From: Candidatus Sphingomonas colombiensis
GTDB taxonomy: Bacteria; Pseudomonadota; Alphaproteobacteria; Sphingomonadales; Sphingomonadaceae
Length of the DNA stretch: 64,000 nt
Assembly: GCA_029202845.1 (NCBI GenBank)
Contig: CP119315.1
Location: 2,005,759-2,069,758 of the forward strand
Direction of reading: 5' to 3'
This document shows positions 1 through 64,000 of the stretch, one piece after another; the first letter of the stretch is position 1; the number at the start of each line of letters is the position of its first letter. The notes under the pieces are model-generated. The model saw only the letters and a list, made by a program, of their open reading frames with translations, ran no database searches and was not told the origin of the DNA. The position numbers and the translations under genes were made by a program.

Positions 1-931
1 CGGCCGCCGCCGCGCCGAACAGCAGGACCATCGGCGGCGCGGGCACCGGCGTGGGGTTGCCGCTGCTCGATCCGCTGCTGCCGGTCGAGCTCCACCCGCC
101 GTTCGACGACCAGCCGCCGCTCGAGCTGCTACTCGACGAGGTCGACGACGAGGTGGAGGATGAAGACGAGGAGGAGGTCGACGACGAGGTCGAGGTGGAA
201 ACGTTGCCGCTGGATGACGTCGAGGTCGACACGTTGCCGCTTGAAGAGGTCGAGGTCGACACGTTGCCGCTCGACGAGGTCGAGGTCGACACGTTGCCGC
301 TCGACGAGGTCGAGGTCGACACATTCCCGCTCGACGAGGATGTGCTGCTGACGTTGCCGCTGGAGGTGGATGTCGAGGAGGTGCTGCTCACCCCGCCGGT
401 CGAGGTTGAGCTGGACGACCCGCCCGACGAGGTCGAGGTGGAGGAGCCGCCGGTCGAGGAGGAGGTCGACGAGCCCCCCGATCCGCCCGACGAGGTCGAG
501 CTGGAGGTCGAGCCGCCGCTGGTGCTGGAGGTGGAGGAGATCACGATTCCGGTCGATCCGCCGCCGCTGCCGCCGAAGAACCCGCCGGCGAAGAAGCCGC
601 CGCCGAACCCGCCCCAGCCGCCGCTGCCGCCGAACACCACCGGGGGCGCGGCGGGGGCGCTGGTCTCGATCATTGGCGCGGCCGGCAGCGCGATCGGGGG
701 CGCCTGCGTCGCCACCGTTACCACCGAGGGCGGGCAGGCCGGCGCCGGGCGCACGCGCGCCACCGGCAGAACCCGCTCGACCGGGCGGCGCACGGGCTTG
801 TGCGCGACCTTCTTCTTGCTGAACTCGGTGCGCGGTTTGGCATTCTCCGCGACATGCACTGCGCCGCCGCCGATCAATGCGCCGCCCGCTGTGCACGCGG
901 CAAGTTTCACCAAAGCCATCCGCACCGACAT
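1..931 (-). CDS. Secreted Ser/Thr/Gly-rich low-complexity protein with PEP-CTERM-like C-terminal sorting signal (3' end runs off the window)
   Basis: Not in the ORF track because it is open at the window edge. ATG at 931 (MSVRMALVKLAACTAGGALIGGG, signal-like) has a purine-rich RBS. The frame is open to position 1 and ends ...NPTPVPAPPMVLLFGAAAA. The + strand acidic ORF 51..1055 is its antisense shadow. Confidence 0.8.
   Translation of the reverse strand, partial: MSVRMALVKLAACTAGGALIGGGAVHVAENAKPRTEFSKKKVAHKPVRRPVERVLPVARVRPAPACPPSVVTVATQAPPIALPAAPMIETSAPAAPPVVFGGSGGWGGFGGGFFAGGFFGGSGGGSTGIVISSTSSTSGGSTSSSTSSGGSGGSSTSSSTGGSSTSTSSGGSSSSTSTGGVSSTSSTSTSSGNVSSTSSSSGNVSTSTSSSGNVSTSTSSSGNVSTSTSSSGNVSTSTSSSGNVSTSTSSSTSSSSSSSTSSSTSSSSSSSGGWSSNGGWSSTGSSGSSSGNPTPVPAPPMVLLFGAAAA
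181..360. repeat. Six tandem 30-bp repeats (consensus tcgacgaggtcgaggtcgacacgttgccgc) encoding SGNVSTSTSS on the minus strand
   Basis: The 30-bp periodicity is directly visible from 181 to 360. Confidence 0.9.
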
Positions 932-1295
932 GGTTCTTCTCTCTTATCTTCCCGGCGAAGAACGGTCTCCGCAGCCCTTACGCACAATGTGCGCCCCCGC
1001 TAGCGCAGAAAGTGCAAAGCAAAGGTTTAAGTTCAAGCGCGGTAACCATGATTAAACGCGTATTTGCGCAACACTAGGCGGCAAACGCACCGGAAGGTTG
1101 GTAAACGTTTCAATGCGAGACAGTTTCGGCCGCGCAACGGCGGCCGGATCTCGGTTCAGCGGCGGGAAAGCCTCAGAATGGCAGAGATGAGCGCGTGACG
1201 ATTCATGGTCGCTTGTTTGCTGTCCGGCACCCGATTATAGGCGCGCCACGGACAACGCGCGGTGGAGCAAAACACCAGCGCGGACGGGGAGAAGC

Positions 1296-1760
1296 TTGAT
1301 GGCGACCGCGTATGAACGAATGGAGGACGGCGGCAGCAGTCCGAACGCCTCCAACGACTCCGATGGCTATCGACCGCACCCTGACGAGCCCTTTATGTGC
1401 GAACGGCAGCAAGCCTATTTTCGCGCTAAGTTGCTCAATTGGAAGGAAGCGATTCTGCGCGAGTCGCAGGGCACGCTTTCGCAGCTGCAGGTCGATTCGC
1501 TGCGTGAGGCCGATCTCAACGATCGTGCGTCGAGCGAGACCGACTGGTCGATCGAGCTGCGTACGCGTGACCGGCAGCGCAAGCTGATTTCCAAGATCGA
1601 GGCGGCGCTGCGCCGCATCGACGAGGGTGAATATGGCTATTGCGAAGTGACCGGCGAACCGATCAGCCTCGGGCGGCTGGAGGCCCGGCCGATCGCGACG
1701 ATGACGGTCGAGGCGCAGGAACAGCATGAGCGCCAGGAAAAGGTCTCGCGCGAAGATTGA
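1296..1760 (+). CDS. dksA: RNA polymerase-binding transcription factor DksA
   Basis: DLNDRASSETD coiled-coil tip and C-terminal YGYCEVTGEPISLGRLEARPIATMTVEAQ. Confidence 0.95.
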   Translation: MMATAYERMEDGGSSPNASNDSDGYRPHPDEPFMCERQQAYFRAKLLNWKEAILRESQGTLSQLQVDSLREADLNDRASSETDWSIELRTRDRQRKLISKIEAALRRIDEGEYGYCEVTGEPISLGRLEARPIATMTVEAQEQHERQEKVSRED

Positions 1761-1819
1761 ACGCGCGATAGGGAGCGTGTTTGTAATTCCGCAAGATTTG
1801 GCGACGTATAAACGTGACG

Positions 1820-2230
1820 ATGAAGCATTTCGGCAAGAACGTCTTTGCCGACGCGGTTCCCGCGCGACGGCGGCCGAGCGCGGGCGTGAAAGCGTCCACG
1901 CTCGCCGCCCGCCTGCGCATCGCCGGCGCGGCCACGCGCGACCAAGGTCGCGTATCCGCAACGTCTCCGCCGGCGGGCTGATGGCGGAGCTGCCGCGCCC
2001 GGCCGCGCCGGACGCGGCGATCGAGGTCGAGCTGGCCGGGCTCGGCTGGGTTCCCGGCCGCGTCGCCTGGCAGACCGCGGGCCGCGTCGGCGTCGTCTTT
2101 CGATCGGGAGATCGATCCGGCGCTGCTGCGACAACTCGCCGACGATTGACCGGCCTGCGCCAGGGCGGGGCCCTGCGGGAACAGGCGGAGATGCTGGCCG
2201 GGCGCGCGGTGCGCGCGCTGCGGCAGGAGC
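1820..2230 (+). pseudogene. PilZ domain protein, frameshifted as assembled (end approximate)
   Basis: RIRNVSAGGLMAEL...GLGWVPGRVAWQTAGRVGVVF PilZ core. The N-terminal part needs several single-base corrections. Confidence 0.65.
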
Positions 2231-2231
2231 C

Positions 2232-2250
2232 GGGGTGCGCAAGGCACCCC
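2232..2250. terminator. Hairpin between the convergent PilZ gene and cspA
   Basis: GGGGTGC-gcaag-GCACCCC inverted repeat. Confidence 0.55.
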
Positions 2251-2258
2251 GAACCCGT

Positions 2259-2467
2259 TCAGCGCCGACTGAAGGTTCACGGCCGAGGTCTTGCCGCGCT
2301 TGTCGGTTTCCAGCTCGTATGAAACGCGCTGGTCCTTATCGAGCGTCCGCATCCCGGCGCGCTCGACGGCGGAGATGTGCACGAAGGCATCGCTGCCGCC
2401 GTCTTCCGGGGCGATGAAGCCATAGCCCTTGTCGGCGTTGAAGAATTTTTACGGTTCCGGTGATCAT
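2259..2467 (-). pseudogene. cspA: Cold-shock protein CspA family, frameshifted as assembled
   Basis: Reconstructs to MITGTVKFFNADKGYGFIAPEDGGSDAFVHISAVERAGMRTLDKDQRVSYELETDKRGKTSAVNLQS after removing one extra base in the T5 run at 2446-2450. A second extra base lies near the stop. Confidence 0.85.
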
Positions 2468-3007
2468 GGTAGTTTCCTTGGCCCATGGTGCGGGCATATG
2501 CCGAATTGGCACATCCCGGCCTCGTGAAGCTCGTGGGGACAAGGGCGACGTGCGCAGCCCGAAATCCGTCTAGGGCAACGTCAGCGCTACGCTATATAGC
2601 AGATATTGTCCGGAACACCGAATTTTGTCGGCGTGATTTTATTTTCCGCGCGATTTCAGCGCGTGGACGGTAGGATTTTTTACAGAATTTCGTTTTTCGC
2701 GGCGCGCCGAGCTGATCGTTTTGCGAATATGTAGGCCGCGATGATGTCGCATGCGAAATTTTGTCGTCGGACCGCTGCATTCGCGCGCGCGATGATTGAA
2801 CCAAGCTGACGCGGCGATAATTCGTCGGCCCATATTTCATATGGCGGGGAAATATTTGCGGTAATTCATATGCCGTGTGATCGGCGCGGGTTCGTATTTG
2901 AAAATATTTCGCCGGCAAGCCGGTGGCGCCGGCCGATCCGATCGCGGTGATGAAGGTCCGGCGGACGCACCGGGCTCTTTTCGCGCCTTTCCTTTCCGTC
3001 GCACAGT

Positions 3008-3043
3008 GAAACGGCCGCCGGCATATCCGCCGGCGGCCGTTTC
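3008..3043 (-). terminator. Rho-independent terminator after ligC
   Basis: GAAACGGCCGCCGG / CCGGCGGCCGTTTC perfect 14-bp stem. Confidence 0.75.
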
Positions 3044-3064
3044 ATTTTCACTGCAGCGGCGCGA

Positions 3065-5361
<2,297 letters not shown>

Positions 5362-5365
<4 letters not shown>

Positions 5366-6385
5366 AGCCCTCGCTCCTTCAGCTCGGCGTCGAGCCGCGG
5401 GAAGACGCGCCGCGCATTGCCCTCGAAGATCGCGTGGCGCTCCGTCGTCGCTGATCGGCAGCGCGTCGACATAGCGCTTGGTGTCGTCGAAATGATGCCC
5501 GGTCTGCGGGTCGATCCCGCGCACCGCGCCGACCATCTCGCTGCCGAACAGGATGTTCTTGGTGTCGATCACCGTCGGCGAGCAGATTCACCGCCCGGCT
5601 GGTGATAGACGCAGGTATCGAAGAACACGTTGTTCATCACATGCCCGTCGAGCGCGGGCTTCTTCAGCATATCCGCCAGCCCGCGATAGCGCCCCCAATG
5701 ATAGGGCACCGCGCCGCCGCCGTGCGGGATGATGAAGCGCAAAGTGGGGAAATCGCTTGAACAGATCGCCCTCGATCAGCTGCATGAACGCGATCGTGTC
5801 GGCCGCGATATAGAAGCCGCCGGTCGCGTGAAGCCCCGGATTGCACGATCCCGAGACGTGGATCATCGCCGGCACATCCAGCTCGACCATCTTTTCGTAA
5901 AACGGATACCAGTAACGATCGGTCAGCGCCGGGGCGGTGAAATGGCCGCCGCCGGGATCGGGGTTGAGATTGCACCCGATGAAGCCGAGTTCGTTGACGC
6001 AGCGTTCCAGCTCGCGGATCGAGCTTTCAAGGCCCGTATCCGGCGATTGCGGCAACATGCACACCCCCGCGAACACCTCGGGGAACAGATCGACCACGCG
6101 CTTGATGAGATCATTGTTGACCCGCGACCACGCTTCGCTGACCGCCGCATCGCCGATATGATGCGCCATGGCGGAGGCGCGCGGGGAAAAGATCGTCATG
6201 TCCGCCGCCCGTTCGCGGATCAGGCGAAGCTGGTTCTGCTCGATCGTCTCGCGGATCTCGTCGTCGGAGATGTGCGGATAGCGCGGCGCCGCCCCGCCGG
6301 CCTTGAACGCGGCCTTTTGCGCGTCCCGCCACTCGTTATGCGCGGCCGGTGCGGTGGTGTAATGGCCGTGACAATCGATGATCAT
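5362..6385 (-). pseudogene. ligJ: 4-oxalomesaconate hydratase (amidohydrolase family), frameshifted near the 3' end as assembled
   Basis: MIIDCHGHYTT, PAMIHVSGSCN, and downstream-frame IDTKNILFGSEMVGAVRGIDP. Confidence 0.9.
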
Positions 6386-7326
6386 GCGGTATTCGCTTTC
6401 GGTTCGAGGGCCGGTCGACGTTCAATTGCTCCGCCCGTCGCGGCGGCGGCGGGGGATGCTGTCCGCTCAAGGATCAGGCCGGCCTTGGCGCCAAGGCCGT
6501 CCGGCACGGGCAGGCGCAATTCGCCGATCGCGCGCTGGCGCGCCACCGTGCCGCGCGTCATCGCCGCCCCGGTGCCGAGCGCGTCGAGCGTCTTCACCGC
6601 CTCCTCCATCTCGGCTGCGCGGCGCAATCCGTGGATCAGCATGCGATCGAGATTGTAATCCGCGCGGGCGCGCCAGTCCGCCCCCGGCCAGCTCGCGTCG
6701 AGCGAGGCGATCACCGCGTCGGCAACCCCGGCGGCATGGGCGGCAAGGAAGCATTCCGCGCTCAGCGCCTCGATCCCCTTCACCATCACCGATCGGATCA
6801 TCTTGATCGCGGAGGCCGCGCCGACCGGCCCGTCGGCGATGGAGACCTTCGCGAAGCCAAGCTCGCGCAGCGCGGCGGCGGCGTCCCCGGCGTGCGGGCC
6901 GCTCACCAGCAACGGCGTGGCGTGGCGCGCGGGGTTTACCGGCGCCATCACCGCGACATCGACATAGCGCCCGCCCGCCGCCTCGATCCGCGCGGCGGCG
7001 GCGCGCTTGGTGTCGGGGGCGATGCTGTTCATGTCGCAATAAAGCGCGCCGGGGGCGATCGTCGCGCTGGTCTCCTCGGCCGCGCTTGGCGCCTGATCGG
7101 CGGTGACCAGCGACAGGATCAGCGCGGCGCCGTCGATCGCGGCGGCATTGCTGTCGGCGGGGGAAACGCCGGCGGCGGCGAAATCGGCGAGCTTGGCCGC
7201 GCGGGTTTCGGGATCGTCGAGTTTCCGGTCATAGCCGCGAACGCCACTTTCTGCGCCGCGAACGGGTGGCGCGAACGCGATGGCCGCCTCGCCAAGCCCG
7301 ATGAAAGTAACCGTAACCATAGACAT
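6382..7326 (-). CDS. NAD(P)-dependent oxidoreductase (beta-hydroxyacid dehydrogenase-like, DUF1932-type C-terminus)
   Basis: TFIGLGEAA Rossmann motif, DVAVMAPV, ASAIKMIRSVMVKG. Start trimmed to MSMVTV. Confidence 0.8.
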   Translation of the reverse strand: MSMVTVTFIGLGEAAIAFAPPVRGAESGVRGYDRKLDDPETRAAKLADFAAAGVSPADSNAAAIDGAALILSLVTADQAPSAAEETSATIAPGALYCDMNSIAPDTKRAAAARIEAAGGRYVDVAVMAPVNPARHATPLLVSGPHAGDAAAALRELGFAKVSIADGPVGAASAIKMIRSVMVKGIEALSAECFLAAHAAGVADAVIASLDASWPGADWRARADYNLDRMLIHGLRRAAEMEEAVKTLDALGTGAAMTRGTVARQRAIGELRLPVPDGLGAKAGLILERTASPAAAATGGAIERRPALEPKANTA

Positions 7327-7375
7327 GATCGTAGCCATTCCCATCACGGCGGGGCCAATCGGAACTTCTGGATGG

Positions 7376-8590
7376 CTATTCGATTTGCGGAATACTGCTT
7401 CCGCTTTGGCCGGCATCGAGAATGTCGAGGAAATGGCGTTGATTTGCCGTGGGCTGCCAGTCCGCGCGCGTGGTCACGCCGATAATGCGCTCGGTCGATG
7501 GCAACGCCGCCGGCACCCTGGCGAGCAGCCCGGCGCGCAGCTCCAGCGCGATCTGATCCGGGGAAACCAATGTCAGGAAATCGGAATCGAGCAATATGCC
7601 CCGGATCGCCATCACCGATCCGCATTCCACCGGGGCCGGCGGGTAGGGCAGGCCGGTGCCCTCGAATAACCGTTCCCAATGATGGCGCAGCGGCGATCCC
7701 GCGCGCCCGACGATCCACGGAAAGCGGCAAAGATCGGATGCCGGTACATCATGTTCGCCAGCGAGCGGATGCCCGGCGCGCGCCGCGATCATCAGCCGGT
7801 CGACGAACAGCGCGCGTTGCGTGAAATCGGGCGGGCAGGGGTCGCGCAGCGCACCGATCATCAGGTCGATCCGCCCGTCGCGCAACAGCTCTGAAAGTTC
7901 GGCGTAAGAGCCTTCGACGATGTCGATGTGGCTGGCCGGCTGGGCGCGGGCGAAGGTGGCGACCGCTGTGGGCAGCAGCACCGCGCGGCACAGCGGCATC
8001 GCCCCGATCGCGAGGTGCGATCCGGTCGCGCCGGCCTGTGCCTCCTCCAGCGCGGCCTGCAGATCGGCGGCGACGAGCCGGAACTGCCGCGCCAGTCGTC
8101 TGCCGTGCGTGGTCAGCGCGACGCCGCGTCCCTGCCGCTCGGCCAGCGGGGTGTCGCACAGCCCTTCCAGTTCGCGCACGGCGCGGTGCAGCGCGGGTTG
8201 CGACAGGCCGGTCGCGCGCGCCGCGCCGACGAAGCTGCCCGCTTCGGCAAGGTTGAGCAGCGCGCGCACCTGCGTCGCGGTCAACAGATTTTCCGGGCGC
8301 TCGAACGCGCGCCGTCCGCCGCGCCCCAGCGGGCGCATCGCGCGGGCCAGCCGGTCATGCGCGGCGTGGACGCGGGGGATCACGCGCGCGCCCGCCGGGG
8401 TCGCGCGCATCCCGTCCGGGAAGCGCTCGAACAGCAGCGCGCCGAAGCGTTCCTCCAGCTTCGCCAGCCCCTGCGCGAGCGCCGGTTGCGACAGCCCGAT
8501 CGCCTCTGCCGCCGCGCTCATGCTGCCGCGTTCCGCGATCAGCGGCAGCGCGCGCAAATGGCGCAGGTTGAGGTCGAACGGCTGGGTCAT
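7376..8590 (-). CDS. ligR: LysR-family regulator with two tandem HTH domains (LigR/GalR-type)
   Basis: Two HTH copies (GSMSAAAEAIGLSQPAL and GSFVGAARATGLSQPAL) plus a substrate-binding domain. Divergent from ligK. Confidence 0.8.
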   Translation of the reverse strand: MTQPFDLNLRHLRALPLIAERGSMSAAAEAIGLSQPALAQGLAKLEERFGALLFERFPDGMRATPAGARVIPRVHAAHDRLARAMRPLGRGGRRAFERPENLLTATQVRALLNLAEAGSFVGAARATGLSQPALHRAVRELEGLCDTPLAERQGRGVALTTHGRRLARQFRLVAADLQAALEEAQAGATGSHLAIGAMPLCRAVLLPTAVATFARAQPASHIDIVEGSYAELSELLRDGRIDLMIGALRDPCPPDFTQRALFVDRLMIAARAGHPLAGEHDVPASDLCRFPWIVGRAGSPLRHHWERLFEGTGLPYPPAPVECGSVMAIRGILLDSDFLTLVSPDQIALELRAGLLARVPAALPSTERIIGVTTRADWQPTANQRHFLDILDAGQSGSSIPQIE

Positions 8591-8604
8591 CGCGTCGATG
8601 ATAT

Positions 8605-8619
8605 ATAGCATAAACTTAT
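8605..8619. promoter_or_regulatory. Candidate LysR T-N11-A box in the ligR/ligK divergent promoter
   Basis: ATAGCATAAACTTAT: ATA...TAT dyad with T-N11-A spacing, about 80 bp upstream of ligK. Confidence 0.55.
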
Positions 8620-8697
8620 CGCCGGTCCGTAATTCGGAATTGTGCTTTCTCGGAAGCTCACCCACGCTTGGCGCCTCGCGATTGATGGAGATTGATA

Positions 8698-9364
8698 ATG
8701 GCAGGCGTGGTCGTGACCGGCGTGGAGCGCCCCCCACTCGCCATCGTGGATGGCCTCGCCGCCTGTGGCGTCGCCACCGTGCATGAGGCGCAGGGGCGCA
8801 CCGGGCTGATGGCCAGCTACATGCGCCCGATCTATCCGCGCGCCCGGATCGCGGGCACCGCGGTCACGATTTCCGCGCCGCCGGGCGATAACTGGATGTT
8901 ACATGTCGCGATCGAACAGTTGCGCGAAGGCGATGTCCTGGTGCTCGCTCCCACCAGCCCCTGCGAAGACGGCTATTTCGGAGACCTCCTCGCCACCTCC
9001 GCAATGGCCCGCCACTGCCGCGCCCTGATCATTGACGCCGGGGTGCGCGACGTTCGCGACCTGACCGAGATGGGCTTTCCAGTGTGGTCGAAGGCGGTCT
9101 TCGCGCAAGGAACGGTCAAGGCGACGTTGGGCTCGGTCAACGTGCCGGTGGTATGCGCCGGCGCGCTGGTGAATCCCGGCGATGTGGTGATCGCCGACGA
9201 TGACGGCGTGTGCGTGGTGCCGCGCGCAAATGCGGCGTCCGTGCTCGAAAAGGCTCGGGCGCGCGAGGCGAATGAAGAGGCCAAGCGCAAGCGGCTCGCG
9301 GCAGGTGAGCTGGGCCTCGACATCTACGACATGCGCGGCAAGCTGGAGCAGATGGGGCTGAAAT

Positions 9365-9372
<8 letters not shown>
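8698..9372 (+). CDS. ligK: 4-carboxy-4-hydroxy-2-oxoadipate aldolase / oxaloacetate decarboxylase
   Basis: [29 protein letters not shown] and DAGVRD RraA-like aldolase motifs. Confidence 0.92.
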
Positions 9373-12299
<2,927 letters not shown>

Positions 12300-12306
12300 C
12301 GATCGA

Positions 12307-13332
12307 TCAGGGTAGCAGCAGCGATGCGTCCCCATAGGAATAGAAACGGTAGTCGCGCTCGATTGCATGGGCATAGGCCGCTTGCATTCGATCGAGCCCC
12401 ATCAGTGCGCTGACCAGCATGAACAGCGTCGATCGCGGCAGGTGGAAGTTGGTGACAAGACCGTCGATCCCGCGAAAGCGATAGCCAGGAGTGATGAAGA
12501 TCGCGGTGTCGCCCTCGAACGGGCGGATGATGCCGTCAAGGCCGGCGGCGCTTTCGATCAGCCGCAACGAGGTAGTGCCGACAGAGATCACCCGGCCGCC
12601 GTTAGCTCGCGTGGCGTTGAGGAGATCGGCGGTGGCCTGATCGATCCGGCCCCATTCGGCGTGCATCACATGATCGTCGGTATCGTCGGCCTTCACCGGC
12701 AGGAAGGTGCCGGCGCCGACATGCAGTGTGAGCGTAGTGTGGTTCACCCCTGCGCCGTCCAGCGCGGCGATCAGCCCGGGCGTGAAGTGCAACGCGGCGG
12801 TGGGGGCCGCGACGGCGCCCGCTTCGCGCGCGAACATCGTTTGGTAGTCATCGGCATCGCGCGCGTCGGTGGGGCGCTTGGCAGCGATATAGGGCGGGAG
12901 CGGCATCCGCCCCGCGCGTTCGAGCAGTAGCTCGACCGGCTCGTCCCCGGCGAAGTCGAGCGCAATACTGCCGTCCGCGCCCCGATCGCTCGCCATCGCG
13001 CTGACGTCGGCGCCGAAATCGATCATGTCGCCGTCGCGCACCCGCTTGGCATTGCGGACGAAGGCGCGCCAGCGGCGCGGTCCCTCGCGTTTGTGGAGTG
13101 TCGCGCCGATCCGCGCATTGCCGCGCATGCCTTCAAGCTGGGCGGGGATCACGCGCGTATCGTTGAAGACCAGGAGGTCGCCCGCGCGCAATTCGCTCGG
13201 CAGATCGCTGACCGTCCGGTCGTGCATGCCGTCGCCGCGCACCACCAGCATCCGTGCGGATTCGCGTGGTGAAGCCGGGCGGAGTGCTATTCGCTCAGCC
13301 GGCAGCGTAAAATCGAACAAGTCGACGTTCAT
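12307..13332 (-). CDS. queA: S-adenosylmethionine:tRNA ribosyltransferase-isomerase
   Basis: [45 protein letters not shown]. Confidence 0.96.
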
Positions 13333-13355
13333 GGTTACCCTCGCGCGACGGCGCG

Positions 13356-14072
13356 TTACGGTTTCTTCGGTTTGGCCGGAGCCTTGGCGGGGGCGGCCTT
13401 CGCAGCGCCAGGCAGCGCGACCGGGCCGAGCACGGCCGCCGCGTTCACCGCCGGCGGCGGGGCGGGCTGATAGGCCGGAGGATTGTCGCTGGCGATATAG
13501 GCATGGACGATGCGCGTCGGGTTCGCCGGTGGCTCGCCGCGTTCGATCCCGTCGACATATTGCATCCCCTCGATCACGCGCCCGAAGACGGTATATTTGT
13601 GATCGAGCGCGAGCTTCGGCTGAAGGACGATATAGAACTGGCTATTGGCGCTGTCGTCCGACTGGGCACGCGCCGCCGCCACCGCGCCACGCACGTGAGG
13701 CAGGTAATTGAACTCCGCCTTCAGGTCCGGCAGCGTGGAGCCGCCTGTCCCGTCGCCCTTCGGATCGCCGCCCTGCGCCATGAAGCCGTCGATCACACGG
13801 TGAAAGACCAGCCCGTCATAAAAATGCTGGCGGGTGAGCATCTTGATCCGTTCGACCATCAGCGGGGCGACATCGGGGCGCAGCCAAATCGTCACGCGAC
13901 CGCCGTCCGAAAGATCGAGCAACCACTGGTTGGTCGTATCGGTCATCGGCGGCGGTGCGGCACGCACCACCGGCGCCGCGGTCTGCACGACCGTATCCTT
14001 CTTCTCCTTGGCGATGGCCGGAGCCGACGCGAGCGCACCAAGGATCGCTACCATAGCAAAGAAACGCATCAA
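13356..14072 (-). CDS. Cyclophilin-type peptidyl-prolyl isomerase, exported
   Basis: [36 protein letters not shown]; signal peptide. Confidence 0.92.
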
Positions 14073-14137
14073 TCGGACTTTCCAGCTCAGTTACCGCGCG
14101 CCGTAGAGCATAGCGCCGCTTGCGCCAATCTGAACCT

Positions 14138-14644
14138 TCACACGCCGCGCCGGCCGAGCACCTGGACGCGCGCCATCACTTCCTCGCGCACGCTGGGTGT
14201 GACGAACTTGCCGATCTCGCCGCCGAAGATCGCGATTTCCTTCACCAATCGCGAGGCGATCGGCTGGAGCGCGACATCGGCCATCAGAAAGATCGTCTCG
14301 ATCGTGGCGTTGAGCTGCTGATTCATGCCCGCCATCTGATATTCATATTCGAAATCGGCGACCGCGCGCAGCCCGCGCACGATCACGCTGGCGCCCTCGC
14401 GCTCGGCGAAGTCCATCAGCAGCGAATCGAAGCTGACGACCCGGATATCGGCATCGATCGACTCCACTTCGCGTTCGACGATCGCCATCCGTTCGGGCAG
14501 CGAGAACATCGGGGATTTGGATGGATTGGTCGTGACGCCGATCACCAGCCGATCGACCAGCTTCGCGCCGCGCCGGATGATGTCCATATGGCCCAGCGTG
14601 ATTGGATCGAAAGTGCCGGGGTAAACGCCGATACGGGTACTCAT
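14138..14644 (-). CDS. coaD: Phosphopantetheine adenylyltransferase
   Basis: YPGTFDPITLGHMDII, RGLRAVADFEYEYQMA. Confidence 0.96.
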   Translation of the reverse strand: MSTRIGVYPGTFDPITLGHMDIIRRGAKLVDRLVIGVTTNPSKSPMFSLPERMAIVEREVESIDADIRVVSFDSLLMDFAEREGASVIVRGLRAVADFEYEYQMAGMNQQLNATIETIFLMADVALQPIASRLVKEIAIFGGEIGKFVTPSVREEVMARVQVLGRRGV

Positions 14645-14648
14645 AACC

Positions 14649-15545
14649 TCAACGATCCCTTTCCAGCACGTAACGCGCGATATCGCGCAACAAATCCGCT
14701 TCCCGCCCATAATGGCGCAGATGCTCGATCGCCTGATCGATGAGCAGCCGGCTACGCTCGCGCGCGGGCTCCACGCCGAGCAGCGAGACGAACGTCTCCT
14801 TGCCGGCGCCGGCATCCTTGCGCAGTTTCTTGCCGACGACCGCCTCATTGCCCTCAACGTCGATCAGGTCGTCGACGATCTGGAAGGCGAGGCCGATGTC
14901 GCGGGCATAACCGCGCAGGCGGGTGCGACCTTCCGGCGCCACGTGACCGAGGATCGCGCCTGCCTCCACCGCCGCGGAAATCAGCGCCCCGGTCTTCATC
15001 GCCTGCAATCGGCCTACAGTGGCGAGATCGAAGCGCGCGCGCTCCGCCTCCAGATCCATCATCTGGCCGCCGGCCATCCCGGCCGGCCCGGCGGCGCGGG
15101 CGAGATCGAGCGTCAGTTCGGCGCGGACGAACGGATCGGGGTGGGTCGCCGGGTCCGCCAGCACCTCGAATGCGAGCGCGTGCAGGCAATCGCCGGCAAG
15201 GATCGCGGTCGCCTCGTTGAACGCCTTGTGGACGGTGGGCTTGCCCCGCCGCATGTCATCATTGTCCATCGCCGGCAGATCATCGTGGATCAGCGAATAG
15301 ACGTGGATCGATTCCAGCGCAGTGGCCACGCGCGCGGTGTAATCCCGATCGCAACCGAATATTTGCGCGGTCGCGAAAACGAGCAGGGGACGCAGCCGCT
15401 TGCCCCCGCCGATCGCGGCATGGCGCATCGCGCGATACAGGTCGGCACGGGAATCGTCCGGAATCGCCAACAGCGTATCGAAACGGGCATCGATCTCGCG
15501 CGCGGTTTCGGCCAGTGCCGCCTGAAGCGCGGGCGAAGGGTTCAT
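14649..15545 (-). CDS. ispA: Farnesyl diphosphate synthase (polyprenyl synthetase)
   Basis: GGKRLRP, LIHDDLPAMD, FQIVDD, GKET. Confidence 0.94.
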   Translation of the reverse strand: MNPSPALQAALAETAREIDARFDTLLAIPDDSRADLYRAMRHAAIGGGKRLRPLLVFATAQIFGCDRDYTARVATALESIHVYSLIHDDLPAMDNDDMRRGKPTVHKAFNEATAILAGDCLHALAFEVLADPATHPDPFVRAELTLDLARAAGPAGMAGGQMMDLEAERARFDLATVGRLQAMKTGALISAAVEAGAILGHVAPEGRTRLRGYARDIGLAFQIVDDLIDVEGNEAVVGKKLRKDAGAGKETFVSLLGVEPARERSRLLIDQAIEHLRHYGREADLLRDIARYVLERDR

Positions 15546-15793
15546 CCTGCGGTGAACGGCGTGGTGCTGGCGCGGCCTTCCGCATCAAGCCGGATCGCCT
15601 CGATCCGCGCCTGCGCGGCATCAAGACGCTCGGCGCAGCGCGCGCGCAGCGCATTGCCGCGCTCATAAAGGTCGATAGCCTCGGCCAGCGGCGTTTCGCC
15701 GGATTCCAGCTTGTGAACGATCGCTTCCAGCTCGCGCAGCGCGGCCTCGAACGTCATTGTCGCGATTGCATTTTCGTCGGGTGCGGACGCCAT
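15542..15793 (-). CDS. xseB: Exodeoxyribonuclease VII small subunit
   Basis: MTFEAALRELEAIVHKLESGETPLAEAIDLYERG; standard xseB-ispA order. Confidence 0.93.
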   Translation of the reverse strand: MASAPDENAIATMTFEAALRELEAIVHKLESGETPLAEAIDLYERGNALRARCAERLDAAQARIEAIRLDAEGRASTTPFTAG

Positions 15794-15844
15794 GCGCCGG
15801 CTATGCGGCAGGGGCTGGCCGGGGGTCAAGGACGATGGCGACCC

Positions 15845-16042
15845 TCAGCGTGCGTTGTACAGCCTCACCAGCACCGAAACGCCGAACAAGCCCAATTCAA
15901 GCGTGGCGTGTTTGCCGGGCTCCGCATTGATTACCGAATCGGTCCCCGGCAGGTTGAGCGCGATCAGCGGACGGCGTTCGCCCACGCCAGCGATCAGCAG
16001 CGCGGCGGCGATCAGCAATATGGCGCGACGACGACGTTCCAT
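15845..16042 (-). CDS. Small hypothetical membrane/secreted protein
   Basis: 65-aa ORF with an N-terminal hydrophobic helix filling the gap between genes on the same strand. Confidence 0.55.
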   Translation of the reverse strand: MERRRRAILLIAAALLIAGVGERRPLIALNLPGTDSVINAEPGKHATLELGLFGVSVLVRLYNAR

Positions 16043-16083
16043 GCCCGGTTTCTTAGCGAATTTGGGCGCAACGCGAAAGAGGC

Positions 16084-17760
16084 TCAGGCCGCGATCGAAC
16101 CGAGCGCATGTCGCACCCGGTCTCGACCGGCCGACTTTGCGGCGAACAAGGCCTGATCGGCGTTTCGATAGAGGTTTTTCCAGTCCTGCTCCCCGGCGAT
16201 CGGCCCGGTACAGGTGCCGAGCGAAACGGTCACCCGGATATCGAATGGCATCCGCTCGCCGCGCACGCGCGACAGCACGTCGCCGGAGAGATCCTGCCCG
16301 TGATCCGGCACGAGCAACGCGAACTCCTCGCCGCCCAGGCGCGCGATCAGCGCATCCGGCGGCGCGGCGGTGCGCAGCGCGCGCGCTATCACCCGCAACA
16401 CCTCGTCACCGCCATCGTGGCCCAGCGCCGCATTGACCGCCTTGAAATGATCGATGTCGGCCAGCACCAGCAGATGTGGTTGCTCCCGCCCGATCGCGGC
16501 GCGCAGGAATCCGCGCCGGTTGAGCAGGCCGGTGAGCGGATCGACATCCGCCAGCAACCGCGCGGCGATCTCCTTCTCACGCGCCTCGTCCCGCTCAACG
16601 GCGATCAGGCGGAAGCGATAGGCGATCGCCAGGCTGGAGAGCAGGGCTTCCACCGTCATCGACAGGATGGTCGAATTGTCGAGCAGGAAGCTCCACGGGA
16701 CGAGGTGAAAATTTTCCGCCACCCGCAGCCCCGCCACCACCACCGGCGCGGCCCATGACACGGTGAACAGCCACAGGTAATTGCTGCGCTTGCGCCACGC
16801 CTGCCACAGAATGAATGGGACCAGCGCGATCAAGAGCGTGAAACTGGCCCCATAGAGCCAGTCGAGCAGGTCCATCCGCCACGGCGCCAGCGCGATCACG
16901 ACAACCGGCGTCATCAGCAACACGACCGACACGCCGTTTGCAGCGCGGCCGATCCACCCATCGAATACGTCGCGCTCGAAGAAGCTGCGCGCGAACGCGA
17001 GCGCACTGGTCGCGGAGATCGAGAGCAACAGATAATTGACCCGCAGCCGTTCGTTGTTCTCCATTCCGGGAAAGACCCAGGCCATCGCCCCGGAAGAGGT
17101 GAAAGCATAGAGCATCAGACCGGCCACCATCCCGCAATAGGCGAGCTGGAATCTGTGTTTCAGCGCCCCCCACAGCGCGAGATTGTACACGAGCAAGGCG
17201 ATGCAAAGCCCCCCGAACGCGCTGTAGAGCGATCCGAGCAGCAGATCGGAGCGCGCGCTTTCGTGTAAAGTGGCAAGGCGAGGCCCGACCACGACGCCGC
17301 GCGCGTTGCCGGCGCCATGCACCTGCCACAGCAGGCGCGTCACCGGGGCGGCGCGCGCCGGCAGCGCGCGTTCGAACATCGCGCCCATTCGTATCGAGCG
17401 CGTGGCGGCGCGGCCGTCCATATGATCGCGCAGCACCACGCCATCGGCATAGACGATGTAGAGCGTGGCAGAATCCTGCCATACGCTCGCCGTTCGGATC
17501 GTCGCCGCGTGCGTCGAAAGCGGTGCGGAGCGAATCCAATAATCGCCGGGGCCGAAATCGGTCTGTTGCCGCGTGCAATCATAGCGATCGTCGGCGCGGA
17601 GCATCGCCGCAGCCGTGTCCCCCGCCCGAATTCGCGCGATGCAGACGGCGACCGGGGTGCCGGGAATGCCCCGTTGCGCCGCCGCCGGCCAAGCCGTCAG
17701 CAGCGCCAGGAAGGAGATGAGCGCCCCGTAAAACAATCTTAAAGTCGTGCGACCCGACAT
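16084..17760 (-). CDS. Membrane diguanylate cyclase (7TM-DISM-type sensor plus GGDEF)
   Basis: Periplasmic domain, seven hydrophobic helices, DPLTGLLNRR, DIDHFK, GGEEF. Confidence 0.9.
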   Translation of the reverse strand: MSGRTTLRLFYGALISFLALLTAWPAAAQRGIPGTPVAVCIARIRAGDTAAAMLRADDRYDCTRQQTDFGPGDYWIRSAPLSTHAATIRTASVWQDSATLYIVYADGVVLRDHMDGRAATRSIRMGAMFERALPARAAPVTRLLWQVHGAGNARGVVVGPRLATLHESARSDLLLGSLYSAFGGLCIALLVYNLALWGALKHRFQLAYCGMVAGLMLYAFTSSGAMAWVFPGMENNERLRVNYLLLSISATSALAFARSFFERDVFDGWIGRAANGVSVVLLMTPVVVIALAPWRMDLLDWLYGASFTLLIALVPFILWQAWRKRSNYLWLFTVSWAAPVVVAGLRVAENFHLVPWSFLLDNSTILSMTVEALLSSLAIAYRFRLIAVERDEAREKEIAARLLADVDPLTGLLNRRGFLRAAIGREQPHLLVLADIDHFKAVNAALGHDGGDEVLRVIARALRTAAPPDALIARLGGEEFALLVPDHGQDLSGDVLSRVRGERMPFDIRVTVSLGTCTGPIAGEQDWKNLYRNADQALFAAKSAGRDRVRHALGSIAA

Positions 17761-17831
17761 GACCGGTGCTCTAGCCGCAAGCATCCGAACAGATCGTAAA
17801 CGAGCCGAAAAGGATTTTTCGCGATGCGGGT

Positions 17832-18836
17832 TCAGCCCGCGATTACGCGATCGCGCCCCTGTTCCTTGGCTTCATAGAGCAGCGCGTCGGCGCGTTTCAT
17901 CGCGGCTTCGATCTGGCGCGTGTCCGGCGGCAGTATCGCGATTCCGGCGGAAAAGGTGATGCAGCCCATCGGCTCGTCGGTTTCGCGTAGGCGGAAATGG
18001 CGCTCGCTCAGCGAGCGGCGTGCGTCATCGACGATCATCCGCGCCACGACGAGGTCGCCGCGCAGCACCAGCAGGAATTCCTCTCCCCCCCAGCGCCCGA
18101 CGAACTGGCCGTCGAGCGATTGCGTGAGGCTTGCCGCGACCGTGCGCAGCACCCGGTCGCCGACGGCATGGCCGTAGCGATCGTTATAGGATTTGAAGCG
18201 ATCGATGTCGCACATCGCGATCACATGCGGATCACCGGTGGCGCAGGCGCGGGCGAGATAGGTTTCGATCCCGCGACGATTCGGCAGGCCGGTCAGCAGG
18301 TCGCGTTCCGCATCGCCCTGTGCGATTTCAAGCTGGTTGCGCAATTGCTCCACCTGCAGCGTGGTCGCGGCGAGTTCGTTTTCCGAACGCTGCGAACGAG
18401 CGAGCGTGGCGACGATCAGCTCCTGCAACAGCGCGGCGTCGGAGGCGGGGAAATCGTCGAGCCGAAAGGCGAGTTCACGGCTGAACTCCCCGGTCACCGC
18501 GTGCGCTGCGGCGGCGAGATCGGCCAGCCGCAGCGTTTGATGCCGCAACGTGTCCGCGCCGCGATCCACCGGGGGCGGAGCAGAGACAGGAGAGCGAAGC
18601 GCCGCACCGGTTACAACACTTGCCCTGTCGCCGAAGAAGCGGGCGTAAAGCGAATCCGCTTCCGGTTGCGTGATTCGCACGCCGCCGTCGATGATCGTGA
18701 GAATCGTCCGCCCGAGTTCCGCCTGCACACCATCGAGATAGGCATAGCCCAGCGCATAGTTATTCGGGGTCGGCGGCAGGTGTTGGCCATCGAGAAACGC
18801 AATGGTTCGTTCGCTAAGAGCCTTAATCGCTTTCAT
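17832..18836 (-). CDS. Cytoplasmic diguanylate cyclase (helical N-terminus plus GGDEF)
   Basis: PTPNNYALGY N-terminus, DLLTGLPNRR, DIDRFKSYND, GGEEF. Confidence 0.9.
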   Translation of the reverse strand: MKAIKALSERTIAFLDGQHLPPTPNNYALGYAYLDGVQAELGRTILTIIDGGVRITQPEADSLYARFFGDRASVVTGAALRSPVSAPPPVDRGADTLRHQTLRLADLAAAAHAVTGEFSRELAFRLDDFPASDAALLQELIVATLARSQRSENELAATTLQVEQLRNQLEIAQGDAERDLLTGLPNRRGIETYLARACATGDPHVIAMCDIDRFKSYNDRYGHAVGDRVLRTVAASLTQSLDGQFVGRWGGEEFLLVLRGDLVVARMIVDDARRSLSERHFRLRETDEPMGCITFSAGIAILPPDTRQIEAAMKRADALLYEAKEQGRDRVIAG

Positions 18837-18917
18837 GCCGTCTTTTAATGCGTGATAGTTAAAGGATCGGTGATGATGGCATTCATCGCAGACTCTGTTG
18901 TTCCGCCGTAACGCAAC

Positions 18918-20117
18918 TCAGCAGTTCTTTCCACCGAGCATCCCCCCAAGCATCCCGCCGAGACCGGGCTTGCAGCGTTTCTTGCTCCCCTGATCGTCGC
19001 CATCGCTTTCCATTGCGCCGTTCATTGCCGGCATGCCCGGCATCAACATCGTCATCGAACGATAGCGCACCCGTGCGGTCCATTCCGGGTGCCACACGGC
19101 CCGCGGATCGGCCGGGCGCGGCGGATAAGCGAAATTCTGCTCTGGGCCATAGGCATAGAGCATGCTCATCAGCATCCCGCCACTTGCCTCCTTCACCTGC
19201 GCGGGAATGGCGCAGCTGGTTTGCGACGGGGGCATCACGATCTTCTGCCCGATCAGCCGTGTAACGGTAGCCGGCGCGAGCCAGTCCGAAAGGCCGCCGC
19301 CAAATTCCTTGGCGCTGGCCGATGTCCACCACACCATGTCCGCATCATCCTGCCCCATGGATTTGCCGCCCATCGCCCAGGCGTAATAGCCGGTAGCACC
19401 CGCGATCGGCGCCCAACTCATCGTCGTCGCGCCGCCGGGGAGGGGGGTGGAGCGCGCCGAAAGTGCGGGCATGAAGTCCTGCGCCAGCGCGAATTTGATC
19501 TCGGGCGAGTAATTGCCGGCGATACGATGTTCGCCAATGATCGATCCGACGCGCGCGGCGGACTTGCGGTCCTTCGCATTCGGCCAGTCACCATAGCTGC
19601 GGCTGCTGCCCGGTTCCGGGCCGCGTTCGGCAGGAACGGAGACGCTGAACAGTCCCGGCGGAAACTGCCCCGCGGCCACCTTTGCGAAATCGATCACCAC
19701 CGGCTGACCCGGGCCGGCCTGCGCGCCACAGCCCCAATAGATCAGCAGCCGTCCCTTCGGTCGCCTGAACTCGGCCGGCATGTCCTGCCCGGCAGCACGC
19801 TCGGGCGAGACGAGGCGAACGGATGGCCCGAGGTTCGCGACCGCCGGCATGAAATGATCGGCGACTGGGTTGCCCCCGTTCGGTGCCAGTGAGGACCCGA
19901 GCCGCAGCCGCAGGCTGTGTCGAGTGCCGCCACCGCCACCAAGCATCGCGGCCATCGGATTGCCCATCATGCCGCCATCGGTGCTGACGTCCATGATGTA
20001 GCGTGCTGTTGGGGACGTCGAGGACTGTGCGTCGCCACCCTGATGGAAAGTGATCGCTGCAGCTCCCGCTGCCACCGTCGCTGCCGTTGCGAATATCGCC
20101 CGCATCGCCCCCTCCAT
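18918..20117 (-). CDS. Exported hypothetical protein
   Basis: 399-aa ORF with signal peptide and plausible codon use; no recognised motif. Confidence 0.75.
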   Translation of the reverse strand: MEGAMRAIFATAATVAAGAAAITFHQGGDAQSSTSPTARYIMDVSTDGGMMGNPMAAMLGGGGGTRHSLRLRLGSSLAPNGGNPVADHFMPAVANLGPSVRLVSPERAAGQDMPAEFRRPKGRLLIYWGCGAQAGPGQPVVIDFAKVAAGQFPPGLFSVSVPAERGPEPGSSRSYGDWPNAKDRKSAARVGSIIGEHRIAGNYSPEIKFALAQDFMPALSARSTPLPGGATTMSWAPIAGATGYYAWAMGGKSMGQDDADMVWWTSASAKEFGGGLSDWLAPATVTRLIGQKIVMPPSQTSCAIPAQVKEASGGMLMSMLYAYGPEQNFAYPPRPADPRAVWHPEWTARVRYRSMTMLMPGMPAMNGAMESDGDDQGSKKRCKPGLGGMLGGMLGGKNC

Positions 20118-20239
20118 ATTCTCTCGATGGGGCGTAGTTTCGTCGCGTGGCGGGCGTGACGATAGGATGGAAACGACATGGTACGAAATGACACCGGCGA
20201 CGGATCGGTTGGCCCGATCGGTCGCCGGTGTGTGTCAGG

Positions 20240-22567
20240 TCAGGCCTTGAGCTTTTCGACCCGGCCGTCCTTCGGGCCGCCCTTTTTGCGTGGTTTCTTT
20301 GGCGCTGCGGCGACGATCTCGAACGAAAGCGTGCCGTCCTTCAATTTCACCGTAACCTCGCCGCCATGGACGAGCTTGCCGAACAGCAGCTCCTCGGCCA
20401 GCGGCTGCTTGATCTTCTCCTGGATCAGCCGGCTCATCGGCCGCGCGCCATAGAGCTTGTCATAGCCCTTGTCGGTCAGCCACTGGCGCGCCGCATCGTC
20501 GAGCTTGATATGCACGTCGCGGTCGGCGAGCTGGAGTTCGAGCTGGAGGATGAACTTGTCCACCACCCGCGCGACCACCTCCGGCGGGAGATAGCTGAAC
20601 GGCACGATCGCATCGAGGCGATTGCGGAATTCCGGCGTGAACATCTTCTGCACGGCCTGCTCATCCTCGCCCTCGCGGGTGAGGTTGCCGAAGCCAAGCG
20701 TCTCGCGCGCCATGTCCGATGCGCCGGCATTGGTGGTCATGATCAGGATGACGTTCCTGAAATCCACCGTCTTGCCGTGGTGATCGGTCAGCTTGCCGTT
20801 ATCCATCACCTGCAACAAGATGTTGAACAGATCGGGATGCGCCTTCTCGATCTCGTCGAGCAGCAGCACGCTATGCGGATTCTGATCGACCGCGTCGGTG
20901 AGCAGCCCGCCCTGATCATAGCCGACATAGCCCGGAGGCGCGCCGATCAGCCGGCTGACCGAATGGCGCTCCATATATTCGGACATGTCGAACCGCTGGA
21001 GCGGGATGCCCATGATCGAGGCGAGTTGCTTCGCCACTTCCGTCTTGCCGACGCCGGTGGGGCCGGTGAACAGATAGCAGCCGATCGGCTTTTCCGGATC
21101 GCGCAGGCCGGCGCGGCTGAGCTTGATCGCCGACGACAGATTTTCGATCGCCTTGTTCTGGCCGAACACGACGCGCTTCAGATCGGTGTCGAGCGTTTCC
21201 AGCACCTTCTTGTCGTCGCTGCTCACCGTCTTCGGCGGGATGCGCGCCATGGTGGCGATCACCGCCTCGATCTCTTTCGGCGTGATCGTCTTTTTCCGCT
21301 TCGACGGGGCAACCAGCATCTGCATCGCGCCGACTTCGTCGATCACGTCGATCGCCTTGTCGGGCAGCTTGCGATCATTGATGTAGCGCGCGGACAGCTC
21401 CACCGCCGACTTGATCGCATCGGGGGTGTATTTCACGCTGTGGTGGCTCTCGAACGCGGAGCGCAACCCGGCGAGGATCTTGATCGTATCCTCGATCGAC
21501 GGCTCGTTGACGTCGATCTTCTGGAACCGGCGCAGCAGCGCGCGATCCTTTTCGAAATGGTTGCGGAATTCCTTGTAGGTGGTGGAGCCGATGCAACGGA
21601 TCGTGCCGCCCGACAGCGCGGGCTTGAGCAGGTTCGACGCATCCATCGCGCCGCCGCTGGTCGCACCGGCACCGATCACGGTGTGGATTTCATCGATGAA
21701 CAGCACCGCGTCGGGCAGCTTTTCCAGCTCGTTGACGACAGCTTTCAGCCGCTCCTCGAAATCGCCGCGATAGCGCGTGCCGGCAAGCAGCGCGCCCATG
21801 TCGAGCGAATAGATCACGGCGGGCTTCAGTACATCGGGCACGTCGCCCTCGACGATCTTGCGCGCCAGCCCCTCGGCGATCGCCGTCTTGCCGACGCCGG
21901 GATCGCCGACATAGAGCGGGTTGTTCTTCGAGCGGCGGCAGAGGATCTGCACCGTGCGATCCACCTCCGGCCCGCGCCCGATCAGCGGATCGACCTTGCC
22001 GTTGCGGGCCTTCTCATTGAGATCGACCGTGAACTGCTTGAGCGCGCTTTCGCCCTTCTGCTTGGTTTCGGCCTTTTCCTTTTTCTCTTCCTCGACGCCC
22101 TTGGGCGTGGCGGCCTCAGCGGCAGCGGCGCCCTTGCCGACGCCGTGGCTGATGAAGCTCACCGCATCGAGCCGGCTCATATCCTGCTGCTGGAGGAAAT
22201 AGACCGCATAGCTTTCGCGTTCAGAGAACAGCGCAACCAGCACGTTGGCGCCGGTCACCTCGTCGCGCCCCGAAGACTGGACGTGCAGGATCGCGCGCTG
22301 GACCACGCGCTGGAACCCGCTGGTCGGCGACGGATCGGTCGCGGCATCGACCTTAAGCGCGCCAAGCTCGGTATCGAGATAATGGGCGACGGTGGTTTTC
22401 AGTTCGGCGACATCGACGCCGCACGCGGCCATCACCTGGCTGGCATGTTCGTCGTCGATCAGCGCGAGCAACAGATGCTCCAGCGTCGCATATTCGTGGC
22501 GGCGGGTGGAGGCTGCCTCAAGCGCCTTGTGCAGCGTGGTTTCGAGAGCGCTGGCAAAGGATGGCAT
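20240..22567 (-). CDS. clpA: ATP-dependent Clp protease ATP-binding subunit ClpA
   Basis: HEYATLEHLL N-domain and two Walker A motifs (GDPGVGKT, GPTGVGKT). Confidence 0.96.
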   Translation of the reverse strand: MPSFASALETTLHKALEAASTRRHEYATLEHLLLALIDDEHASQVMAACGVDVAELKTTVAHYLDTELGALKVDAATDPSPTSGFQRVVQRAILHVQSSGRDEVTGANVLVALFSERESYAVYFLQQQDMSRLDAVSFISHGVGKGAAAAEAATPKGVEEEKKEKAETKQKGESALKQFTVDLNEKARNGKVDPLIGRGPEVDRTVQILCRRSKNNPLYVGDPGVGKTAIAEGLARKIVEGDVPDVLKPAVIYSLDMGALLAGTRYRGDFEERLKAVVNELEKLPDAVLFIDEIHTVIGAGATSGGAMDASNLLKPALSGGTIRCIGSTTYKEFRNHFEKDRALLRRFQKIDVNEPSIEDTIKILAGLRSAFESHHSVKYTPDAIKSAVELSARYINDRKLPDKAIDVIDEVGAMQMLVAPSKRKKTITPKEIEAVIATMARIPPKTVSSDDKKVLETLDTDLKRVVFGQNKAIENLSSAIKLSRAGLRDPEKPIGCYLFTGPTGVGKTEVAKQLASIMGIPLQRFDMSEYMERHSVSRLIGAPPGYVGYDQGGLLTDAVDQNPHSVLLLDEIEKAHPDLFNILLQVMDNGKLTDHHGKTVDFRNVILIMTTNAGASDMARETLGFGNLTREGEDEQAVQKMFTPEFRNRLDAIVPFSYLPPEVVARVVDKFILQLELQLADRDVHIKLDDAARQWLTDKGYDKLYGARPMSRLIQEKIKQPLAEELLFGKLVHGGEVTVKLKDGTLSFEIVAAAPKKPRKKGGPKDGRVEKLKA

Positions 22568-22694
22568 TACGATACTCCTGACAGGCCACGACACATGCGC
22601 GGCCCCTTTTCCACTATGTCGGAAGGGAGGGGCCCCGCATCAAGCACCGGGAATTCCGCACCGGGAGCAACAAGCCGGCCCGATGCGCCAGCAC

Positions 22695-22892
22695 TCATCG
22701 CTTGAATAACGCGTCGGCGCTTGCGCGATGGTTAACGGCGCCTTCGATCTTGCGGCGGCAGCGCGAGATTTCGCCTTCCAGCGCGGCAACCCGCGCCTCC
22801 AGCTCCGCCACCGACAGCCGATCGAGATCCTCGCGCAGCAGCGCGGTCAACGGATCGTCGGGCCGGGGGCCAAGGATGTCATCAAGGTCCAC
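22695..22892 (-). CDS. DUF1192 family small coiled-coil protein
   Basis: REDLDRLSVAELEARVAALEGEISR...ADALFK; GTG start. Confidence 0.8.
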   Translation of the reverse strand: MDLDDILGPRPDDPLTALLREDLDRLSVAELEARVAALEGEISRCRRKIEGAVNHRASADALFKR

Positions 22893-22982
22893 GTCTGGAG
22901 CGTTGACCGCTGCCGGGGTGAAGTCAATAAGCGAGGTGGGATTTGCGACCCGAGTTTCGCGGTGAAAAGGGGGCTGAAGCCG

Positions 22983-23984
22983 ATGACCGACCTTCCGGTG
23001 ACGATGATGGCGATCGATCCAGAATCGCCTGGCGATCCGGAGGTGCTGGTTCCCGTCGCACGCCCTGTCCCACAGCCGGACGCGGGCGAGGTGTTGATCC
23101 GCGTTGCCGCTGCCGGGGTGAACCGGCCGGATGTCATCCAGCGGAAGGGCGCCTATCCGCCGCCGCCCGGCGCGCCATCGATCCTGGGGCTGGAATTGTC
23201 CGGCGTGGTCGCGGCGGTGGGCGCGGGCGTGGACGCAGGGATGATCGGGCGGAAGGTCTGCGCGCTCGTCGCTGGCGGGGCCTATGCCGAATATGCCGTC
23301 GCGCCTGCCGGCCAGTGCCTGCCCGTGCCCGAAGTGGTAACGATGATCGAGGCGGCGGCGATCCCCGAGACGTTGTTCACCGTGTGGACCAACCTGTTCG
23401 AGCGCGCCTTTGCCGTGGAGGGCGATACTGTGCTGGTCCATGGCGGGACGAGCGGGATCGGCACGATGGCGATCGCACTCGCCAATATCTTCGGGCTTGA
23501 GATCATCGTCACCGCCGGCTCGGACGACAAGGTCGCGGCCGCGAAGCGGCTCGGCGCGGACCATGCGATCAATTATCGCAGCGAGGATTTCGTCGCGCGG
23601 GTGGCGGAAATCACCGGCGGCAAGGGCGTCGCGGCGGTGCTCGACATGGTTGGTGGAGATTACGTGCCACGCAACCTGAAATGCCTCGCCGAGGACGGGC
23701 GGCATGTGTCGATCGCGGTGCAGGGCGGCGCGATGGCGACGATCCCGATCTTCGATATCATGCGCCGCCGCCTGACGCTGACCGGATCGACGCTGCGCCC
23801 GCGTGACAACGGCTTCAAGACATTGGTGGCGGAGGAATTGCGACGGATCGTGTGGCCTTATGTCGAGGCGGGGCGATTGCGCCCGGTGATCGACCGCACC
23901 TATCCGCTGGCCGAGGCAGCCGAAGCGCATCGCCGGATGGAGGCGGGCGAGCATGTCGGCAAAATCGTGCTGACAATGGGGTGA
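22983..23984 (+). CDS. NAD(P)H-quinone oxidoreductase (MDR/PIG3 family)
   Basis: AAGVNRPD, GLELSG, VHGGTSGIG. Confidence 0.92.
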   Translation: MTDLPVTMMAIDPESPGDPEVLVPVARPVPQPDAGEVLIRVAAAGVNRPDVIQRKGAYPPPPGAPSILGLELSGVVAAVGAGVDAGMIGRKVCALVAGGAYAEYAVAPAGQCLPVPEVVTMIEAAAIPETLFTVWTNLFERAFAVEGDTVLVHGGTSGIGTMAIALANIFGLEIIVTAGSDDKVAAAKRLGADHAINYRSEDFVARVAEITGGKGVAAVLDMVGGDYVPRNLKCLAEDGRHVSIAVQGGAMATIPIFDIMRRRLTLTGSTLRPRDNGFKTLVAEELRRIVWPYVEAGRLRPVIDRTYPLAEAAEAHRRMEAGEHVGKIVLTMG

Positions 23985-24060
23985 CCGGCATAAGCGCCGC
24001 TTTTCAACGCCGCCGTCGCTTTTATTTGCGCGCCGGCGGCGGAAGCGGCACATTTTCGCG

Positions 24061-24678
24061 ATGAGCGCGCTGATCCTCCACGAATATGCCCCGTCCGGAA
24101 ATTGCTACAAGATCCGCCTGACGGCGGCGCACCTCGGCATCCCGATCGAGCGGCGCGGGTATGACATCATGCGCGGTGAGACGCGCACTGCGGCCTTCCT
24201 GTCGGAGGTCAGCCCAAACGGGCGCATCCCGGTGCTTCAGGTCGGCGACGACTATTTGCCGGAAAGCGGCGCGGCGTGCATTTATCTCGCACATGGCTCG
24301 CCGCTGATCCCGGTCGATCGTTTCGATCATGCCGACATGCTGCGCTGGATGTTCTGGGAGCAATATAACCACGAGCCGAACGTCGCGACGCTGCGATTCT
24401 GGCGCGCTTTCGTCGGCACCGAGAACCTGACGGAGGCGCAGCGCGCGGCGCTGCCGGCGAAGGAGGCGGCGGGGCATGACGCGCTGAAGCTGATGGACGA
24501 ACATCTCGAACGCGCCGAATGGTTCGCCGCCGGGCGCTTCACGCTCGCCGATATCGCGCTTTATGCCTACACCCATGTAGCCGGCGAGGGCGGGTTCGAT
24601 TTCGCGCGTTATCCGGCGATCGAGGCGTGGCTGGCGCGCGTGGCGGCTTTGCCGCGCCATATCGCGATGCACGGCTGA
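24061..24678 (+). CDS. Glutathione S-transferase family protein
   Basis: SGNCYK, PNGRIPVL, ESGA, FTLADIALY. Confidence 0.92.
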   Translation: MSALILHEYAPSGNCYKIRLTAAHLGIPIERRGYDIMRGETRTAAFLSEVSPNGRIPVLQVGDDYLPESGAACIYLAHGSPLIPVDRFDHADMLRWMFWEQYNHEPNVATLRFWRAFVGTENLTEAQRAALPAKEAAGHDALKLMDEHLERAEWFAAGRFTLADIALYAYTHVAGEGGFDFARYPAIEAWLARVAALPRHIAMHG

Positions 24679-24690
24679 GCTTTCTTCAAA

Positions 24691-24719
24691 CCGTCATTGC
24701 GGCGTGACACACGCGTAAC
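24691..24719 (+). promoter_or_regulatory. Candidate Pho box (three 11-bp-spaced half sites)
   Basis: CCGTCAT (24691), GCGTGAC (24702) and GCGTAAC (24713) at exact 11-bp periodicity, just upstream of a PlcP-like gene. Confidence 0.5.
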
Positions 24720-24755
24720 ACGTATCGGGCATGGCGGCGGCAGGGAGGGCCGCCC

Positions 24756-25634
24756 ATGCCGACGACCGTTCTACCGATCGCCGCGATTGCCGGTGACATT
24801 GCCGATTTCACCGATTTCGCCAACAGCCGCCCATATCACCCCGAGCCTGAGGGGGCGCGACGGCGTTACCGCACGATCTGGATCAGCGACGTCCATCTCG
24901 GCACGCGGGGTTGCAACGCGGGGATGCTGATCGACTTCCTCGATCACGTCGACAGCGACACGATGTACCTTGTCGGCGACATGATCGATGGCTGGCGCCT
25001 GAAAAAGAAATTCTACTGGCCCGCCGCGCACAACGACGTGGTGTGGCGGCTGCTGAAGCGAGCGCGGCGGGGCACGCGGATGATCTATATCCCCGGCAAT
25101 CACGACGAGGTGTTTCGCCAGTTCTCGGGCCTCGATTTCGGCGGCATCGCGATCCGGCGCAAGGCGATCCACGAAACGGCGGACGGGCGCCGCCTGCTGG
25201 TGCTTCATGGCGACGAGTTCGACGCGATCACGCTGGCGCACCGCTGGCTCGCCCATGCCGGGGACGTGGCCTATCATGTGCTGATGGCGCTGAACCGCTG
25301 GGTCAACGCCTTCCGCCGCCGGTTCGGCATGCCTTATTGGTCGCTGTCGAAACATGCCAAGGCGAAGGTGAAAAACGCTGTCGCCTTCATCTCGCACTTC
25401 GAGGAGGTCGTGGCGCATGCCGCCGGCTCGCGCGGCGTGGAAGGCGTGGTATGCGGGCATATCCATACCGCCGAAATCCGCGAAATCGCCGGCGTGGAAT
25501 ATTATAACGATGGCGATTGGGTGGAGGGCTGCGCCGCGCTGGTCGAGCATTTCGACGGGCGGATGGAATTGCTCCACTGGGCCGACGAGATCGCGCGTCG
25601 CGCGCCCGATACCGTCGTCGCGCTGGCGGCCTGA
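24756..25634 (+). CDS. Metallophosphoesterase of the LpxH-like/PlcP phospholipase C group
   Basis: SDVHLG, GDMIDGW, PGNHDE, HGD and CGHIH motifs; coupled to a GT4 gene. Confidence 0.85.
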   Translation: MPTTVLPIAAIAGDIADFTDFANSRPYHPEPEGARRRYRTIWISDVHLGTRGCNAGMLIDFLDHVDSDTMYLVGDMIDGWRLKKKFYWPAAHNDVVWRLLKRARRGTRMIYIPGNHDEVFRQFSGLDFGGIAIRRKAIHETADGRRLLVLHGDEFDAITLAHRWLAHAGDVAYHVLMALNRWVNAFRRRFGMPYWSLSKHAKAKVKNAVAFISHFEEVVAHAAGSRGVEGVVCGHIHTAEIREIAGVEYYNDGDWVEGCAALVEHFDGRMELLHWADEIARRAPDTVVALAA

Positions 25635-25635
25635 C

Positions 25636-26652
25636 GTGCGCATCGCGATCGTCACGGACGCCTGGGCGCCTCAGGTCAATGGCGTTGTCCGCTCGCTTGA
25701 GGCGGTGATCGGCGAGTTGCGCGCGATGGGGCATCAGGTGCTGGTGATCGCGCCGGACACGTTCCGGTCGCTGCCATGCCCGACCTATCCCGAGATACGG
25801 CTGGCGCTGGCCGGGGTGCGCGCGGTGGGCGATCGGATCGCGGCGTTCGCGGCTGAGGCGGTGCATATCGCCACCGAAGGGCCGCTGGGCGTCGCCGCGC
25901 GGCGCTGGTGCGTGGCGCGCGGGCGGCCGTTCACCACAGCCTATCACACGCAATTCCCGGACTATATCGCGGCGCGCACCGGGGTGAACCCGGAATTCGT
26001 GTGGCGCTATATCCGCTGGTTTCATGCCCCGGCGCAGGGCATCCTCGCCTCCACCCCGACGATCGAGGCGACGTTGGCGGCGCATGGCCTGCCTCACGCC
26101 CGCCGCTGGGGGCGGGGCGTGTCGGCGGAGTTCAGCGCGACCGGCCCGCTCGACGCGATGATCGCGAAGTTGCCAAAGCCGATCATGCTCTATGTCGGGC
26201 GGGTCGCGGTGGAAAAGAATGTCGCCGCCTTTCTTTCGACCGACCATCCCGGCAGCAAAATCGTGGTGGGCGACGGCCCGGCGCGCGCGGCACTGGAAGC
26301 ACGTTTCCCGCAGGCGCATTTTCTCGGCAGCCGGTTCGGCGAGGCGCTGGCGGCGCTCTATCGCACAGCGGACGTGCTGGTCTTCCCCAGCCGCACCGAT
26401 ACGTTCGGGCTGGTGATGATCGAGGCGCTGGCATGTGGCACCCCCGTCGCGGCTTATCCCGTTACCGGGCCGATCGACGTGCTGACGCACGAGAGCGGGG
26501 CGATGGACGAGGATCTCGCGGCGGCGATCGATCGGGCGCTGGCGCTCGATCCCCGGCGCTGCGCGGAATTGGGCGCGCATTTCACCTGGCGGGCCAGCGC
26601 GACGCAGTTTCTTGCCGCGCTGGCGCCTGTTCCGATCGCACGCGCGGCCTGA
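25636..26652 (+). CDS. GT4 (group 1) glycosyltransferase, Agt-like glycolipid synthase candidate
   Basis: TDAWAPQVNGVVR, HIATEGPLG, YVGRVAVEKN, DTFGLVMIEALACG. Confidence 0.88.
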   Translation: MRIAIVTDAWAPQVNGVVRSLEAVIGELRAMGHQVLVIAPDTFRSLPCPTYPEIRLALAGVRAVGDRIAAFAAEAVHIATEGPLGVAARRWCVARGRPFTTAYHTQFPDYIAARTGVNPEFVWRYIRWFHAPAQGILASTPTIEATLAAHGLPHARRWGRGVSAEFSATGPLDAMIAKLPKPIMLYVGRVAVEKNVAAFLSTDHPGSKIVVGDGPARAALEARFPQAHFLGSRFGEALAALYRTADVLVFPSRTDTFGLVMIEALACGTPVAAYPVTGPIDVLTHESGAMDEDLAAAIDRALALDPRRCAELGAHFTWRASATQFLAALAPVPIARAA

Positions 26653-26749
26653 TGGCTTGCTCTCCCGCCTCCAGCGCACTAAGTCGGCAAAAGTGACGCG
26701 GCCGCTCCGGTAAGGGGCGGCCCTATTTGTTTCCGATGGAGTTTTCGTC

Positions 26750-27424
26750 GTGGCCCAGCCGCTCATGCCCCATGCGACCGCTTCATGGCTGGTCGATAAT
26801 ACTGCGCTCAGCTTCGAGCAGATCGCCGATTTCTGCGGCCTCCACATCCTTGAGGTGCAGGCGATCGCGGACGATACCGCCGCTACCAAGCTGACCGGCC
26901 GCGATCCGGTGCGTGCGCACGAACTGACGATGGAGCAGATCGAAAAGGGGCAGGCAAACCCCGATTATCGCCTTCAGATGACCAAGGGTCCGGAGCAGGT
27001 CCGCCGCACCAAGGGGCCGCGCTACACGCCGGTTTCGAAGCGGCAGGACAAGCCGGACGGCATCGCCTGGATCATCCGCAATCACCCCGAGATCACCGAC
27101 GGCACCATCTCCACGCTGATCGGCACGACGCGCACCACGATCGCCGCGATCCGCGAGCGCTCGCACTGGAACATCGCCAATATCGTGCCGAAGGATCCGG
27201 TGACGCTCGGCCTCACCACGCAGCGCGAGCTTGACGCTGCCGTGTCCAAAGCGGCGAAGGCATCGGGCGTCGAACAGGCCCCGACCGACCACCGGCTCGA
27301 AGGCGATCGCGAAGCGCTGATCGAACAGCTTCGCGCCGAGCGCCTTCAGGCGGCGCGCGATGCCGAGTCCGCCGGTGATGAGGCCGCTGGCGGTGGTGGC
27401 TTCGAGGATCCGTTTCGCCGCTGA
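26750..27424 (+). CDS. DUF1013 domain protein
   Basis: PLMPHATASWLVDNTALSFEQIADFCGLH; RYTPVSKRQDKPD; DPVTLGL. Confidence 0.85.
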   Translation: MAQPLMPHATASWLVDNTALSFEQIADFCGLHILEVQAIADDTAATKLTGRDPVRAHELTMEQIEKGQANPDYRLQMTKGPEQVRRTKGPRYTPVSKRQDKPDGIAWIIRNHPEITDGTISTLIGTTRTTIAAIRERSHWNIANIVPKDPVTLGLTTQRELDAAVSKAAKASGVEQAPTDHRLEGDREALIEQLRAERLQAARDAESAGDEAAGGGGFEDPFRR

Positions 27425-27485
27425 TCTGGCCGTTTCGGTCGCATTGTGATAGCTCCCGCGCGGTTCGGCTGCGCGGGAGGCTGCG

Positions 27486-27890
27486 ATGCGCAAATTGATC
27501 GGTCTGGTGGTCGGCATCGTCGTTTCGATGGTGGCGATCACGCTGGTCGAGCTGCTCGGCCGCGCTCTATTTCCGCCGCCGCCCGGAATCGACATGAGCG
27601 ACGCCGCCTCTATCGCGCGTGCGGTGGCGGCGATTCCGCTCGGCACCAAGATGATGGTCGTCGTCGCATGGTTCACCGGCGCGGTAGCGGGCGGGTGGGC
27701 CGGGCTAGCCGTGTCGCGCTGGCGCATCGTGCCGTGGCTGGTGGCCGTGGGCATTCTGATCGGCGCGATCATCTCCTTCCAGCAAATCCCGCACCCGTTG
27801 TGGATGCAAATTGGCGGCGCGCTGCTCCCCTTCGTCGGCGCTCTGCTCGTGCTGCGGTTCGCCGCGCGAGAAGTTAAGCCGATCGCTTGA
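27486..27890 (+). CDS. Hypothetical membrane protein
   Basis: 134 aa with about four hydrophobic helices; co-oriented with neighbours. Confidence 0.7.
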   Translation: MRKLIGLVVGIVVSMVAITLVELLGRALFPPPPGIDMSDAASIARAVAAIPLGTKMMVVVAWFTGAVAGGWAGLAVSRWRIVPWLVAVGILIGAIISFQQIPHPLWMQIGGALLPFVGALLVLRFAAREVKPIA

Positions 27891-27893
27891 GTT

Positions 27894-29015
27894 ATGCACG
27901 CGGCGGTGGCACCGTCGTTCGCGATGGCAGCAAATATCCAGCGTACCCTGATCGGCGACGAGGGGCTTACCCCCACCAGCCACGCGGGTCTCACCTTTCC
28001 CTTTGGCGAGCGTGGGCCGCAGCCGGGCGAATTGCTCACGCTGGCGGAGGGCATCCGCTGGTGGCGCGTGCCGATGACCGGCCCGCTCAAGCACGTCAAC
28101 GGCCTGATCCTCGACGATGGCGATCACGCAGCGATGGCGATCGACACCGGCACCGCCTCGCCGCGATCGACCGAGGCATGGAACACGATCCTCGACGGCC
28201 CGCTCAACGGCTCGCGGATCAGCCGCATCCTTGGCACCCATCTGCACCCCGATCATATCGGGCTCGCCGGCTGGCTCTCGCGTCGGTTCGACGACGCGCC
28301 CGTTGTAATGACGCGCACCGAATGGCTGATGGCGCGAATGCTGGCAGCGGACGGCCGGCCGGAAGTGCCGCGCGAGCAGCTCGATCACTGGCGTGGTGCA
28401 GGGTGGGACGAGGAGCAGATCGCGCGCGGCATGAGCTCCGGCTGGTCGAATTTCGCCAAGATGATCTCGCGCTTGCCGCTGACCTACACGCGCATCCGTG
28501 ATGGCGAGGTGCTGCGCATCGGCGGGGCGGATTGGAGCGTCGTCACCGGCAATGGGCACAGCCCCGAACATGCCTGTCTCGTCGATTACGATCGCCGCAT
28601 CCTGATCTCGGGCGATCAGGTGCTGCCCAAGATCAGTTCCAACGTCTCGCTGCATGTCAGCCAGAGCAATGAAGACCCGCTGGGCGACTGGCTCGATTCG
28701 ATCGCCAAGTTCCGCCAATTGCCCGAGGACCTGCTCGTGCTGCCGGGGCATGGCGATCCGTTCTACGGCCTCCACGCCCGGCTGGACGCGCTGGACCATG
28801 AGCATCGCGACCGCCTCGATGCGCTGGTCGACCGGATGGCGGCCGGGCCGATCCGTGCGGTCGATTGCTTTACCACCTTGTTCCGTCGCCCGATCGGGCC
28901 CGAGGTGGTCGGCATGGCGACCGGCGAGGCGCTGGCCCACCTGCGTCGGCTGGAAGTAGAGGGGCGGGCGGTTCGGGAGGTGCGCGACGGCATATGGTGG
29001 TACGCCCGCGCCTGA
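27894..29015 (+). CDS. MBL-fold metallo-hydrolase
   Basis: THLHPDHIGL, GHSPEH, GDQVLP, PGHG. Confidence 0.9.
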   Translation: MHAAVAPSFAMAANIQRTLIGDEGLTPTSHAGLTFPFGERGPQPGELLTLAEGIRWWRVPMTGPLKHVNGLILDDGDHAAMAIDTGTASPRSTEAWNTILDGPLNGSRISRILGTHLHPDHIGLAGWLSRRFDDAPVVMTRTEWLMARMLAADGRPEVPREQLDHWRGAGWDEEQIARGMSSGWSNFAKMISRLPLTYTRIRDGEVLRIGGADWSVVTGNGHSPEHACLVDYDRRILISGDQVLPKISSNVSLHVSQSNEDPLGDWLDSIAKFRQLPEDLLVLPGHGDPFYGLHARLDALDHEHRDRLDALVDRMAAGPIRAVDCFTTLFRRPIGPEVVGMATGEALAHLRRLEVEGRAVREVRDGIWWYARA

Positions 29016-29084
29016 CGCGCGGCTTTCACTTCGCCCCCGCGTGGCTATGATCCGCCGATCGCCGGGGGGCGAATCGGAGGCTGC

Positions 29085-29966
29085 ATGACCGATCCCACGC
29101 TACGCGACCGCGCCGTGCGGCTGTATGACGCTTTCACCCATGAACATCGTGACCGGCGGACGCTGCTGCGCGAGATGACCGCGCTGGCCGGCTCCGCCGT
29201 TGTCGCGGAGGCGCTGATCGCGGCGATCGGCGCATCGCCCGCGGCCGCTTCGATCACCCCGCCGGATGATGCGCGGCTGTTGACGCGCACGGTCAACTCG
29301 ACCGTCGCGGGAAAGCCGTCGACCGCCTATCTCGCCCGGCCCAAGGCCGGCGGGCGCAAGCTCGGCACGGTGATGGTGATCCACGAGAATCGCGGGCTCA
29401 ACGATCATATCCGCGATGTCGCCCGCCGCGTCGCGCTCGCCGGGTTCCGCGCGGTGGCGCCCGATTTCCTCGCGCCATGGGGCGGCACGCCAGCCGATGA
29501 GGACAAGGCGCGCGATATGATCGGCAAGGTCGATTATGACGTGATCATCGCACAGGGCCTCGCGATCCTCGCGGCGGCGAAGAGCGGGCCGGAGACGAGC
29601 GGGAAGGGCGGCATGGTCGGTTTCTGCTGGGGCGGCGCGCTGGTTGACCGGCTGGCGGTTTCCGGTGGCGGTGCGATCGATGCGGCGGTCGCCTATTACG
29701 GCCCCGCGCCATCGCCCGACCAGGCGGCGAAGGTGCAGGCGCCGATGATGCTTCATTATGCCGGCAAGGATAGTCGCGTCGCGCAAACCGGGGAGCCATG
29801 GGTGGCCGCGCTGAAGGCGGCCGGGAAATCGGTGGAGGCGTTTACCTATCCGGGGGTCGATCATGCCTTCAACAACGACACTTCCGCCGAGCGATACGAC
29901 AAGGCAGCGGCGGAACTGGCATGGGGACGGACGATCGCGTTCTTCCACAAATTCCTTGACGGCTGA
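29085..29966 (+). CDS. Dienelactone hydrolase family protein (Tat-like leader)
   Basis: HENRGLN, GFCWGG nucleophile, HAFNND; DRRTLL leader. Confidence 0.9.
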   Translation: MTDPTLRDRAVRLYDAFTHEHRDRRTLLREMTALAGSAVVAEALIAAIGASPAAASITPPDDARLLTRTVNSTVAGKPSTAYLARPKAGGRKLGTVMVIHENRGLNDHIRDVARRVALAGFRAVAPDFLAPWGGTPADEDKARDMIGKVDYDVIIAQGLAILAAAKSGPETSGKGGMVGFCWGGALVDRLAVSGGGAIDAAVAYYGPAPSPDQAAKVQAPMMLHYAGKDSRVAQTGEPWVAALKAAGKSVEAFTYPGVDHAFNNDTSAERYDKAAAELAWGRTIAFFHKFLDG

Positions 29967-30013
29967 CCGTTGAAATGTTCCTTCTTTGTTCTGATGAGAA
30001 TCGATAGGAGGCG

Positions 30014-30643
30014 ATGGTGAGCGATCTGATCTTCTATACCAATCCGATGTCGCGCGGGCGGATCGCGCGCTGGATGCTCGAAGAGGTTGGTGCGCCGTAT
30101 GAAACGGTGTTGCTCGGTTATGGCGATACGATGAAGGCGCCTGAATATCTCGCGATCAATCCGATGGGGAAGGTGCCGGCGATCGTCCACAAGGGACGCG
30201 TCGTGACTGAAGGCGCGGCGATCATCGCCTATCTCGCGGAAGCCTTTCCGCAGGCCGGGCTCGCGCCTACTGCAGACGAGCGCGCCGATTATTATCGCTG
30301 GATGTTCTTCGCCGCAGGCCCGGTCGAGGCGGCGACGACCAACCGCTCGCTCGGTGTCGAGCCCGATGCACGTCAGCAGACCATGGCGGGCTACGGGTCG
30401 CTCGATCGCGTCGTTGAGGTGTTGGAGAAGGCGGTGCGCGCGCATCCCTATATCGCCGGCGATCGCTTCACGGCGGCGGACGTTTATGTCGGCAGCCATA
30501 TCGGCTGGGGCATGCAGTTCGGCTCCTTGCCCAAAAACGATGTGTTCGAAAATTATGTCGGGCGAATCATGGCGCGGGAAGCCGCGGTGCGCGCGCGCGC
30601 GATCGACGATGCGCTGATACCCAAGGAAACGCCGGGCGCCTGA
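30014..30643 (+). CDS. Glutathione S-transferase family protein
   Basis: NPMSRG, NPMGKVP, EGAAI, FTAADVY. Confidence 0.92.
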   Translation: MVSDLIFYTNPMSRGRIARWMLEEVGAPYETVLLGYGDTMKAPEYLAINPMGKVPAIVHKGRVVTEGAAIIAYLAEAFPQAGLAPTADERADYYRWMFFAAGPVEAATTNRSLGVEPDARQQTMAGYGSLDRVVEVLEKAVRAHPYIAGDRFTAADVYVGSHIGWGMQFGSLPKNDVFENYVGRIMAREAAVRARAIDDALIPKETPGA

Positions 30644-30809
30644 GCAGGAAGGGGCCGATTTCCGCCGTGCGCGATGTGATGATCGTGGCGGCGGGGCTGT
30701 CCGAACCGGCGGGTCATCGTGATCTGGTGGCCTTGCCGTTGCTGCTTGGCGATGACATTCTTCGCTTGGCCGGATATGGGCGGCTCGAATCAGTCAGAAG
30801 AGACAGGTC

Positions 30810-31934
30810 ATTCGCCAGATCGCCGCGCTTCCCTATCGTATCGACGGATCGTCGCGCGACAGCGAAATCCAGGTTCTGCTCGTAACCTCGCGGGGGACGG
30901 GGCGTTGGGTCGTGCCCAAGGGCAATATCGGCCCCGGCGCCACGCCGCATTCTGCCGCCGAGCAGGAAGCGGAGGAGGAAGCCGGCGTGTGCGGTGCGCT
31001 GTGCCCGGTCCCGCTCGGCACCTATCGCTATCGCAAGCGGCGCAGCAGCGGCGCGTCGCTGATGGCGGATGTCGTGCTGTTCCCGCTGGCGGTGACCACC
31101 GAGCTACCGACGTGGAAGGAGCAGGCGGAGCGCGAGCGCCGCTGGTTCTCACTCGCCGACGCGGCGCATGCCGTCGACGAACCCGATTTGCGCGAACTGA
31201 TCCGATCCTTCGCTCCCTCGCAATTCGAGGTGGCGGTGCGCCGACAATCACTGCTGACCAGCCAACAACCAATTTCCGGAGTCCGCTCAATGTTCGCCTG
31301 GTTCCAGCGATTGCTGCCCAAGACCGGCAATTTCTTCGAGTTGTTCGAAGCCCATGCCGCGACCGTCCTGGCCGGGGCGGAAGCGACCGCGCGGCTGCTG
31401 CAGGGCGGCCCCTCGGCGCGCGAGCATATCCGCGAGATCATCGAGCGCGAGCATGACGCTGATCAGATCACGCGTGACGTGCTGACCACGGTGCGCGTCA
31501 CCTTCCTCACCCCGTTCGATCGCGGCGCGATCACCGCGCTGATCGGCGCGATGGACGACACGATTGATGAGATGCAGGCGGCCGCGAATGCGATCGATCT
31601 GTATCAGGTGACAGAGTTCGCACCGGAAATGCGCGACATGGCGGGCATCGTGCTAGATGCGGCCCGCGTTGCGGCGGAGGCGATGCCACTGCTGCGCGAC
31701 GTTTCCCGCAACGGACCGCGCCTGCATGAACTGACCGAGCGGCTGGTGCGGATCGAGGGGCATGCCGATGAGGTCCATGCAGCCGGGCTCAAGCGCTCGC
31801 TGGAAAATTACGGGACGCAGGATACGCTGCGGTTCGTCGTCGAGCGTGAACTCTACAAGCATCTGGAGAGGATCGTCGACGCTTTCGAGGATGTCGCCGA
31901 CGAGATCGACGGCATCGTCATCGATCACGCCTGA
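30810..31934 (+). CDS. NUDIX hydrolase - DUF47 (phosphate transport regulator) fusion; start codon uncertain
   Basis: The frame is open from 30756: IRQIAALPYR...LLVTSRGTGRWVVPKG...EAEEEAGV (NUDIX), then FQRLLPKTGNFFELF...EHDAD...TPFDR...EGHAD (DUF47). Confidence 0.8.
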   Translation: MRQIAALPYRIDGSSRDSEIQVLLVTSRGTGRWVVPKGNIGPGATPHSAAEQEAEEEAGVCGALCPVPLGTYRYRKRRSSGASLMADVVLFPLAVTTELPTWKEQAERERRWFSLADAAHAVDEPDLRELIRSFAPSQFEVAVRRQSLLTSQQPISGVRSMFAWFQRLLPKTGNFFELFEAHAATVLAGAEATARLLQGGPSAREHIREIIEREHDADQITRDVLTTVRVTFLTPFDRGAITALIGAMDDTIDEMQAAANAIDLYQVTEFAPEMRDMAGIVLDAARVAAEAMPLLRDVSRNGPRLHELTERLVRIEGHADEVHAAGLKRSLENYGTQDTLRFVVERELYKHLERIVDAFEDVADEIDGIVIDHA

Positions 31935-31942
31935 TCTCGACG

Positions 31943-32956
31943 ATGCATTCGCTCGCCTTTCCGCTGCTCGTCGGGCTGATCTTCGTCGCGCTGGCGTTCG
32001 ATTATCTCAACGGCCTGCACGATGCCGCCAACTCGATCGCCACGGTGGTCGCGACGCGGCTGCTCTCGCCGGTGAGGGCGGTGGTGTTCGCCGCCTTCTT
32101 CAACTTCGCCGCATATTTTCTGACGATCGCTTTCCCCAGCCTGCATGCGGTGGCGGAGACGATCGGTAAGGGGCTGATCGACAAGAATATGGTCACCCCG
32201 GCCGTGATCTTCGGCGCGCTGGGCGGGGCGATGTCGTGGAATGTCATCACCTGGCTGCGCGGCATTCCGTCATCGAGCAGCCACGCGCTGGTCGGCGGGC
32301 TGATCGGCGCCGGCGTGACGCATGGCGGCATGACCGCGGTGAAATGGGTCGGGCTCAACAAGACGCTGCTCGCGATCGTACTGTCGCCGCTGCTGGGCAT
32401 GATGCTAGCGATGCTGGTGATGCTCGTCAGCAGCTGGGCGCTGCGTCGCGCGACCTCGGGTCATGCGGAGCGTTCGTTCCGCGTGATGCACCTGTTTTCG
32501 TCGGCGGCTTATTCACTGAGCCACGGCCTAAACGACGCGCAGAAGACGATGGGGATCATCACGGTCCTGCTTTATTCCACCGGCTATCTGACCGGGCCGT
32601 TCGAGGTGCCGCATTGGGTGGCGGTGAGCTGTTATATCGCGATCGCGCTCGGCACCGTGACGGGCGGGTGGAAGATCATCGAGACGATGGGCTCGCGGAT
32701 CACCAAGCTGTCGCAGCATCAAGGCTTTAGCGCGTCGTTCGCCGGGTCGATCGTGCTGTTCGGCGCCTCCGTGCTGGGCATTCCGGTGTCCACCACCCAC
32801 ACCATCACCGGCGCGATCGTCGGCGCGGGCACGGCGCGTCGGGCATCCTCGGTGCGCTGGGGCGTGGCGAGCAACGTGGTGGTGGCATGGATCATCACGA
32901 TCCCCGCATCGGCGGCGATCGGCGCGCTTTTCTATCTGATGACGCGTCTGTTCTGA
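31943..32956 (+). CDS. pit: Inorganic phosphate transporter (PiT family)
   Basis: NGLHDAANSIAT, GIPSSSSHAL, HGLNDAQK, PVSTTH. Confidence 0.94.
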   Translation: MHSLAFPLLVGLIFVALAFDYLNGLHDAANSIATVVATRLLSPVRAVVFAAFFNFAAYFLTIAFPSLHAVAETIGKGLIDKNMVTPAVIFGALGGAMSWNVITWLRGIPSSSSHALVGGLIGAGVTHGGMTAVKWVGLNKTLLAIVLSPLLGMMLAMLVMLVSSWALRRATSGHAERSFRVMHLFSSAAYSLSHGLNDAQKTMGIITVLLYSTGYLTGPFEVPHWVAVSCYIAIALGTVTGGWKIIETMGSRITKLSQHQGFSASFAGSIVLFGASVLGIPVSTTHTITGAIVGAGTARRASSVRWGVASNVVVAWIITIPASAAIGALFYLMTRLF

Positions 32957-33020
32957 TCCGCTTGCGCGGATCCGATATCGACGCGGGATTCGAACGGATC
33001 GGATCCCGCGTCCGACGATT

Positions 33021-35693
33021 TTAGAACATCTTGCGCAGTGACAGGCTGATCGTCCGGCCCATCGGATCGAGATAGCCCGGCTGATAGGCGAGCGGCGTCG
33101 CGCCGGTCGCGTCCGTCACGCGTTGACGGCTGTTTAAGATATTGCTCACGCCAAGCGACAGCCGCAAGCCGCGCGCCCAGCTTTCATGCGGCACGCGCTG
33201 CTGGATATTCGCAAACAGGCGAAGGTTGAATGTCGCGAGCGACGAGAAATGCAGATCGCCCACCGCCGGGGTGGCGGAGGTCCGCGTCGTCGCGGCGGCG
33301 CTCCAGTTTCCGCTCAGTCGCAGGCCGACGCCGTTATCGACAACCCCGGCGTTGAACGAGACCTGATGGCGCGGCTGGGTGATCGCGCCGATCGTGTCGC
33401 CGGCGAGGAGATCGAGCGGTTGCGAGCCATCGCGCAGCACCAGCGTGTCGCGGATCGCCCAGGTGTGCCAGATCGAAAGCTGGAGCCGCGCCTCGTTGCC
33501 ACCGCCGCCACGTCCGCCGCCGAAGCCACCGCGCCCGCCGCCGAATCCGCCACGCCCGCCGCCACCCGGGCCGCCGAATCCGCCACCCGGGCCGCCGTGG
33601 CCGCCAAAGCCGTCACCTCCCGCTCCGCCGGGACCGCCGAAGCCTTCCGGCGGCGGCCCCATGTCGTTGGGCGGGGGTGGCGAGTTATCAGCTCCACCAC
33701 CGCGCTGACCGTTGACCACCACGTCGCCCGGCGCGCCGCGCGCGCCCTGCACGCCCGTGGCCTCCAGTTGTTGCTGCTGCTGCTGCGGTGTCGCGCCATC
33801 CGCACCGGGCCGACCGGATTGACCGCCCTCGCGATTGCGGCGCGGCCATCCGCCCGGCGGCGGCGTGGGGCGCGTTGCGGCGCGCAGCACCTTCGAGAAG
33901 ACGACGCCCCAGCGAAGCTGTTCCTTTTCCTCGCGCGCGAAGTTCAGCGGCCGCGCGTCGATGCTCTCAAGCTCGCCATTTTCATCGCGGATGAAGCGAT
34001 CAGGAAAGGCGTTCTGGGCGAACAGGCTCGCGCCGGTCAGGCTGCCGATCGGATTGTTCACCCGGCTGTTGAGATAATTGGCGTTGATCGTCAGATCGAG
34101 CTTCGACACCGGCTTCACCGAGAAGCCGAGCTTGAACACATGCCGATCATCGGCCTTCAGATTGGGATTGCCGCCGGTGATCTGCGACACCTGCACCGTC
34201 TGGCCGGTTACATAGTCGAAGATGCGCACATTGGGCACGACGAGCAGCGGCGCCTCAAGCTGCTGCAACGTCGGCGCGACGCGATCCTCGTTGACCGAGG
34301 CGATCACGCTGATCCCGGTGCGCGGCGTCCAGTTCAGACCGTAGCCGAATGTGCCGAGCGTGCCGTAATCCGAAAGCTGGTTGAGTTCGCCGTTTACGTT
34401 GGCCGTCAGCGTGCCGATCGCGCTCAGGAAGCCGGTTTTGGTGCTGGTCAGCGGAATGTCGAAGCTGAGCTGCGCATTGCCCGTGGAGCGCGTGACCGCG
34501 CTCGACAGGGTGGAGGCGCCCAGCCGATCAGTCGTGGAGGTCAACTGGCTGGCGTTCCCGCCGATCTGGAACGATGTGCGCACTTTGCCGCCGGGCAGCG
34601 CGAATAACGGGCCGGACACCAGCAACGACGCGCCGGCGGTGTTGCCGATCGCAATCGCATGCTGATCGCGGATGCTGGCGCTCTGGAAGCGATCGGTGTC
34701 GCTGCGCGCGTCGCTGTGATCGTAGGTGCCGGTGAAGGAGAGCTTCCAGTTCGTCGACAGATCGTAGTTCAGCGTCAGGCCGCTATGCGCGGTGAACGTA
34801 TTGCTATCCTGCCGCAGCGCCGCAATCTCATCCGGGTCGAGCGCGGCGGAGAGGGGCGCGCCGCCGACGAGCCCACGGCTGGTCTGATAGCCTGCGGTGC
34901 CGTTCAGCGACGCGGTGAGCTTCGGCGAGATCTGATAGGCATAGGTGCCGTTGAGCGAATAGTTGCGCGTCGATGGCTGGAGCGTGCGGAAATCGGTGTC
35001 GCTCGCGAATGGGTTGGCGGGATCGCTCGCGGCCGGATCGGCGATGATGCCGCGCTGGCTTTCGAGCAGCGCCGCGCTCGTCTTGGCGCGGGCCACGACG
35101 TTCAGCCGCTGATTGTCGTGAATTTTGGTGAGGCCGAACTCGCCATTGACGTTGCCGCCGCCGCCTTCGGTCGCCGCACCCGCGCCCGCGCTGACGACGC
35201 GCGCGTGGAAACGGCGGCGCAGGATGATGTTCACCACCTTCTGCGTGGCGCTATAACCGTATTTCAGCGCGACTTCCTCCGGCAGGATATCGAGCCGCGC
35301 GATCGCCTCGGTCGGCAGGTCGCCCACTTCGTTGATGCCGGAAATGCGCTTGCCGTTGACCAGCACGACCGGGCCGCTGCTGCCGCGCCCCTGAATGCTC
35401 GAGGTCTGGTCCGAAATCTGATCGAGCAGATCGCTGACCGAATCCACGCCGTAAGCCGCGATATCGGCCGGCGTCAGCTGGTTTTCCGGGGGGATGTTGC
35501 CGATCACCGCGCCGGGCAGCGCCTGCCCCGTGACGACCACGTCTTCCTGTTCCGTCACATCCGTTTCGGCCGGGGCGTGTGCAGCTTCCTTTGCCTCCTG
35601 CGCGCTGGCGGGGGAGGTTGATGCGAGTGCAGCGAGCACAAGCGCGAGCGCAGAATGAAGCGTGCGGCGTGAGGCGGAAGATGAAGTGAACAT
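33021..35693 (-). CDS. TonB-dependent outer-membrane receptor with Gly/Pro-rich insertion
   Basis: Signal peptide, DVVVTG TonB-box region, plug VVLVNG, C-terminal GRTISLSLRKMF. Confidence 0.85.
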   Translation of the reverse strand: MFTSSSASRRTLHSALALVLAALASTSPASAQEAKEAAHAPAETDVTEQEDVVVTGQALPGAVIGNIPPENQLTPADIAAYGVDSVSDLLDQISDQTSSIQGRGSSGPVVLVNGKRISGINEVGDLPTEAIARLDILPEEVALKYGYSATQKVVNIILRRRFHARVVSAGAGAATEGGGGNVNGEFGLTKIHDNQRLNVVARAKTSAALLESQRGIIADPAASDPANPFASDTDFRTLQPSTRNYSLNGTYAYQISPKLTASLNGTAGYQTSRGLVGGAPLSAALDPDEIAALRQDSNTFTAHSGLTLNYDLSTNWKLSFTGTYDHSDARSDTDRFQSASIRDQHAIAIGNTAGASLLVSGPLFALPGGKVRTSFQIGGNASQLTSTTDRLGASTLSSAVTRSTGNAQLSFDIPLTSTKTGFLSAIGTLTANVNGELNQLSDYGTLGTFGYGLNWTPRTGISVIASVNEDRVAPTLQQLEAPLLVVPNVRIFDYVTGQTVQVSQITGGNPNLKADDRHVFKLGFSVKPVSKLDLTINANYLNSRVNNPIGSLTGASLFAQNAFPDRFIRDENGELESIDARPLNFAREEKEQLRWGVVFSKVLRAATRPTPPPGGWPRRNREGGQSGRPGADGATPQQQQQQLEATGVQGARGAPGDVVVNGQRGGGADNSPPPPNDMGPPPEGFGGPGGAGGDGFGGHGGPGGGFGGPGGGGRGGFGGGRGGFGGGRGGGGNEARLQLSIWHTWAIRDTLVLRDGSQPLDLLAGDTIGAITQPRHQVSFNAGVVDNGVGLRLSGNWSAAATTRTSATPAVGDLHFSSLATFNLRLFANIQQRVPHESWARGLRLSLGVSNILNSRQRVTDATGATPLAYQPGYLDPMGRTISLSLRKMF

Positions 35694-35754
35694 GATTTCC
35701 CGGTGATGACGCAACGAAGATGAACGGATGCTTGGCGCGGGCGTGTCGCGCAAC

Positions 35755-36582
35755 TCAATCTTGTGGCGATCCGCGATCATCTTGCCCGTCAGCTTGCGGC
35801 GGGGGGCGATGGAAGGAGCCGCCGTGGTGTCCACCGCGCCTGCCGCCGCCGAAACCGCCCCGAACGCGCGTGTTGATCGCCGGCAGCTCGCCCGGCGTTA
35901 GAAAGCCGTCGCCATTGCGATCGAGCAACGCGAAACGCTGATCGGCGGCTTGCATGAATTCATTGGCGTCGACGCCGCGATTGAAATTGGTGTCGGCGGC
36001 CGTCACCGGCTCGGGTAGCGCGATATAGCTCCAGCGGGCGGCGCCCTGTAGCTGCTCGCGCGCGGCCTGCGATGAAGAGCCAGAGCTTTGCCCGCTACTA
36101 TCGCCGCCGCCGCCGCCTCGTCCGCCGCCGCCAAATCCGCCGCCGCCACGGCCTCCCCCGCCGCGTCCGCCGCCATGGCCGCCGCCGCCGTGCCCGCCCG
36201 ATGGCGCGGCACTGTGCGTGGGGCCCGCCGCATCGCGCACGCGAATTTCGGGCACCATCTCGGTTTCGTAGAATTCGATTTCATCGGGCGCGATCTCGCC
36301 ATCGCCGTTGCGATCGAGCACATGGAAAAAGCGCATCGCGTCGGCGCGGAATTCCGCGCGGTCGATCCGGCCGTCATGATTGGTATCCGCCCCGGCGAAC
36401 CACGCCTTTTCGGGATGCTCGACGCGGAACGGCTCGCCCATCGGGCTGATGAACAGATAGTGCGCCTGTTCCTCGCCCTGTGGGCCGTGACGGGGCGGCC
36501 CGCCGTGATGCGGTGGGGGTGGGCGGTCGGTCGCGCATGCGCCGAGCAGCAAAGTAGCGGTCAGGATGGAAAATCGGAACAC
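35755..36582 (-). CDS. EF-hand lipoprotein with RGG-rich linker
   Basis: Lipobox LLGAC and four EF-hand loops (DTNHDGRID, DRNGDGEIA, DTNFNRGVD, DRNGDGFLT). Confidence 0.82.
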   Translation of the reverse strand: MFRFSILTATLLLGACATDRPPPPHHGGPPRHGPQGEEQAHYLFISPMGEPFRVEHPEKAWFAGADTNHDGRIDRAEFRADAMRFFHVLDRNGDGEIAPDEIEFYETEMVPEIRVRDAAGPTHSAAPSGGHGGGGHGGGRGGGGRGGGGFGGGGRGGGGGDSSGQSSGSSSQAAREQLQGAARWSYIALPEPVTAADTNFNRGVDANEFMQAADQRFALLDRNGDGFLTPGELPAINTRVRGGFGGGRRGGHHGGSFHRPPPQADGQDDRGSPQD

Positions 36583-36768
36583 GCGGCACCCCCGGTTGCG
36601 GTTGTCACCACGCTTTCGGGAACGATCGTCTCGAAGATATTACAGGATTGAAACGATTGTCGGCGGGGTGAAATGTGTCGGGCCTCCCGAACCGGAGCGC
36701 CCTTGCGCGGCCGGGGCATTTGCGGGGATAGCGGCGCGCGAAACCACCGCCTTTTCCCCGGAGCGCCC

Positions 36769-37803
36769 GTGCCGACCGCTTACGACCTGATCCGCCCCGC
36801 CATTTTCCAGCTCGATCCCGAAAACGCGCACCGGCTGACGATCGCGGCGCTGCGCCTGATGCCGCGCATCGCCGCGCCGGGGGTGGACGAGGCGCTGGCG
36901 GTGGAGGTCGCCGGACTGCGCTTTCCCAATCCGCTCGGCATGGCGGCGGGGTTCGACAAGGATGCGGAAGTGGCGGACGCGCTGCTCGCGCTCGGCTTCG
37001 GCTTTGCTGAGGTGGGGACGATCACGCCGTTGCCGCAACCAGGCAACCCGCGCCCGCGCCTGTTCCGGCTGACCGAGGATCGCGCGGTGATCAACCGCTT
37101 CGGCTTCAACAGCAAGGGCGGAGAGGCGGCGGCGAAGCGGCTCGCGGCGCGCGCGGGGCGGCCGGGGATCGTTGGCGTCAATATCGGCGCGAACAAGGAT
37201 GCCGCCGATCGCATCGCCGATTATGTGACGATGGCGCGGTTGATGGCGCCTTATGCGAGCTATCTCACGCTCAACATCTCCAGCCCGAACACGCCGGGGT
37301 TGCGCGCGTTGCAGGATGTCGGGGCGCTCCATGATCTGCTCGATCGCGTGCTGGCGGCGATCGCGGATACGCCCGTCCCGGTGTTCCTGAAGGTCGCGCC
37401 CGATCTCCAGCCGGCCGATGTGGACGCGATCGCGCGCGCCGCACTCGACCGGCGGCTAGGCGCGCTGATGGTGAGCAACACGACGATTACCCGGCCGCCG
37501 CTCCGCTCGACGCATGCGGGGGAGGGGGGCGGCCTGTCCGGTGAGCCGTTGCGGCTGCTGGCGCTGGAGCGGCTGCGCGACTTCCGCACGGCGACGGGCG
37601 GCAAGTTGCCGCTGGTGGCGATCGGCGGCATCGCCACCGCCGACCATGCGTGGGAGAGCATCCGCGCGGGGGCGAGCCTCGTCCAGCTCTATAGTGCGAT
37701 GGTGTATGAAGGGCCGGGCATTGCGCGCCGCATCGTGCGCGGGCTGGCGGAACGCGTGCGGCGCGAGGGGCTGCGGTCGATTGGGGAAGTGGTGGGGGTG
37801 TAG
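36769..37803 (+). CDS. pyrD: Quinone-dependent dihydroorotate dehydrogenase
   Basis: AAGFDK, INRFGFNS, NISSPNTPG, KVAPD, SNTT, GGLSG. Confidence 0.95.
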   Translation: MPTAYDLIRPAIFQLDPENAHRLTIAALRLMPRIAAPGVDEALAVEVAGLRFPNPLGMAAGFDKDAEVADALLALGFGFAEVGTITPLPQPGNPRPRLFRLTEDRAVINRFGFNSKGGEAAAKRLAARAGRPGIVGVNIGANKDAADRIADYVTMARLMAPYASYLTLNISSPNTPGLRALQDVGALHDLLDRVLAAIADTPVPVFLKVAPDLQPADVDAIARAALDRRLGALMVSNTTITRPPLRSTHAGEGGGLSGEPLRLLALERLRDFRTATGGKLPLVAIGGIATADHAWESIRAGASLVQLYSAMVYEGPGIARRIVRGLAERVRREGLRSIGEVVGV

Positions 37804-37882
37804 CGGCGGGTGGCAGCCGTTTCTAACTGGCTTGACGTTTTTCAAGAGCCGCCGTTAGATTGATGCGGAGCGGGAAGCGGGA

Positions 37883-38299
37883 GTGGTAATGTTTCGAAAA
37901 GTATGTGCGTTCTTGATAGCGCCCATGCCAGTCGCGGCATTCCAGTCCGTCGTTGTCTCGCTATGGCCAAAACATGGAATGGGTATCTTCGAACACCCAT
38001 CCTCTATGTTCGTAGCGCTGTGTTTAATCTTCTATTTCTTTGGTCTGATGGTGGGCGCGCCGCTCTGGCTTTTAGTTATTAGAAGACAGCTTGCAACATG
38101 GCCGAGATATGCGTTCTATGGTTCAGTAGTAACCGCCCCATTGGTTGTTTCTTGCATCTGGGTGGGCTTCCACGGAAAACTCGCGCTTTTCGCTATCGTC
38201 TACGACACACTTCTTTTTGGCGTGGGTGGAGCCGTTGCGGGAGCAACATACTGGCTTGTTCGCCGCCCCGATCAATCAAGAGGCGCCTTGGCTCGCTAA
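37883..38299 (+). CDS. Hypothetical membrane protein, visibly lower GC than its flanks
   Basis: 138 aa with four hydrophobic segments and many A/T-ending codons. Confidence 0.65.
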   Translation: MVMFRKVCAFLIAPMPVAAFQSVVVSLWPKHGMGIFEHPSSMFVALCLIFYFFGLMVGAPLWLLVIRRQLATWPRYAFYGSVVTAPLVVSCIWVGFHGKLALFAIVYDTLLFGVGGAVAGATYWLVRRPDQSRGALAR

Positions 38300-38416
38300 A
38301 CCGCTCAGCCCGAGCGGCAGAAGCACACCATCGTTAGGTGCTGACGTGATCCCTTAATCCGTCATTCCACCTTCCACCCAATAGTCGCGATAATTTCACG
38401 CCTGTCCGGCGTCCGC

Positions 38417-39526
38417 TTACCCGGGGCGCCTCGGCGAGCCCTTGGTCCCCACCATTCGCTCCCCGTCGATAACGATCGGCCCGGCCACGCCGGGCAGGCC
38501 ATCGAGCGACAATCGCATCCCGCGCGCGATCACCTGTGGGTCGGCGAATACTTCGTCGACATTGTTGATCGGTCCCGCCGGTACGCCGGCCGCTTCAAGC
38601 GCATCGGCTAGCTCCGCCTTGTGCCAGTCGAGGATGGTGCGGGTCAGGATCGGGATCAGCGCATCGCGGTTCGCCAGCCGCGCGGGGTTGGTGGCGAAGC
38701 GCGGATCGTCCGCCAGCGGGAGGTTCAGCACCGCGCAGAGCTTCGCGAACTGCGAATCATTGCCCACCGCGATGATCAGCTCGCCATCGGCGCAGGCGAA
38801 CGCCTGATAGGGGGTGAGGTTGGCGTGGCCGTTGCCCATGCGGTGCGGCACCTTGCCGCTCGCCATCCAGTTGAGCGCCTGATTGGCCAGCACCGCCACC
38901 TGCGTGTCGAGCAGCGCCATGTCGATATGCGCGCCTTCGCCGCTCATGTCGCGGCGGCGCAACGCGGCGAGGATGGCGACCGCCGAATAGACGCCGGTGA
39001 AGATGTCCGCATAGGCGAGGCCGGTCTTTTGCGGCGCGCCGTCCGGCTCGCCCGTCAGCGACATGATGCCGCCCATGCCCTGAATGATGAAGTCATATCC
39101 CGCGCGATGGGCATAAGGCCCGGTCTGCCCGAAGCCGGTGATCGAGCAGACGATCAGCTTCGGATTGGCGGCGCGCAAAGTGGCCGCGTCGAGACCGTAT
39201 TTGACGAGGCCGCCGACCTTGTAATTCTCGATCACCACATCGGCATCGGCGATCAGCCGCTTCACCGCCGCTTGCCCTTCCGGGGTGGCGATATCGATCG
39301 CGACGCTGGTCTTCCCGCGATTGGTGGAATGGTAATAAGCCGCGTCGAGCGAATTGCCGTCGGCGTCATGAAGGAACGGTGGCCCCCAGTGGCGAGTGTC
39401 GTCGCCGGGGCCGGGGCGCTCGACCTTCGTCACCTCCGCACCGAGATCGGCGAGCAACTGTCCGCACCACGGGCCGGCGAGAATCCGCGCGAGTTCCACA
39501 ACGCGAATACCTTCCAGCGGCTTCAT
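38417..39526 (-). CDS. CaiB/BaiF family CoA transferase
   Basis: RVVELARILAGP, KVERPGPGDDTR, NRGKTS, DVVIENY, RAGYD. Confidence 0.93.
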   Translation of the reverse strand: MKPLEGIRVVELARILAGPWCGQLLADLGAEVTKVERPGPGDDTRHWGPPFLHDADGNSLDAAYYHSTNRGKTSVAIDIATPEGQAAVKRLIADADVVIENYKVGGLVKYGLDAATLRAANPKLIVCSITGFGQTGPYAHRAGYDFIIQGMGGIMSLTGEPDGAPQKTGLAYADIFTGVYSAVAILAALRRRDMSGEGAHIDMALLDTQVAVLANQALNWMASGKVPHRMGNGHANLTPYQAFACADGELIIAVGNDSQFAKLCAVLNLPLADDPRFATNPARLANRDALIPILTRTILDWHKAELADALEAAGVPAGPINNVDEVFADPQVIARGMRLSLDGLPGVAGPIVIDGERMVGTKGSPRRPG

Positions 39527-39654
39527 GCACGGCTCCCCTGTCCAATCATTGGGACGATTGACTAGGCGGGATGGCGCGGGCTTACCAGCCCGGCGGAGCG
39601 GAACATTCATCGCCGTCCGCGCGTCTCGCTGGCTGGCGATATCGGGGGAAGTTC

Positions 39655-40368
39655 ATGCGGATTGCGATGGGATTGGCGCTTACGGTGAGCGTGGCGACGG
39701 GCGCGCTGGCGCAATCCGGCGGCGCGGCGCAGGATTACAAATTTCTCTACGGCTACCCACCGGCGGCGGCGCGGATCCCGGCACTGCGCACCTGGCTGGA
39801 GGCGGATAGTACGAAGCTGCGTGCCGCCACGGCGCGCGACGCGGCGGAAGCGCGGCGGCAAGCGCGCAAGAGCGGCTTCCCCTATCGCAAATATGAGACG
39901 CAGAAGACCTGGCAGCTGGTGACGAACACGCAGCGCTTCATAAGCCTGTCGGGCAAATTCTATAGCTATACCGGCGGCGCGCACGGCAATTCCGGATCGC
40001 TGGGGATGTTGTGGGACAAAGCGACTGGTCGCCGGTTGGAGCCGAAGCAGGTGTTCACTTCGATCGCCGCATTGCACGCCGCCGTGACGGCGCCATTCTG
40101 TGCGGCGCTGAATAGCGAGCGGACCAGCAGACGCGGCGCGGCGCCGTCGGGCGATGGGACGTTCGACAAATGCCCGAATGTCGATGAACTCACCTTGCTG
40201 CTGGGTTCGTCGAATGGCAGCCGGATCAATCGCATCGGGCTGATTGCCGATCCCTATGTCGCCGGGCCCTATGCCGAGGGCAGTTATGAGGTGACGCTGC
40301 CGGTGACGCCGGTGCTGCTCAATGCAGTGAAACCGGCATATCGCGCGGCATTCGAGATCGGGCGATAA
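39655..40368 (+). CDS. DUF3298/DUF4163 (PdaC-like) exported protein
   Basis: Signal peptide, YSYTGGAHGN, PYVAGPYAEG. Confidence 0.8.
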   Translation: MRIAMGLALTVSVATGALAQSGGAAQDYKFLYGYPPAAARIPALRTWLEADSTKLRAATARDAAEARRQARKSGFPYRKYETQKTWQLVTNTQRFISLSGKFYSYTGGAHGNSGSLGMLWDKATGRRLEPKQVFTSIAALHAAVTAPFCAALNSERTSRRGAAPSGDGTFDKCPNVDELTLLLGSSNGSRINRIGLIADPYVAGPYAEGSYEVTLPVTPVLLNAVKPAYRAAFEIGR

Positions 40369-40413
40369 CCGCGCACCGTTTCCAATTTTCGCGGACCGAC
40401 TTACGCCGGAGAA

Positions 40414-41817
40414 ATGGAGCGCGATTCGCAGCCGTCGGCTTTTCCCGCAACGCGCGTGGCGGCGGCGCTGGTGCCGCTGTTTATCGCCTGTGCGGGGACG
40501 CTCGCTTACTGGCCCGGCCTCGTCACCTGGGATTCGCTGCGCCAATATGATCAGGCGCTGAGCGGCGATTTCGATGACTGGCATCCGCCGGCGATGGAAT
40601 GGGTGTGGCGGCAATTGCTGCCGCTCGCGCACGGCCCGGCCCCGATGCTGGTGCTGCAACTCGGGCTCTATGCGCTGGGCTTCACGCTGCTGATTCTCGC
40701 GGCGGTGCGGGCCGGATGGGGGCGCCGTGCGCTCGCTATCGGCTGCGTCGCGCTGTTGCCGCTATCGGCCGCGCTGATGGCGACGATCATCAAGGACAGC
40801 CTGATGACCGGCGCATTGCTGGCGGCGGCGGGGCTATGCGCGATCGCCGATCAGCGCGCGACGGGGAAAGGGGCGATGCGGCTGGCCGCGCTCGCGCTGC
40901 TGCTGTTTGCCTCCATGCTGCGCTTCAATGCCGTATTCGCGACGCTGCCGCTCGCGCTGTGGACTCTGCCCGAAGCGTGGCGGGGGCGGCCGATACGGAT
41001 GGCGGGAAGCGCGGTGCTGCTGCTCGCGCTGCTGGCGGCGGCGATGCCCCTCGCCAACCGGCTGACGGCGGCCAAGCCGAGCGGGGTGGAGATGTCGCTG
41101 ATCATCTTCGATCTTGGTGGCATCACCTATCATTCGGGTGAGGATCAATTCCCGGCGCTGCGGGTGAAGGACGCGGTGGCGGTCAACCGGCATTGCTACA
41201 CGCCCGTAAAATGGGACAGCTATGCCTGGTGGGTCGATGAGCCGTGCCCGATCGGCTTCGAACGGGTGCGCCGCGCCTTCGCCGCGCAACATATCGAGCC
41301 GCACCTGTTCTGGTTGCGCGCGATCCTGCGTCACCCGATCGCTTATGCCGAGCACCGGCTGGCGCATTGGAACGTCGAGACGCGCTTCCTGGCGCTCGAT
41401 TCGGTCGATCGGCCGGTGCAGGTCACGGCACCGCCCAACGAATGGGGTTTTGCCGTAACCCCCAACGCGATCGTGCGCGCGGTCGATCGGCTGGCGTGCC
41501 TGAGCGCAGAGACGCCGCTTGGCTGGCCGTGCGTGTGGATCGCGGCGATGATCGGGCTGTTGTGGGCCGGGGGTTCGGGATTTCCGACGCGAGTACTGGC
41601 GTGGTCGGCGCTGCTGTACGGGCTAGGTTATGCGCCGCTCGGCGTGGCGGCGGAGCTGCGATACTATCTGTGGACGATGATCGCCGGGGCGCTCGCGCTG
41701 GTGCTGGCGGTGGGGGACTGGCGCGGCGCTGCGTCGCGCGGGATGTGGGCGCGCCTCGTTGCGCCACCGATGGTGGTGGCGATCGTCGCGATCGGGTTTC
41801 GGGCGATCAACGGTTAG
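40414..41817 (+). CDS. Polytopic membrane protein, GT-C glycosyltransferase-like
   Basis: First loop DSLRQYDQALSGDFDDWHPP, many TM helices, IIKD, ELRYY. Confidence 0.65.
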   Translation: MERDSQPSAFPATRVAAALVPLFIACAGTLAYWPGLVTWDSLRQYDQALSGDFDDWHPPAMEWVWRQLLPLAHGPAPMLVLQLGLYALGFTLLILAAVRAGWGRRALAIGCVALLPLSAALMATIIKDSLMTGALLAAAGLCAIADQRATGKGAMRLAALALLLFASMLRFNAVFATLPLALWTLPEAWRGRPIRMAGSAVLLLALLAAAMPLANRLTAAKPSGVEMSLIIFDLGGITYHSGEDQFPALRVKDAVAVNRHCYTPVKWDSYAWWVDEPCPIGFERVRRAFAAQHIEPHLFWLRAILRHPIAYAEHRLAHWNVETRFLALDSVDRPVQVTAPPNEWGFAVTPNAIVRAVDRLACLSAETPLGWPCVWIAAMIGLLWAGGSGFPTRVLAWSALLYGLGYAPLGVAAELRYYLWTMIAGALALVLAVGDWRGAASRGMWARLVAPPMVVAIVAIGFRAING

Positions 41818-41976
41818 GCGCGCGCGAACTTAGGGCTTGCGACGGATGTAGGAGATAATCTGCAGAGGCCCGACGCGGGAGTGAATCCCGCGTCGTCGGG
41901 CAGGTTCGCTGCGCGACCTGCCGGCCGGGCCTGGCGGTCTAACGGATAGCGTGGCTATCCGCGTGCCGCCTGCGCC

Positions 41977-42513
41977 TTACTTGCTGCGTTCGACCTGTTC
42001 GAAATCCAGCTCGACCGGGGTGGCGCGGCCGAAGATCGACACGGAGACCTTGACCTTCGACTTGTCGAAATCGAGCTCTTCGACGGTGCCGTTGAAGCTC
42101 GCGAACGGGCCGTCGAGCACCTTCACCGAATCGCCGATCTCGTAATCGATCTTCACCGAATGCTTCGGTGCGGCGGCGGCCTCGTCCTTCGAATTGAGCA
42201 TCCGCGCGGCTTCTGCGTCACTGATCGCCTGCGGCTTGCCCGACGAACCGAGGAAGCCGGTCACGCGTGGCGTGTTCTTCACCAGGTGATAGACGTCGTC
42301 GTTCATGCTGAGCTTGGCCAGCACGTAGCCGGGCATGAACTTGCGCTCGACCGCCACCTTCTTGCCGCGACGCGCCTCGGTCACGGTTTCGGTCGGCACC
42401 TCGATCTGCTCCACGAGCTGCTCGAGGCCGAGGCGCGCGGCCTCGGTCAGGATCGTATCGCGGACCTTGCCCTCGAAACCGGAATAAGCGTGGATGATGT
42501 ACCAGCGCGCCAT
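41977..42513 (-). CDS. nusG: Transcription termination/antitermination protein NusG
   Basis: WYIIHAYSGFE, FMPGYV, KOW GDSVKVLDGPFASF, FGRATPVEL. Confidence 0.97.
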   Translation of the reverse strand: MARWYIIHAYSGFEGKVRDTILTEAARLGLEQLVEQIEVPTETVTEARRGKKVAVERKFMPGYVLAKLSMNDDVYHLVKNTPRVTGFLGSSGKPQAISDAEAARMLNSKDEAAAAPKHSVKIDYEIGDSVKVLDGPFASFNGTVEELDFDKSKVKVSVSIFGRATPVELDFEQVERSK

Positions 42514-42532
42514 GTGCGTGAAACCTTGTCCC

Positions 42533-42730
42533 TTACTTCGCGAGGCTCAACAGGCCCTTCACGAGCTGATCGAAAAGCGTATCGACGCCCAGGAAGAACA
42601 GCGCGAGGAGCGTCGTCATGATCAGGACCATTACCGCGGTCATGATCGTTTCGCGCCGTGTCGGCCAGACAACCTTGCGCGTCTCGGCCTGAACCTGACG
42701 GATGAATTCGATCGGGGACGTCTTCGCCAC
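42533..42730 (-). CDS. secE: Preprotein translocase subunit SecE
   Basis: EFIRQVQAETRKVVWPTRRET plus TM helix; upstream of nusG. Confidence 0.95.
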   Translation of the reverse strand: MAKTSPIEFIRQVQAETRKVVWPTRRETIMTAVMVLIMTTLLALFFLGVDTLFDQLVKGLLSLAK

Positions 42731-42948
42731 TGTGCGTGCCTTCGCAAACGTGCCGAGCGAGGCATAAGACCGCCACCGCTTCCCTTTCATCAGGGAAACG
42801 GCGAAAGCCCGTCCTCGCTGTCGGATGGGTTGCGGAAATAGCGTCGCCTTCGCCCGAAGGCAAGGGGCACGCGCGAGCATCCGTCATAACCCGCGCGATC
42901 CCGCAAGCGGCTTGCGCTGGCGGGCGCTTCCGATCATCGTTGCCCGTG

Positions 42949-44538
42949 ATGGCGACCCTCGCAGCCAATTCCTATCCGCCGCCCCTGCTCGATGCCGCGC
43001 TGGCGCTGCACGACGGGCAGCTTCACATCGCGGAGCCGCTGCTCAAGCAATATCTGAAGCGCGATCCGTTCGATGCGCGGGCGATCCGCATGTTGGCGGA
43101 GCTGGCGGGGCGGATCGGGCGCAATCGCGATGCGGAGAATCTGCTGCGCCGCGCGCTGGAGCTGGCGCCGGCATTTACCGCGGCGCGCGCCAATCTGGCG
43201 TTGGTGCTCTATCGCCAGAATCGCGCGCCTGAGGCGCTGGCGGAACTCGACGAGCTGCTCGCGACCGAGCCGGATCATGTCGGCCATGCCAATCTGAAGG
43301 CGGCGGCGCTGGGGCGGCTCGGCGGGTTCGAGGAAGCGATCGCGCTGTACGAAGGCGTGTTGGCCGCTGCGCCACAGCAGCCAAAAGTCTGGATGAGCTA
43401 CGGCCATATGCTCAAGACGGTCGGGCGGCAGGCGGATGGCGTCGCCGCCTATCGTCGTGCGATCGCGCTTCAGCCAACGCTTGGCGAGGCGTGGTGGAGC
43501 CTCGCCAACCTGAAGACGGTGCGGTTCGACGATGCGGATATCGCCGCGATGGAGGCGGGGAGGGGCACGCAGGGTCTTGCGGAGGACGACGCCCTCCACC
43601 TCGATTTCGCGCTGGGCAAGGCGCTGGAGGATCGCGGGCAGGCGGATCGGGCGTTCGCGCATTACGCGGCCGGCAATGCCGCGCGGCGCGGGCAATTGGG
43701 CTATGACGCCTCGGTGATCGCGGGGCGGGTGGATGCCTCGATCGAATTGCTGACGCCGGCCTTTTTCGCTGAACGCGCCGGCTGGGGCTGCCCGGCGCCG
43801 GACCCGATCTTCATCCTGGGCATGCCGCGCGCGGGATCGACCCTGATCGAGCAGATATTGTCGAGCCACAGCGCCGTGGAGGGGACGACCGAGCTTCCCG
43901 ATCTTCCCGCGATGGTGCGGCGCGTGGCGGATTATCCGCATGGGCTTGCCAGCCTTACGCGCAAAGAGGCAGCCGAACTTGGCGAGGAATATCTGCGCCG
44001 GGCGGCGGTGCAGCGGCGCACCGGGCGACCGTTTTTCATCGACAAGCTGCCGAACAACTGGCTCCACGTGCCGCTGATTCGGCTGATCCTGCCCAACGCG
44101 CGGATCATCGATGCGAGGCGCGATCCGCGTGCGTGCTGCTTCTCCAATTTCAAGCAGCATTTCGCGCGGGGCCAGTCGTTCAGCTACGCGCTAGACGACA
44201 TGGGGCGCTATTATCGCGACTACGTGCGGTTGATGGCCCATCTCGATGCGGTGCAGCCGGGGCAGGTCCATCGCGTGATCCATGAGCACCTGGTCGAGGC
44301 GCCGGAAGCGGGGATTCGCGGCCTGCTCGATCAACTTGATCTGCCGTTCGAGACGGCCTGTCTGTCGTTCCACGAGACTGAGCGCGCCGTCCGCACCGCC
44401 AGCTCTGAGCAGGTGCGCCAGCCGATGTTCCGTGGCGGTGATACCGCGTGGCAACCCTTCGCCGCGCATCTCGCGTCGCTCTATGCCGCGTTGGGCGACG
44501 TGATCGCCCGCTATCCCGAAGCGCCCGCCTTTTCATGA
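42949..44538 (+). CDS. TPR-containing sulfotransferase (Sulfotransfer_3-type)
   Basis: N-terminal TPRs; FILGMPRAGSTLIEQIL PAPS loop, IDKLPNN, RDPR, RTAS. Confidence 0.88.
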   Translation: MATLAANSYPPPLLDAALALHDGQLHIAEPLLKQYLKRDPFDARAIRMLAELAGRIGRNRDAENLLRRALELAPAFTAARANLALVLYRQNRAPEALAELDELLATEPDHVGHANLKAAALGRLGGFEEAIALYEGVLAAAPQQPKVWMSYGHMLKTVGRQADGVAAYRRAIALQPTLGEAWWSLANLKTVRFDDADIAAMEAGRGTQGLAEDDALHLDFALGKALEDRGQADRAFAHYAAGNAARRGQLGYDASVIAGRVDASIELLTPAFFAERAGWGCPAPDPIFILGMPRAGSTLIEQILSSHSAVEGTTELPDLPAMVRRVADYPHGLASLTRKEAAELGEEYLRRAAVQRRTGRPFFIDKLPNNWLHVPLIRLILPNARIIDARRDPRACCFSNFKQHFARGQSFSYALDDMGRYYRDYVRLMAHLDAVQPGQVHRVIHEHLVEAPEAGIRGLLDQLDLPFETACLSFHETERAVRTASSEQVRQPMFRGGDTAWQPFAAHLASLYAALGDVIARYPEAPAFS

Positions 44539-45824
44539 GCGAAGCGCCGGCACTCGAGGTCGGCAAATCGCGATGGAGCGAGATACTCCACCATCCGCTC
44601 GGTCAGCTCGGGCCGGGGCTGATCACTGGGGTGGCGGACGACGATCCGAGCGGAATCGCGACCTATGCCCAGGCCGGCGCGCAATATGGCTTCGACATGT
44701 TGTGGACAATGCCGGTCGCCTATCCGCTGATGTCGGCGGTGCAGGTGATGTGCGCCCGGCTCGGGCGCGTGACGGGCAAGGGGCTTTCGGCCAATATCAA
44801 GACGGCCTTTTCCCCGCGCTTGCTGCGCGTGCTGGTCGCACTGCTGCTGATCGCCAATATGCTCAACATCGCGGCGGACGTCGCCGCGATGGGCGAGGCG
44901 GCGGAGCTGGTGACGGGGATCGGGCGGCGCTGGATGACGGTGGCGTTCGTGATCGCGACGCTCGGGCTGCAGGTGTTCGTCCCCTATCATCGCTACGTCA
45001 AATTTCTGAAATGGCTGACGATTTCACTTCTCGCCTATGCGGCGGTGCTGTTCACGGTGCATGTGCCATGGGGTGAAGTGCTGGCGCATACGATATGGCC
45101 ACGGTTTCGGCTGGACAGCGATGCGGCGACGATGGTCGTCGCCGTATTCGGGACGACGATCAGCCCATATCTGTTCTTCTGGCAGGCATCCGAGGAGGTG
45201 GAGGATCTGCGCGGCGCGCCGGGCCTGATCGACGCCCCGGCGGACGCATCGGCCGAATTGTCGCGCATCTCCTGGGATACGTGGAGCGGGATGGCTTATT
45301 CCGATCTCACCGCCTTTTTCATCGCGCTGGCGACGGCCGTGACGCTCCATGCCGGCGGGGTCACCACCATCGAAACCGCGGCACAGGCGGCGAGCGCGCT
45401 CCGGCCGATCGCCGGCGATTTCGCCTTTCTGCTGTTCGCGCTGGGCATCCTGGGGGTGGGGATGATCGGGGTGCCGGTGCTGGCGGGATCGGCCGCTTAT
45501 GCAGCGGCGGAGGCAATGGGCTGGAAGAACGGGCTGGAGCGCAAGGCAACTGATGCGCGGGGCTTTTATGCGGTGATCGCGGTGTGTGTGCTCGCCGCGC
45601 TGGTGATCCAGTTTTCACCGATCAACCCAATGCGGGCGCTGTTCTGGAGCGCGGTGATCAACGGCGTCGTCGCGGTGCCGCTGATGATCGTGCTGCTGCT
45701 GCTCGTATCGCGGAAAAGCGTGATGGGGGCGTTTGTCGCGCCGCGCGCGATTCGCTGGCTCGGCTGGGGCGCCACGCTGTTGATGGGGGCGGCGTCGATA
45801 ATGATGATCGGCGCGATGTTCTGA
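44535..45824 (+). CDS. NRAMP-like divalent metal cation transporter
   Basis: GPGLITGVADDDPSGIATY, GTTISPYLFFWQ; about 11 TM helices. Confidence 0.88.
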   Translation: MSEAPALEVGKSRWSEILHHPLGQLGPGLITGVADDDPSGIATYAQAGAQYGFDMLWTMPVAYPLMSAVQVMCARLGRVTGKGLSANIKTAFSPRLLRVLVALLLIANMLNIAADVAAMGEAAELVTGIGRRWMTVAFVIATLGLQVFVPYHRYVKFLKWLTISLLAYAAVLFTVHVPWGEVLAHTIWPRFRLDSDAATMVVAVFGTTISPYLFFWQASEEVEDLRGAPGLIDAPADASAELSRISWDTWSGMAYSDLTAFFIALATAVTLHAGGVTTIETAAQAASALRPIAGDFAFLLFALGILGVGMIGVPVLAGSAAYAAAEAMGWKNGLERKATDARGFYAVIAVCVLAALVIQFSPINPMRALFWSAVINGVVAVPLMIVLLLLVSRKSVMGAFVAPRAIRWLGWGATLLMGAASIMMIGAMF

Positions 45825-45980
45825 TCTTCGCGGACGAACGCTGAGCAGTATTGGGCGAGTGATGCACGTTGCAAATCTGCCACGCTTTCGGGCCATTGTC
45901 GTTTTTAATGGAAAGTCTTGATTGACGGGTGCGCCGCGCCGCAACATTCTTGCAACAAAATGATCATTCGGGGGGCATGG

Positions 45981-48581
45981 GTGGCAAGTTTCAAGAACCG
46001 CACGTTGGTTATGCTTCTTGCTTCGGCCGCGCTGTCCAGCCCCGCCCTTGCTCAGACGACGGATCAACCGGCCACCCGTGCATCCAATGATGCGATGAGC
46101 GACATCATCGTCACCGCCCAGAAGCGCGATGAGAATATTCAGACCGTTCCGATTTCAATCCAGGCCTTGTCAACGCGCAAGCTGGATCAGCTCAATATCT
46201 CGAATTTCAACGAATATACTCAGCTTCTGCCATCGGTCGCCTTCCAGACTTCACAGCCGGGCGTGACGACTGTTTACATGCGCGGCGTCGCCTCCGGGGG
46301 CGACGGCAATCACTCCGGTTCGCTGCCTTCGGTCGGCAGCTATCTCGACGAACAGCCGGTGACGACGATCGGCGGCACCCTCGATATCCATATCTACGAC
46401 GTCGCCCGCATCGAAAGCCTCTCCGGGCCGCAGGGCACGCTGTACGGCGCGTCGAGCGAGGCTGGCACGATCCGTATCATCACCAACAAGCCTGATACCG
46501 CTGGCTTTTACGGCCGCATCGATGGCGAATTGAACACTGTTCACAAGGGCGGCGTCGGCGGCAAGCTGGAAGGGATGATCAACACGCCCTTCTCCGAAAA
46601 CGTCGCGCTGCGCGTGGTCGGCTTCTACCAGAAGGACGCCGGTTATATCGACAACGTCGCCGGTACGCGGACCTTCTGCGGTTCGCCGACCTATGATGAA
46701 AACGGGGATATCAACGGCTGCATCAAGAACGGGATCACCGTCAACAACAATGCGCTGGTAAAGAAGGATTATAACGACACCGAAACCTGGGGCGGCCGCG
46801 CCGCGCTGAAGATTGATCTCGACAACAATTGGACGGTGACGCCGACAGTACTTTACCAGGAGCAGCGCAGCCACGGCAGCTATGGCTATGATCCGTCGCT
46901 CGGCGATCTCAAGGTGCAGCATTTCCTGCCGGAATATCGCCGCGACCGCTTCATTCAGGGCGCGCTGACGATCGAGGGCAAGGTCGGCAATTGGGACATT
47001 ACCTATGCCGGCGCCTATCTCGATCGCCGCGATACGCAGTCCAGCGATTATACCGATTACGCCGAAGCCTATGATTCGCTTTACCAATCGCACGGCGGCC
47101 TCGCGAATTATTTCTATTATCAGGATGCCCTCGGCAACACGATCGCCCCGCTCCAGCGCGTGCTCGGCACCGATCATTTCAAGAAAATGAGCCAGGAGTT
47201 CCGCGTTGCTTCGCCGAGCACGGAGCGGCTTCGTATCGTCGCGGGCGCTTTCTATCAGCGCCAGTCGAACCTGATTCATCAGGATTATCAGATTGCCGGG
47301 CTGGCACCCAATCTGTCGGTCAACGGCCATCCGGGCACCCTGTGGCTCACCCAACAGCATCGCGTTGACAAGGACTATGCGATGTTCGGCGAGGCAAGCT
47401 TCGACATTTTGCCAACGCTGACCGCCACGGCGGGCGCACGCGCCTATATCTACGACAATTCGCTACTTGGTTTCTTCGGCTTCGGGCGCAATCCGGATGC
47501 TGGCGACGGCGGCATTCCTTACACGGCGACCCCGTATAACGCGGCGGGAAGCTCTCGCACCGGCGTGGCGGGCTGTTATCTCACCAACGGGCAGACGTTG
47601 CGCGATACCGTGGGTGCCGGGCAGGTGCCGCCACCGTTCGCGCCGGCCGCGGTTGCCGGTGGCCCGTGCACCAACCTCGCCAATATCTCCGGTACCAACC
47701 TCATTCCCAAGCGGACGCAGGGGCAGGGGGCGACTTATAAATTCAACCTGACGTGGAAGCCGAGCGATCAGGTGATGCTCTATGCCACATGGTCGCGCGG
47801 TTTCCGCCCCGGCGGCATCAACCGGCGCGGCGACGTGCGGGATTATGCGCCCGACTTCCTGACCAATTACGAGGTCGGGTGGAAAACGACGTTGCTCGGC
47901 GGGATGCTGCGCTTCAACGGCGCGGTCTATCAGCAGAATTGGGATGCGTTCCAATTCTCCTTCCTTGGTCAGAACAGCTTCACGGTAATCGAGAACGGGC
48001 CGAGCGCGCGTATCCGTGGCGTGGAGATGGACGCGAACCTGTCGACCGGACCGCTCACGTTGACGGCTGCGGGGTCTTATACGGACGCCCGGACGCGCCA
48101 GAATCTGTGTCTTCAGGCCGATCCGACCTTCACCTGCTCCGGGTTGACTGAGGGGGGTGATCAAAACCTTATTTCGGCGCCCAAGGGCACGCGCCTGCCG
48201 ATAACGCCCGAGTTCAAAATCACGGGAACGGCGCGATATACCGTTCCGCTGGGCGATAGCGTGAAGGGCTATGTCCAGGCGCTGGTGTCGCATCAAAGTT
48301 CGGCGTCGTCGGATATTCGGACCGCGGTTTATCAAACGGGCACCGGCTTGATCATCAATCCCGCCGCGGAGCTGGGACGGCTGCGCGCCTATACCACCGG
48401 CAATCTCGCGCTCGGCGCGGAAATCGGCAGCAATTATACGATCGAGGTTTTTGCGCAAAATCTGTGGGATGTGCGCGGCGAAATCTCACGTTTCCAGGAA
48501 TGCGGGTCGTGCGGACAACGGCCCTATATCGTGCCGATCACGCCGCGGACCATCGGTATCCGCGCGGGCGCGAAGTTCTAG
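45981..48581 (+). CDS. TonB-dependent receptor
   Basis: DIIVTAQKRDE, IESLSGPQGTLYG, SRGFRPGG, C-terminal PRTIGIRAGAKF. Confidence 0.92.
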   Translation: MASFKNRTLVMLLASAALSSPALAQTTDQPATRASNDAMSDIIVTAQKRDENIQTVPISIQALSTRKLDQLNISNFNEYTQLLPSVAFQTSQPGVTTVYMRGVASGGDGNHSGSLPSVGSYLDEQPVTTIGGTLDIHIYDVARIESLSGPQGTLYGASSEAGTIRIITNKPDTAGFYGRIDGELNTVHKGGVGGKLEGMINTPFSENVALRVVGFYQKDAGYIDNVAGTRTFCGSPTYDENGDINGCIKNGITVNNNALVKKDYNDTETWGGRAALKIDLDNNWTVTPTVLYQEQRSHGSYGYDPSLGDLKVQHFLPEYRRDRFIQGALTIEGKVGNWDITYAGAYLDRRDTQSSDYTDYAEAYDSLYQSHGGLANYFYYQDALGNTIAPLQRVLGTDHFKKMSQEFRVASPSTERLRIVAGAFYQRQSNLIHQDYQIAGLAPNLSVNGHPGTLWLTQQHRVDKDYAMFGEASFDILPTLTATAGARAYIYDNSLLGFFGFGRNPDAGDGGIPYTATPYNAAGSSRTGVAGCYLTNGQTLRDTVGAGQVPPPFAPAAVAGGPCTNLANISGTNLIPKRTQGQGATYKFNLTWKPSDQVMLYATWSRGFRPGGINRRGDVRDYAPDFLTNYEVGWKTTLLGGMLRFNGAVYQQNWDAFQFSFLGQNSFTVIENGPSARIRGVEMDANLSTGPLTLTAAGSYTDARTRQNLCLQADPTFTCSGLTEGGDQNLISAPKGTRLPITPEFKITGTARYTVPLGDSVKGYVQALVSHQSSASSDIRTAVYQTGTGLIINPAAELGRLRAYTTGNLALGAEIGSNYTIEVFAQNLWDVRGEISRFQECGSCGQRPYIVPITPRTIGIRAGAKF

Positions 48582-48908
48582 GGGAGGAGCCTGGCGTATC
48601 TGGATGCGCCACGGTTTCAGGGGAAGGACGGGGTGGCCACGCCCCGTCCTTTTCCGTTGGGGCTCCGTTGATCAAGGGCTGTGGGGGCGACAATTTCGCG
48701 TTGTCGACTGCCGGGTACGCACTGGCCTGAAAGGTGGCGGCTGGCGGATCACCAGCTTATTCTAGCTCTATCGAAGACTCGCGGTCTCGAAGTGTGTGCC
48801 GCCCCTTCTCAGCCTCGACCTTGCGCACCGGCCTGCGCGACCGTTGTAGGCAAAGGAAAAGGCGCCGGGTTCAATCGGCGCCTTCCGAGTTTCTTACCTG
48901 TCAGGCTG

Positions 48909-49433
48909 TCAGGCGAACCGCACTTTGACCGCGCGGCGGCGCATCGCCGCGCCGACCAGGCCGAAGCCCGCGATCATCATCGCCCAGGTGGCCGGCTCGG
49001 GAACGGCGCCCGCGACGGCGGAAACGGAGCCGGAAGTCAGATAGCGATTATAGCCCTTCTCGGTTTCGCTGGTGGTCTGGTTCAGCGAGGTGCCGGTCGA
49101 TGTGAGCGGGCTGTTGAAAAATACGTTGAGTTTCGCGTTCGAGAACGTCGCCGACAGGCCCTGAGCGGCGTTCCAGAACAGCGCGGTCGCGTTGCCGAAC
49201 GTATAGGTAGTCCCGGTGTAGCTGCCATAGGGCCAGCCGCTGTTGGTGGACGACGTGATCGAGAAGCCGATAAGCGTCGCGAGGTCGTCGCTCGTGGTGA
49301 ACGTGCCGGACAGCGTTCCGCCGTCGACGAGCTTCACATTGTCGAGATTGAACACCGCCGCAGCTGAAGCGGGAGCTGCCGTGCCGAGCATGGCAACGGT
49401 CGAAAGGGCTGCGGCAACTACCAACTTACGCAT
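48909..49433 (-). CDS. PEPxxWA-CTERM sorting domain surface protein
   Basis: Signal peptide; C-terminus VPEPATWAMMIAGFGLVGAAMRRR. Confidence 0.92.
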   Translation of the reverse strand: MRKLVVAAALSTVAMLGTAAPASAAAVFNLDNVKLVDGGTLSGTFTTSDDLATLIGFSITSSTNSGWPYGSYTGTTYTFGNATALFWNAAQGLSATFSNAKLNVFFNSPLTSTGTSLNQTTSETEKGYNRYLTSGSVSAVAGAVPEPATWAMMIAGFGLVGAAMRRRAVKVRFA

Positions 49434-49679
49434 TTAAAATCCCCGTGTTTTCCAGCTAGCGCCAGCGACGAATCGCGTCGTCTCGTTCGATCGTGGTCCG
49501 TAGAGGCAAGGTTTGGCGACCAACAGTCCGTTAACCACGAGTTTTCCGCCGCGTCCCAAATCGGAACAGTCATTTCCGCGCTGACTGGAAACGAGGATTC
49601 GCAGCTCTTCCCGCGACGGATGTGGGCGGGCGGCCAACGCGCCGTGCCATGCTGGCTGCAAATCGATTTCTAGAGAAGG

Positions 49680-49696
49680 TGGCAGGGGATCTCGGA
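49680..49696. repeat. Distal att core: copy of the tRNA-Trp 3' end (16/17 identical)
   Basis: tggcaggggatctcgga versus tggcaggggagctcgga at 55690. Confidence 0.85.
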
Positions 49697-49771
49697 GACG
49701 TTGACAGGGGTGGTTTAAGGCGTTGGTTTTGCATAATTTCAGTGATTTTCAAAGCGTTGTATCCGACGATG

Positions 49772-49797
49772 CCTATCCAACAAACCTATCCTACACG
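49772..49797. repeat. Integrase arm-type repeat, left copy
   Basis: CCTATCCAACAAACCTATCCTACACG; 24/26 match to 55615-55640. Confidence 0.75.
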
Positions 49798-49816
49798 TCC
49801 TTGAAAGCTCCCTAAA

Positions 49817-51282
49817 ATGGCAAGCCTGAAGCTCCAACATCGCCAATACTGGGCCACCGTGCGCGCGCCGAAGGGCCTTCAGGATCATTACGACGACAAG
49901 AAGCACCTAATACCGAAACCTTCACACTTCTGACGTGAAGGTGGCGAGGGTTGAGGCCGCCGCATGGGAAGCGATGCTGCGGATGGAGTGGCAGGAGAAG
50001 CAGGGCCGGTCCGTCAGCGACCCCGGCGCACTCCGCCGCATCTACACAGATGCTACGCCGGCAGGCGGCCGAGGGTGCGTTCGTTGTCCATCAGGGCGAT
50101 GAGGACCCGGTTGAGGCTGGAATTGAACATGAGCTGGGGAAGATGGCCGACGCCGATCCTGACCCCGATGGCGAGCTTACCGCTAACGCCGCGATCCGCG
50201 TTGCCGCCCTTCAGGATGCGCTGCGGGAGGTGAGGGGGCAGAAGGTGCCTCAACGGAAGGAGCTTGAGCCAGCCTTTAGCGAGGTGGTGTCGGATTACAT
50301 GACCCAATGGCGCACCCAGCGCGGCCTCAAGGAAACCAACACGGAGCAGCAGAAGGACGCCACGTTCCGCCTGTTCAAGGGCTTCTGGAACGATAAACCT
50401 ATTCGGGGCGTCCGCGACGCCGACGCTTCCCGCTTTCACGATGCGCTTCGCCGTACCGACCGCGACTGGGCGCGCGCCAACGGCGCCAAGGAGATGGCAT
50501 GGGCTAAGGTTCAGGAGCTGTTTGGGGGCAGCGACAACGGATTGGCCGACGCCACCATGAACCGCCATCTGGCGACCCTGAAGGGCCTTTGGGATTGGGC
50601 CGCGAGGCGCGGTCATTGCTCTGGTCACAACCCGTTTGATGGTTTCCACCGGAAGCTGCGAACCGGCGTGAACGTGCTGGGCTATCTGGCATGGGAGAAG
50701 GAGGAGCTTGGCGCGCTGTTCGCCAAGCCGCCGAAGCGGGCGGACATTCGGGAGGTTATCCTAGTCGGGATGTACTCCGGGATGCGCCTTGACGAGATTG
50801 CGTCGCTCCGGTGGGAGCAGCTTCGGGAGGGCGAGGGCGTCCGGTATTTCCAAGTGGAGGACGCGAAGACCCCAGCCGGGAACCGACAGGTGCCCCTCCA
50901 CCCGTCGCTGGCGTGGCTCTGGGACCGCAAGCCGGCCGGTGGCACGGGACAAGTATGGACCACCTTCAACGGGGAGGGGCCGGGGAAGAAAGCGGGCGCC
51001 GACGCCAGCAAGGAGTTTTCTCGCTTCAAGTCTGCTCGCGGCTTCAAGGATCGCCGCAAGGTGTTCCATTCGTTCCGCAAGAACGTCACGCGGATCATGG
51101 AGAGGGCCACCGTGCCGGAGAACGAATGGGCGCAGGTGTTCGGCCATGAGAAGGGGTTCACCTACGGGCGTTACAATCCCGACGGGATCACGTTGGAGCG
51201 CAAGCGGGATATTATCGAGCTGATCGAATATCCCGGCGTGACTTTGCCGGCACCGGCGCGGCCCTCAAGCGATGCAGGATAA
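49817..51282 (+). pseudogene. int: Tyrosine recombinase/integrase with DUF6538-like N-terminus; two +1 frameshifts near 49910 and 50048 as assembled
   Basis: Catalytic residues intact (SGMRLDE, AKT, FHSFRK, FGH...Y). The N-terminus YWATVRAPKGLQ...NLHTSDVKVAR lies in two other frames. Confidence 0.88.
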
Positions 51283-52834
51283 TCCCGTCATTTCCCGCCC
51301 CACAGGCACGATAGCCAAATCCAATGACTCCTTATCCTCCATCCCGATAATCAGCGCCGAAGCGGCTTCTTTGGCGCCTTTAGGCCACTTCCCGAACTCC
51401 GACCGGCGGCGCGAGTTGGAGAACAGCCGCCCAGTCCGTTGGGATCGTGTAACGACGCATCAAGGTGCGGCAGGGGCTATCGCTGGGCTGGTCGATGCGA
51501 TGGTGGCGTGTGAGGATAGGAAACGCGCACGGCGGGCCGACGCCATGGAGCGCGTCCGGGCGGCCATGGCGGCGCTGACGCTCGACCTGTTCGCTTGCGC
51601 CGCCGCCACCCCGTCCCGGTTCATTGCGTATTCCCGCGACCGCAATGCATACCGGGCGAGCCGCTATCGCAACGCGGCTATCACCTTCACCGCCGCCACC
51701 GACGTTGTCGACTTCCTCGAATGCAACGGCTGGGCGGAAGGCGCAGGGGCTATCAGAGCAGGGGCGAGGCCGGACGTGTCATTGGCCGCCGGTCCCGTCT
51801 GCGCGCCACCGCAAAGCTGGTCGAGCATTTCGCGGCGGCAGGGCTGACGATCCACGACCTATCGTTCGATCCGGTTGCAGAGGTGGTCCGGTTGAAGCGC
51901 CGGGTCATAGTCGGGCTGGCGCAGGTCAACACGCTGGCGGAATATGAGGACGATGAGACCACGCGGACGATGCGTTCCGACCTCCAGCGCCTCAATGGAC
52001 TCCTTCGGGACACGCGCGTCGACCTTAAAGACGTCCCGCCGGGGAATGACGGGATCGATGGCGATGCGTTCGATGACGGTGCCGATGATGACGACCGGCC
52101 GGAAGCCGCCGACCACACCGCCATCCGCCTCCATCGGGTATTCAATGACGGCCGGTTTGATCGTGGCGGCCGGTTCTACGGCGGGTGGTGGATGGCGCTG
52201 CCGAGCCATCGTCGTGCCGCCGTACTGCTCGATGGCGAGGTGACGGTCGAACTGGATTATTGCGCCCTCCATCCCCGGCTCTGTTACGCGCTCTCCCGAC
52301 TGGACTGGCCGGCTGATGCCGATCCTTACGCGCTGCCCGCCGCGCCCCACGTAGCCCGTAGCGTCACCAAGGCGGCCTTCACGCGCCTCCTCAACGTCAG
52401 TGCTGGCGTTACCCCCGCGTGCCCCCAAAGGCATCCCGAAGCGGCTCTGGCGGGAAGCGCTGGCGGGGGTGCAGGAGTTGCATAGCGCAATCGCGGGCTG
52501 GTTCGGTGCCGGCCGGGGCATGGAATTGCAGCGGATCGACAGCGCCATCGCATCCGTCGTTCTCGACAGCCTCGCTTATCGGGGCATTCCCTGCTTGCCG
52601 ATCCATGACAGCTTCATCGTCCCAGCTTCGAAGGAGTTGGCGTTGGGCGAGTCGATGTACATGGCCTTCAGGGGGCAGATGGAGCATTTTGGGGGGCGGA
52701 AGGCATGGCCTGCGATTTCCGGCTGGTCATCGCCGGCGGTGGAAGCGAAGGTAATGCGGTCGATGGACCCGGACTGGACACCAGCCCTCGCACCATCGGC
52801 AGGGCTGGAGGAAGTGGGGGCGAGGGAGCCTTAA
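51272..52834 (+). pseudogene. Compact PolA/T7-RNAP-superfamily polymerase-like protein (~520 aa when two frameshifts near 51745 and 52412 are corrected)
   Basis: FDRGGRFY (52159), ELDY (52249), RSVTK (52357) and IHDSF (52601) occur in the canonical order across ORFs 51272, 51595 and 52400. Confidence 0.7.
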
Positions 52835-52914
52835 GGTACACCCCAAATACCATCACTAAGAGCCTTAAGCTTAGCCGCTTGCCGTCCGACCATATCCGTC
52901 GCAGCATCGCGGCT

Positions 52915-53391
52915 ATGCCTACAGATGCGCGGCGACTACGCCTGATCCTGTTTCACGCCCAGAGCGGCTTCTGTGCCGGATGTGGCAACAAGATACGCAG
53001 CAAGCCGGGTCGGTCCAACGACCCGCTCGCGCCAACCTTCGACCACGTGTGCCCGCGCTCCAAGGGCGGCAAAAGCTTAGTGACGAATGGGCTATTGAAG
53101 CATCGCCGCTGTAACGCACAACGTGGCGACCGCCCTCCGACCGGCTGCGACCGTCTATGGCAGATAGTGGTATCTGCGCGGCTGAAGCACGCAAAAAGCC
53201 AAGCGCTGCCCGAGTTCTACGCGGAGCGGGATCGCGTACGTCGGGAGGAGCTGCGAGCGGTTCGGGCTGCGATCATAGAAGCCGGGCGGACGGTCGAGGG
53301 ACGTGACGGCGTCAGCTATCGGCTATGGGGTTTCGTGCGCCTGTCACCGCGATGTGAGGAGGGGCCTGCACTGCTCCCAAGTTCGTCGTAG
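52915..53391 (+). CDS. HNH endonuclease
   Basis: CAGC...TFDHVCPRSKGG...NG..KHRRCNAQRG. Confidence 0.82.
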   Translation: MPTDARRLRLILFHAQSGFCAGCGNKIRSKPGRSNDPLAPTFDHVCPRSKGGKSLVTNGLLKHRRCNAQRGDRPPTGCDRLWQIVVSARLKHAKSQALPEFYAERDRVRREELRAVRAAIIEAGRTVEGRDGVSYRLWGFVRLSPRCEEGPALLPSSS

Positions 53392-53417
53392 CCACGAAGA
53401 TCGCCTTCGATACCGCA

Positions 53418-53738
53418 GTGATCTCCATCGACCGCGAGGGTGTCATCATGATCGACGCGCGGCAGCTTCATGGGTGGCTGGGCGTCCGAGATTACTTCCA
53501 TCAGTGGGTGAAGCGTCGGGCGGAGGAATATGGGCTCGAGGACGGGACGGACTTTTGCACGAGCGTTTGCAAAACCGGCGGATGCTCCCGCACCGACTAC
53601 CTCCTCACCATCGACATGGCGAAGGAACTGTCGACGGTCGAGCGCACCGAACGTGGCCAATTAGTGCTCCCCCTCGGAGAGGGAATCGGCTTCGGACCAG
53701 TTTCGGCCCTAGCTGACCCGATAGCCCACACTCTTTGA
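53418..53738 (+). CDS. AntA/AntB-type phage antirepressor (possibly C-terminally truncated)
   Basis: IDARQLHGWLGV..YFHQWVKRRAEEYGL..DF...DYLLTIDMAKEL..VERTERG. Confidence 0.8.
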   Translation: MISIDREGVIMIDARQLHGWLGVRDYFHQWVKRRAEEYGLEDGTDFCTSVCKTGGCSRTDYLLTIDMAKELSTVERTERGQLVLPLGEGIGFGPVSALADPIAHTL

Positions 53739-53910
53739 TTAGAGCGCACTCTCGGAGAGAGAGCCCAATTAGGCCGCATCTTGTAACTGGGCCGCATCAT
53801 TGGGGGAGAAATCCGCCTCGCTCCATCATTCCTCAAACCCCGAATACGCCACGCCGCCGGATCGCCGTTCCTGGCGTCATCGCGCCGCCGTGCCGCGAGT
53901 AGGAGAACCC

Positions 53911-54156
53911 TTGAACAACCCACGCCGCTCCCGCGCTTCCGCAATTAATGAGAAGTGCAAAGCCTGTATCTGCGATCCGTATGTCGCGGGGACATGGCGC
54001 GAGCAGCTCGCCGCATGCCCCTCCGCCAATTGTCCGCTGTTCGAGGTGCGGCCGGTCCCGCGATCTTGCATCGTGAACGGAGTTTGCGGCCCCGCCGCGA
54101 TCAATGCCGTCAGGATGAAGCTCGATATGATCGACCGCCGCTGCGCCGCCGCCTGA
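53911..54156 (+). CDS. Small Cys-rich (putative Zn-binding) protein
   Basis: TTG start with AGGAG 5 nt upstream; AINEKCKAC...W...CPSANCPLFEVRP. Confidence 0.65.
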   Translation: MNNPRRSRASAINEKCKACICDPYVAGTWREQLAACPSANCPLFEVRPVPRSCIVNGVCGPAAINAVRMKLDMIDRRCAAA

Positions 54157-54821
54157 TGGTCGCGATGCCGGCTTAATCCGGTCATCGCCAGCCACGGAGC
54201 GACGTTGGAGGACAGGGACCTATCGGGGCATCCTCGTCTCCATCGTCGCTCTGTGGTCTGGAAATGCGCTTAAATCCCGCATCGGGCCCCTTCGATGCCC
54301 CGAACGTCACCTCCAGTTCCCGCAGGGTGGAAATGGTATCCCCGCTGCTAGCAGGCGAAGCTCCGCCAGTCGTTCTATCTGGCGGATGGCCGGCGCTATT
54401 GCTGCTGCTACGCTGTCGCCGGTTGGGCGGTATCAAGCGGGCCGTGGCAGACTTAGGGTGGCAATCGCGGCCCGTTATATTTGGTGCAAATTTCCGAAGC
54501 GGGTTATCGTAGGGGCCGCGCGCCGATTTCCCCCCTTATGGGGTGGCGGTGGAGCGATGGCGCGATGGCTCGGAGCCTACTTCCGGGATCACCGAAGGGC
54601 GCCAGTGTCGCCATCAATCCGATTGCCGGAAACAGGTCAACGCGTTCGAGGCGCGCGGTCTGTGCCTGGTACACTGTCGGCCTCGCTGTCAAACGACGCA
54701 GAGGCGGCGCGGCTCGACCGGAGCTTTCCGCCACTCGCGTTTGCTCTCGGCCTCCTTCACCGTGCAGCGAATGCGCCGGCAGCTCCAGTGCAATGCGAAC
54801 CCGCTGCGTGCGTGCGCCCCT

Positions 54822-54915
54822 TGTATCGGAAACGACCGTTTTCGAGCCTGCCGGAAATGCTGTATCGGAAACTAGCTTGACAACCATTTCGATCCACCCT
54901 TAGAAACGATACAGC
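54822..54915. promoter_or_regulatory. Candidate res site / resolvase promoter
   Basis: TGTATCGGAAAC direct repeats at 54822 and 54861; GCTGTATCG (54859) / CGATACAGC (54907) inverted pair; directly upstream of the resolvase. Confidence 0.6.
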
Positions 54916-54941
54916 TTTTCGTTACAACGGGATCACGCCTC

Positions 54942-55520
54942 ATGGCTCGCACCTTCGCCTATTGCCGCGTCAGCACAGCGGACCAGACCACCGACAATCA
55001 GGTGCGGGAGATTGCCGCCGCCGGTTTCGCGGTCGAGCCTAAACGCGTTGTCGAGGAGACGGTCTCGGGTTCGGTGGCTGCTATGGAGCGCAAGGGCTTC
55101 GCCCGCCTGATCGACCGCATGGAGTCCGGCGACGTCCTCATCGTCACCAAGCTAGACCGGCTGGGCCGCAATGCGATGGATGTACGTGCCACCGTCGAAC
55201 GCTTGGCGGCAGATGGGGTCCGGGTGCATTGCCTCGCCCTCGGGGGTGTGGACCTCACCAGCGCTGCCGGAAAGATGACGATGGGCGTTCTGTCCGCCGT
55301 CGCGGAGTTCGAGCGCGACCTATTGATCGAGCGCACCCAGTCGGGGCTATCTCGGGCTAAGGCCGAAGGGAAGGCGTTGGGCCGCCCCTCCGCGCTCTCA
55401 AAGGAGCAGCAGGAGACCGTAAAGGCACGGAGGGCCGATGGGGTGTCGCTGGGGGCGCTGGCGAACGAATATGGCGTGAGTCGCGCCGCGATCCAGCGGG
55501 TGGAGAAGCGGGCGGGTTAG
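54942..55520 (+). CDS. Serine resolvase/invertase (small serine recombinase with C-terminal HTH)
   Basis: YCRVSTADQ catalytic Ser, KLDRLGRN, AEFERDLLIERT, GRP, HTH. Confidence 0.95.
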   Translation: MARTFAYCRVSTADQTTDNQVREIAAAGFAVEPKRVVEETVSGSVAAMERKGFARLIDRMESGDVLIVTKLDRLGRNAMDVRATVERLAADGVRVHCLALGGVDLTSAAGKMTMGVLSAVAEFERDLLIERTQSGLSRAKAEGKALGRPSALSKEQQETVKARRADGVSLGALANEYGVSRAAIQRVEKRAG

Positions 55521-55614
55521 ATTACTCTCGGGCGGTCGACGCCCTGCTTTTTTTGTTCAGCCCTAGAGCGGCGGCGGACATCTGGTGGGGTCGCGGCAGA
55601 CGGAGGAGCCCGAA

Positions 55615-55640
55615 CCTATCCAGCAAACCTATCCAACACG
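55615..55640. repeat. Integrase arm-type repeat, right copy
   Basis: CCTATCCAGCAAACCTATCCAACACG. Confidence 0.75.
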
Positions 55641-55689
55641 GGGCGGTTTTTAGGCTCTATCATGTTGAGATTGTTCAATTTTCTGGAAG

Positions 55690-55766
55690 TGGCAGGGGAG
55701 CTCGGATTCGAACCGAGGGCCTTCGGTTTTGGAGACCGACGCTCTAACCAGCTGAGCTACACCCCT
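55690..55766 (-). tRNA. trnW: tRNA-Trp (CCA)
   Basis: Reverse complement AGGGGTGTAGCTCAGCTGGTTAGAGCGTCGGTCTCCAAAACCGAAGGCCCTCGGTTCGAATCCGAGCTCCCCTGCCA folds as a 77-nt cloverleaf with a CCA anticodon and encoded CCA end. Confidence 0.97.
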
Positions 55767-55871
55767 ACGAGCGGTTGCCCCTAACGCGACGCGGCGGCGG
55801 CGGCAATAGGGGAGAATGAAACTGCGCGCGCAATTCGGCGCGGCGGTGCGATCGTCTCCTGCCGTAACCGC

Positions 55872-58232
55872 TCAAGCGGCGGCATAGGCATCCGGGCGAT
55901 GGCGTCCGGCGAGCGCGCGCGCTTCCTCCACCGGCAGCGGGCGGCCAAAGTAGAAGCCCTGGATCTTGGTGCAGCCCAGTTCGCGGATCATGTTCAGCTC
56001 GGCCTCGGTCTCCACGCCCTCGGCTGTGGTCGCCATGCCGAGACTTCGGGCGAGCGCCACCACCGCGCAGATGATCGCCAGCGCTTCCGGCACGCCACGC
56101 GACGCGCCCTGAACGAAGCTGCGATCGATCTTGATCGAGGAAAATCTGGTGCGGCTGAGATAACCCAGCGAGGAATAGCCGGTGCCAAAATCGTCGAGGC
56201 TCAGGCGCACGCCCATGTCGAGGATATGCTCCAGCACCTTCACCGCGCCGGTGCCTTCGCGCATGAAGACGCTCTCGGTCACCTCAAGCTCCAGCCGGCT
56301 GGCTGAAATGCCGGAGGTGGCCAGCGCCTGCGCGACGACGGTTGCGAAATTGGGATTGTGCAATTGCTCGGGTGAGACGTTCACCGCGATCCGGATGTCG
56401 TCCGGCCAGCGCGCCGCTTCGGTGCAGGCGGTGCGAACGACCCATTCGCCGATCGGGCCAATCAATCGCGCTTCTTCCGCGAGCGGCACAAATTTGGCCG
56501 GGCTGACCATACCAAACTGCGGGCTGTTCCACCGCAACAATGCTTCGAAACCGGTGAGCCGCCCGGTCATGGTTTCAACGACCGGCTGATATTGCAGGTG
56601 CAGCTCGCCGCGTTCGAGCGCCTTGCGCAGCGCGATTTCCAATACGCGACGTTCCTCCGCCGCGACGTGCAGTTGCGGCTCATAGGTGTGGAACGCGCCG
56701 CCGCCTGCGTCCTTGGAGCGATACAGCGCAAGATCGGCCGAGCGGATAAGGTTTTCGGCGGTGCGGCCATCGCGAGGCGAGGTCGCGACGCCGACCGAGG
56801 CGCCGATCCACAACGTATGCTGGTCGATCTCATAGGGGCGCGACAATGTCTCGATAATCGTCCGCGCGAGTTGCTCGACGCGACCCGTGTCGGCCGCGTC
56901 GCGGACCACGACCGCGAATTCGTCACCGCCGAGCCGCCCGACCATCTCATTTGCGGTGACGAGCTGTGCCAGCCGTTCCGATACGCGCCCGAGCAGCCGG
57001 TCTCCGATCGGATGACCCAGCGTATCGTTGACCGCTTTGAAGCGATCGAGATCGATCATCATGAACGCGCAGCGCGATCCCCATTTCTCCGCCTCGGTGA
57101 GCGCCTTGCCCAGCGCTTCGTTGACCAGCAGGCGGTTGGGCAGCCCGGTGAGCGCATCGAAGCGCGCCATGCGATTGATCTTGTCGGCGGTGGCGCGTTG
57201 CTCCGTTACATCCGAGCCGACCCCGCGAAAGCCGATGAATTCACCGCGATCGTCATAGCGTGGGCTGGCGGCGATTTCCCACCAATGCTGCTCGTCGTTG
57301 ACCGTCACCGGCAGCGCGAGATCGCGAAAGCTCTCACGGTTCTTGAGCTTTTCCGCGAGCTGGCGAAGGGCGGGCGAGAAATTGCCCGATTCCCATGCCG
57401 GCCCGGCGAGCACCTGAAGCAGCGGCATTCCTTCGATCGCGTGGGGGGCGACGCCCAGCGCCATCGCGAAGCGCGTGGTGCCCCTGACAACGCGGCGCTG
57501 CACGTCGGTTTCCCACAGCCAGTCCGATCCGGTGTCCTCAAATTCGCGCAGCAGCAGGCTGACCGTCTCATCGCGCTCGGTAAGCGTCAGTTCCGATCCG
57601 CGCAGCAGCACAAGGGCGCGCGCGCGCGAAACGCATGCGATGATTAGAATTGCGGCGAACAGGATAGAGCCCGCCGCGCCGACATAGACATGCGTGATCG
57701 CAAACGCCGTCGCCACCGCGAGAGTCACGCCGCCGATGAACCCCAGCGCGGCAAGCACCAGCGGCGCCAGCGCGATCGCGGCGGCGGACATCAGCACCGA
57801 CAGCACCATCCACAGCGCCAGCGCGGTCGTCGCATCGCTGTGGCGCCCGAACAGCAATATCGGGACGCTCCACACCAGCGCCAGCGCAATGCCTTCGAAC
57901 CCGGTGCTGCGTAACTCGCCGACGGAGGCAAGGGCATCCGGCTGCGGGCTGGTTCGCAATCGGCGAACCGCAATCACGGTAGCGACGACCATGACGGCGA
58001 TGCCCCATGTCCCAAGCCAGGATTGCGGCACATGCGGTGTAAAGAGCATCACGGCGATCGCCGCGCCAATCAGATTCACGCCAAGCATGAAGAGCGCGAG
58101 TTGTCGCCCGGCATGGAGGGTGGCGCCACGGATTCGCGCCCAGGCGCCGGGGTCGCTGCCTTCGGACAAGCCAAGTAACGGCCCGAGTGGGACCGCGGGA
58201 TGGCGGACGGTGGGGGGTTCCACGTTACTCAC
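55872..58232 (-). CDS. Membrane PAS-GGDEF-EAL protein (bifunctional DGC/PDE candidate)
   Basis: Five to six TM helices, DWLWETD PAS, GGDEF, FEALLRW, DDFGTGYSSL. Confidence 0.92.
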   Translation of the reverse strand: MSNVEPPTVRHPAVPLGPLLGLSEGSDPGAWARIRGATLHAGRQLALFMLGVNLIGAAIAVMLFTPHVPQSWLGTWGIAVMVVATVIAVRRLRTSPQPDALASVGELRSTGFEGIALALVWSVPILLFGRHSDATTALALWMVLSVLMSAAAIALAPLVLAALGFIGGVTLAVATAFAITHVYVGAAGSILFAAILIIACVSRARALVLLRGSELTLTERDETVSLLLREFEDTGSDWLWETDVQRRVVRGTTRFAMALGVAPHAIEGMPLLQVLAGPAWESGNFSPALRQLAEKLKNRESFRDLALPVTVNDEQHWWEIAASPRYDDRGEFIGFRGVGSDVTEQRATADKINRMARFDALTGLPNRLLVNEALGKALTEAEKWGSRCAFMMIDLDRFKAVNDTLGHPIGDRLLGRVSERLAQLVTANEMVGRLGGDEFAVVVRDAADTGRVEQLARTIIETLSRPYEIDQHTLWIGASVGVATSPRDGRTAENLIRSADLALYRSKDAGGGAFHTYEPQLHVAAEERRVLEIALRKALERGELHLQYQPVVETMTGRLTGFEALLRWNSPQFGMVSPAKFVPLAEEARLIGPIGEWVVRTACTEAARWPDDIRIAVNVSPEQLHNPNFATVVAQALATSGISASRLELEVTESVFMREGTGAVKVLEHILDMGVRLSLDDFGTGYSSLGYLSRTRFSSIKIDRSFVQGASRGVPEALAIICAVVALARSLGMATTAEGVETEAELNMIRELGCTKIQGFYFGRPLPVEEARALAGRHRPDAYAAA

Positions 58233-58319
58233 ACCCCCCCGTTTACGCGATCAGGGGTTGATCAATCGTTTCCGTGCGCGCGATTTTTGAGCAGCATTCT
58301 TGCCGGATGCAGTCACCGC

Positions 58320-60047
58320 TCAGGCGGCGATGGCATAAGGCTTGATCTCACCGGAGAGGTAGAGGTTGCGTGCCTTGGCGCGGCTGAGCTTGCCGGAGCT
58401 GGTGCGTGGCAATGTGCGCGGCGGGATCAGCTCGATAACGCAATTCATGCCGGTCACCGCGCGCACGCGATCACGAATCTCGTCGCGCAGGCGGCTGCGC
58501 TCGGCGTCGTCGGACGTACGACATTGCACGAGCACCGCAGGCGTTTCCTCCCCGCCCGGCGTGGTGATCGCAAAGGCGGCGATATCGCCCTGCTTGAAAC
58601 CGGGAAGCTGCTCCACCGCCCATTCGATGTCCTGCGGCCAATGGTTGCGGCCGTTGACGATGATCATGTCCTTGGCGCGGCCGACGATATAGATATAGCC
58701 GTCAGACATATAGCCCATGTCGCCTGTGTCGAGCCAACCGTCCTTCATGCAGGCCTCGGTCGCGTCGGCGTCGCGGAAATAGCCGACCATCACCGACGGG
58801 CCGGCGCACCACACCTTGCCGATCGCGCGCTCGGGAAGCGGGGTGCCGTCTTCTTCGCGGATCTCGATCGCCATGTCGCGCACCGGCTTCCCGCAATTGA
58901 CGATCGCGCGGTAACGTTGCGGGCGGTCCTGCCCGGCAGGGACGCCGGAAAGCTGCGTTTCCTCGACCAGCTCGACGCGGATGCCCTCACCCGGGGGCAT
59001 GATCGACACCGCCAGCGTCGCTTCGGCAAGGCCGTAGCTCGGCAGGAATGCGCTGGCCTTGAAGCCGGCATCGGCGAAGGCGTCGACGAAATCCTGCATC
59101 ACATCCGGCCGGATCATGTCCGCGCCATTGCCGGCGAGGCGCCAGCGCGACAGATCGAAGCGATCCGATGCACGCGTCTGGCTGGAGATGCGGCGGGCGC
59201 AAATGTCATAGCCGAAGGTCGGCGAATAGCTGATCGAAGTGCCCTGATTGCGGCTGACCATATCCAGCCATGCCAGCGGACGGCGCGCGAAATCCTCGGT
59301 TTTCAGATAATCGGTCGAAACCTGGTTCGCGATCGGCGACAGGAAGCAGCCGACCAGCCCCATGTCATGATACCATGGCAGCCACGAGATGCAGCGATCG
59401 CTGTCGATCAGTTCCATGCCATGCGCGTGCGCCGCGAGATTGTTGAGCAACGCGTGATGCGTGATCGCGACGCCGTGCGGAAAACGTGTCGAGCCGCTGG
59501 AATATTGCAGATAGGCGATATCGTCGCCGTTCGCTTGCGGGAGCGCGACGGGCACAGCCTCCGTCGCGAGCAGGTCGCTCCAGTCGACACCGCGCACGCC
59601 GCAGCCCTCTGCCGCCGCGCCCGCCATGCCGGCAAGCTCTGGCGGATAGATCAGCATTACCGGATCACAGCTCGAAAGCTGGACGCTGAGCTGGTCGATA
59701 TAGGATTCCTTGCCCCCGAACGACGTGGGCAACGGGAGCGGCACCGGCCATGCACCGGCATAGACGGTGCCGAAAAACAGGGCGGCGAACTCGGCCCCGG
59801 TTTCCGCGACGAGCGCAACGCGGTCACCCGGCGTTATTCCGGCCGCCATCAGCCGCCACGCCGCCGCCTTCGCGTCCTGTTGCAGCTCCGCGAAGGGATA
59901 AGCGCGGTTCAACGTGCCCCGTGCGTCGTGAAAATTCAGGCCGCGCGTACCCTGCGCCGCATAGTCCAGCGCTTCGCCCAGCGTCGCGAAATCCGCGAAG
60001 CGGCGTGGCAACGCGTCGTGCGTGGCGGTCGGATCCAGGGTAGTCAT
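58320..60047 (-). CDS. Fatty acyl-AMP ligase family adenylating enzyme
   Basis: YLQYSSGSTRFPHG, SWLPWYHDMGL, YGLAEAT, WLDTGDMG, TSSGK. Confidence 0.9.
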   Translation of the reverse strand: MTTLDPTATHDALPRRFADFATLGEALDYAAQGTRGLNFHDARGTLNRAYPFAELQQDAKAAAWRLMAAGITPGDRVALVAETGAEFAALFFGTVYAGAWPVPLPLPTSFGGKESYIDQLSVQLSSCDPVMLIYPPELAGMAGAAAEGCGVRGVDWSDLLATEAVPVALPQANGDDIAYLQYSSGSTRFPHGVAITHHALLNNLAAHAHGMELIDSDRCISWLPWYHDMGLVGCFLSPIANQVSTDYLKTEDFARRPLAWLDMVSRNQGTSISYSPTFGYDICARRISSQTRASDRFDLSRWRLAGNGADMIRPDVMQDFVDAFADAGFKASAFLPSYGLAEATLAVSIMPPGEGIRVELVEETQLSGVPAGQDRPQRYRAIVNCGKPVRDMAIEIREEDGTPLPERAIGKVWCAGPSVMVGYFRDADATEACMKDGWLDTGDMGYMSDGYIYIVGRAKDMIIVNGRNHWPQDIEWAVEQLPGFKQGDIAAFAITTPGGEETPAVLVQCRTSDDAERSRLRDEIRDRVRAVTGMNCVIELIPPRTLPRTSSGKLSRAKARNLYLSGEIKPYAIAA

Positions 60048-60152
60048 TCCAATTCTTAACCTTTCGCGCGCCCCTTGCCGGGCGCAAGCTCGCTCAATGG
60101 CTGCCTTTGCGCGCCCCGCGCGTTTAAATTCGTTCGTCAGTGTGGCAACAAC

Positions 60153-60683
60153 ATGGCCGTGCCCTCCGAACGTCGCCCGCCGCGCCCGCTAAACGCCGCC
60201 ACGCTCGATCAACTGGCGCTGCGCTATGTCGAGCGATTCGCGACGACGCGCGGCAAGCTGGCCGATTATCTGCGCCGTAAGATCCGCGAGCGGGGATGGG
60301 AAGGGGACTTGATCGAGCCGGCGGCAGTGGCGGAGAGAATGGCGACGCTCGGCTATGTCGACGATCGCGGTTTCGCCGAAATGCGCGCGGCTGCGTTGGC
60401 GCGGCGTGGCTATGGCGGACGGCGCGTCGCCGATGCGTTGCGTGCGGCGCATGTCAGTGAAAGCGACGCGGCGATTGCGATGGAGCCGGCGGCTGAGCGC
60501 TCGATCGACGTCGCGCTCGCTTTCGCCCGCCGTCGTCGCTTTGGCCCGTGGGGCAGAACGGCGCCCGACGACCGGCTGCGCGAACGCCAGGTGGCGGCGA
60601 TGGTGCGCGCCGGCCACTCGCCCGCGTTGGCCCGGCGGATCGTCGTTTCTCCCCCCGGTGTCCCATTCGAGGGCGAGGAATGA
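60153..60683 (+). CDS. recX: RecX family regulator
   Basis: ALRYVERFATT..KL..YL; GYVDDRGFA; RRGYG. Confidence 0.82.
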   Translation: MAVPSERRPPRPLNAATLDQLALRYVERFATTRGKLADYLRRKIRERGWEGDLIEPAAVAERMATLGYVDDRGFAEMRAAALARRGYGGRRVADALRAAHVSESDAAIAMEPAAERSIDVALAFARRRRFGPWGRTAPDDRLRERQVAAMVRAGHSPALARRIVVSPPGVPFEGEE

Positions 60684-60762
60684 CGCAAAAGTCGCGCTTG
60701 GGCTGTTGTACGTAACGTCAACCATGCTAGCGTAACGACTATCCGGGGGGGATTGCATAAAA

Positions 60763-61338
60763 GTGCGTAGCGACATGCCTCGCGATGTAGATGACCGCGA
60801 ACAGGAGATTGGTGTGGCCGGCGCCGAGCAAGGCGCGCGGGTTTCCGGTACCCTCAAATGGTTCGATGTCACGCGCGGTTTCGGTTTTCTCGTGCCCGAT
60901 ACCGGCGATACGGGCGATGTGCTGATCCATTTCAGCGTACTTCAATCGCTTGGCCGGCGCAGCCTGCCCGAACGCTCTCGTCTTGAAGTCATTGCGGTGA
61001 AGCGCGACCGGGGTTTTCAGGCGGTCGAGATTCTGTCGCTGGATATGTCACAGGCGGTGGAACCCAGCGAGCCGCGCGATCCCGCCCGCATCGACCCGGC
61101 CACTCTGGTGGCGGACGCCGGCGAATGGGAGCCGGTGCTGGTGAAATGGTTCAACCGGCTGAAGGGCTATGGTTTTCTGGTGCGACCGGGCGGCAATCAG
61201 GATATTTTCGTCCACATGGAAACCTTGCGACGCGCCGCGATCCATGAGGTCGAGCCGGATCAGAAGCTGCGCGCGCGCGTTGTGGATGGGCGCAAGGGGC
61301 CGCTGGCGGTGATCGTCGGTGCCGCGCTGGAGGATTGA
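60763..61338 (+). CDS. Tandem (two-CSD) cold-shock domain protein
   Basis: [11 protein letters not shown]...IHFS and [11 protein letters not shown]...VHME. Confidence 0.9.
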
Positions 61339-61339
61339 G

Positions 61340-61837
61340 ATGTTGCGTATCCTCGCCGCAGCGATGCTGGCGACGCTCGTTCCGGCGTGCTCGTCTGGTG
61401 GTGCCTCTGGGAGCAATGGCGCCGAGAATGCTTCCGGTGGCGAAGACGCCGCGCATCGCGTGACGTTGACGATCGAGAGCGCGAACGGCGCACATGTTTT
61501 CCACGTCGATGTGGCGCGGACCGAGGAAGAACAGGCGCGCGGCCTGATGTTCCGCAAGGATATTCCAAAGGATGGCGGGATGCTGTTCTCGCCTTATCCC
61601 GCCACCGGGGGCGAGCCGAAGCCCGCCGCCTTTTGGATGAAGAACACGCCGAGTTCGCTCGACATCCTGTTCATCCGCGCCGACCATACAATCGCGCGGC
61701 TGGCCGAGAACACGGTGCCCTTTTCCGAAGCCCCGATTCCCTCGGGCGAGCCGGTCGCCGCGGTGCTGGAAATCAACGCCGGGCGCGCCGCCGAACTGGG
61801 CATAAACGAAGGCGATAAGGTGTCGTGGGGCAAGTAA
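61340..61837 (+). CDS. DUF192 domain lipoprotein
   Basis: Lipobox LVPAC; RGLMFR, FWMKNT, LDILFI, VLEINAG. Confidence 0.88.
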   Translation: MLRILAAAMLATLVPACSSGGASGSNGAENASGGEDAAHRVTLTIESANGAHVFHVDVARTEEEQARGLMFRKDIPKDGGMLFSPYPATGGEPKPAAFWMKNTPSSLDILFIRADHTIARLAENTVPFSEAPIPSGEPVAAVLEINAGRAAELGINEGDKVSWGK

Positions 61838-61879
61838 GCCCGGTTGAAGCGCGCCGGCTTCGCGGGTAAGCGCGATTTC

Positions 61880-62272
61880 ATGGGCATCAATCTGAACCCG
61901 TTCACTTGGTGGAACGGCGCTACCATCGGCACCTGGTTTGGCCTGCGCGGAAAGACGCGCATGGGCGAGGATTCGCTCGGCAACGTCTATTATGAAGGCG
62001 GAGCCGACACGAGCGGCCAGCCACGCCGCTGGGTAATCTACAACGGCGCAAATGACGCGAGCCGCGTGCCGCCCGATTGGTTCAGCTGGCTGCATCATCA
62101 TGTCGATGATGTGCCGGATCGCGCGCTGCCTGCGCCGCGTCGCTGGGAAAAGCCGGCGCTGCCCAACATGACCGGCACCGCGCTGGCATATCGTCCGCCG
62201 GGCGCGCTGGAAAAGGGCGGCGTCCGCGCTGCCGCGACCGGCGACTATGAAGCATGGAGCCCGGAAGCGTGA
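61880..62272 (+). CDS. NADH:ubiquinone oxidoreductase NDUFA12 (17.2 kDa)-like protein
   Basis: GEDSLGNVYY, RRWVIY, SRVPPDWFSWLHH, NMTGT, DYEAWSP. Confidence 0.9.
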   Translation: MGINLNPFTWWNGATIGTWFGLRGKTRMGEDSLGNVYYEGGADTSGQPRRWVIYNGANDASRVPPDWFSWLHHHVDDVPDRALPAPRRWEKPALPNMTGTALAYRPPGALEKGGVRAAATGDYEAWSPEA

Positions 62273-62937
62273 AGCGCGCGCTGGCGGCGGGCGCGCTTGT
62301 CGCCGCGCTGGCCGGCATTGGCCTTTGGCAGGGAAGCCATTGGTTCGCTGATAGTGCCGATGCGCAGAGGCCGGGCACGCCCGCCGCCAGTCAGGCGGTT
62401 CCAGCGCCGCGCGCTGCTGCGGCGAATGGTGTCACCTCCGTCGATGGCGGCGATCAGGCGATCGACGCGGGCACGACGCCGATGGCCGAGCGAGTCGCGG
62501 TGATCGGCATCCTCAACAAGCGCAATGGCGTCAGCCGCGAACTGACGATGAAGCCGGGGCAGGCGCTGCGCGTCGGCGATACGATCGTGCGTCTGCGTGC
62601 CTGCGAGCGCACCGCGCCGTGGGAGCAGGAGCAACTGACCGGCGCCTTCGTCCAGCTCGACGTGAAGGGCGTGGACAAGGCGTGGCGCCGCGCTTTCTCA
62701 GGCTGGCTGTACAAGGAGCGCCCCGCGCTCAATGTGGTGCAGCACCCGGTTTACGATGTGTGGGCCAAGAGCTGTACGATGTCCTTCCCGGCGAAGGGCG
62801 CGGATACCGATGTGATCGCTGCCTCCACCGCGAAGAAATCGGCCGCCGCTGCGCCTGACGATTCCGGGGATTCGGGTGACGACGCCCCGGTCACGGAAAC
62901 CAACCCGGCCAGCGCTTCGCCCAGCAACACCATGTAA
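62269..62937 (+). CDS. DUF2155 domain protein
   Basis: LNKRNG, FSGWLYKERPALNVVQHPVYDVW..C. Confidence 0.85.
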   Translation: MKRALAAGALVAALAGIGLWQGSHWFADSADAQRPGTPAASQAVPAPRAAAANGVTSVDGGDQAIDAGTTPMAERVAVIGILNKRNGVSRELTMKPGQALRVGDTIVRLRACERTAPWEQEQLTGAFVQLDVKGVDKAWRRAFSGWLYKERPALNVVQHPVYDVWAKSCTMSFPAKGADTDVIAASTAKKSAAAAPDDSGDSGDDAPVTETNPASASPSNTM

Positions 62938-63458
62938 TCGGCGCGATCGATCTCCGTCGCGCCGAGCGAGGCGAGGTGATCGGTCATGAACTGGCAATCG
63001 AGCAGGGTGAAGCCACCTGCCCGCAGCCGTGCGACCAGCGCGGCGATCGCAACCTTGGAGGCATCGGTCGCGCGGCTCACCATGCTTTCGCCGAAAAAGG
63101 CGCGACCCAGTGCGAGGCCATAGAGGCCGCCGACAAGCTCTTCGCCATCCCAGCATTCGATCGAATGGGCGTGGCCGCTTTCATGCAGCGTGAGAAATGC
63201 CTGTTCGATCGAGCGGTTGATCCAGGTTTCGGGCCGGTCGCTCGCCGCTTCCGCACACAATCGGATGATCGCGGGGAAAGCTCGGTCGACGGAGACGCGA
63301 AAGCGATCGGCGAGCAGCGTCTTGCGCAGCGAGCGCGAGAGATGAAACTCGTCGAGCGGCAGGATCGCGCGGCGGCGCGGCTCGACCCAATAGACGCCGG
63401 GCGCGTCGCGACCATCGGCCATCGGGAAAACCCCGACCGAATAGGCGCCGAGCACCAT
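62751..63458 (-). CDS. aat: Leucyl/phenylalanyl-tRNA--protein transferase (start may lie a few codons upstream)
   Basis: AYSVGVFPMAD, TWIN, AHSIECW, GGLYG, FFGESM, LLDCQF.T.HL.SLG. Confidence 0.92.
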   Translation of the reverse strand: MVLGAYSVGVFPMADGRDAPGVYWVEPRRRAILPLDEFHLSRSLRKTLLADRFRVSVDRAFPAIIRLCAEAASDRPETWINRSIEQAFLTLHESGHAHSIECWDGEELVGGLYGLALGRAFFGESMVSRATDASKVAIAALVARLRAGGFTLLDCQFMTDHLASLGATEIDRADYMVLLGEALAGLVSVTGASSPESPESSGAAAADFFAVEAAITSVSAPFAGKDIVQLLAHTS

Positions 63459-63481
63459 CGCCGGATCGAGCCGTTCGTAAT

Positions 63482-64000
63482 TCAGGAAGCGAGTCGTCGC
63501 TCGATCCTCTGCCAGATATTCAGAAAAGCGGCTGCTGCGGCCGAACGTGGCGCGGCGTCGCCCACCGCGCGGTGGGCGGCCGATGCGGTCTCCACCACGC
63601 TGGCCATTGGAATTATCGGCCAATCGGGCTGTGCGGCAACCGCATCGATATGCATCCGCCGTCGGCGATCGACCAGCGCATGCACCGGCAGCGTTGGCGT
63701 GCGGCCGCCGAGATGGCGCTCGATTTCCTCATAGGCGCGCTGCGCGAGCGGGGAGGGGACGACTGGTATCACGATCAGATCGGCCGCGCGGGCGACTTGC
63801 TCTGCGGTCTCGGTCAGCCCCGGCGGGCAATCGAGGATCACGCGGTCATAGTCGCCAAGCCCGGCGATCAGCTTGCTCAGCCGCTTCTTCTTATCCATCT
63901 CACGCAGCAGGTGATCGAGATCGCGCAGCGACGCATCGGCGGGCAGGAGATCGAGTCGCTCGGTATCGGTCGTGCGGATCAGCCGATGGGCATCGACTTC
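63482..64000 (-). CDS. ParA-family ATPase (5' part outside the window)
   Basis: Frame open to the window end: LDLLPAD...YDRVILDCPPG...ADLIVIPVVPS. Confidence 0.85.
   Translation of the reverse strand, partial: EVDAHRLIRTTDTERLDLLPADASLRDLDHLLREMDKKKRLSKLIAGLGDYDRVILDCPPGLTETAEQVARAADLIVIPVVPSPLAQRAYEEIERHLGGRTPTLPVHALVDRRRRMHIDAVAAQPDWPIIPMASVVETASAAHRAVGDAAPRSAAAAAFLNIWQRIERRLAS

Follow-up and report, generated by a model that had tools for sequence, protein, structure and literature searches.

A 6-kb TV-Pol-class integrative element, probably decayed, at the tRNA-Trp gene of Candidatus Sphingomonas colombiensis

We conclude, with a probability of about 0.8, that a 6,010-bp stretch of DNA from Candidatus Sphingomonas colombiensis is an element of the TV-Pol class, which entered a tRNA-Trp gene at its 3' end through the action of a tyrosine integrase of the DUF6538 type, and that this copy is decaying. 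The window referred to below is the whole stretch that we analysed, 64,000 nucleotides in length. Three parts would make up the core module of the element: an integrase accompanied by arm-type sites flanking the core, a compact TV-Pol of about 460-520 aa, and a small serine resolvase together with a res-like site; HNH, AntA-domain and Cys-rich genes would be accessories. The features are as follows.

49679-49696, no strand: attL core, a partial copy of the tRNA-Trp 3' end (GTGGCAGGGGATCTCGGA), 17/18 identical
49772-49797, + strand: two tandem arm-type repeats CCTATCCWRCA with 13-bp spacing, 5' of the integrase gene
49817-51282, + strand: tyrosine integrase pseudogene (DUF6538 N-terminal domain and Phage_integrase); longest surviving ORF 49951-51282
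51272-52834, + strand: pseudogene, in three frames, of a TV-Pol-type compact PolA/T7-RNAP-like polymerase; phrog_4756 match in two ORFs
52915-53391 (ORF open from 52705), + strand: HNH endonuclease-domain protein (Pfam/PHROGs scan)
53418-53738, + strand: small AntA-domain protein, 106 aa (Pfam/PHROGs scan)
53800-54156, + strand: Cys-rich ORF (CxxC...CxxxxC) with no assigned function, kept in three relatives
54822-54926, no strand: res-like region directly 5' of the recombinase gene, with 5-6 TGTATCGRAAA-type motifs in both orientations and TTGACA
54942-55520, + strand: small serine recombinase (Resolvase and HTH_7; Pfam/PHROGs), 192 aa, apparently intact
55530-55552, + strand: terminator-like hairpin and T-run 3' of the recombinase gene
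55615-55640, + strand: two tandem arm-type repeats CCTATCCWRCA at the tRNA-proximal end
55689-55706, no strand: attR core (GTGGCAGGGGAGCTCGGA), covering the 3' end of tRNA-Trp and one further base
55690-55766, - strand: tRNA-Trp(CCA), the integration target

The element is a genuine insertion with defined ends. At the distal boundary, 6,010 bp away from tRNA-Trp, an 18-nt stretch repeats the tRNA 3' end at 17/18 positions; a search of the whole window for the att core at up to 3 mismatches returned these two copies alone, against 0.15 expected, and no shuffled sequence yielded two. Related genomes provide the corresponding empty sites. In two species of the same genus as this one (G080 and G098), some 210 bp separate an orthologue of the PEP-CTERM gene from the 3' end of tRNA-Trp, with no insert, and the chromosomal flank of attL, AGAAGG joined to TGGCAGGGG, matches that of the two empty sites, GGAAGG joined to TGGCAGGGG. 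An earlier interpretation made from the letters of this DNA (the sequence-only reading) had proposed that an att duplication of the tRNA-Trp 3' end bounds the element and had pointed to tRNA-Trp loci of related genomes as places where empty sites might be found; both proposals are borne out. The arm-type repeat had escaped that reading. CCTATCCWRCA has only four exact copies, at 49772, 49785, 55615 and 55628, all in the same orientation and just inside the two element ends, and they back the boundaries.

Between these ends lie six coding regions, all on the + strand, with the domains that the sequence-only reading had assigned to them. Its statement that the six co-oriented genes include no capsid, terminase, relaxase or T4SS held in Pfam and PHROGs scans of the nine element ORFs. 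These scans also revealed no helicase or SSB domain, and the gene clusters common to the relatives contained none; the element core has no initiator or iteron-type origin. The Cys-rich ORF, which has no Pfam or PHROG match, is 62%, 53% and 50% identical to its counterparts in the relatives L012, L018 and L017, respectively; the AntA gene matches L012, the closest relative, over only ~120 nt (~40 codons) at 82% nucleotide identity.

We also looked for the hallmarks of phage satellites (P4-like, PICI, cfPICI and PLE), namely a primase-helicase or rep gene, functions for capsid-size or packaging redirection, a small terminase, and AlpA/Stl-type regulators. Apart from the AntA domain, the element gave no Pfam, PHROG or PADLOC match to these. 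By tblastn, AntA was detected in only 2 of the 84 related loci that we fetched. The earlier proposal that the element is satellite-like and is induced by, or acts on, a helper phage drew on AntA as its one piece of evidence; given the rarity of AntA in the family and the absence of hallmark genes, a phage satellite reading is unsupported.

The polymerase gene was recovered as three tblastn HSPs in frames +1/+3/+1, and the family profile likewise matched it in three pieces (4-119, 119-348 and 342-462), the frameshifts lying at a G-run (51746-51750) and a C-run (52411-52415). Its catalytic motifs can still be read: GGRFYGGWW, VELDY, RxxxK (RSVTK) and IHDSF. The homologues are single proteins of 430-500 aa without a Pfam domain, and in an alignment of 57 of them GGRFY, the E/D of motif A, the RxxxK of motif B and the HD of motif C were invariant, the Asp of the last nearly so. 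The GGRFY Arg is R247 in P0001, on strand E245-249 of the AF2 model; the palm Asp residues are D275 (VELDF/Y), which is invariant, and D392 (HDSF), which is nearly invariant, and R309 and K313 of the fingers RxxxK are invariant. At the steric-gate position of PolA motif A the family consensus has His, not Glu, and this substitution would leave room for ribonucleotide use. No sequence-level match to the polymerase was obtained in Pfam or the PDB. The AF2 model of the closest intact homologue (pLDDT 93) gave as top Foldseek matches the Taq, Bst, apicoplast and T7 family-A DNA polymerases and mitochondrial RNAPs, with probabilities of ~1 but TM scores of just 0.25-0.35; full-length matches were to phage proteins of 400-450 aa (TM 0.56-0.71). 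The predicted fold thus supports the earlier claim that the element carries its own polymerase, a putative polymerase-superfamily protein of the PolA/T7-RNAP type.

A computational study by Iyer, Abhiman and Aravind (2008, Biol Direct 3:39; PMC2579912) described mobile elements with such polymerases. TV-Pols, as defined there, are proteins of 400-600 aa, kin of PolA and of T7-like RNAPs, with a beta-hairpin Arg, two palm Asp residues, RxxxK and an extra N-terminal domain, and were predicted to be the primase-polymerases of replicative mobile elements (PMC2579912). The same authors linked a minimal PolA-like TV-Pol to a gamma-delta-type resolvase and a lambda-type integrase, found the elements to be common in Alphaproteobacteria and tied to RM operons, named members of TV-Pol/TV-PolN from Loktanella, Brucella and Sputnik (V13), and described a Brucella element with a TV-Pol, a resolvase and a Bro-N/KilA-C protein; they treated the elements as replicative transposons and did not mention tRNA genes (PMC2579912). 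Our family has members in alpha proteobacterium BAL199, Rhodobacteraceae HTCC2083, Loktanella and Sulfitobacter, and so overlaps with the taxa listed in that study. The element fits the TV-Pol class as judged from the published description, motifs and taxa, rather than from a profile match to the published alignment. The class is known from computation and is experimentally unstudied, and the element described here is a further copy of it. The earlier view that this gene combination belongs to no named class must be given up, as it matches the TV-Pol elements, including the Brucella example.

The sequence-only reading had taken the integrase and polymerase for working genes and had missed that each is split by two frameshifts. 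Those of the integrase lie near 49908-49914 and near 50030-50046, within the first ~80 codons, and split the DUF6538 domain; across the first junction, the read-through N-terminus matches this domain at 28.7 bits. Two of the frames align directly with residues 2-30 and 75-473 of the L021 integrase (49.6% identical); residues 31-74 of that protein gave a weak, read-through alignment to the third frame, and 13 of 500 shuffles scored as well. Conceivably, a truncated integrase beginning 3' of the frameshifts could retain some activity.

We regard the frameshifts as real because an independent assembly shows the same bases throughout: a Logan contig (SRR23613471) is 100% identical to the window, and gap-free, over 7,777 bp (47942-55718). 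Outside the element, ORFs of 150 aa or more whose GC3 is coding-like span 48.5 of 58 kb with no break detected, as compared with four breaks in ~3 kb inside it; six overlapping same-strand ORF pairs that we checked outside were distinct genes, 11 of the 12 ORFs having their own Pfam domain and one having no match. Also, the polymerase is one ORF in 35 of 35 att-bounded relatives. These observations argue against the element being a working minimal integrative replicon or satellite whose frameshifts are assembly errors, bypassed by slippage, or tolerated, and whose induction is tied to a helper phage through AntA. Such a reading can draw on the well-kept att core and arm-type sites, the open resolvase, HNH and AntA ORFs, the legible catalytic motifs and the fact that two of the four frameshifts fall within homopolymers, where sequencing errors usually arise; set against the above, and against an AntA gene not common to the family and missing satellite hallmarks, we consider it quite improbable. 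Since integrase and TV-Pol carry two frameshifts each, this copy is likely to be fixed in place, and is probably a decayed, immobile member of the TV-Pol elements. The earlier proposal that the element excises and replicates as a circle by its own polymerase is, for this copy, contradicted by the same frameshifts.

A survey of 185,579 species genomes contained 432 loci of the polymerase family, which comprises 11,230 protein clusters at 50% identity. Among the 84 loci fetched, 35 were att-bounded (a tRNA together with a perfect repeat of 17 nt or more from its 3' end), with lengths of 4.6-14.1 kb and locations at many different tRNAs; one, from Erythrobacter fulvus, is 5.96 kb long and carries the integrase, polymerase and resolvase genes. 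Elements with the same gene set, for which the sequence-only reading had proposed a search, do therefore exist, and small size is normal for the family. When genes of 36 elements (the 35 relatives plus the window copy) were clustered, the polymerase was the sole gene found in all 36, usually adjoining the integrase; the main tyrosine integrase cluster was present in 31 and the serine recombinase in 22, and AntA was not among the common clusters. Restriction-modification cargo is often present; HsdM occurs in 11 of the 35 relatives and is absent from the window copy.

The survey also bears on whether the element might be what deletion has left of an ordinary prophage or a far larger island. AntA and HNH genes are frequent in prophages, and large Vibrio and Aeromonas phages encode distant polymerase homologues. 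Yet the element retains its two att ends and the arm-type sites at either end, the empty sites imply a clean 6-kb insertion, and the relatives are complete att-bounded units of 4.6-14 kb with no phage structural genes among their common clusters. A remnant is thus scarcely credible, and the earlier view of an att-bounded integrative unit stands.

The serine recombinase is 80% identical to a 192-aa protein of L012. Single TGTATCGRAAA-type motifs are not above chance in the whole window (17 seen vs 12.8 expected); we designate the 105-bp region 5' of the gene a candidate res site because the motifs cluster there and the region is conserved, at ~72% nucleotide identity, in L012, L018, L020 and L071. 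Of the earlier claim of a small serine resolvase with a res site, then, the recombinase behind a conserved repeat region is upheld, while the res site is a look-alike by motif clustering and conservation.

For the intact relatives, we infer that the integrase excises the element as a circle, that TV-Pol primes or copies the excised circle as an episome, that the resolvase turns multimers into monomers, and that the integrase would put the element back at a tRNA 3' end, with cargo, often restriction-modification systems, carried along. Alternatively, TV-Pol may not be a replicase in these integrative elements but may serve, for example, in repair synthesis as recombination proceeds, supply a primer or transcript for transfer, or act in defence with the RM cargo, the resolvase being used for cointegrate resolution or inversion instead of resolving multimers as in plasmids. 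The lack of helicase, SSB, initiator and iteron-type origin in the core, and the His in place of Glu at the steric gate, would accord with this. Also, int and res can travel without TV-Pol, because in G007 a related int...res bracket with metabolic cargo has none; and only 3 of 72,556 plasmid records contain the family, and life as a stably replicating episome is thus not its usual condition. However, the polymerase is in every element of the set, mostly beside the integrase, and no PADLOC model matches it. A resolvase with a res site adjoining a polymerase, moreover, is the classical mark of a replicating circle. For the related CCPol-MP, carried by an integrative element, primase activity is proven (PMC7581432). 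We therefore think a non-replicative TV-Pol unlikely and retain replication of the excised circle as the probable role in intact relatives.

For the annotation of this genome, the locus is best described as a probably immobile TV-Pol island at tRNA-Trp, not as an active satellite or replicon. The 2008 prediction gains an anatomy: exact att sites at varied tRNAs, a three-gene core, a res-like site, a size of 4.6-14 kb and frequent RM cargo. The polymerase family is large, yet Pfam, NCBIfam and PADLOC hold no model for it. Small intact relatives, such as the Erythrobacter fulvus element, are handy systems for studying how a PolA-type mini-polymerase may replicate an excised island. More tentatively, at somewhat below even odds, the int, TV-Pol and resolvase core may define a very large class, so far untouched by experiment, of self-priming replicative islands that target tRNAs, a PolA-superfamily counterpart of pipolins and a shuttle for defence genes in Alphaproteobacteria, whose His-gated polymerase would start chains de novo without a helicase partner.

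Several known systems resemble this element in part. Like Tn3/gamma-delta res-resolvase units, it has a small Resolvase and HTH_7 recombinase behind clustered short binding-site-like motifs overlapping a promoter-like TTGACA, although it has no DDE transposase. In SCCmec, CCPol-MP is a PolA-type primase, as shown by experiment; CCPol works together with a helicase and a small SSB-like protein, and SCC relies on large serine recombinases, acting at orfX (PMC7581432, PMC10061031). The CCPol-MP-Cch2 module shares with our element an integrative habit, a truncated A-family-type polymerase (priming in SCCmec) and a serine recombinase; in contrast, our element has a tyrosine integrase at a tRNA and a polymerase with no detectable sequence similarity to PDB polymerases, and, unlike both this module and the D5-linked TV-Pols, it has no accompanying helicase or SSB partner. 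Pipolins are small integrative elements with a primer-independent family-B polymerase (piPolB; PMC5695915, PMC11551731). They resemble our family in that they often lie at tRNA genes and have direct repeats, their own DNA polymerase, tyrosine recombinases and defence cargo such as RM, but their polymerase is of family B, whereas ours has the PolA/T7-like TV-Pol fold. The closest likeness in kind is to the TV-Pol mobile elements themselves, in the beta-hairpin Arg, the two palm Asp residues, RxxxK, the linkage to resolvase and integrase and the RM association in relatives; the Bro-N/KilA-C protein of the Brucella example is functionally akin to the AntA protein found here. The window copy differs from the published elements in its arm-type sites and its pseudogenised state, and it and its 35 relatives differ from them in being islands at tRNA 3' ends with defined repeats.

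The tRNA-Trp(CCA) gene lies on the minus strand at 55690-55766, as ARAGORN and Rfam agree. The sequence GTGGCAGGGGAGCTCGGA at 55689-55706, made up of the final 17 nt of the tRNA and the base that follows, has a counterpart, GTGGCAGGGGATCTCGGA, at 49679-49696. These were the only 2 matches to the tRNA 3' end, with up to 3 mismatches allowed, in the 64 kb, against 0.15 expected. We observed that the motif CCTATCCWRCA occurs in four exact copies, arranged in one orientation as tandem pairs at 49772/49785 and 55615/55628, and found no other exact copy; the pairs mark both ends of the element from inside. Joined through the core, the two pairs would make up a classical attP, some 200 bp in length and with arm-type sites to either side, directly upstream of the integrase gene. 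The lone mismatch between the two cores (T at 49690, G at 55700) would most simply reflect a site at which attP and attB differ, located to the right of the crossover point. An Rfam scan gave no match besides the tRNA, and promoter and terminator scans yielded nothing above chance, the sole exception being a hairpin after the recombinase gene. The six coding regions of the element are as follows.

Coding regions of the element
Start 49817, + strand: integrase (Phage_integrase, phrog_1)
+ strand: polymerase, in three overlapping ORFs, two of them hitting a single PHROG (function unknown) at consecutive stretches of its profile
+ strand: HNH endonuclease-domain protein, ORF open
+ strand: AntA-domain protein, 106 aa, ORF open
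+ strand: Cys-rich ORF without a family match
+ strand: serine recombinase, 192 aa (Resolvase and HTH_7), ORF open

Among these genes, no phage structural, terminase, relaxase, T4SS, helicase or SSB gene was found. Domain scans thus bore out the description, made in the sequence-only reading, of six co-oriented genes without capsid, terminase, relaxase or T4SS. The nucleotide sequence of the roughly 120 bp that precede the recombinase gene is conserved in four relatives. In this res-like region (54822-54926), five or six TGTATCGRAAA-type motifs, some in each orientation, surround a TTGACA sequence.

In most species of the genus, a GGDEF/EAL gene, tRNA-Trp, secE and nusG follow one another within a few hundred bp, the distance from secE-nusG to tRNA-Trp being about 350 bp or less in one such genome (G020); in the window, nusG (41977-42513) is 13 kb from tRNA-Trp. 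We considered whether the element is part of a larger composite island with a third att copy. No further copy of the tRNA-Trp 3' end was found in the 13 kb between tRNA-Trp and secE-nusG, and the 7 kb or so to the left of attL hold ordinary-looking genes, for a (TPR-)sulfotransferase, an Nramp transporter, a TonB-dependent receptor and a PEP-CTERM protein. In two genomes of other species, G080 and G098, the orthologue of this last gene adjoins tRNA-Trp, about 210 bp from its 3' end, with nothing in between. When aligned to the G080/G098 junction, the chromosomal side of attL (AGAAGG/TGGCAGGGG) matches and the corresponding attR side does not, which makes the element a clean insertion of 6,010 bp. 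The proposed att duplication bounding the unit is accordingly upheld by both the repeat and the empty sites, which had been suggested as a check in related genomes. Gene content downstream of tRNA-Trp (the 41977-49678 region of the window) varies among species of the genus, so that the tRNA-Trp end looks like a recurrent variable spot. Elsewhere in the window, a 453-aa ORF at 7376-8737 (minus strand) has a single LysR_substrate domain preceded by two distinct HTH_1 (LysR-type) stretches, perhaps owing to a start placed too far upstream, a fusion or duplication of the N-terminus.

The integrase and polymerase frames of the window copy are both broken. Polymerase homologues are single proteins of 430-500 aa, and the gene is a single ORF in all 35 att-bounded relatives. 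On this genome, the polymerase family profile matched in three abutting pieces and nowhere else, and the closest intact homologue, P0001, aligned in three HSPs in frames +1, +3 and +1, with breaks at a G-run (51746-51750) and a C-run (52411-52415). The integrase start, MASLKLQ... (49817), resembles the MSLKLRY... of a relative at locus L021 that is 49.6% identical; the frame then changes near 49910 and again near 50040. When the frames are joined, DUF6538 is recognised in the N-terminus, across the first junction, with a score above the Pfam threshold, and both junctions (HLI/RNLHTSD and LRRIYT/QMLRRQAAEG) follow the L021 homologue, the middle frame segment being weakly supported. Sequencing or assembly error was considered as the cause of these breaks. 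Outside the element, 48.5 of 58 kb lie in ORFs of 150 aa or longer with coding-like GC3, with no break detected; six overlapping same-strand ORF pairs checked in the flanks proved to be different genes, 11 of the 12 ORFs having Pfam domains of their own; and an independently assembled Logan contig (run SRR23613471) is 100% identical to the window over 7,777 bp with no gap. On these observations sequencing error was rejected as the cause, and together with the single-ORF polymerases of the 35 relatives they make assembly errors unlikely. The Logan contig, SRR23613471_7848, ends at 55718, inside tRNA-Trp and 12 nt past the att core, which may reflect a graph branch, such as a junction variant, or just low coverage.

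Sequence searches of Pfam, NCBIfam, PADLOC and PDB gave no match to the polymerase, and phrog_4756, of function not known, was its only sequence-family match. In an alignment of 57 homologues, GGRFY, VELD(F/Y), RxxxK and HD(S)F are invariant, and His occupies the steric-gate position. A confident AlphaFold2 model of a homologue (pLDDT 93) was compared with PDB by Foldseek, and the best matches were all family-A DNA polymerases and mitochondrial single-subunit RNAPs, with high probability and low TM. In the Foldseek viral library, the model matched uncharacterised phage proteins of 400-450 aa over their full length, with TM up to 0.71. Uncharacterised proteins of 400-450 aa with a sequence match to the TV-Pol palm occur in 33 large (90-145 kb) phages of Vibrio, Aeromonas, Pseudoalteromonas and Shewanella, for example Aeromonas phage 4L372D (87364-88023) and Vibrio phage PWH3a-P1, and some of these match the whole polymerase model by fold, again with TM up to 0.71.

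The polymerase profile matched 11,230 clusters at 50% identity. Across 185,579 species genomes it matched 432 loci, most of them in Alphaproteobacteria, and within the genus it was present in 9 of 121 genomes. A role as plasmid replicase was rejected, as the family is nearly absent from plasmids (3 of 72,556 records, all large replicons). In 35 of 84 fetched loci, the polymerase gene lies between a tRNA gene, of many different kinds, and a perfect copy of 17 nt or more of that tRNA's 3' end. All repeats of this sort that were found enclose the polymerase gene, and extra, non-flanking tRNAs in those loci have no repeat. These elements measure 4.6 to 14.1 kb (median 9.8 kb, n=35), the 10-kb flanks with which loci were fetched capping the detectable size. 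When all ORFs of 36 elements (the 35 relatives and the window copy) were clustered, the TV-Pol cluster was present in 36, the main tyrosine integrase cluster in 31 and the small serine recombinase cluster in 22; an HsdM cluster occurred in 11 of the 35 relatives. Other clusters reached at most 7 elements each, save one antisense ORF artefact and a short unannotated cluster (10 elements), and individual loci carry type I RM, methylase and Vsr, TIR genes or CorA as cargo. The att-bounded relatives with their gene clusters, together with the empty sites in G080 and G098, led us to reject the reading of the element as a prophage remnant.

One element, 5.96 kb long and located at tRNA-Pro of Erythrobacter fulvus sf7 (locus L025, 8173-14151), approaches the minimal form of the family and would suit experimental work well: its TV-Pol is a single ORF, its integrase ORF is full-length, and it has a serine recombinase match. 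Another intact small relative is the tRNA-Leu element at locus L012. A locus in another genome (L011, G007:C2:189000-208900) was considered as a larger parent of the element. There, a related integrase (51% aa identity) and resolvase (70% nt identity) enclose some 12 kb of metabolic cargo, namely a xanthine-dehydrogenase-type molybdoenzyme, two aldo-keto reductases, a CMD/cupin protein and LysR; neither TV-Pol nor a tRNA is present in the 19.9 kb fetched. It is therefore a different island with a similar bracket, and such a bracket can exist without the polymerase.

In intact members, the integrase would excise the element, TV-Pol would prime or copy the circle, multimers would be resolved at res, and the element would reintegrate at a tRNA; the anatomy alone is the observed part of this scheme. 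Loss of both the integrase and polymerase frames, with the recombinase, HNH and AntA ORFs still open, argues that the window copy is stuck and decaying. The earlier view of a minimal integrative replicon was partly right in its architecture, but the class is not new and the frameshifted window copy is most likely not functional. The satellite, or helper-phage, interpretation finds no support beyond the AntA domain, which is not a family core gene.

Nor is the gene combination an unrecognised class, since it fits the TV-Pol of Iyer, Abhiman and Aravind (2008; PMC2579912), described as a minimal PolA/T7-RNAP-like enzyme of 400-600 aa with a beta-hairpin Arg, two palm Asp and RxxxK. In that account, a subset, notably from Alphaproteobacteria, has an extra N-terminal domain and lies beside a gamma-delta-type resolvase, a lambda-type integrase and RM operons; a Brucella element combines TV-Pol, a resolvase and a Bro-N/KilA-C protein; and primase-polymerase activity was predicted (PMC2579912). 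Later work established that a related protein, CCPol-MP of SCCmec, is a primase (PMC7581432, PMC10061031). Judged by features, context and overlapping taxa rather than by a published alignment, the window polymerase appears to match the TV-Pol family. The initial observation is confirmed, and the element is a new, decayed member of a kind that is known but experimentally unstudied, its polymerase family resembling the 2008 description in size, in PolA/T7-RNAP kinship, in the Arg, Asp and RxxxK residues, and in linkage to resolvase and integrase.

What the first reader, a model, noticed from the sequence alone, without database searches (positions are those of the whole stretch)
51272..52834. 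Hidden compact PolA / T7-RNA-polymerase-superfamily enzyme inside the tRNA-Trp element
Seen: three consecutive unannotated ORFs (51272, 51595, 52400) join into one ~520-aa frame after adding one base near 51745 and removing one from the C-run near 52412. The joined protein has, in order, FDRGGRFY (52159), VELDYCALHP (52249), RSVTK (52357) and PIHDSF (52601). Known: T7 RNAP has the DxxGR motif (DWRGRVY), catalytic motif A Asp, motif B RSVTKRSVMTLAYG and motif C IHDSF; family A DNA polymerases share motifs A, B and C. The motif B-to-C distance here is only about 80 aa, against roughly 180 aa in T7 RNAP, so the promoter-specificity loop appears absent, and no exonuclease domain is visible. Inference: a minimal polymerase, perhaps a primase-polymerase akin to the TV-Pol group, acting as the replicase of a small integrative element. 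No helicase partner is encoded, which would be unusual.
Basis: partly seen in the sequence, partly recalled or inferred. Interest (0 to 1): 0.88.

Follow-up and report, generated by a model that had tools for sequence, protein, structure and literature searches.

The report
Broken compact PolA-like polymerase gene
The three small reading frames are the wreck of one gene for a stripped-down DNA-polymerase-I-like enzyme, the signature gene of small elements that insert next to tRNA genes; the enzyme family is large and biochemically untested, its phage branch was described in 2024, and this copy is inactivated.

Summary
ORFs 51272, 51595 and 52400 are colinear pieces of one gene, split by a -1 shift at a G-run (51746-51749) and a +1 shift at a C-run (52412-52416). 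The read-through protein matches intact 430-510-aa hypothetical proteins end to end (best 57% identity, E 1e-167).

An AlphaFold model of the closest intact homologue (pLDDT 93.9) hits only family-A DNA polymerases, then mitochondrial RNA polymerases, in the PDB. The two palm Asp, the RxxxK Lys and two hairpin Arg are invariant in 112 homologues.

The family is a full-length homologue of phage "divPolA2" (Yutin 2024; hhalign 99.6%). It also fits the 2008 TV-Pol description: beta-hairpin Arg, two Asp, fingers Asp plus RxxxK, and resolvase, integrase or Bro-N neighbours. Pfam, NCBIfam and PADLOC have no model for it.

It is large (12,082 clusters at 50% identity) and sits beside integrases, resolvases and tRNA genes. 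Here it lies in a 6.0-kb tRNA-Trp element (49679-55706).

This copy is most likely a true pseudogene, and 4 of 9 copies in the order are damaged. A replicase or primase role is inferred, not shown; lacking a helicase is normal for this group.

Verdict: a new, dead member of a known but uncharacterised kind.

The parts
49679..49696 (.). attL: direct repeat of the 3' end of tRNA-Trp (GTGGCAGGGGATCTCGGA); left boundary of the element
   Evidence: 17 of 18 nt identical to 55689-55706 (family D8).
49772..49797 (+). Paired CCTATCCNAC motif, left copy. Candidate recombinase arm site or iteron; function not tested.
   Evidence: 26-nt repeat, 92% identical to 55615-55640 (family D2). The only exact matches to the motif in the 64-kb window are at the two element ends.
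49951..51282 (+). Tyrosine integrase (start codon uncertain); its stop overlaps the polymerase start codon
   Evidence: Pfam Phage_integrase, E 1.3e-6. An integrase cluster neighbours the polymerase gene in 37 of 79 related loci.
51272..51745 (+). Polymerase gene, piece 1 (frame 2): N-terminal helical hairpin and start of the winged-helix-like region
   Evidence: Profile positions 10-126, E 7e-30; alignment A1.
51746..51749 (+). Frameshift 1: G-run where the reading frame drops by one (one base fewer than intact homologues imply)
   Evidence: Homologues read AEG-x-GYQ across this point without a gap.
51745..52416 (+). Polymerase gene, piece 2 (frame 1): rest of the N-domain, acidic loop, beta-hairpin (LHRVFN 52129, FDRGGRFY 52156), motif A (VELDY 52246, Asp codon 52255), fingers DPY 52321, motif B (RSVTK 52357)
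   Evidence: Profile positions 125-347, E 2.3e-71; motif coordinates; invariant residues.
52412..52416 (+). Frameshift 2: C-run carrying one base more than intact homologues imply
   Evidence: Homologues read V-x-P-[KR]-A-P-K-G across this point without a gap.
52418..52834 (+). Polymerase gene, piece 3 (frame 2): fingers helices and motif C (PIHDSF 52598, Asp codon 52607), C-terminal tail
   Evidence: Profile positions 356-463, E 1.5e-37; phrog_4756 positions 356-425.
52915..53391 (+). HNH endonuclease; apparently an insertion relative to the closest intact element
   Evidence: Pfam HNH, E 3.7e-5, and several PHROG HNH families. The closest intact element (L102) has no HNH, and its AntA-like remnant follows the polymerase gene directly.
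53418..53738 (+). AntA/Bro-N-type antirepressor-like DNA-binding protein (N-terminal domain only)
   Evidence: Pfam AntA, E 1e-19; phrog_5817 anti-repressor. A Bro-N gene holds the same position after the polymerase gene next to P0024.
53920..54156 (+). Small Cys-rich ORF conserved in the closest related elements; function unknown
   Evidence: tblastx gives 66% identity over 70 aa to L102:9033-9242, plus hits in L002, L103 and L003. jackhmmer finds it in only those 4 loci. No Pfam or NCBIfam hit.
54942..55520 (+). Serine recombinase (resolvase) with HTH_7
   Evidence: Pfam Resolvase, E 4.9e-37. Resolvase is within two genes of the polymerase gene in 22 of 79 loci. 77-78% identical to the resolvases in L004 and L044.
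55615..55640 (+). Paired CCTATCCNAC motif, right copy
55689..55766 (-). tRNA-Trp (CCA), 55690-55766; its 3' end (55689-55706) is attR, the right boundary of the 6.0-kb element
   Evidence: ARAGORN; Rfam tRNA, 70 bits; repeat D8.

Best explanation
Window 51272-52834 is a single gene, inactivated by two frameshifts. It encoded a compact protein of about 470-520 aa in the family-A DNA polymerase / T7-like RNA polymerase superfamily, with no exonuclease domain.

The intact protein, as modelled from the closest homologue, has these parts in order:
- An N-terminal helical hairpin plus an alpha/beta region. Weak hits suggest this region looks like a winged helix.
- A beta-hairpin (RVF...GGRFY) carrying invariant arginines.
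- A palm with the motif A Asp (ELDY) and the motif C Asp (HDSF).
- A short fingers insert with DPY and RxxxK.

The family is a full-length homologue of phage 'divPolA2'. It also matches the feature list and gene context of the resolvase/integrase-linked TV-Pols.

Together with a tyrosine integrase and/or a serine resolvase, this gene is the recurring core of small elements that insert at tRNA genes, mainly in Alphaproteobacteria. Here the element is 6.0 kb, inserted at tRNA-Trp (49679-55706).

The most likely function (inferred, roughly 45%) is to start or carry out replication of the excised circle. In this model the N-terminal domain binds element DNA and the palm synthesises a primer or short DNA. 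The host replisome supplies the helicase, and the resolvase resolves multimers.

In this genome the gene is dead, so the element can at most excise and reintegrate.

What is shown: one gene, the fold, the conserved catalytic residues, the gene context and the frameshifts.
What is inferred: that the frameshifts are real mutations; priming and replication; DNA versus RNA product.
For: One gene:
- Three colinear profile hits in the own genome.
- The read-through protein has E 1e-167 and 90% coverage against the intact P0001, and 184 homologues in all.
- The alignment is gap-free across both junctions.

Fold:
- AlphaFold model of P0001 built on 112 sequences: pLDDT 93.9, pTM 0.92.
- All the top 32 Foldseek PDB hits are family-A DNAPs (Bst 1xwl E 1.7e-4, KlenTaq, apicoplast Pol, Pol gamma, Pol theta) or mitochondrial RNAPs; in the top 16 (all family-A DNAPs) the probability is 0.91-1.00.

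Catalytic residues:
- R235, R247, R261, E273, D275, K313, H391 and D392 are each present in 112 of 112 sequences.
- D275 lies in strand 269-276, and D392 lies in the hairpin 388-397.

Phage relatives:
- BFVD hits at E 1e-23 with TM up to 0.71 over the full length.
- hhalign against Barba18A gp034 gives 99.6% probability, E 1.3e-23, over 342 columns.
- 203 phage records match by tblastn.
- Barbavirus divPolA2 is described in PMC11348598.

Context:
- 242 species genomes carry a relative.
- Within two genes of the polymerase gene, an integrase occurs in 37 of 79 loci and a resolvase in 22 of 79. No helicase or SSB cluster occurs.
- A tRNA or tmRNA lies in 41 of 60 loci, mostly with its 3' end pointing at the element.
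- The P0001 contig reads tRNA-Leu, integrase, polymerase, resolvase. The P0024 contig reads polymerase, Bro-N, resolvase.
- This matches the TV-Pol neighbourhoods described in PMC2579912.

Pseudogene:
- The genome is a single 3.81-Mb contig, 99.3% complete.
- 1,484 intact ORFs of at least 300 aa cover 58% of it, so assembly indels are rare.
- 4 of the 9 copies found in 151 genomes of the order are broken or partial.
Against: - No sequence-level link to classical PolA or T7 RNAP was found. Pfam, NCBIfam and the PDB sequence searches are empty. hhalign against 14 alphaproteobacterial PolA sequences found nothing.
- Foldseek TM-scores to PDB polymerases are only about 0.3, so the match is a core-fold match.
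- The family profile does not detect anything in Microcystis phage Ma-LMM01, a named TV-Pol host.
- No member of this family has been assayed, so polymerase activity, priming and substrate are unproven.
- Yutin et al. consider a repair DNAP or an RNAP equally possible for divPolA2.
- Both frameshifts lie in homopolymer runs, which is also where sequencing errors fall.
Confidence: 0.6

Rival explanations
1. The same protein family is a single-subunit RNA polymerase. It would transcribe element or phage genes from a promoter recognised by the N-terminal domain, and would not be a DNA replicase.
For: - The GR hairpin, RxxxK and HDSF motifs are closer in wording to T7 RNAP than to Pol I.
- Mitochondrial RNAPs are among the Foldseek hits.
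- Yutin et al. raise this possibility for divPolA2.
- One UniRef entry for a homologue is named 'DNA-directed RNA polym...'.
- One of 20 members gives a weak Pfam RNA_pol hit, E 0.071.
Against: - The best PDB hits are DNA polymerases, ahead of the RNAPs.
- The position five residues after the motif A Asp is a bulky His in 95 of 112 sequences, and Trp in barbavirus. T7 RNAP has Gly there. From general knowledge of the family-A steric gate, this is a weak argument.
- The elements are tiny and their genes can be read by the host RNAP.
- The resolvase and integrase context fits a replicon.
Confidence: 0.2
2. The polymerase is not for element replication. It would instead be a repair or translesion polymerase, or a conflict (defence or counter-defence) polymerase, carried as cargo.
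For: - In phages the gene sits in variable neighbourhoods, away from the replication module, alongside a regular PolB.
- No origin, helicase or SSB partner is conserved.
Against: - In bacterial chromosomes the gene is tightly linked to integrases, resolvases and tRNA sites, and is often the only sizeable gene besides the recombinase. That is the position of a core gene, not cargo.
- There is no PADLOC match.
Confidence: 0.15
3. The two frameshifts are assembly errors at homopolymers and the gene is intact in the organism.
For: - Both shifts lie in G/C runs of 4-5 bases.
- The two shifts compensate each other, so ORF1 and ORF3 share a frame.
- The assembly is a single contig, which may suggest long reads.
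Against: - 58% of the genome lies in intact ORFs of at least 300 aa, and 43 ORFs reach 1000 aa or more. Completeness is 99.3%. Two errors within 670 nt would therefore be very unlikely by chance.
- Damaged copies are common in relatives.
Confidence: 0.18
4. Programmed -1 and +1 ribosomal frameshifting yields the full-length protein from the sequence as it stands.
For: Both sites are homopolymeric, and the C-run could allow tRNA-Pro slippage.
Against: - There is no canonical slippery heptamer at site 1.
- Two independent events would both be needed.
- All close homologues are encoded in a single frame.
Confidence: 0.01

Closest known systems
divPolA2, a divergent family-A polymerase of barbaviruses and other Caudoviricetes (Yutin et al., Virol J 2024, PMC11348598)
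   Same: - Full-length homology: hhalign 99.6%, E 1.3e-23; Foldseek E 1e-20 to 1e-23, TM up to 0.71.
- The same invariant R, D, D-x-Y, RxxxK and HD residues.
- No exonuclease domain.
- An N-terminal globular domain in place of a classical thumb.
   Different: - Here the gene is in a bacterial chromosome, inside a 6-kb tRNA-integrating element with an integrase and a resolvase. It is not in an 80-130-kb phage that also has a regular PolB.
- The bacterial branch is far larger: the whole family holds 12,082 clusters at 50% identity.
- This copy is frameshifted.
TV-Pol family, the subset with an N-terminal domain (TV-PolN) next to resolvase, integrase or transposase (Iyer, Abhiman, Aravind 2008, PMC2579912)
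   Same: - A minimal PolA-like core.
- A beta-hairpin with an invariant Arg, two palm Asp, and a fingers Asp plus RxxxK.
- No nuclease domain.
- Alphaproteobacterial mobile elements with gamma-delta resolvase, lambda-type integrase and Bro-N-type genes.
   Different: - Identity with their sequences could not be shown. Their list is not held, and the family profile finds nothing in Ma-LMM01.
- Their N-terminal domain is described as all-helical, whereas this model is alpha/beta.
- The two-helix coiled-coil thumb is not evident.
CcPol-MP primase-polymerase of SCCmec (Bebel et al., eLife 2020, PMC7581432; Front Mol Biosci 2023, PMC10061031)
   Same: - An exonuclease-poor A-family polymerase encoded by a site-specifically integrating element next to recombinases.
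- It is the only biochemical precedent for a PolA-type enzyme that primes de novo.
   Different: - CcPol needs an OB-fold partner (MP) and is linked to a helicase (Cch2). Neither is conserved here.
[quoted passage not shown]
- It is found in Bacillota, not Alphaproteobacteria.
T7 RNA polymerase and bacterial DNA polymerase I (Klenow, Bst, KlenTaq)
   Same: - Core palm/fingers fold.
- Equivalents of motifs A, B and C and of the GR hairpin.
   Different: - About half the size.
- Motif B to motif C is 79 aa here, against 181 aa in T7.
- No exonuclease domain, no promoter-specificity loop and no T7-type N-terminal domain.
- No detectable profile-level sequence similarity.

Membership tests
Family-A DNA polymerase / T7-like RNAP superfamily (fold level) | Palm plus fingers fold matching solved members | tested here: met
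   In the Foldseek PDB search, all the top 32 hits are family-A DNAPs or single-subunit RNAPs. E goes down to 1.7e-4; in the top 16 hits (all family-A DNAPs) the probability is 0.91-1.00. The model has pLDDT 93.9.
Family-A DNA polymerase / T7-like RNAP superfamily (fold level) | Two metal-binding Asp (motifs A and C) conserved and placed on palm strands | tested here: met
   D275 and D392 are each present in 112 of 112 sequences. They lie in strand 269-276 and hairpin 388-397. Both are present in the window copy.
Family-A DNA polymerase / T7-like RNAP superfamily (fold level) | Motif B RxxxK on a fingers helix | tested here: met
   R309 in 109 of 112 and K313 in 112 of 112 sequences, on helix 309-321.
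Family-A DNA polymerase / T7-like RNAP superfamily (fold level) | Match to the curated sequence models (Pfam DNA_pol_A PF00476 or RNA_pol PF00940) | tested here: not met
   No hit for the window pieces or for 20 family members, apart from one RNA_pol hit at E 0.071. hhalign against PolA found nothing.
Family-A DNA polymerase / T7-like RNAP superfamily (fold level) | Template-dependent nucleotidyl transfer | not testable with these tools
   Needs biochemistry on an intact homologue.
divPolA2 (Yutin et al. 2024) | Homology to the barbavirus prototype over the catalytic and N-terminal parts | tested here: met
   hhalign of A2 against Barba18A gp034: 99.6%, E 1.3e-23, profile columns 68-444. BFVD hit to Barba31A at E 1.4e-20. 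tblastn hits 113 Rheinheimera phage records.
divPolA2 (Yutin et al. 2024) | Encoded by a tailed phage in addition to a regular replicative DNAP | tested here: not met
   Here the gene is in a 6-kb chromosomal integrative element with no phage structural genes.
TV-Pol (Iyer et al. 2008) | Beta-hairpin with an absolutely conserved Arg, two palm Asp, and a fingers Asp plus RxxxK | tested here: met
   R235 and R247 in hairpin 234-249; D275 and D392; D297 in 106 of 112; R309/K313. Feature list taken.
TV-Pol (Iyer et al. 2008) | Thumb formed by two antiparallel coiled-coil helices just before the hairpin | tested here: inconclusive
   The model has one long helix (179-196) before the hairpin, and a helical hairpin (16-32 and 41-64) at the far N-terminus. 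Yutin et al. see no homologous thumb in divPolA2.
TV-Pol (Iyer et al. 2008) | Neighbourhood with gamma-delta resolvase, lambda-type integrase or transposase (the N-domain subset) | tested here: met
   Integrase in 37 of 79 and resolvase in 22 of 79 loci. Integrase-polymerase-resolvase and polymerase-BroN-resolvase arrangements.
TV-Pol (Iyer et al. 2008) | Profile-level link to a named member | tested here: not met
   The A2 profile finds nothing in Microcystis phage Ma-LMM01 at E <= 10. No Brucella melitensis homologue appeared among the 120 best hits of a Brucellaceae-type query. The authors' sequence list is not held.
CcPol-MP type primase (SCCmec) | Adjacent small OB-fold SSB partner and a Cch/D5-type helicase | tested here: not met
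   No conserved neighbour cluster other than integrase and resolvase in 79 loci. No such gene in the window element.
T7-like single-subunit RNA polymerase | N-terminal promoter-binding domain and specificity loop between motifs B and C | tested here: not met
   79 aa between the motif B Lys and the motif C Asp, against 181 aa in T7. The protein is 463 aa against 883 aa. There is no Pfam RNA_pol match above threshold.

The most novel reading that the evidence does not exclude
The family may be a self-sufficient, single-protein replication initiator: an origin-binding N-terminal domain fused to a minimal PolA core that primes de novo with no SSB partner and no element-encoded helicase. That would let roughly 6-kb tRNA-integrating elements, and accessory modules in phages such as ICP1 and barbaviruses, replicate on their own.

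Either way, a 12,000-cluster family with no Pfam model would become a new biochemical class of PolA enzyme.
Probability: 0.2. Interest if true: 0.75.

Novelty: new member of a known kind. Interest (0 to 1): 0.4.

Why it matters
This copy matters little by itself, because it is a dead gene in a decaying 6-kb island.

The family behind it matters more:
- It is very large, with 12,082 clusters at 50% identity.
- It is invisible to Pfam, NCBIfam and PADLOC.
- It has a confidently predicted minimal family-A polymerase fold with invariant catalytic residues.
- It is the core gene of small tRNA-targeting integrative elements, and also occurs in well-studied phages (ICP1, barbaviruses).
- It has never been assayed.

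A biochemical test on an intact member would settle three things. First, whether a PolA core of about 230 aa plus a DNA-binding domain can prime. Second, whether it makes DNA or RNA. Third, how helicase-less mini-elements replicate. These questions have been open since the TV-Pol proposal of 2008, and they bear on the origin of T7-like RNA polymerases.

Tried and rejected
- **Raw-read check of the two indels.** I used ORF-integrity statistics of the whole genome instead.
- **Sequence searches of the PDB.** The read-through protein found nothing. The 112-sequence profile gave only a weak MarR-type winged-helix hit on the N-domain, E 0.27.
- **hhalign of the family against 14 alphaproteobacterial PolA sequences.** No meaningful hit. 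The template set had low diversity, so this is weak negative evidence.
- **Link to a named TV-Pol.** The profile search of the whole Microcystis phage Ma-LMM01 record was empty. A search seeded with a Brucellaceae-type homologue (Mycoplana, L059) listed no Brucella melitensis protein among its best 120 hits. The supplementary list of Iyer et al. is not held.
- **Defence-system reading.** No PADLOC hit.
- **Empty-site search.** The left flank was searched in 20 relatives. Only a repeated PEP-CTERM-type segment matched and no syntenic site was found.
- **Small Cys-rich ORF as a general partner, analogous to MP.** It occurs in only 4 related loci, so it was rejected as a family-wide partner.
- **Phage-satellite reading.** IMG/VR relatives lie mostly in 20-90-kb contigs, and only a few in contigs of 4-10 kb. 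Marine VEIMEs share the pairing of tyrosine integrase with serine recombinase, but no direct link was shown.
- **Rfam and promoter/terminator scans of the element.** Only the tRNA and a terminator after the resolvase.
- **Programmed frameshifting.** Rejected, because all close homologues are encoded in a single frame.
Full report
**1. Observation**

The region 51272-52834 holds three overlapping + strand ORFs:
- 51272-51847, frame 2
- 51595-52485, frame 1
- 52400-52834, frame 2

A profile built from intact relatives finds three colinear pieces in the window's own genome. They cover profile positions 10-126, 125-347 and 356-463, with E 7e-30, 2e-71 and 1.5e-37. No other copy exists in the 3.81-Mb chromosome. 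PHROG family 4756 (function unknown) also hits ORF2 and ORF3 colinearly.

I read the gene through with an X at each junction, giving 520 aa. This protein finds 184 intact proteins of about 430-510 aa. The best, P0001, is 57% identical over 90% of the query at E 1e-167. The alignment crosses both junctions without gaps.

The first shift is at the G-run 51746-51749, where one base is missing relative to what homologues imply. The second is at the C-run 52412-52416, where one base is extra.

**2. What the protein is**

Pfam, NCBIfam, PADLOC and PDB sequence searches find nothing.

An AlphaFold2 model of P0001, built on a 112-sequence alignment, is very confident: pLDDT 93.9, pTM 0.92. In the Foldseek PDB search all the top 32 hits are polymerases of this superfamily. 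They include family-A DNA polymerases (Bst fragment 1xwl at E 1.7e-4, KlenTaq, apicoplast Pol, Pol gamma, Pol theta) and mitochondrial RNA polymerases. In the top 16 hits, all family-A DNA polymerases, the probability is 0.91-1.00. TM-scores are about 0.3, so this is a match of the core fold.

Residues invariant in 112 of 112 homologues are R235, R247, R261, E273, D275, K313, H391 and D392. D297, Y299, R309, S393 and F394 are nearly invariant.

On the model these residues fall as follows:
- The RVF...GGRFY arginines lie on a beta-hairpin (234-249).
- D275 ends a palm strand (269-276), which is motif A.
- R309xxxK313 sits on a fingers helix, which is motif B.
- H391-D392 sits in a beta-hairpin (388-397), which is motif C.

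None of them is met.

The protein has no room for an exonuclease domain or for a T7-type specificity loop. The motif B Lys and the motif C Asp are 79 aa apart, against 181 aa in T7.

The literal identity of RSVTK to T7 is coincidental, since only R and K are conserved. HDSF and the GR hairpin are conserved across the family.

The N-terminal 220 residues form a helical hairpin plus an alpha/beta region. Only weak winged-helix hints exist for it: MarR at E 0.27 and PerR and Pex at Foldseek E about 0.3.

**3. Relatives**

The closest structural matches are phage proteins:
- Aeromonas phages 2L372X and 4L372D, at E 1e-22 to 1e-23 and TM up to 0.71 over the full length.
- Rheinheimera phage Barba31A, at E 1.4e-20.

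By tblastn, the catalytic half of P0001 hits 203 phage records, all annotated as hypothetical: 113 Rheinheimera barbaviruses, 72 Vibrio phages (including ICP1) and 13 Aeromonas phages. Profile comparison with Barba18A gp034 gives 99.6% probability, E 1.3e-23, over 342 columns that include part of the N-domain.

These barbavirus proteins are the 'divPolA2' of Yutin et al. 2024. That paper describes an active palm, no recognisable thumb, a novel N-terminal globular domain and no exonuclease. It proposes a repair DNAP or an RNAP as the function.

The older TV-Pol paper (Iyer et al. 2008) lists the same core features: a hairpin Arg, two palm Asp, and a fingers Asp plus RxxxK. It describes an alphaproteobacterial subset with an extra N-terminal domain, linked to gamma-delta resolvase, lambda-type integrase or transposase. 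One example is a Brucella element with TV-Pol, a resolvase and a Bro-N/KilA-C gene.

I could not prove identity with their sequences. Their list is not held. The family profile finds nothing in Ma-LMM01. No Brucella melitensis protein appeared in a targeted search.

The family is large, with 12,082 cluster representatives at E <= 1e-3 and 6,083 at E <= 1e-30.

**4. Context**

- A pattern scan of one genome per species found 242 loci, mostly in Alphaproteobacteria.
- Within two genes of the polymerase gene, a tyrosine-integrase cluster occurs in 37 of 79 loci and a serine-resolvase cluster in 22 of 79. Nearly everything else is a singleton, and there is no helicase or SSB cluster.
- A tRNA or tmRNA lies in 41 of 60 loci scanned, of many different specificities. 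Most have the 3' end pointing towards the polymerase gene.
- The closest intact copy sits in tRNA-Leu, integrase, polymerase, resolvase order. Another sits in polymerase, Bro-N, small ORF, resolvase order.
- In the window's order the gene is sporadic, present in 9 of 151 genomes and 5 of 54 genera. Four of those nine copies are split, stopped or partial.

**5. The element here**

An 18-nt direct repeat of the tRNA-Trp 3' end delimits a 6.0-kb island. The repeat lies at 49679-49696 and 55689-55706, with 17 of 18 nt identical. The first-stage note on the whole element gives the same bounds.

Gene order in the island:
- tyrosine integrase, whose stop overlaps the polymerase start
- the broken polymerase gene
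- HNH endonuclease
- AntA-type protein
- a small conserved Cys-rich ORF
- a non-coding stretch
- serine resolvase with a terminator
- tRNA-Trp

No helicase is present. That is typical of this group and not unusual.

**6. Pseudogene or sequencing error**

Reads could not be consulted. The assembly is a single contig, 99.3% complete. It has 1,484 ORFs of at least 300 aa with coding-type GC3, covering 58% of the genome, and 43 ORFs of at least 1000 aa. Assembly indels are therefore rare, and two within 670 nt of one accessory gene are best read as real mutations. I put this at about 0.8. Decayed copies in relatives agree with it.

**7. Mechanism**

What is shown: the fold, the invariant catalytic set, the fusion to an N-terminal domain, and tight linkage to site-specific recombinases and tRNA attachment sites.

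What is inferred: after excision, the protein binds the circular element and primes or starts its replication. The host replisome supplies the helicase, and the resolvase resolves multimers.

The one biochemical precedent is CcPol-MP of SCCmec, a PolA-type enzyme that primes DNA de novo. However, it needs an OB-fold partner and has a linked helicase, and both are absent here.

The rivals are an RNA polymerase, a repair or conflict polymerase, an assembly error, and programmed frameshifting. They are weighed in the Rival explanations section.

**8. Verdict**

However, the gene is dead in this genome, the phage branch of the family was published in 2024, and the element type was outlined in 2008.

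It is a new member of a known kind. The family as a whole remains an attractive and entirely uncharacterised biochemical target.

Noticed in passing
window 49772-49797 and 55615-55640: A paired motif, CCTATCCNAC-AAA-CCTATCCNAC, lies just inside each end of the element. These are the only exact matches to the motif in the 64-kb window. It may be a recombinase arm site or an iteron.
   Followed up: partly
window 53920-54156 (+): A small Cys-rich ORF (CxxC...C...C) is conserved at 54-66% identity in the four closest related loci (L102, L002, L103, L003). It was not called in the JGI annotation of L102. No family hit. It could be a zinc-binding accessory protein.
   Followed up: partly
window ~54465-54500; L102 ~9380-9410; L005 ~9995-10025; L006 ~9600-9630: A conserved non-coding block, TTTGnCGCAGATTTCCGAAGCGG, lies between the small ORF and the resolvase. 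It is present in several related elements, and in the opposite orientation in L002 and L103. It looks like a sigma-70 -35 hexamer plus spacer with a palindromic core. It could be a promoter/operator or an origin.
   Followed up: partly
window 52915-53391 against L102 8392-8545: The HNH gene is absent from the closest intact element, where the AntA-like remnant follows the polymerase gene directly. The HNH gene here therefore looks like a later insertion. Its best NCBIfam hits are the HNH domains of Cas9d and IscB.
   Followed up: partly
phage loci L099, L100, L101: Vibrio phage ICP1, Rheinheimera barbaviruses and Aeromonas phages carry homologues of 420-495 aa, annotated as hypothetical. They sit among small unknown genes, not in replication modules.
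   Followed up: partly
one search hit list (P0170, P0180 and others): Many Rhizobium and Mesorhizobium relatives are only about 350 aa and match just the catalytic half. This suggests forms that lack the N-terminal domain or encode it separately, as Iyer et al. described for TV-PolN. One Agrobacterium albertimagni homologue carries a UniRef name starting 'DNA-directed RNA polym'.
   Followed up: no
window 48909-49433 (-): The gene left of the element ends in a PEP-CTERM-like sorting signal. That roughly 100-nt segment has many paralogous matches in this genome and in same-genus genomes.
   Followed up: no
window 54811-54942: The region upstream of the resolvase is conserved at the DNA level with L102, L004 and L044, whose resolvases in L004 and L044 are 77-78% identical. 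The polymerase genes of L004 and L044 are only 33-41% identical. This points to module shuffling and a possible res site.
   Followed up: no
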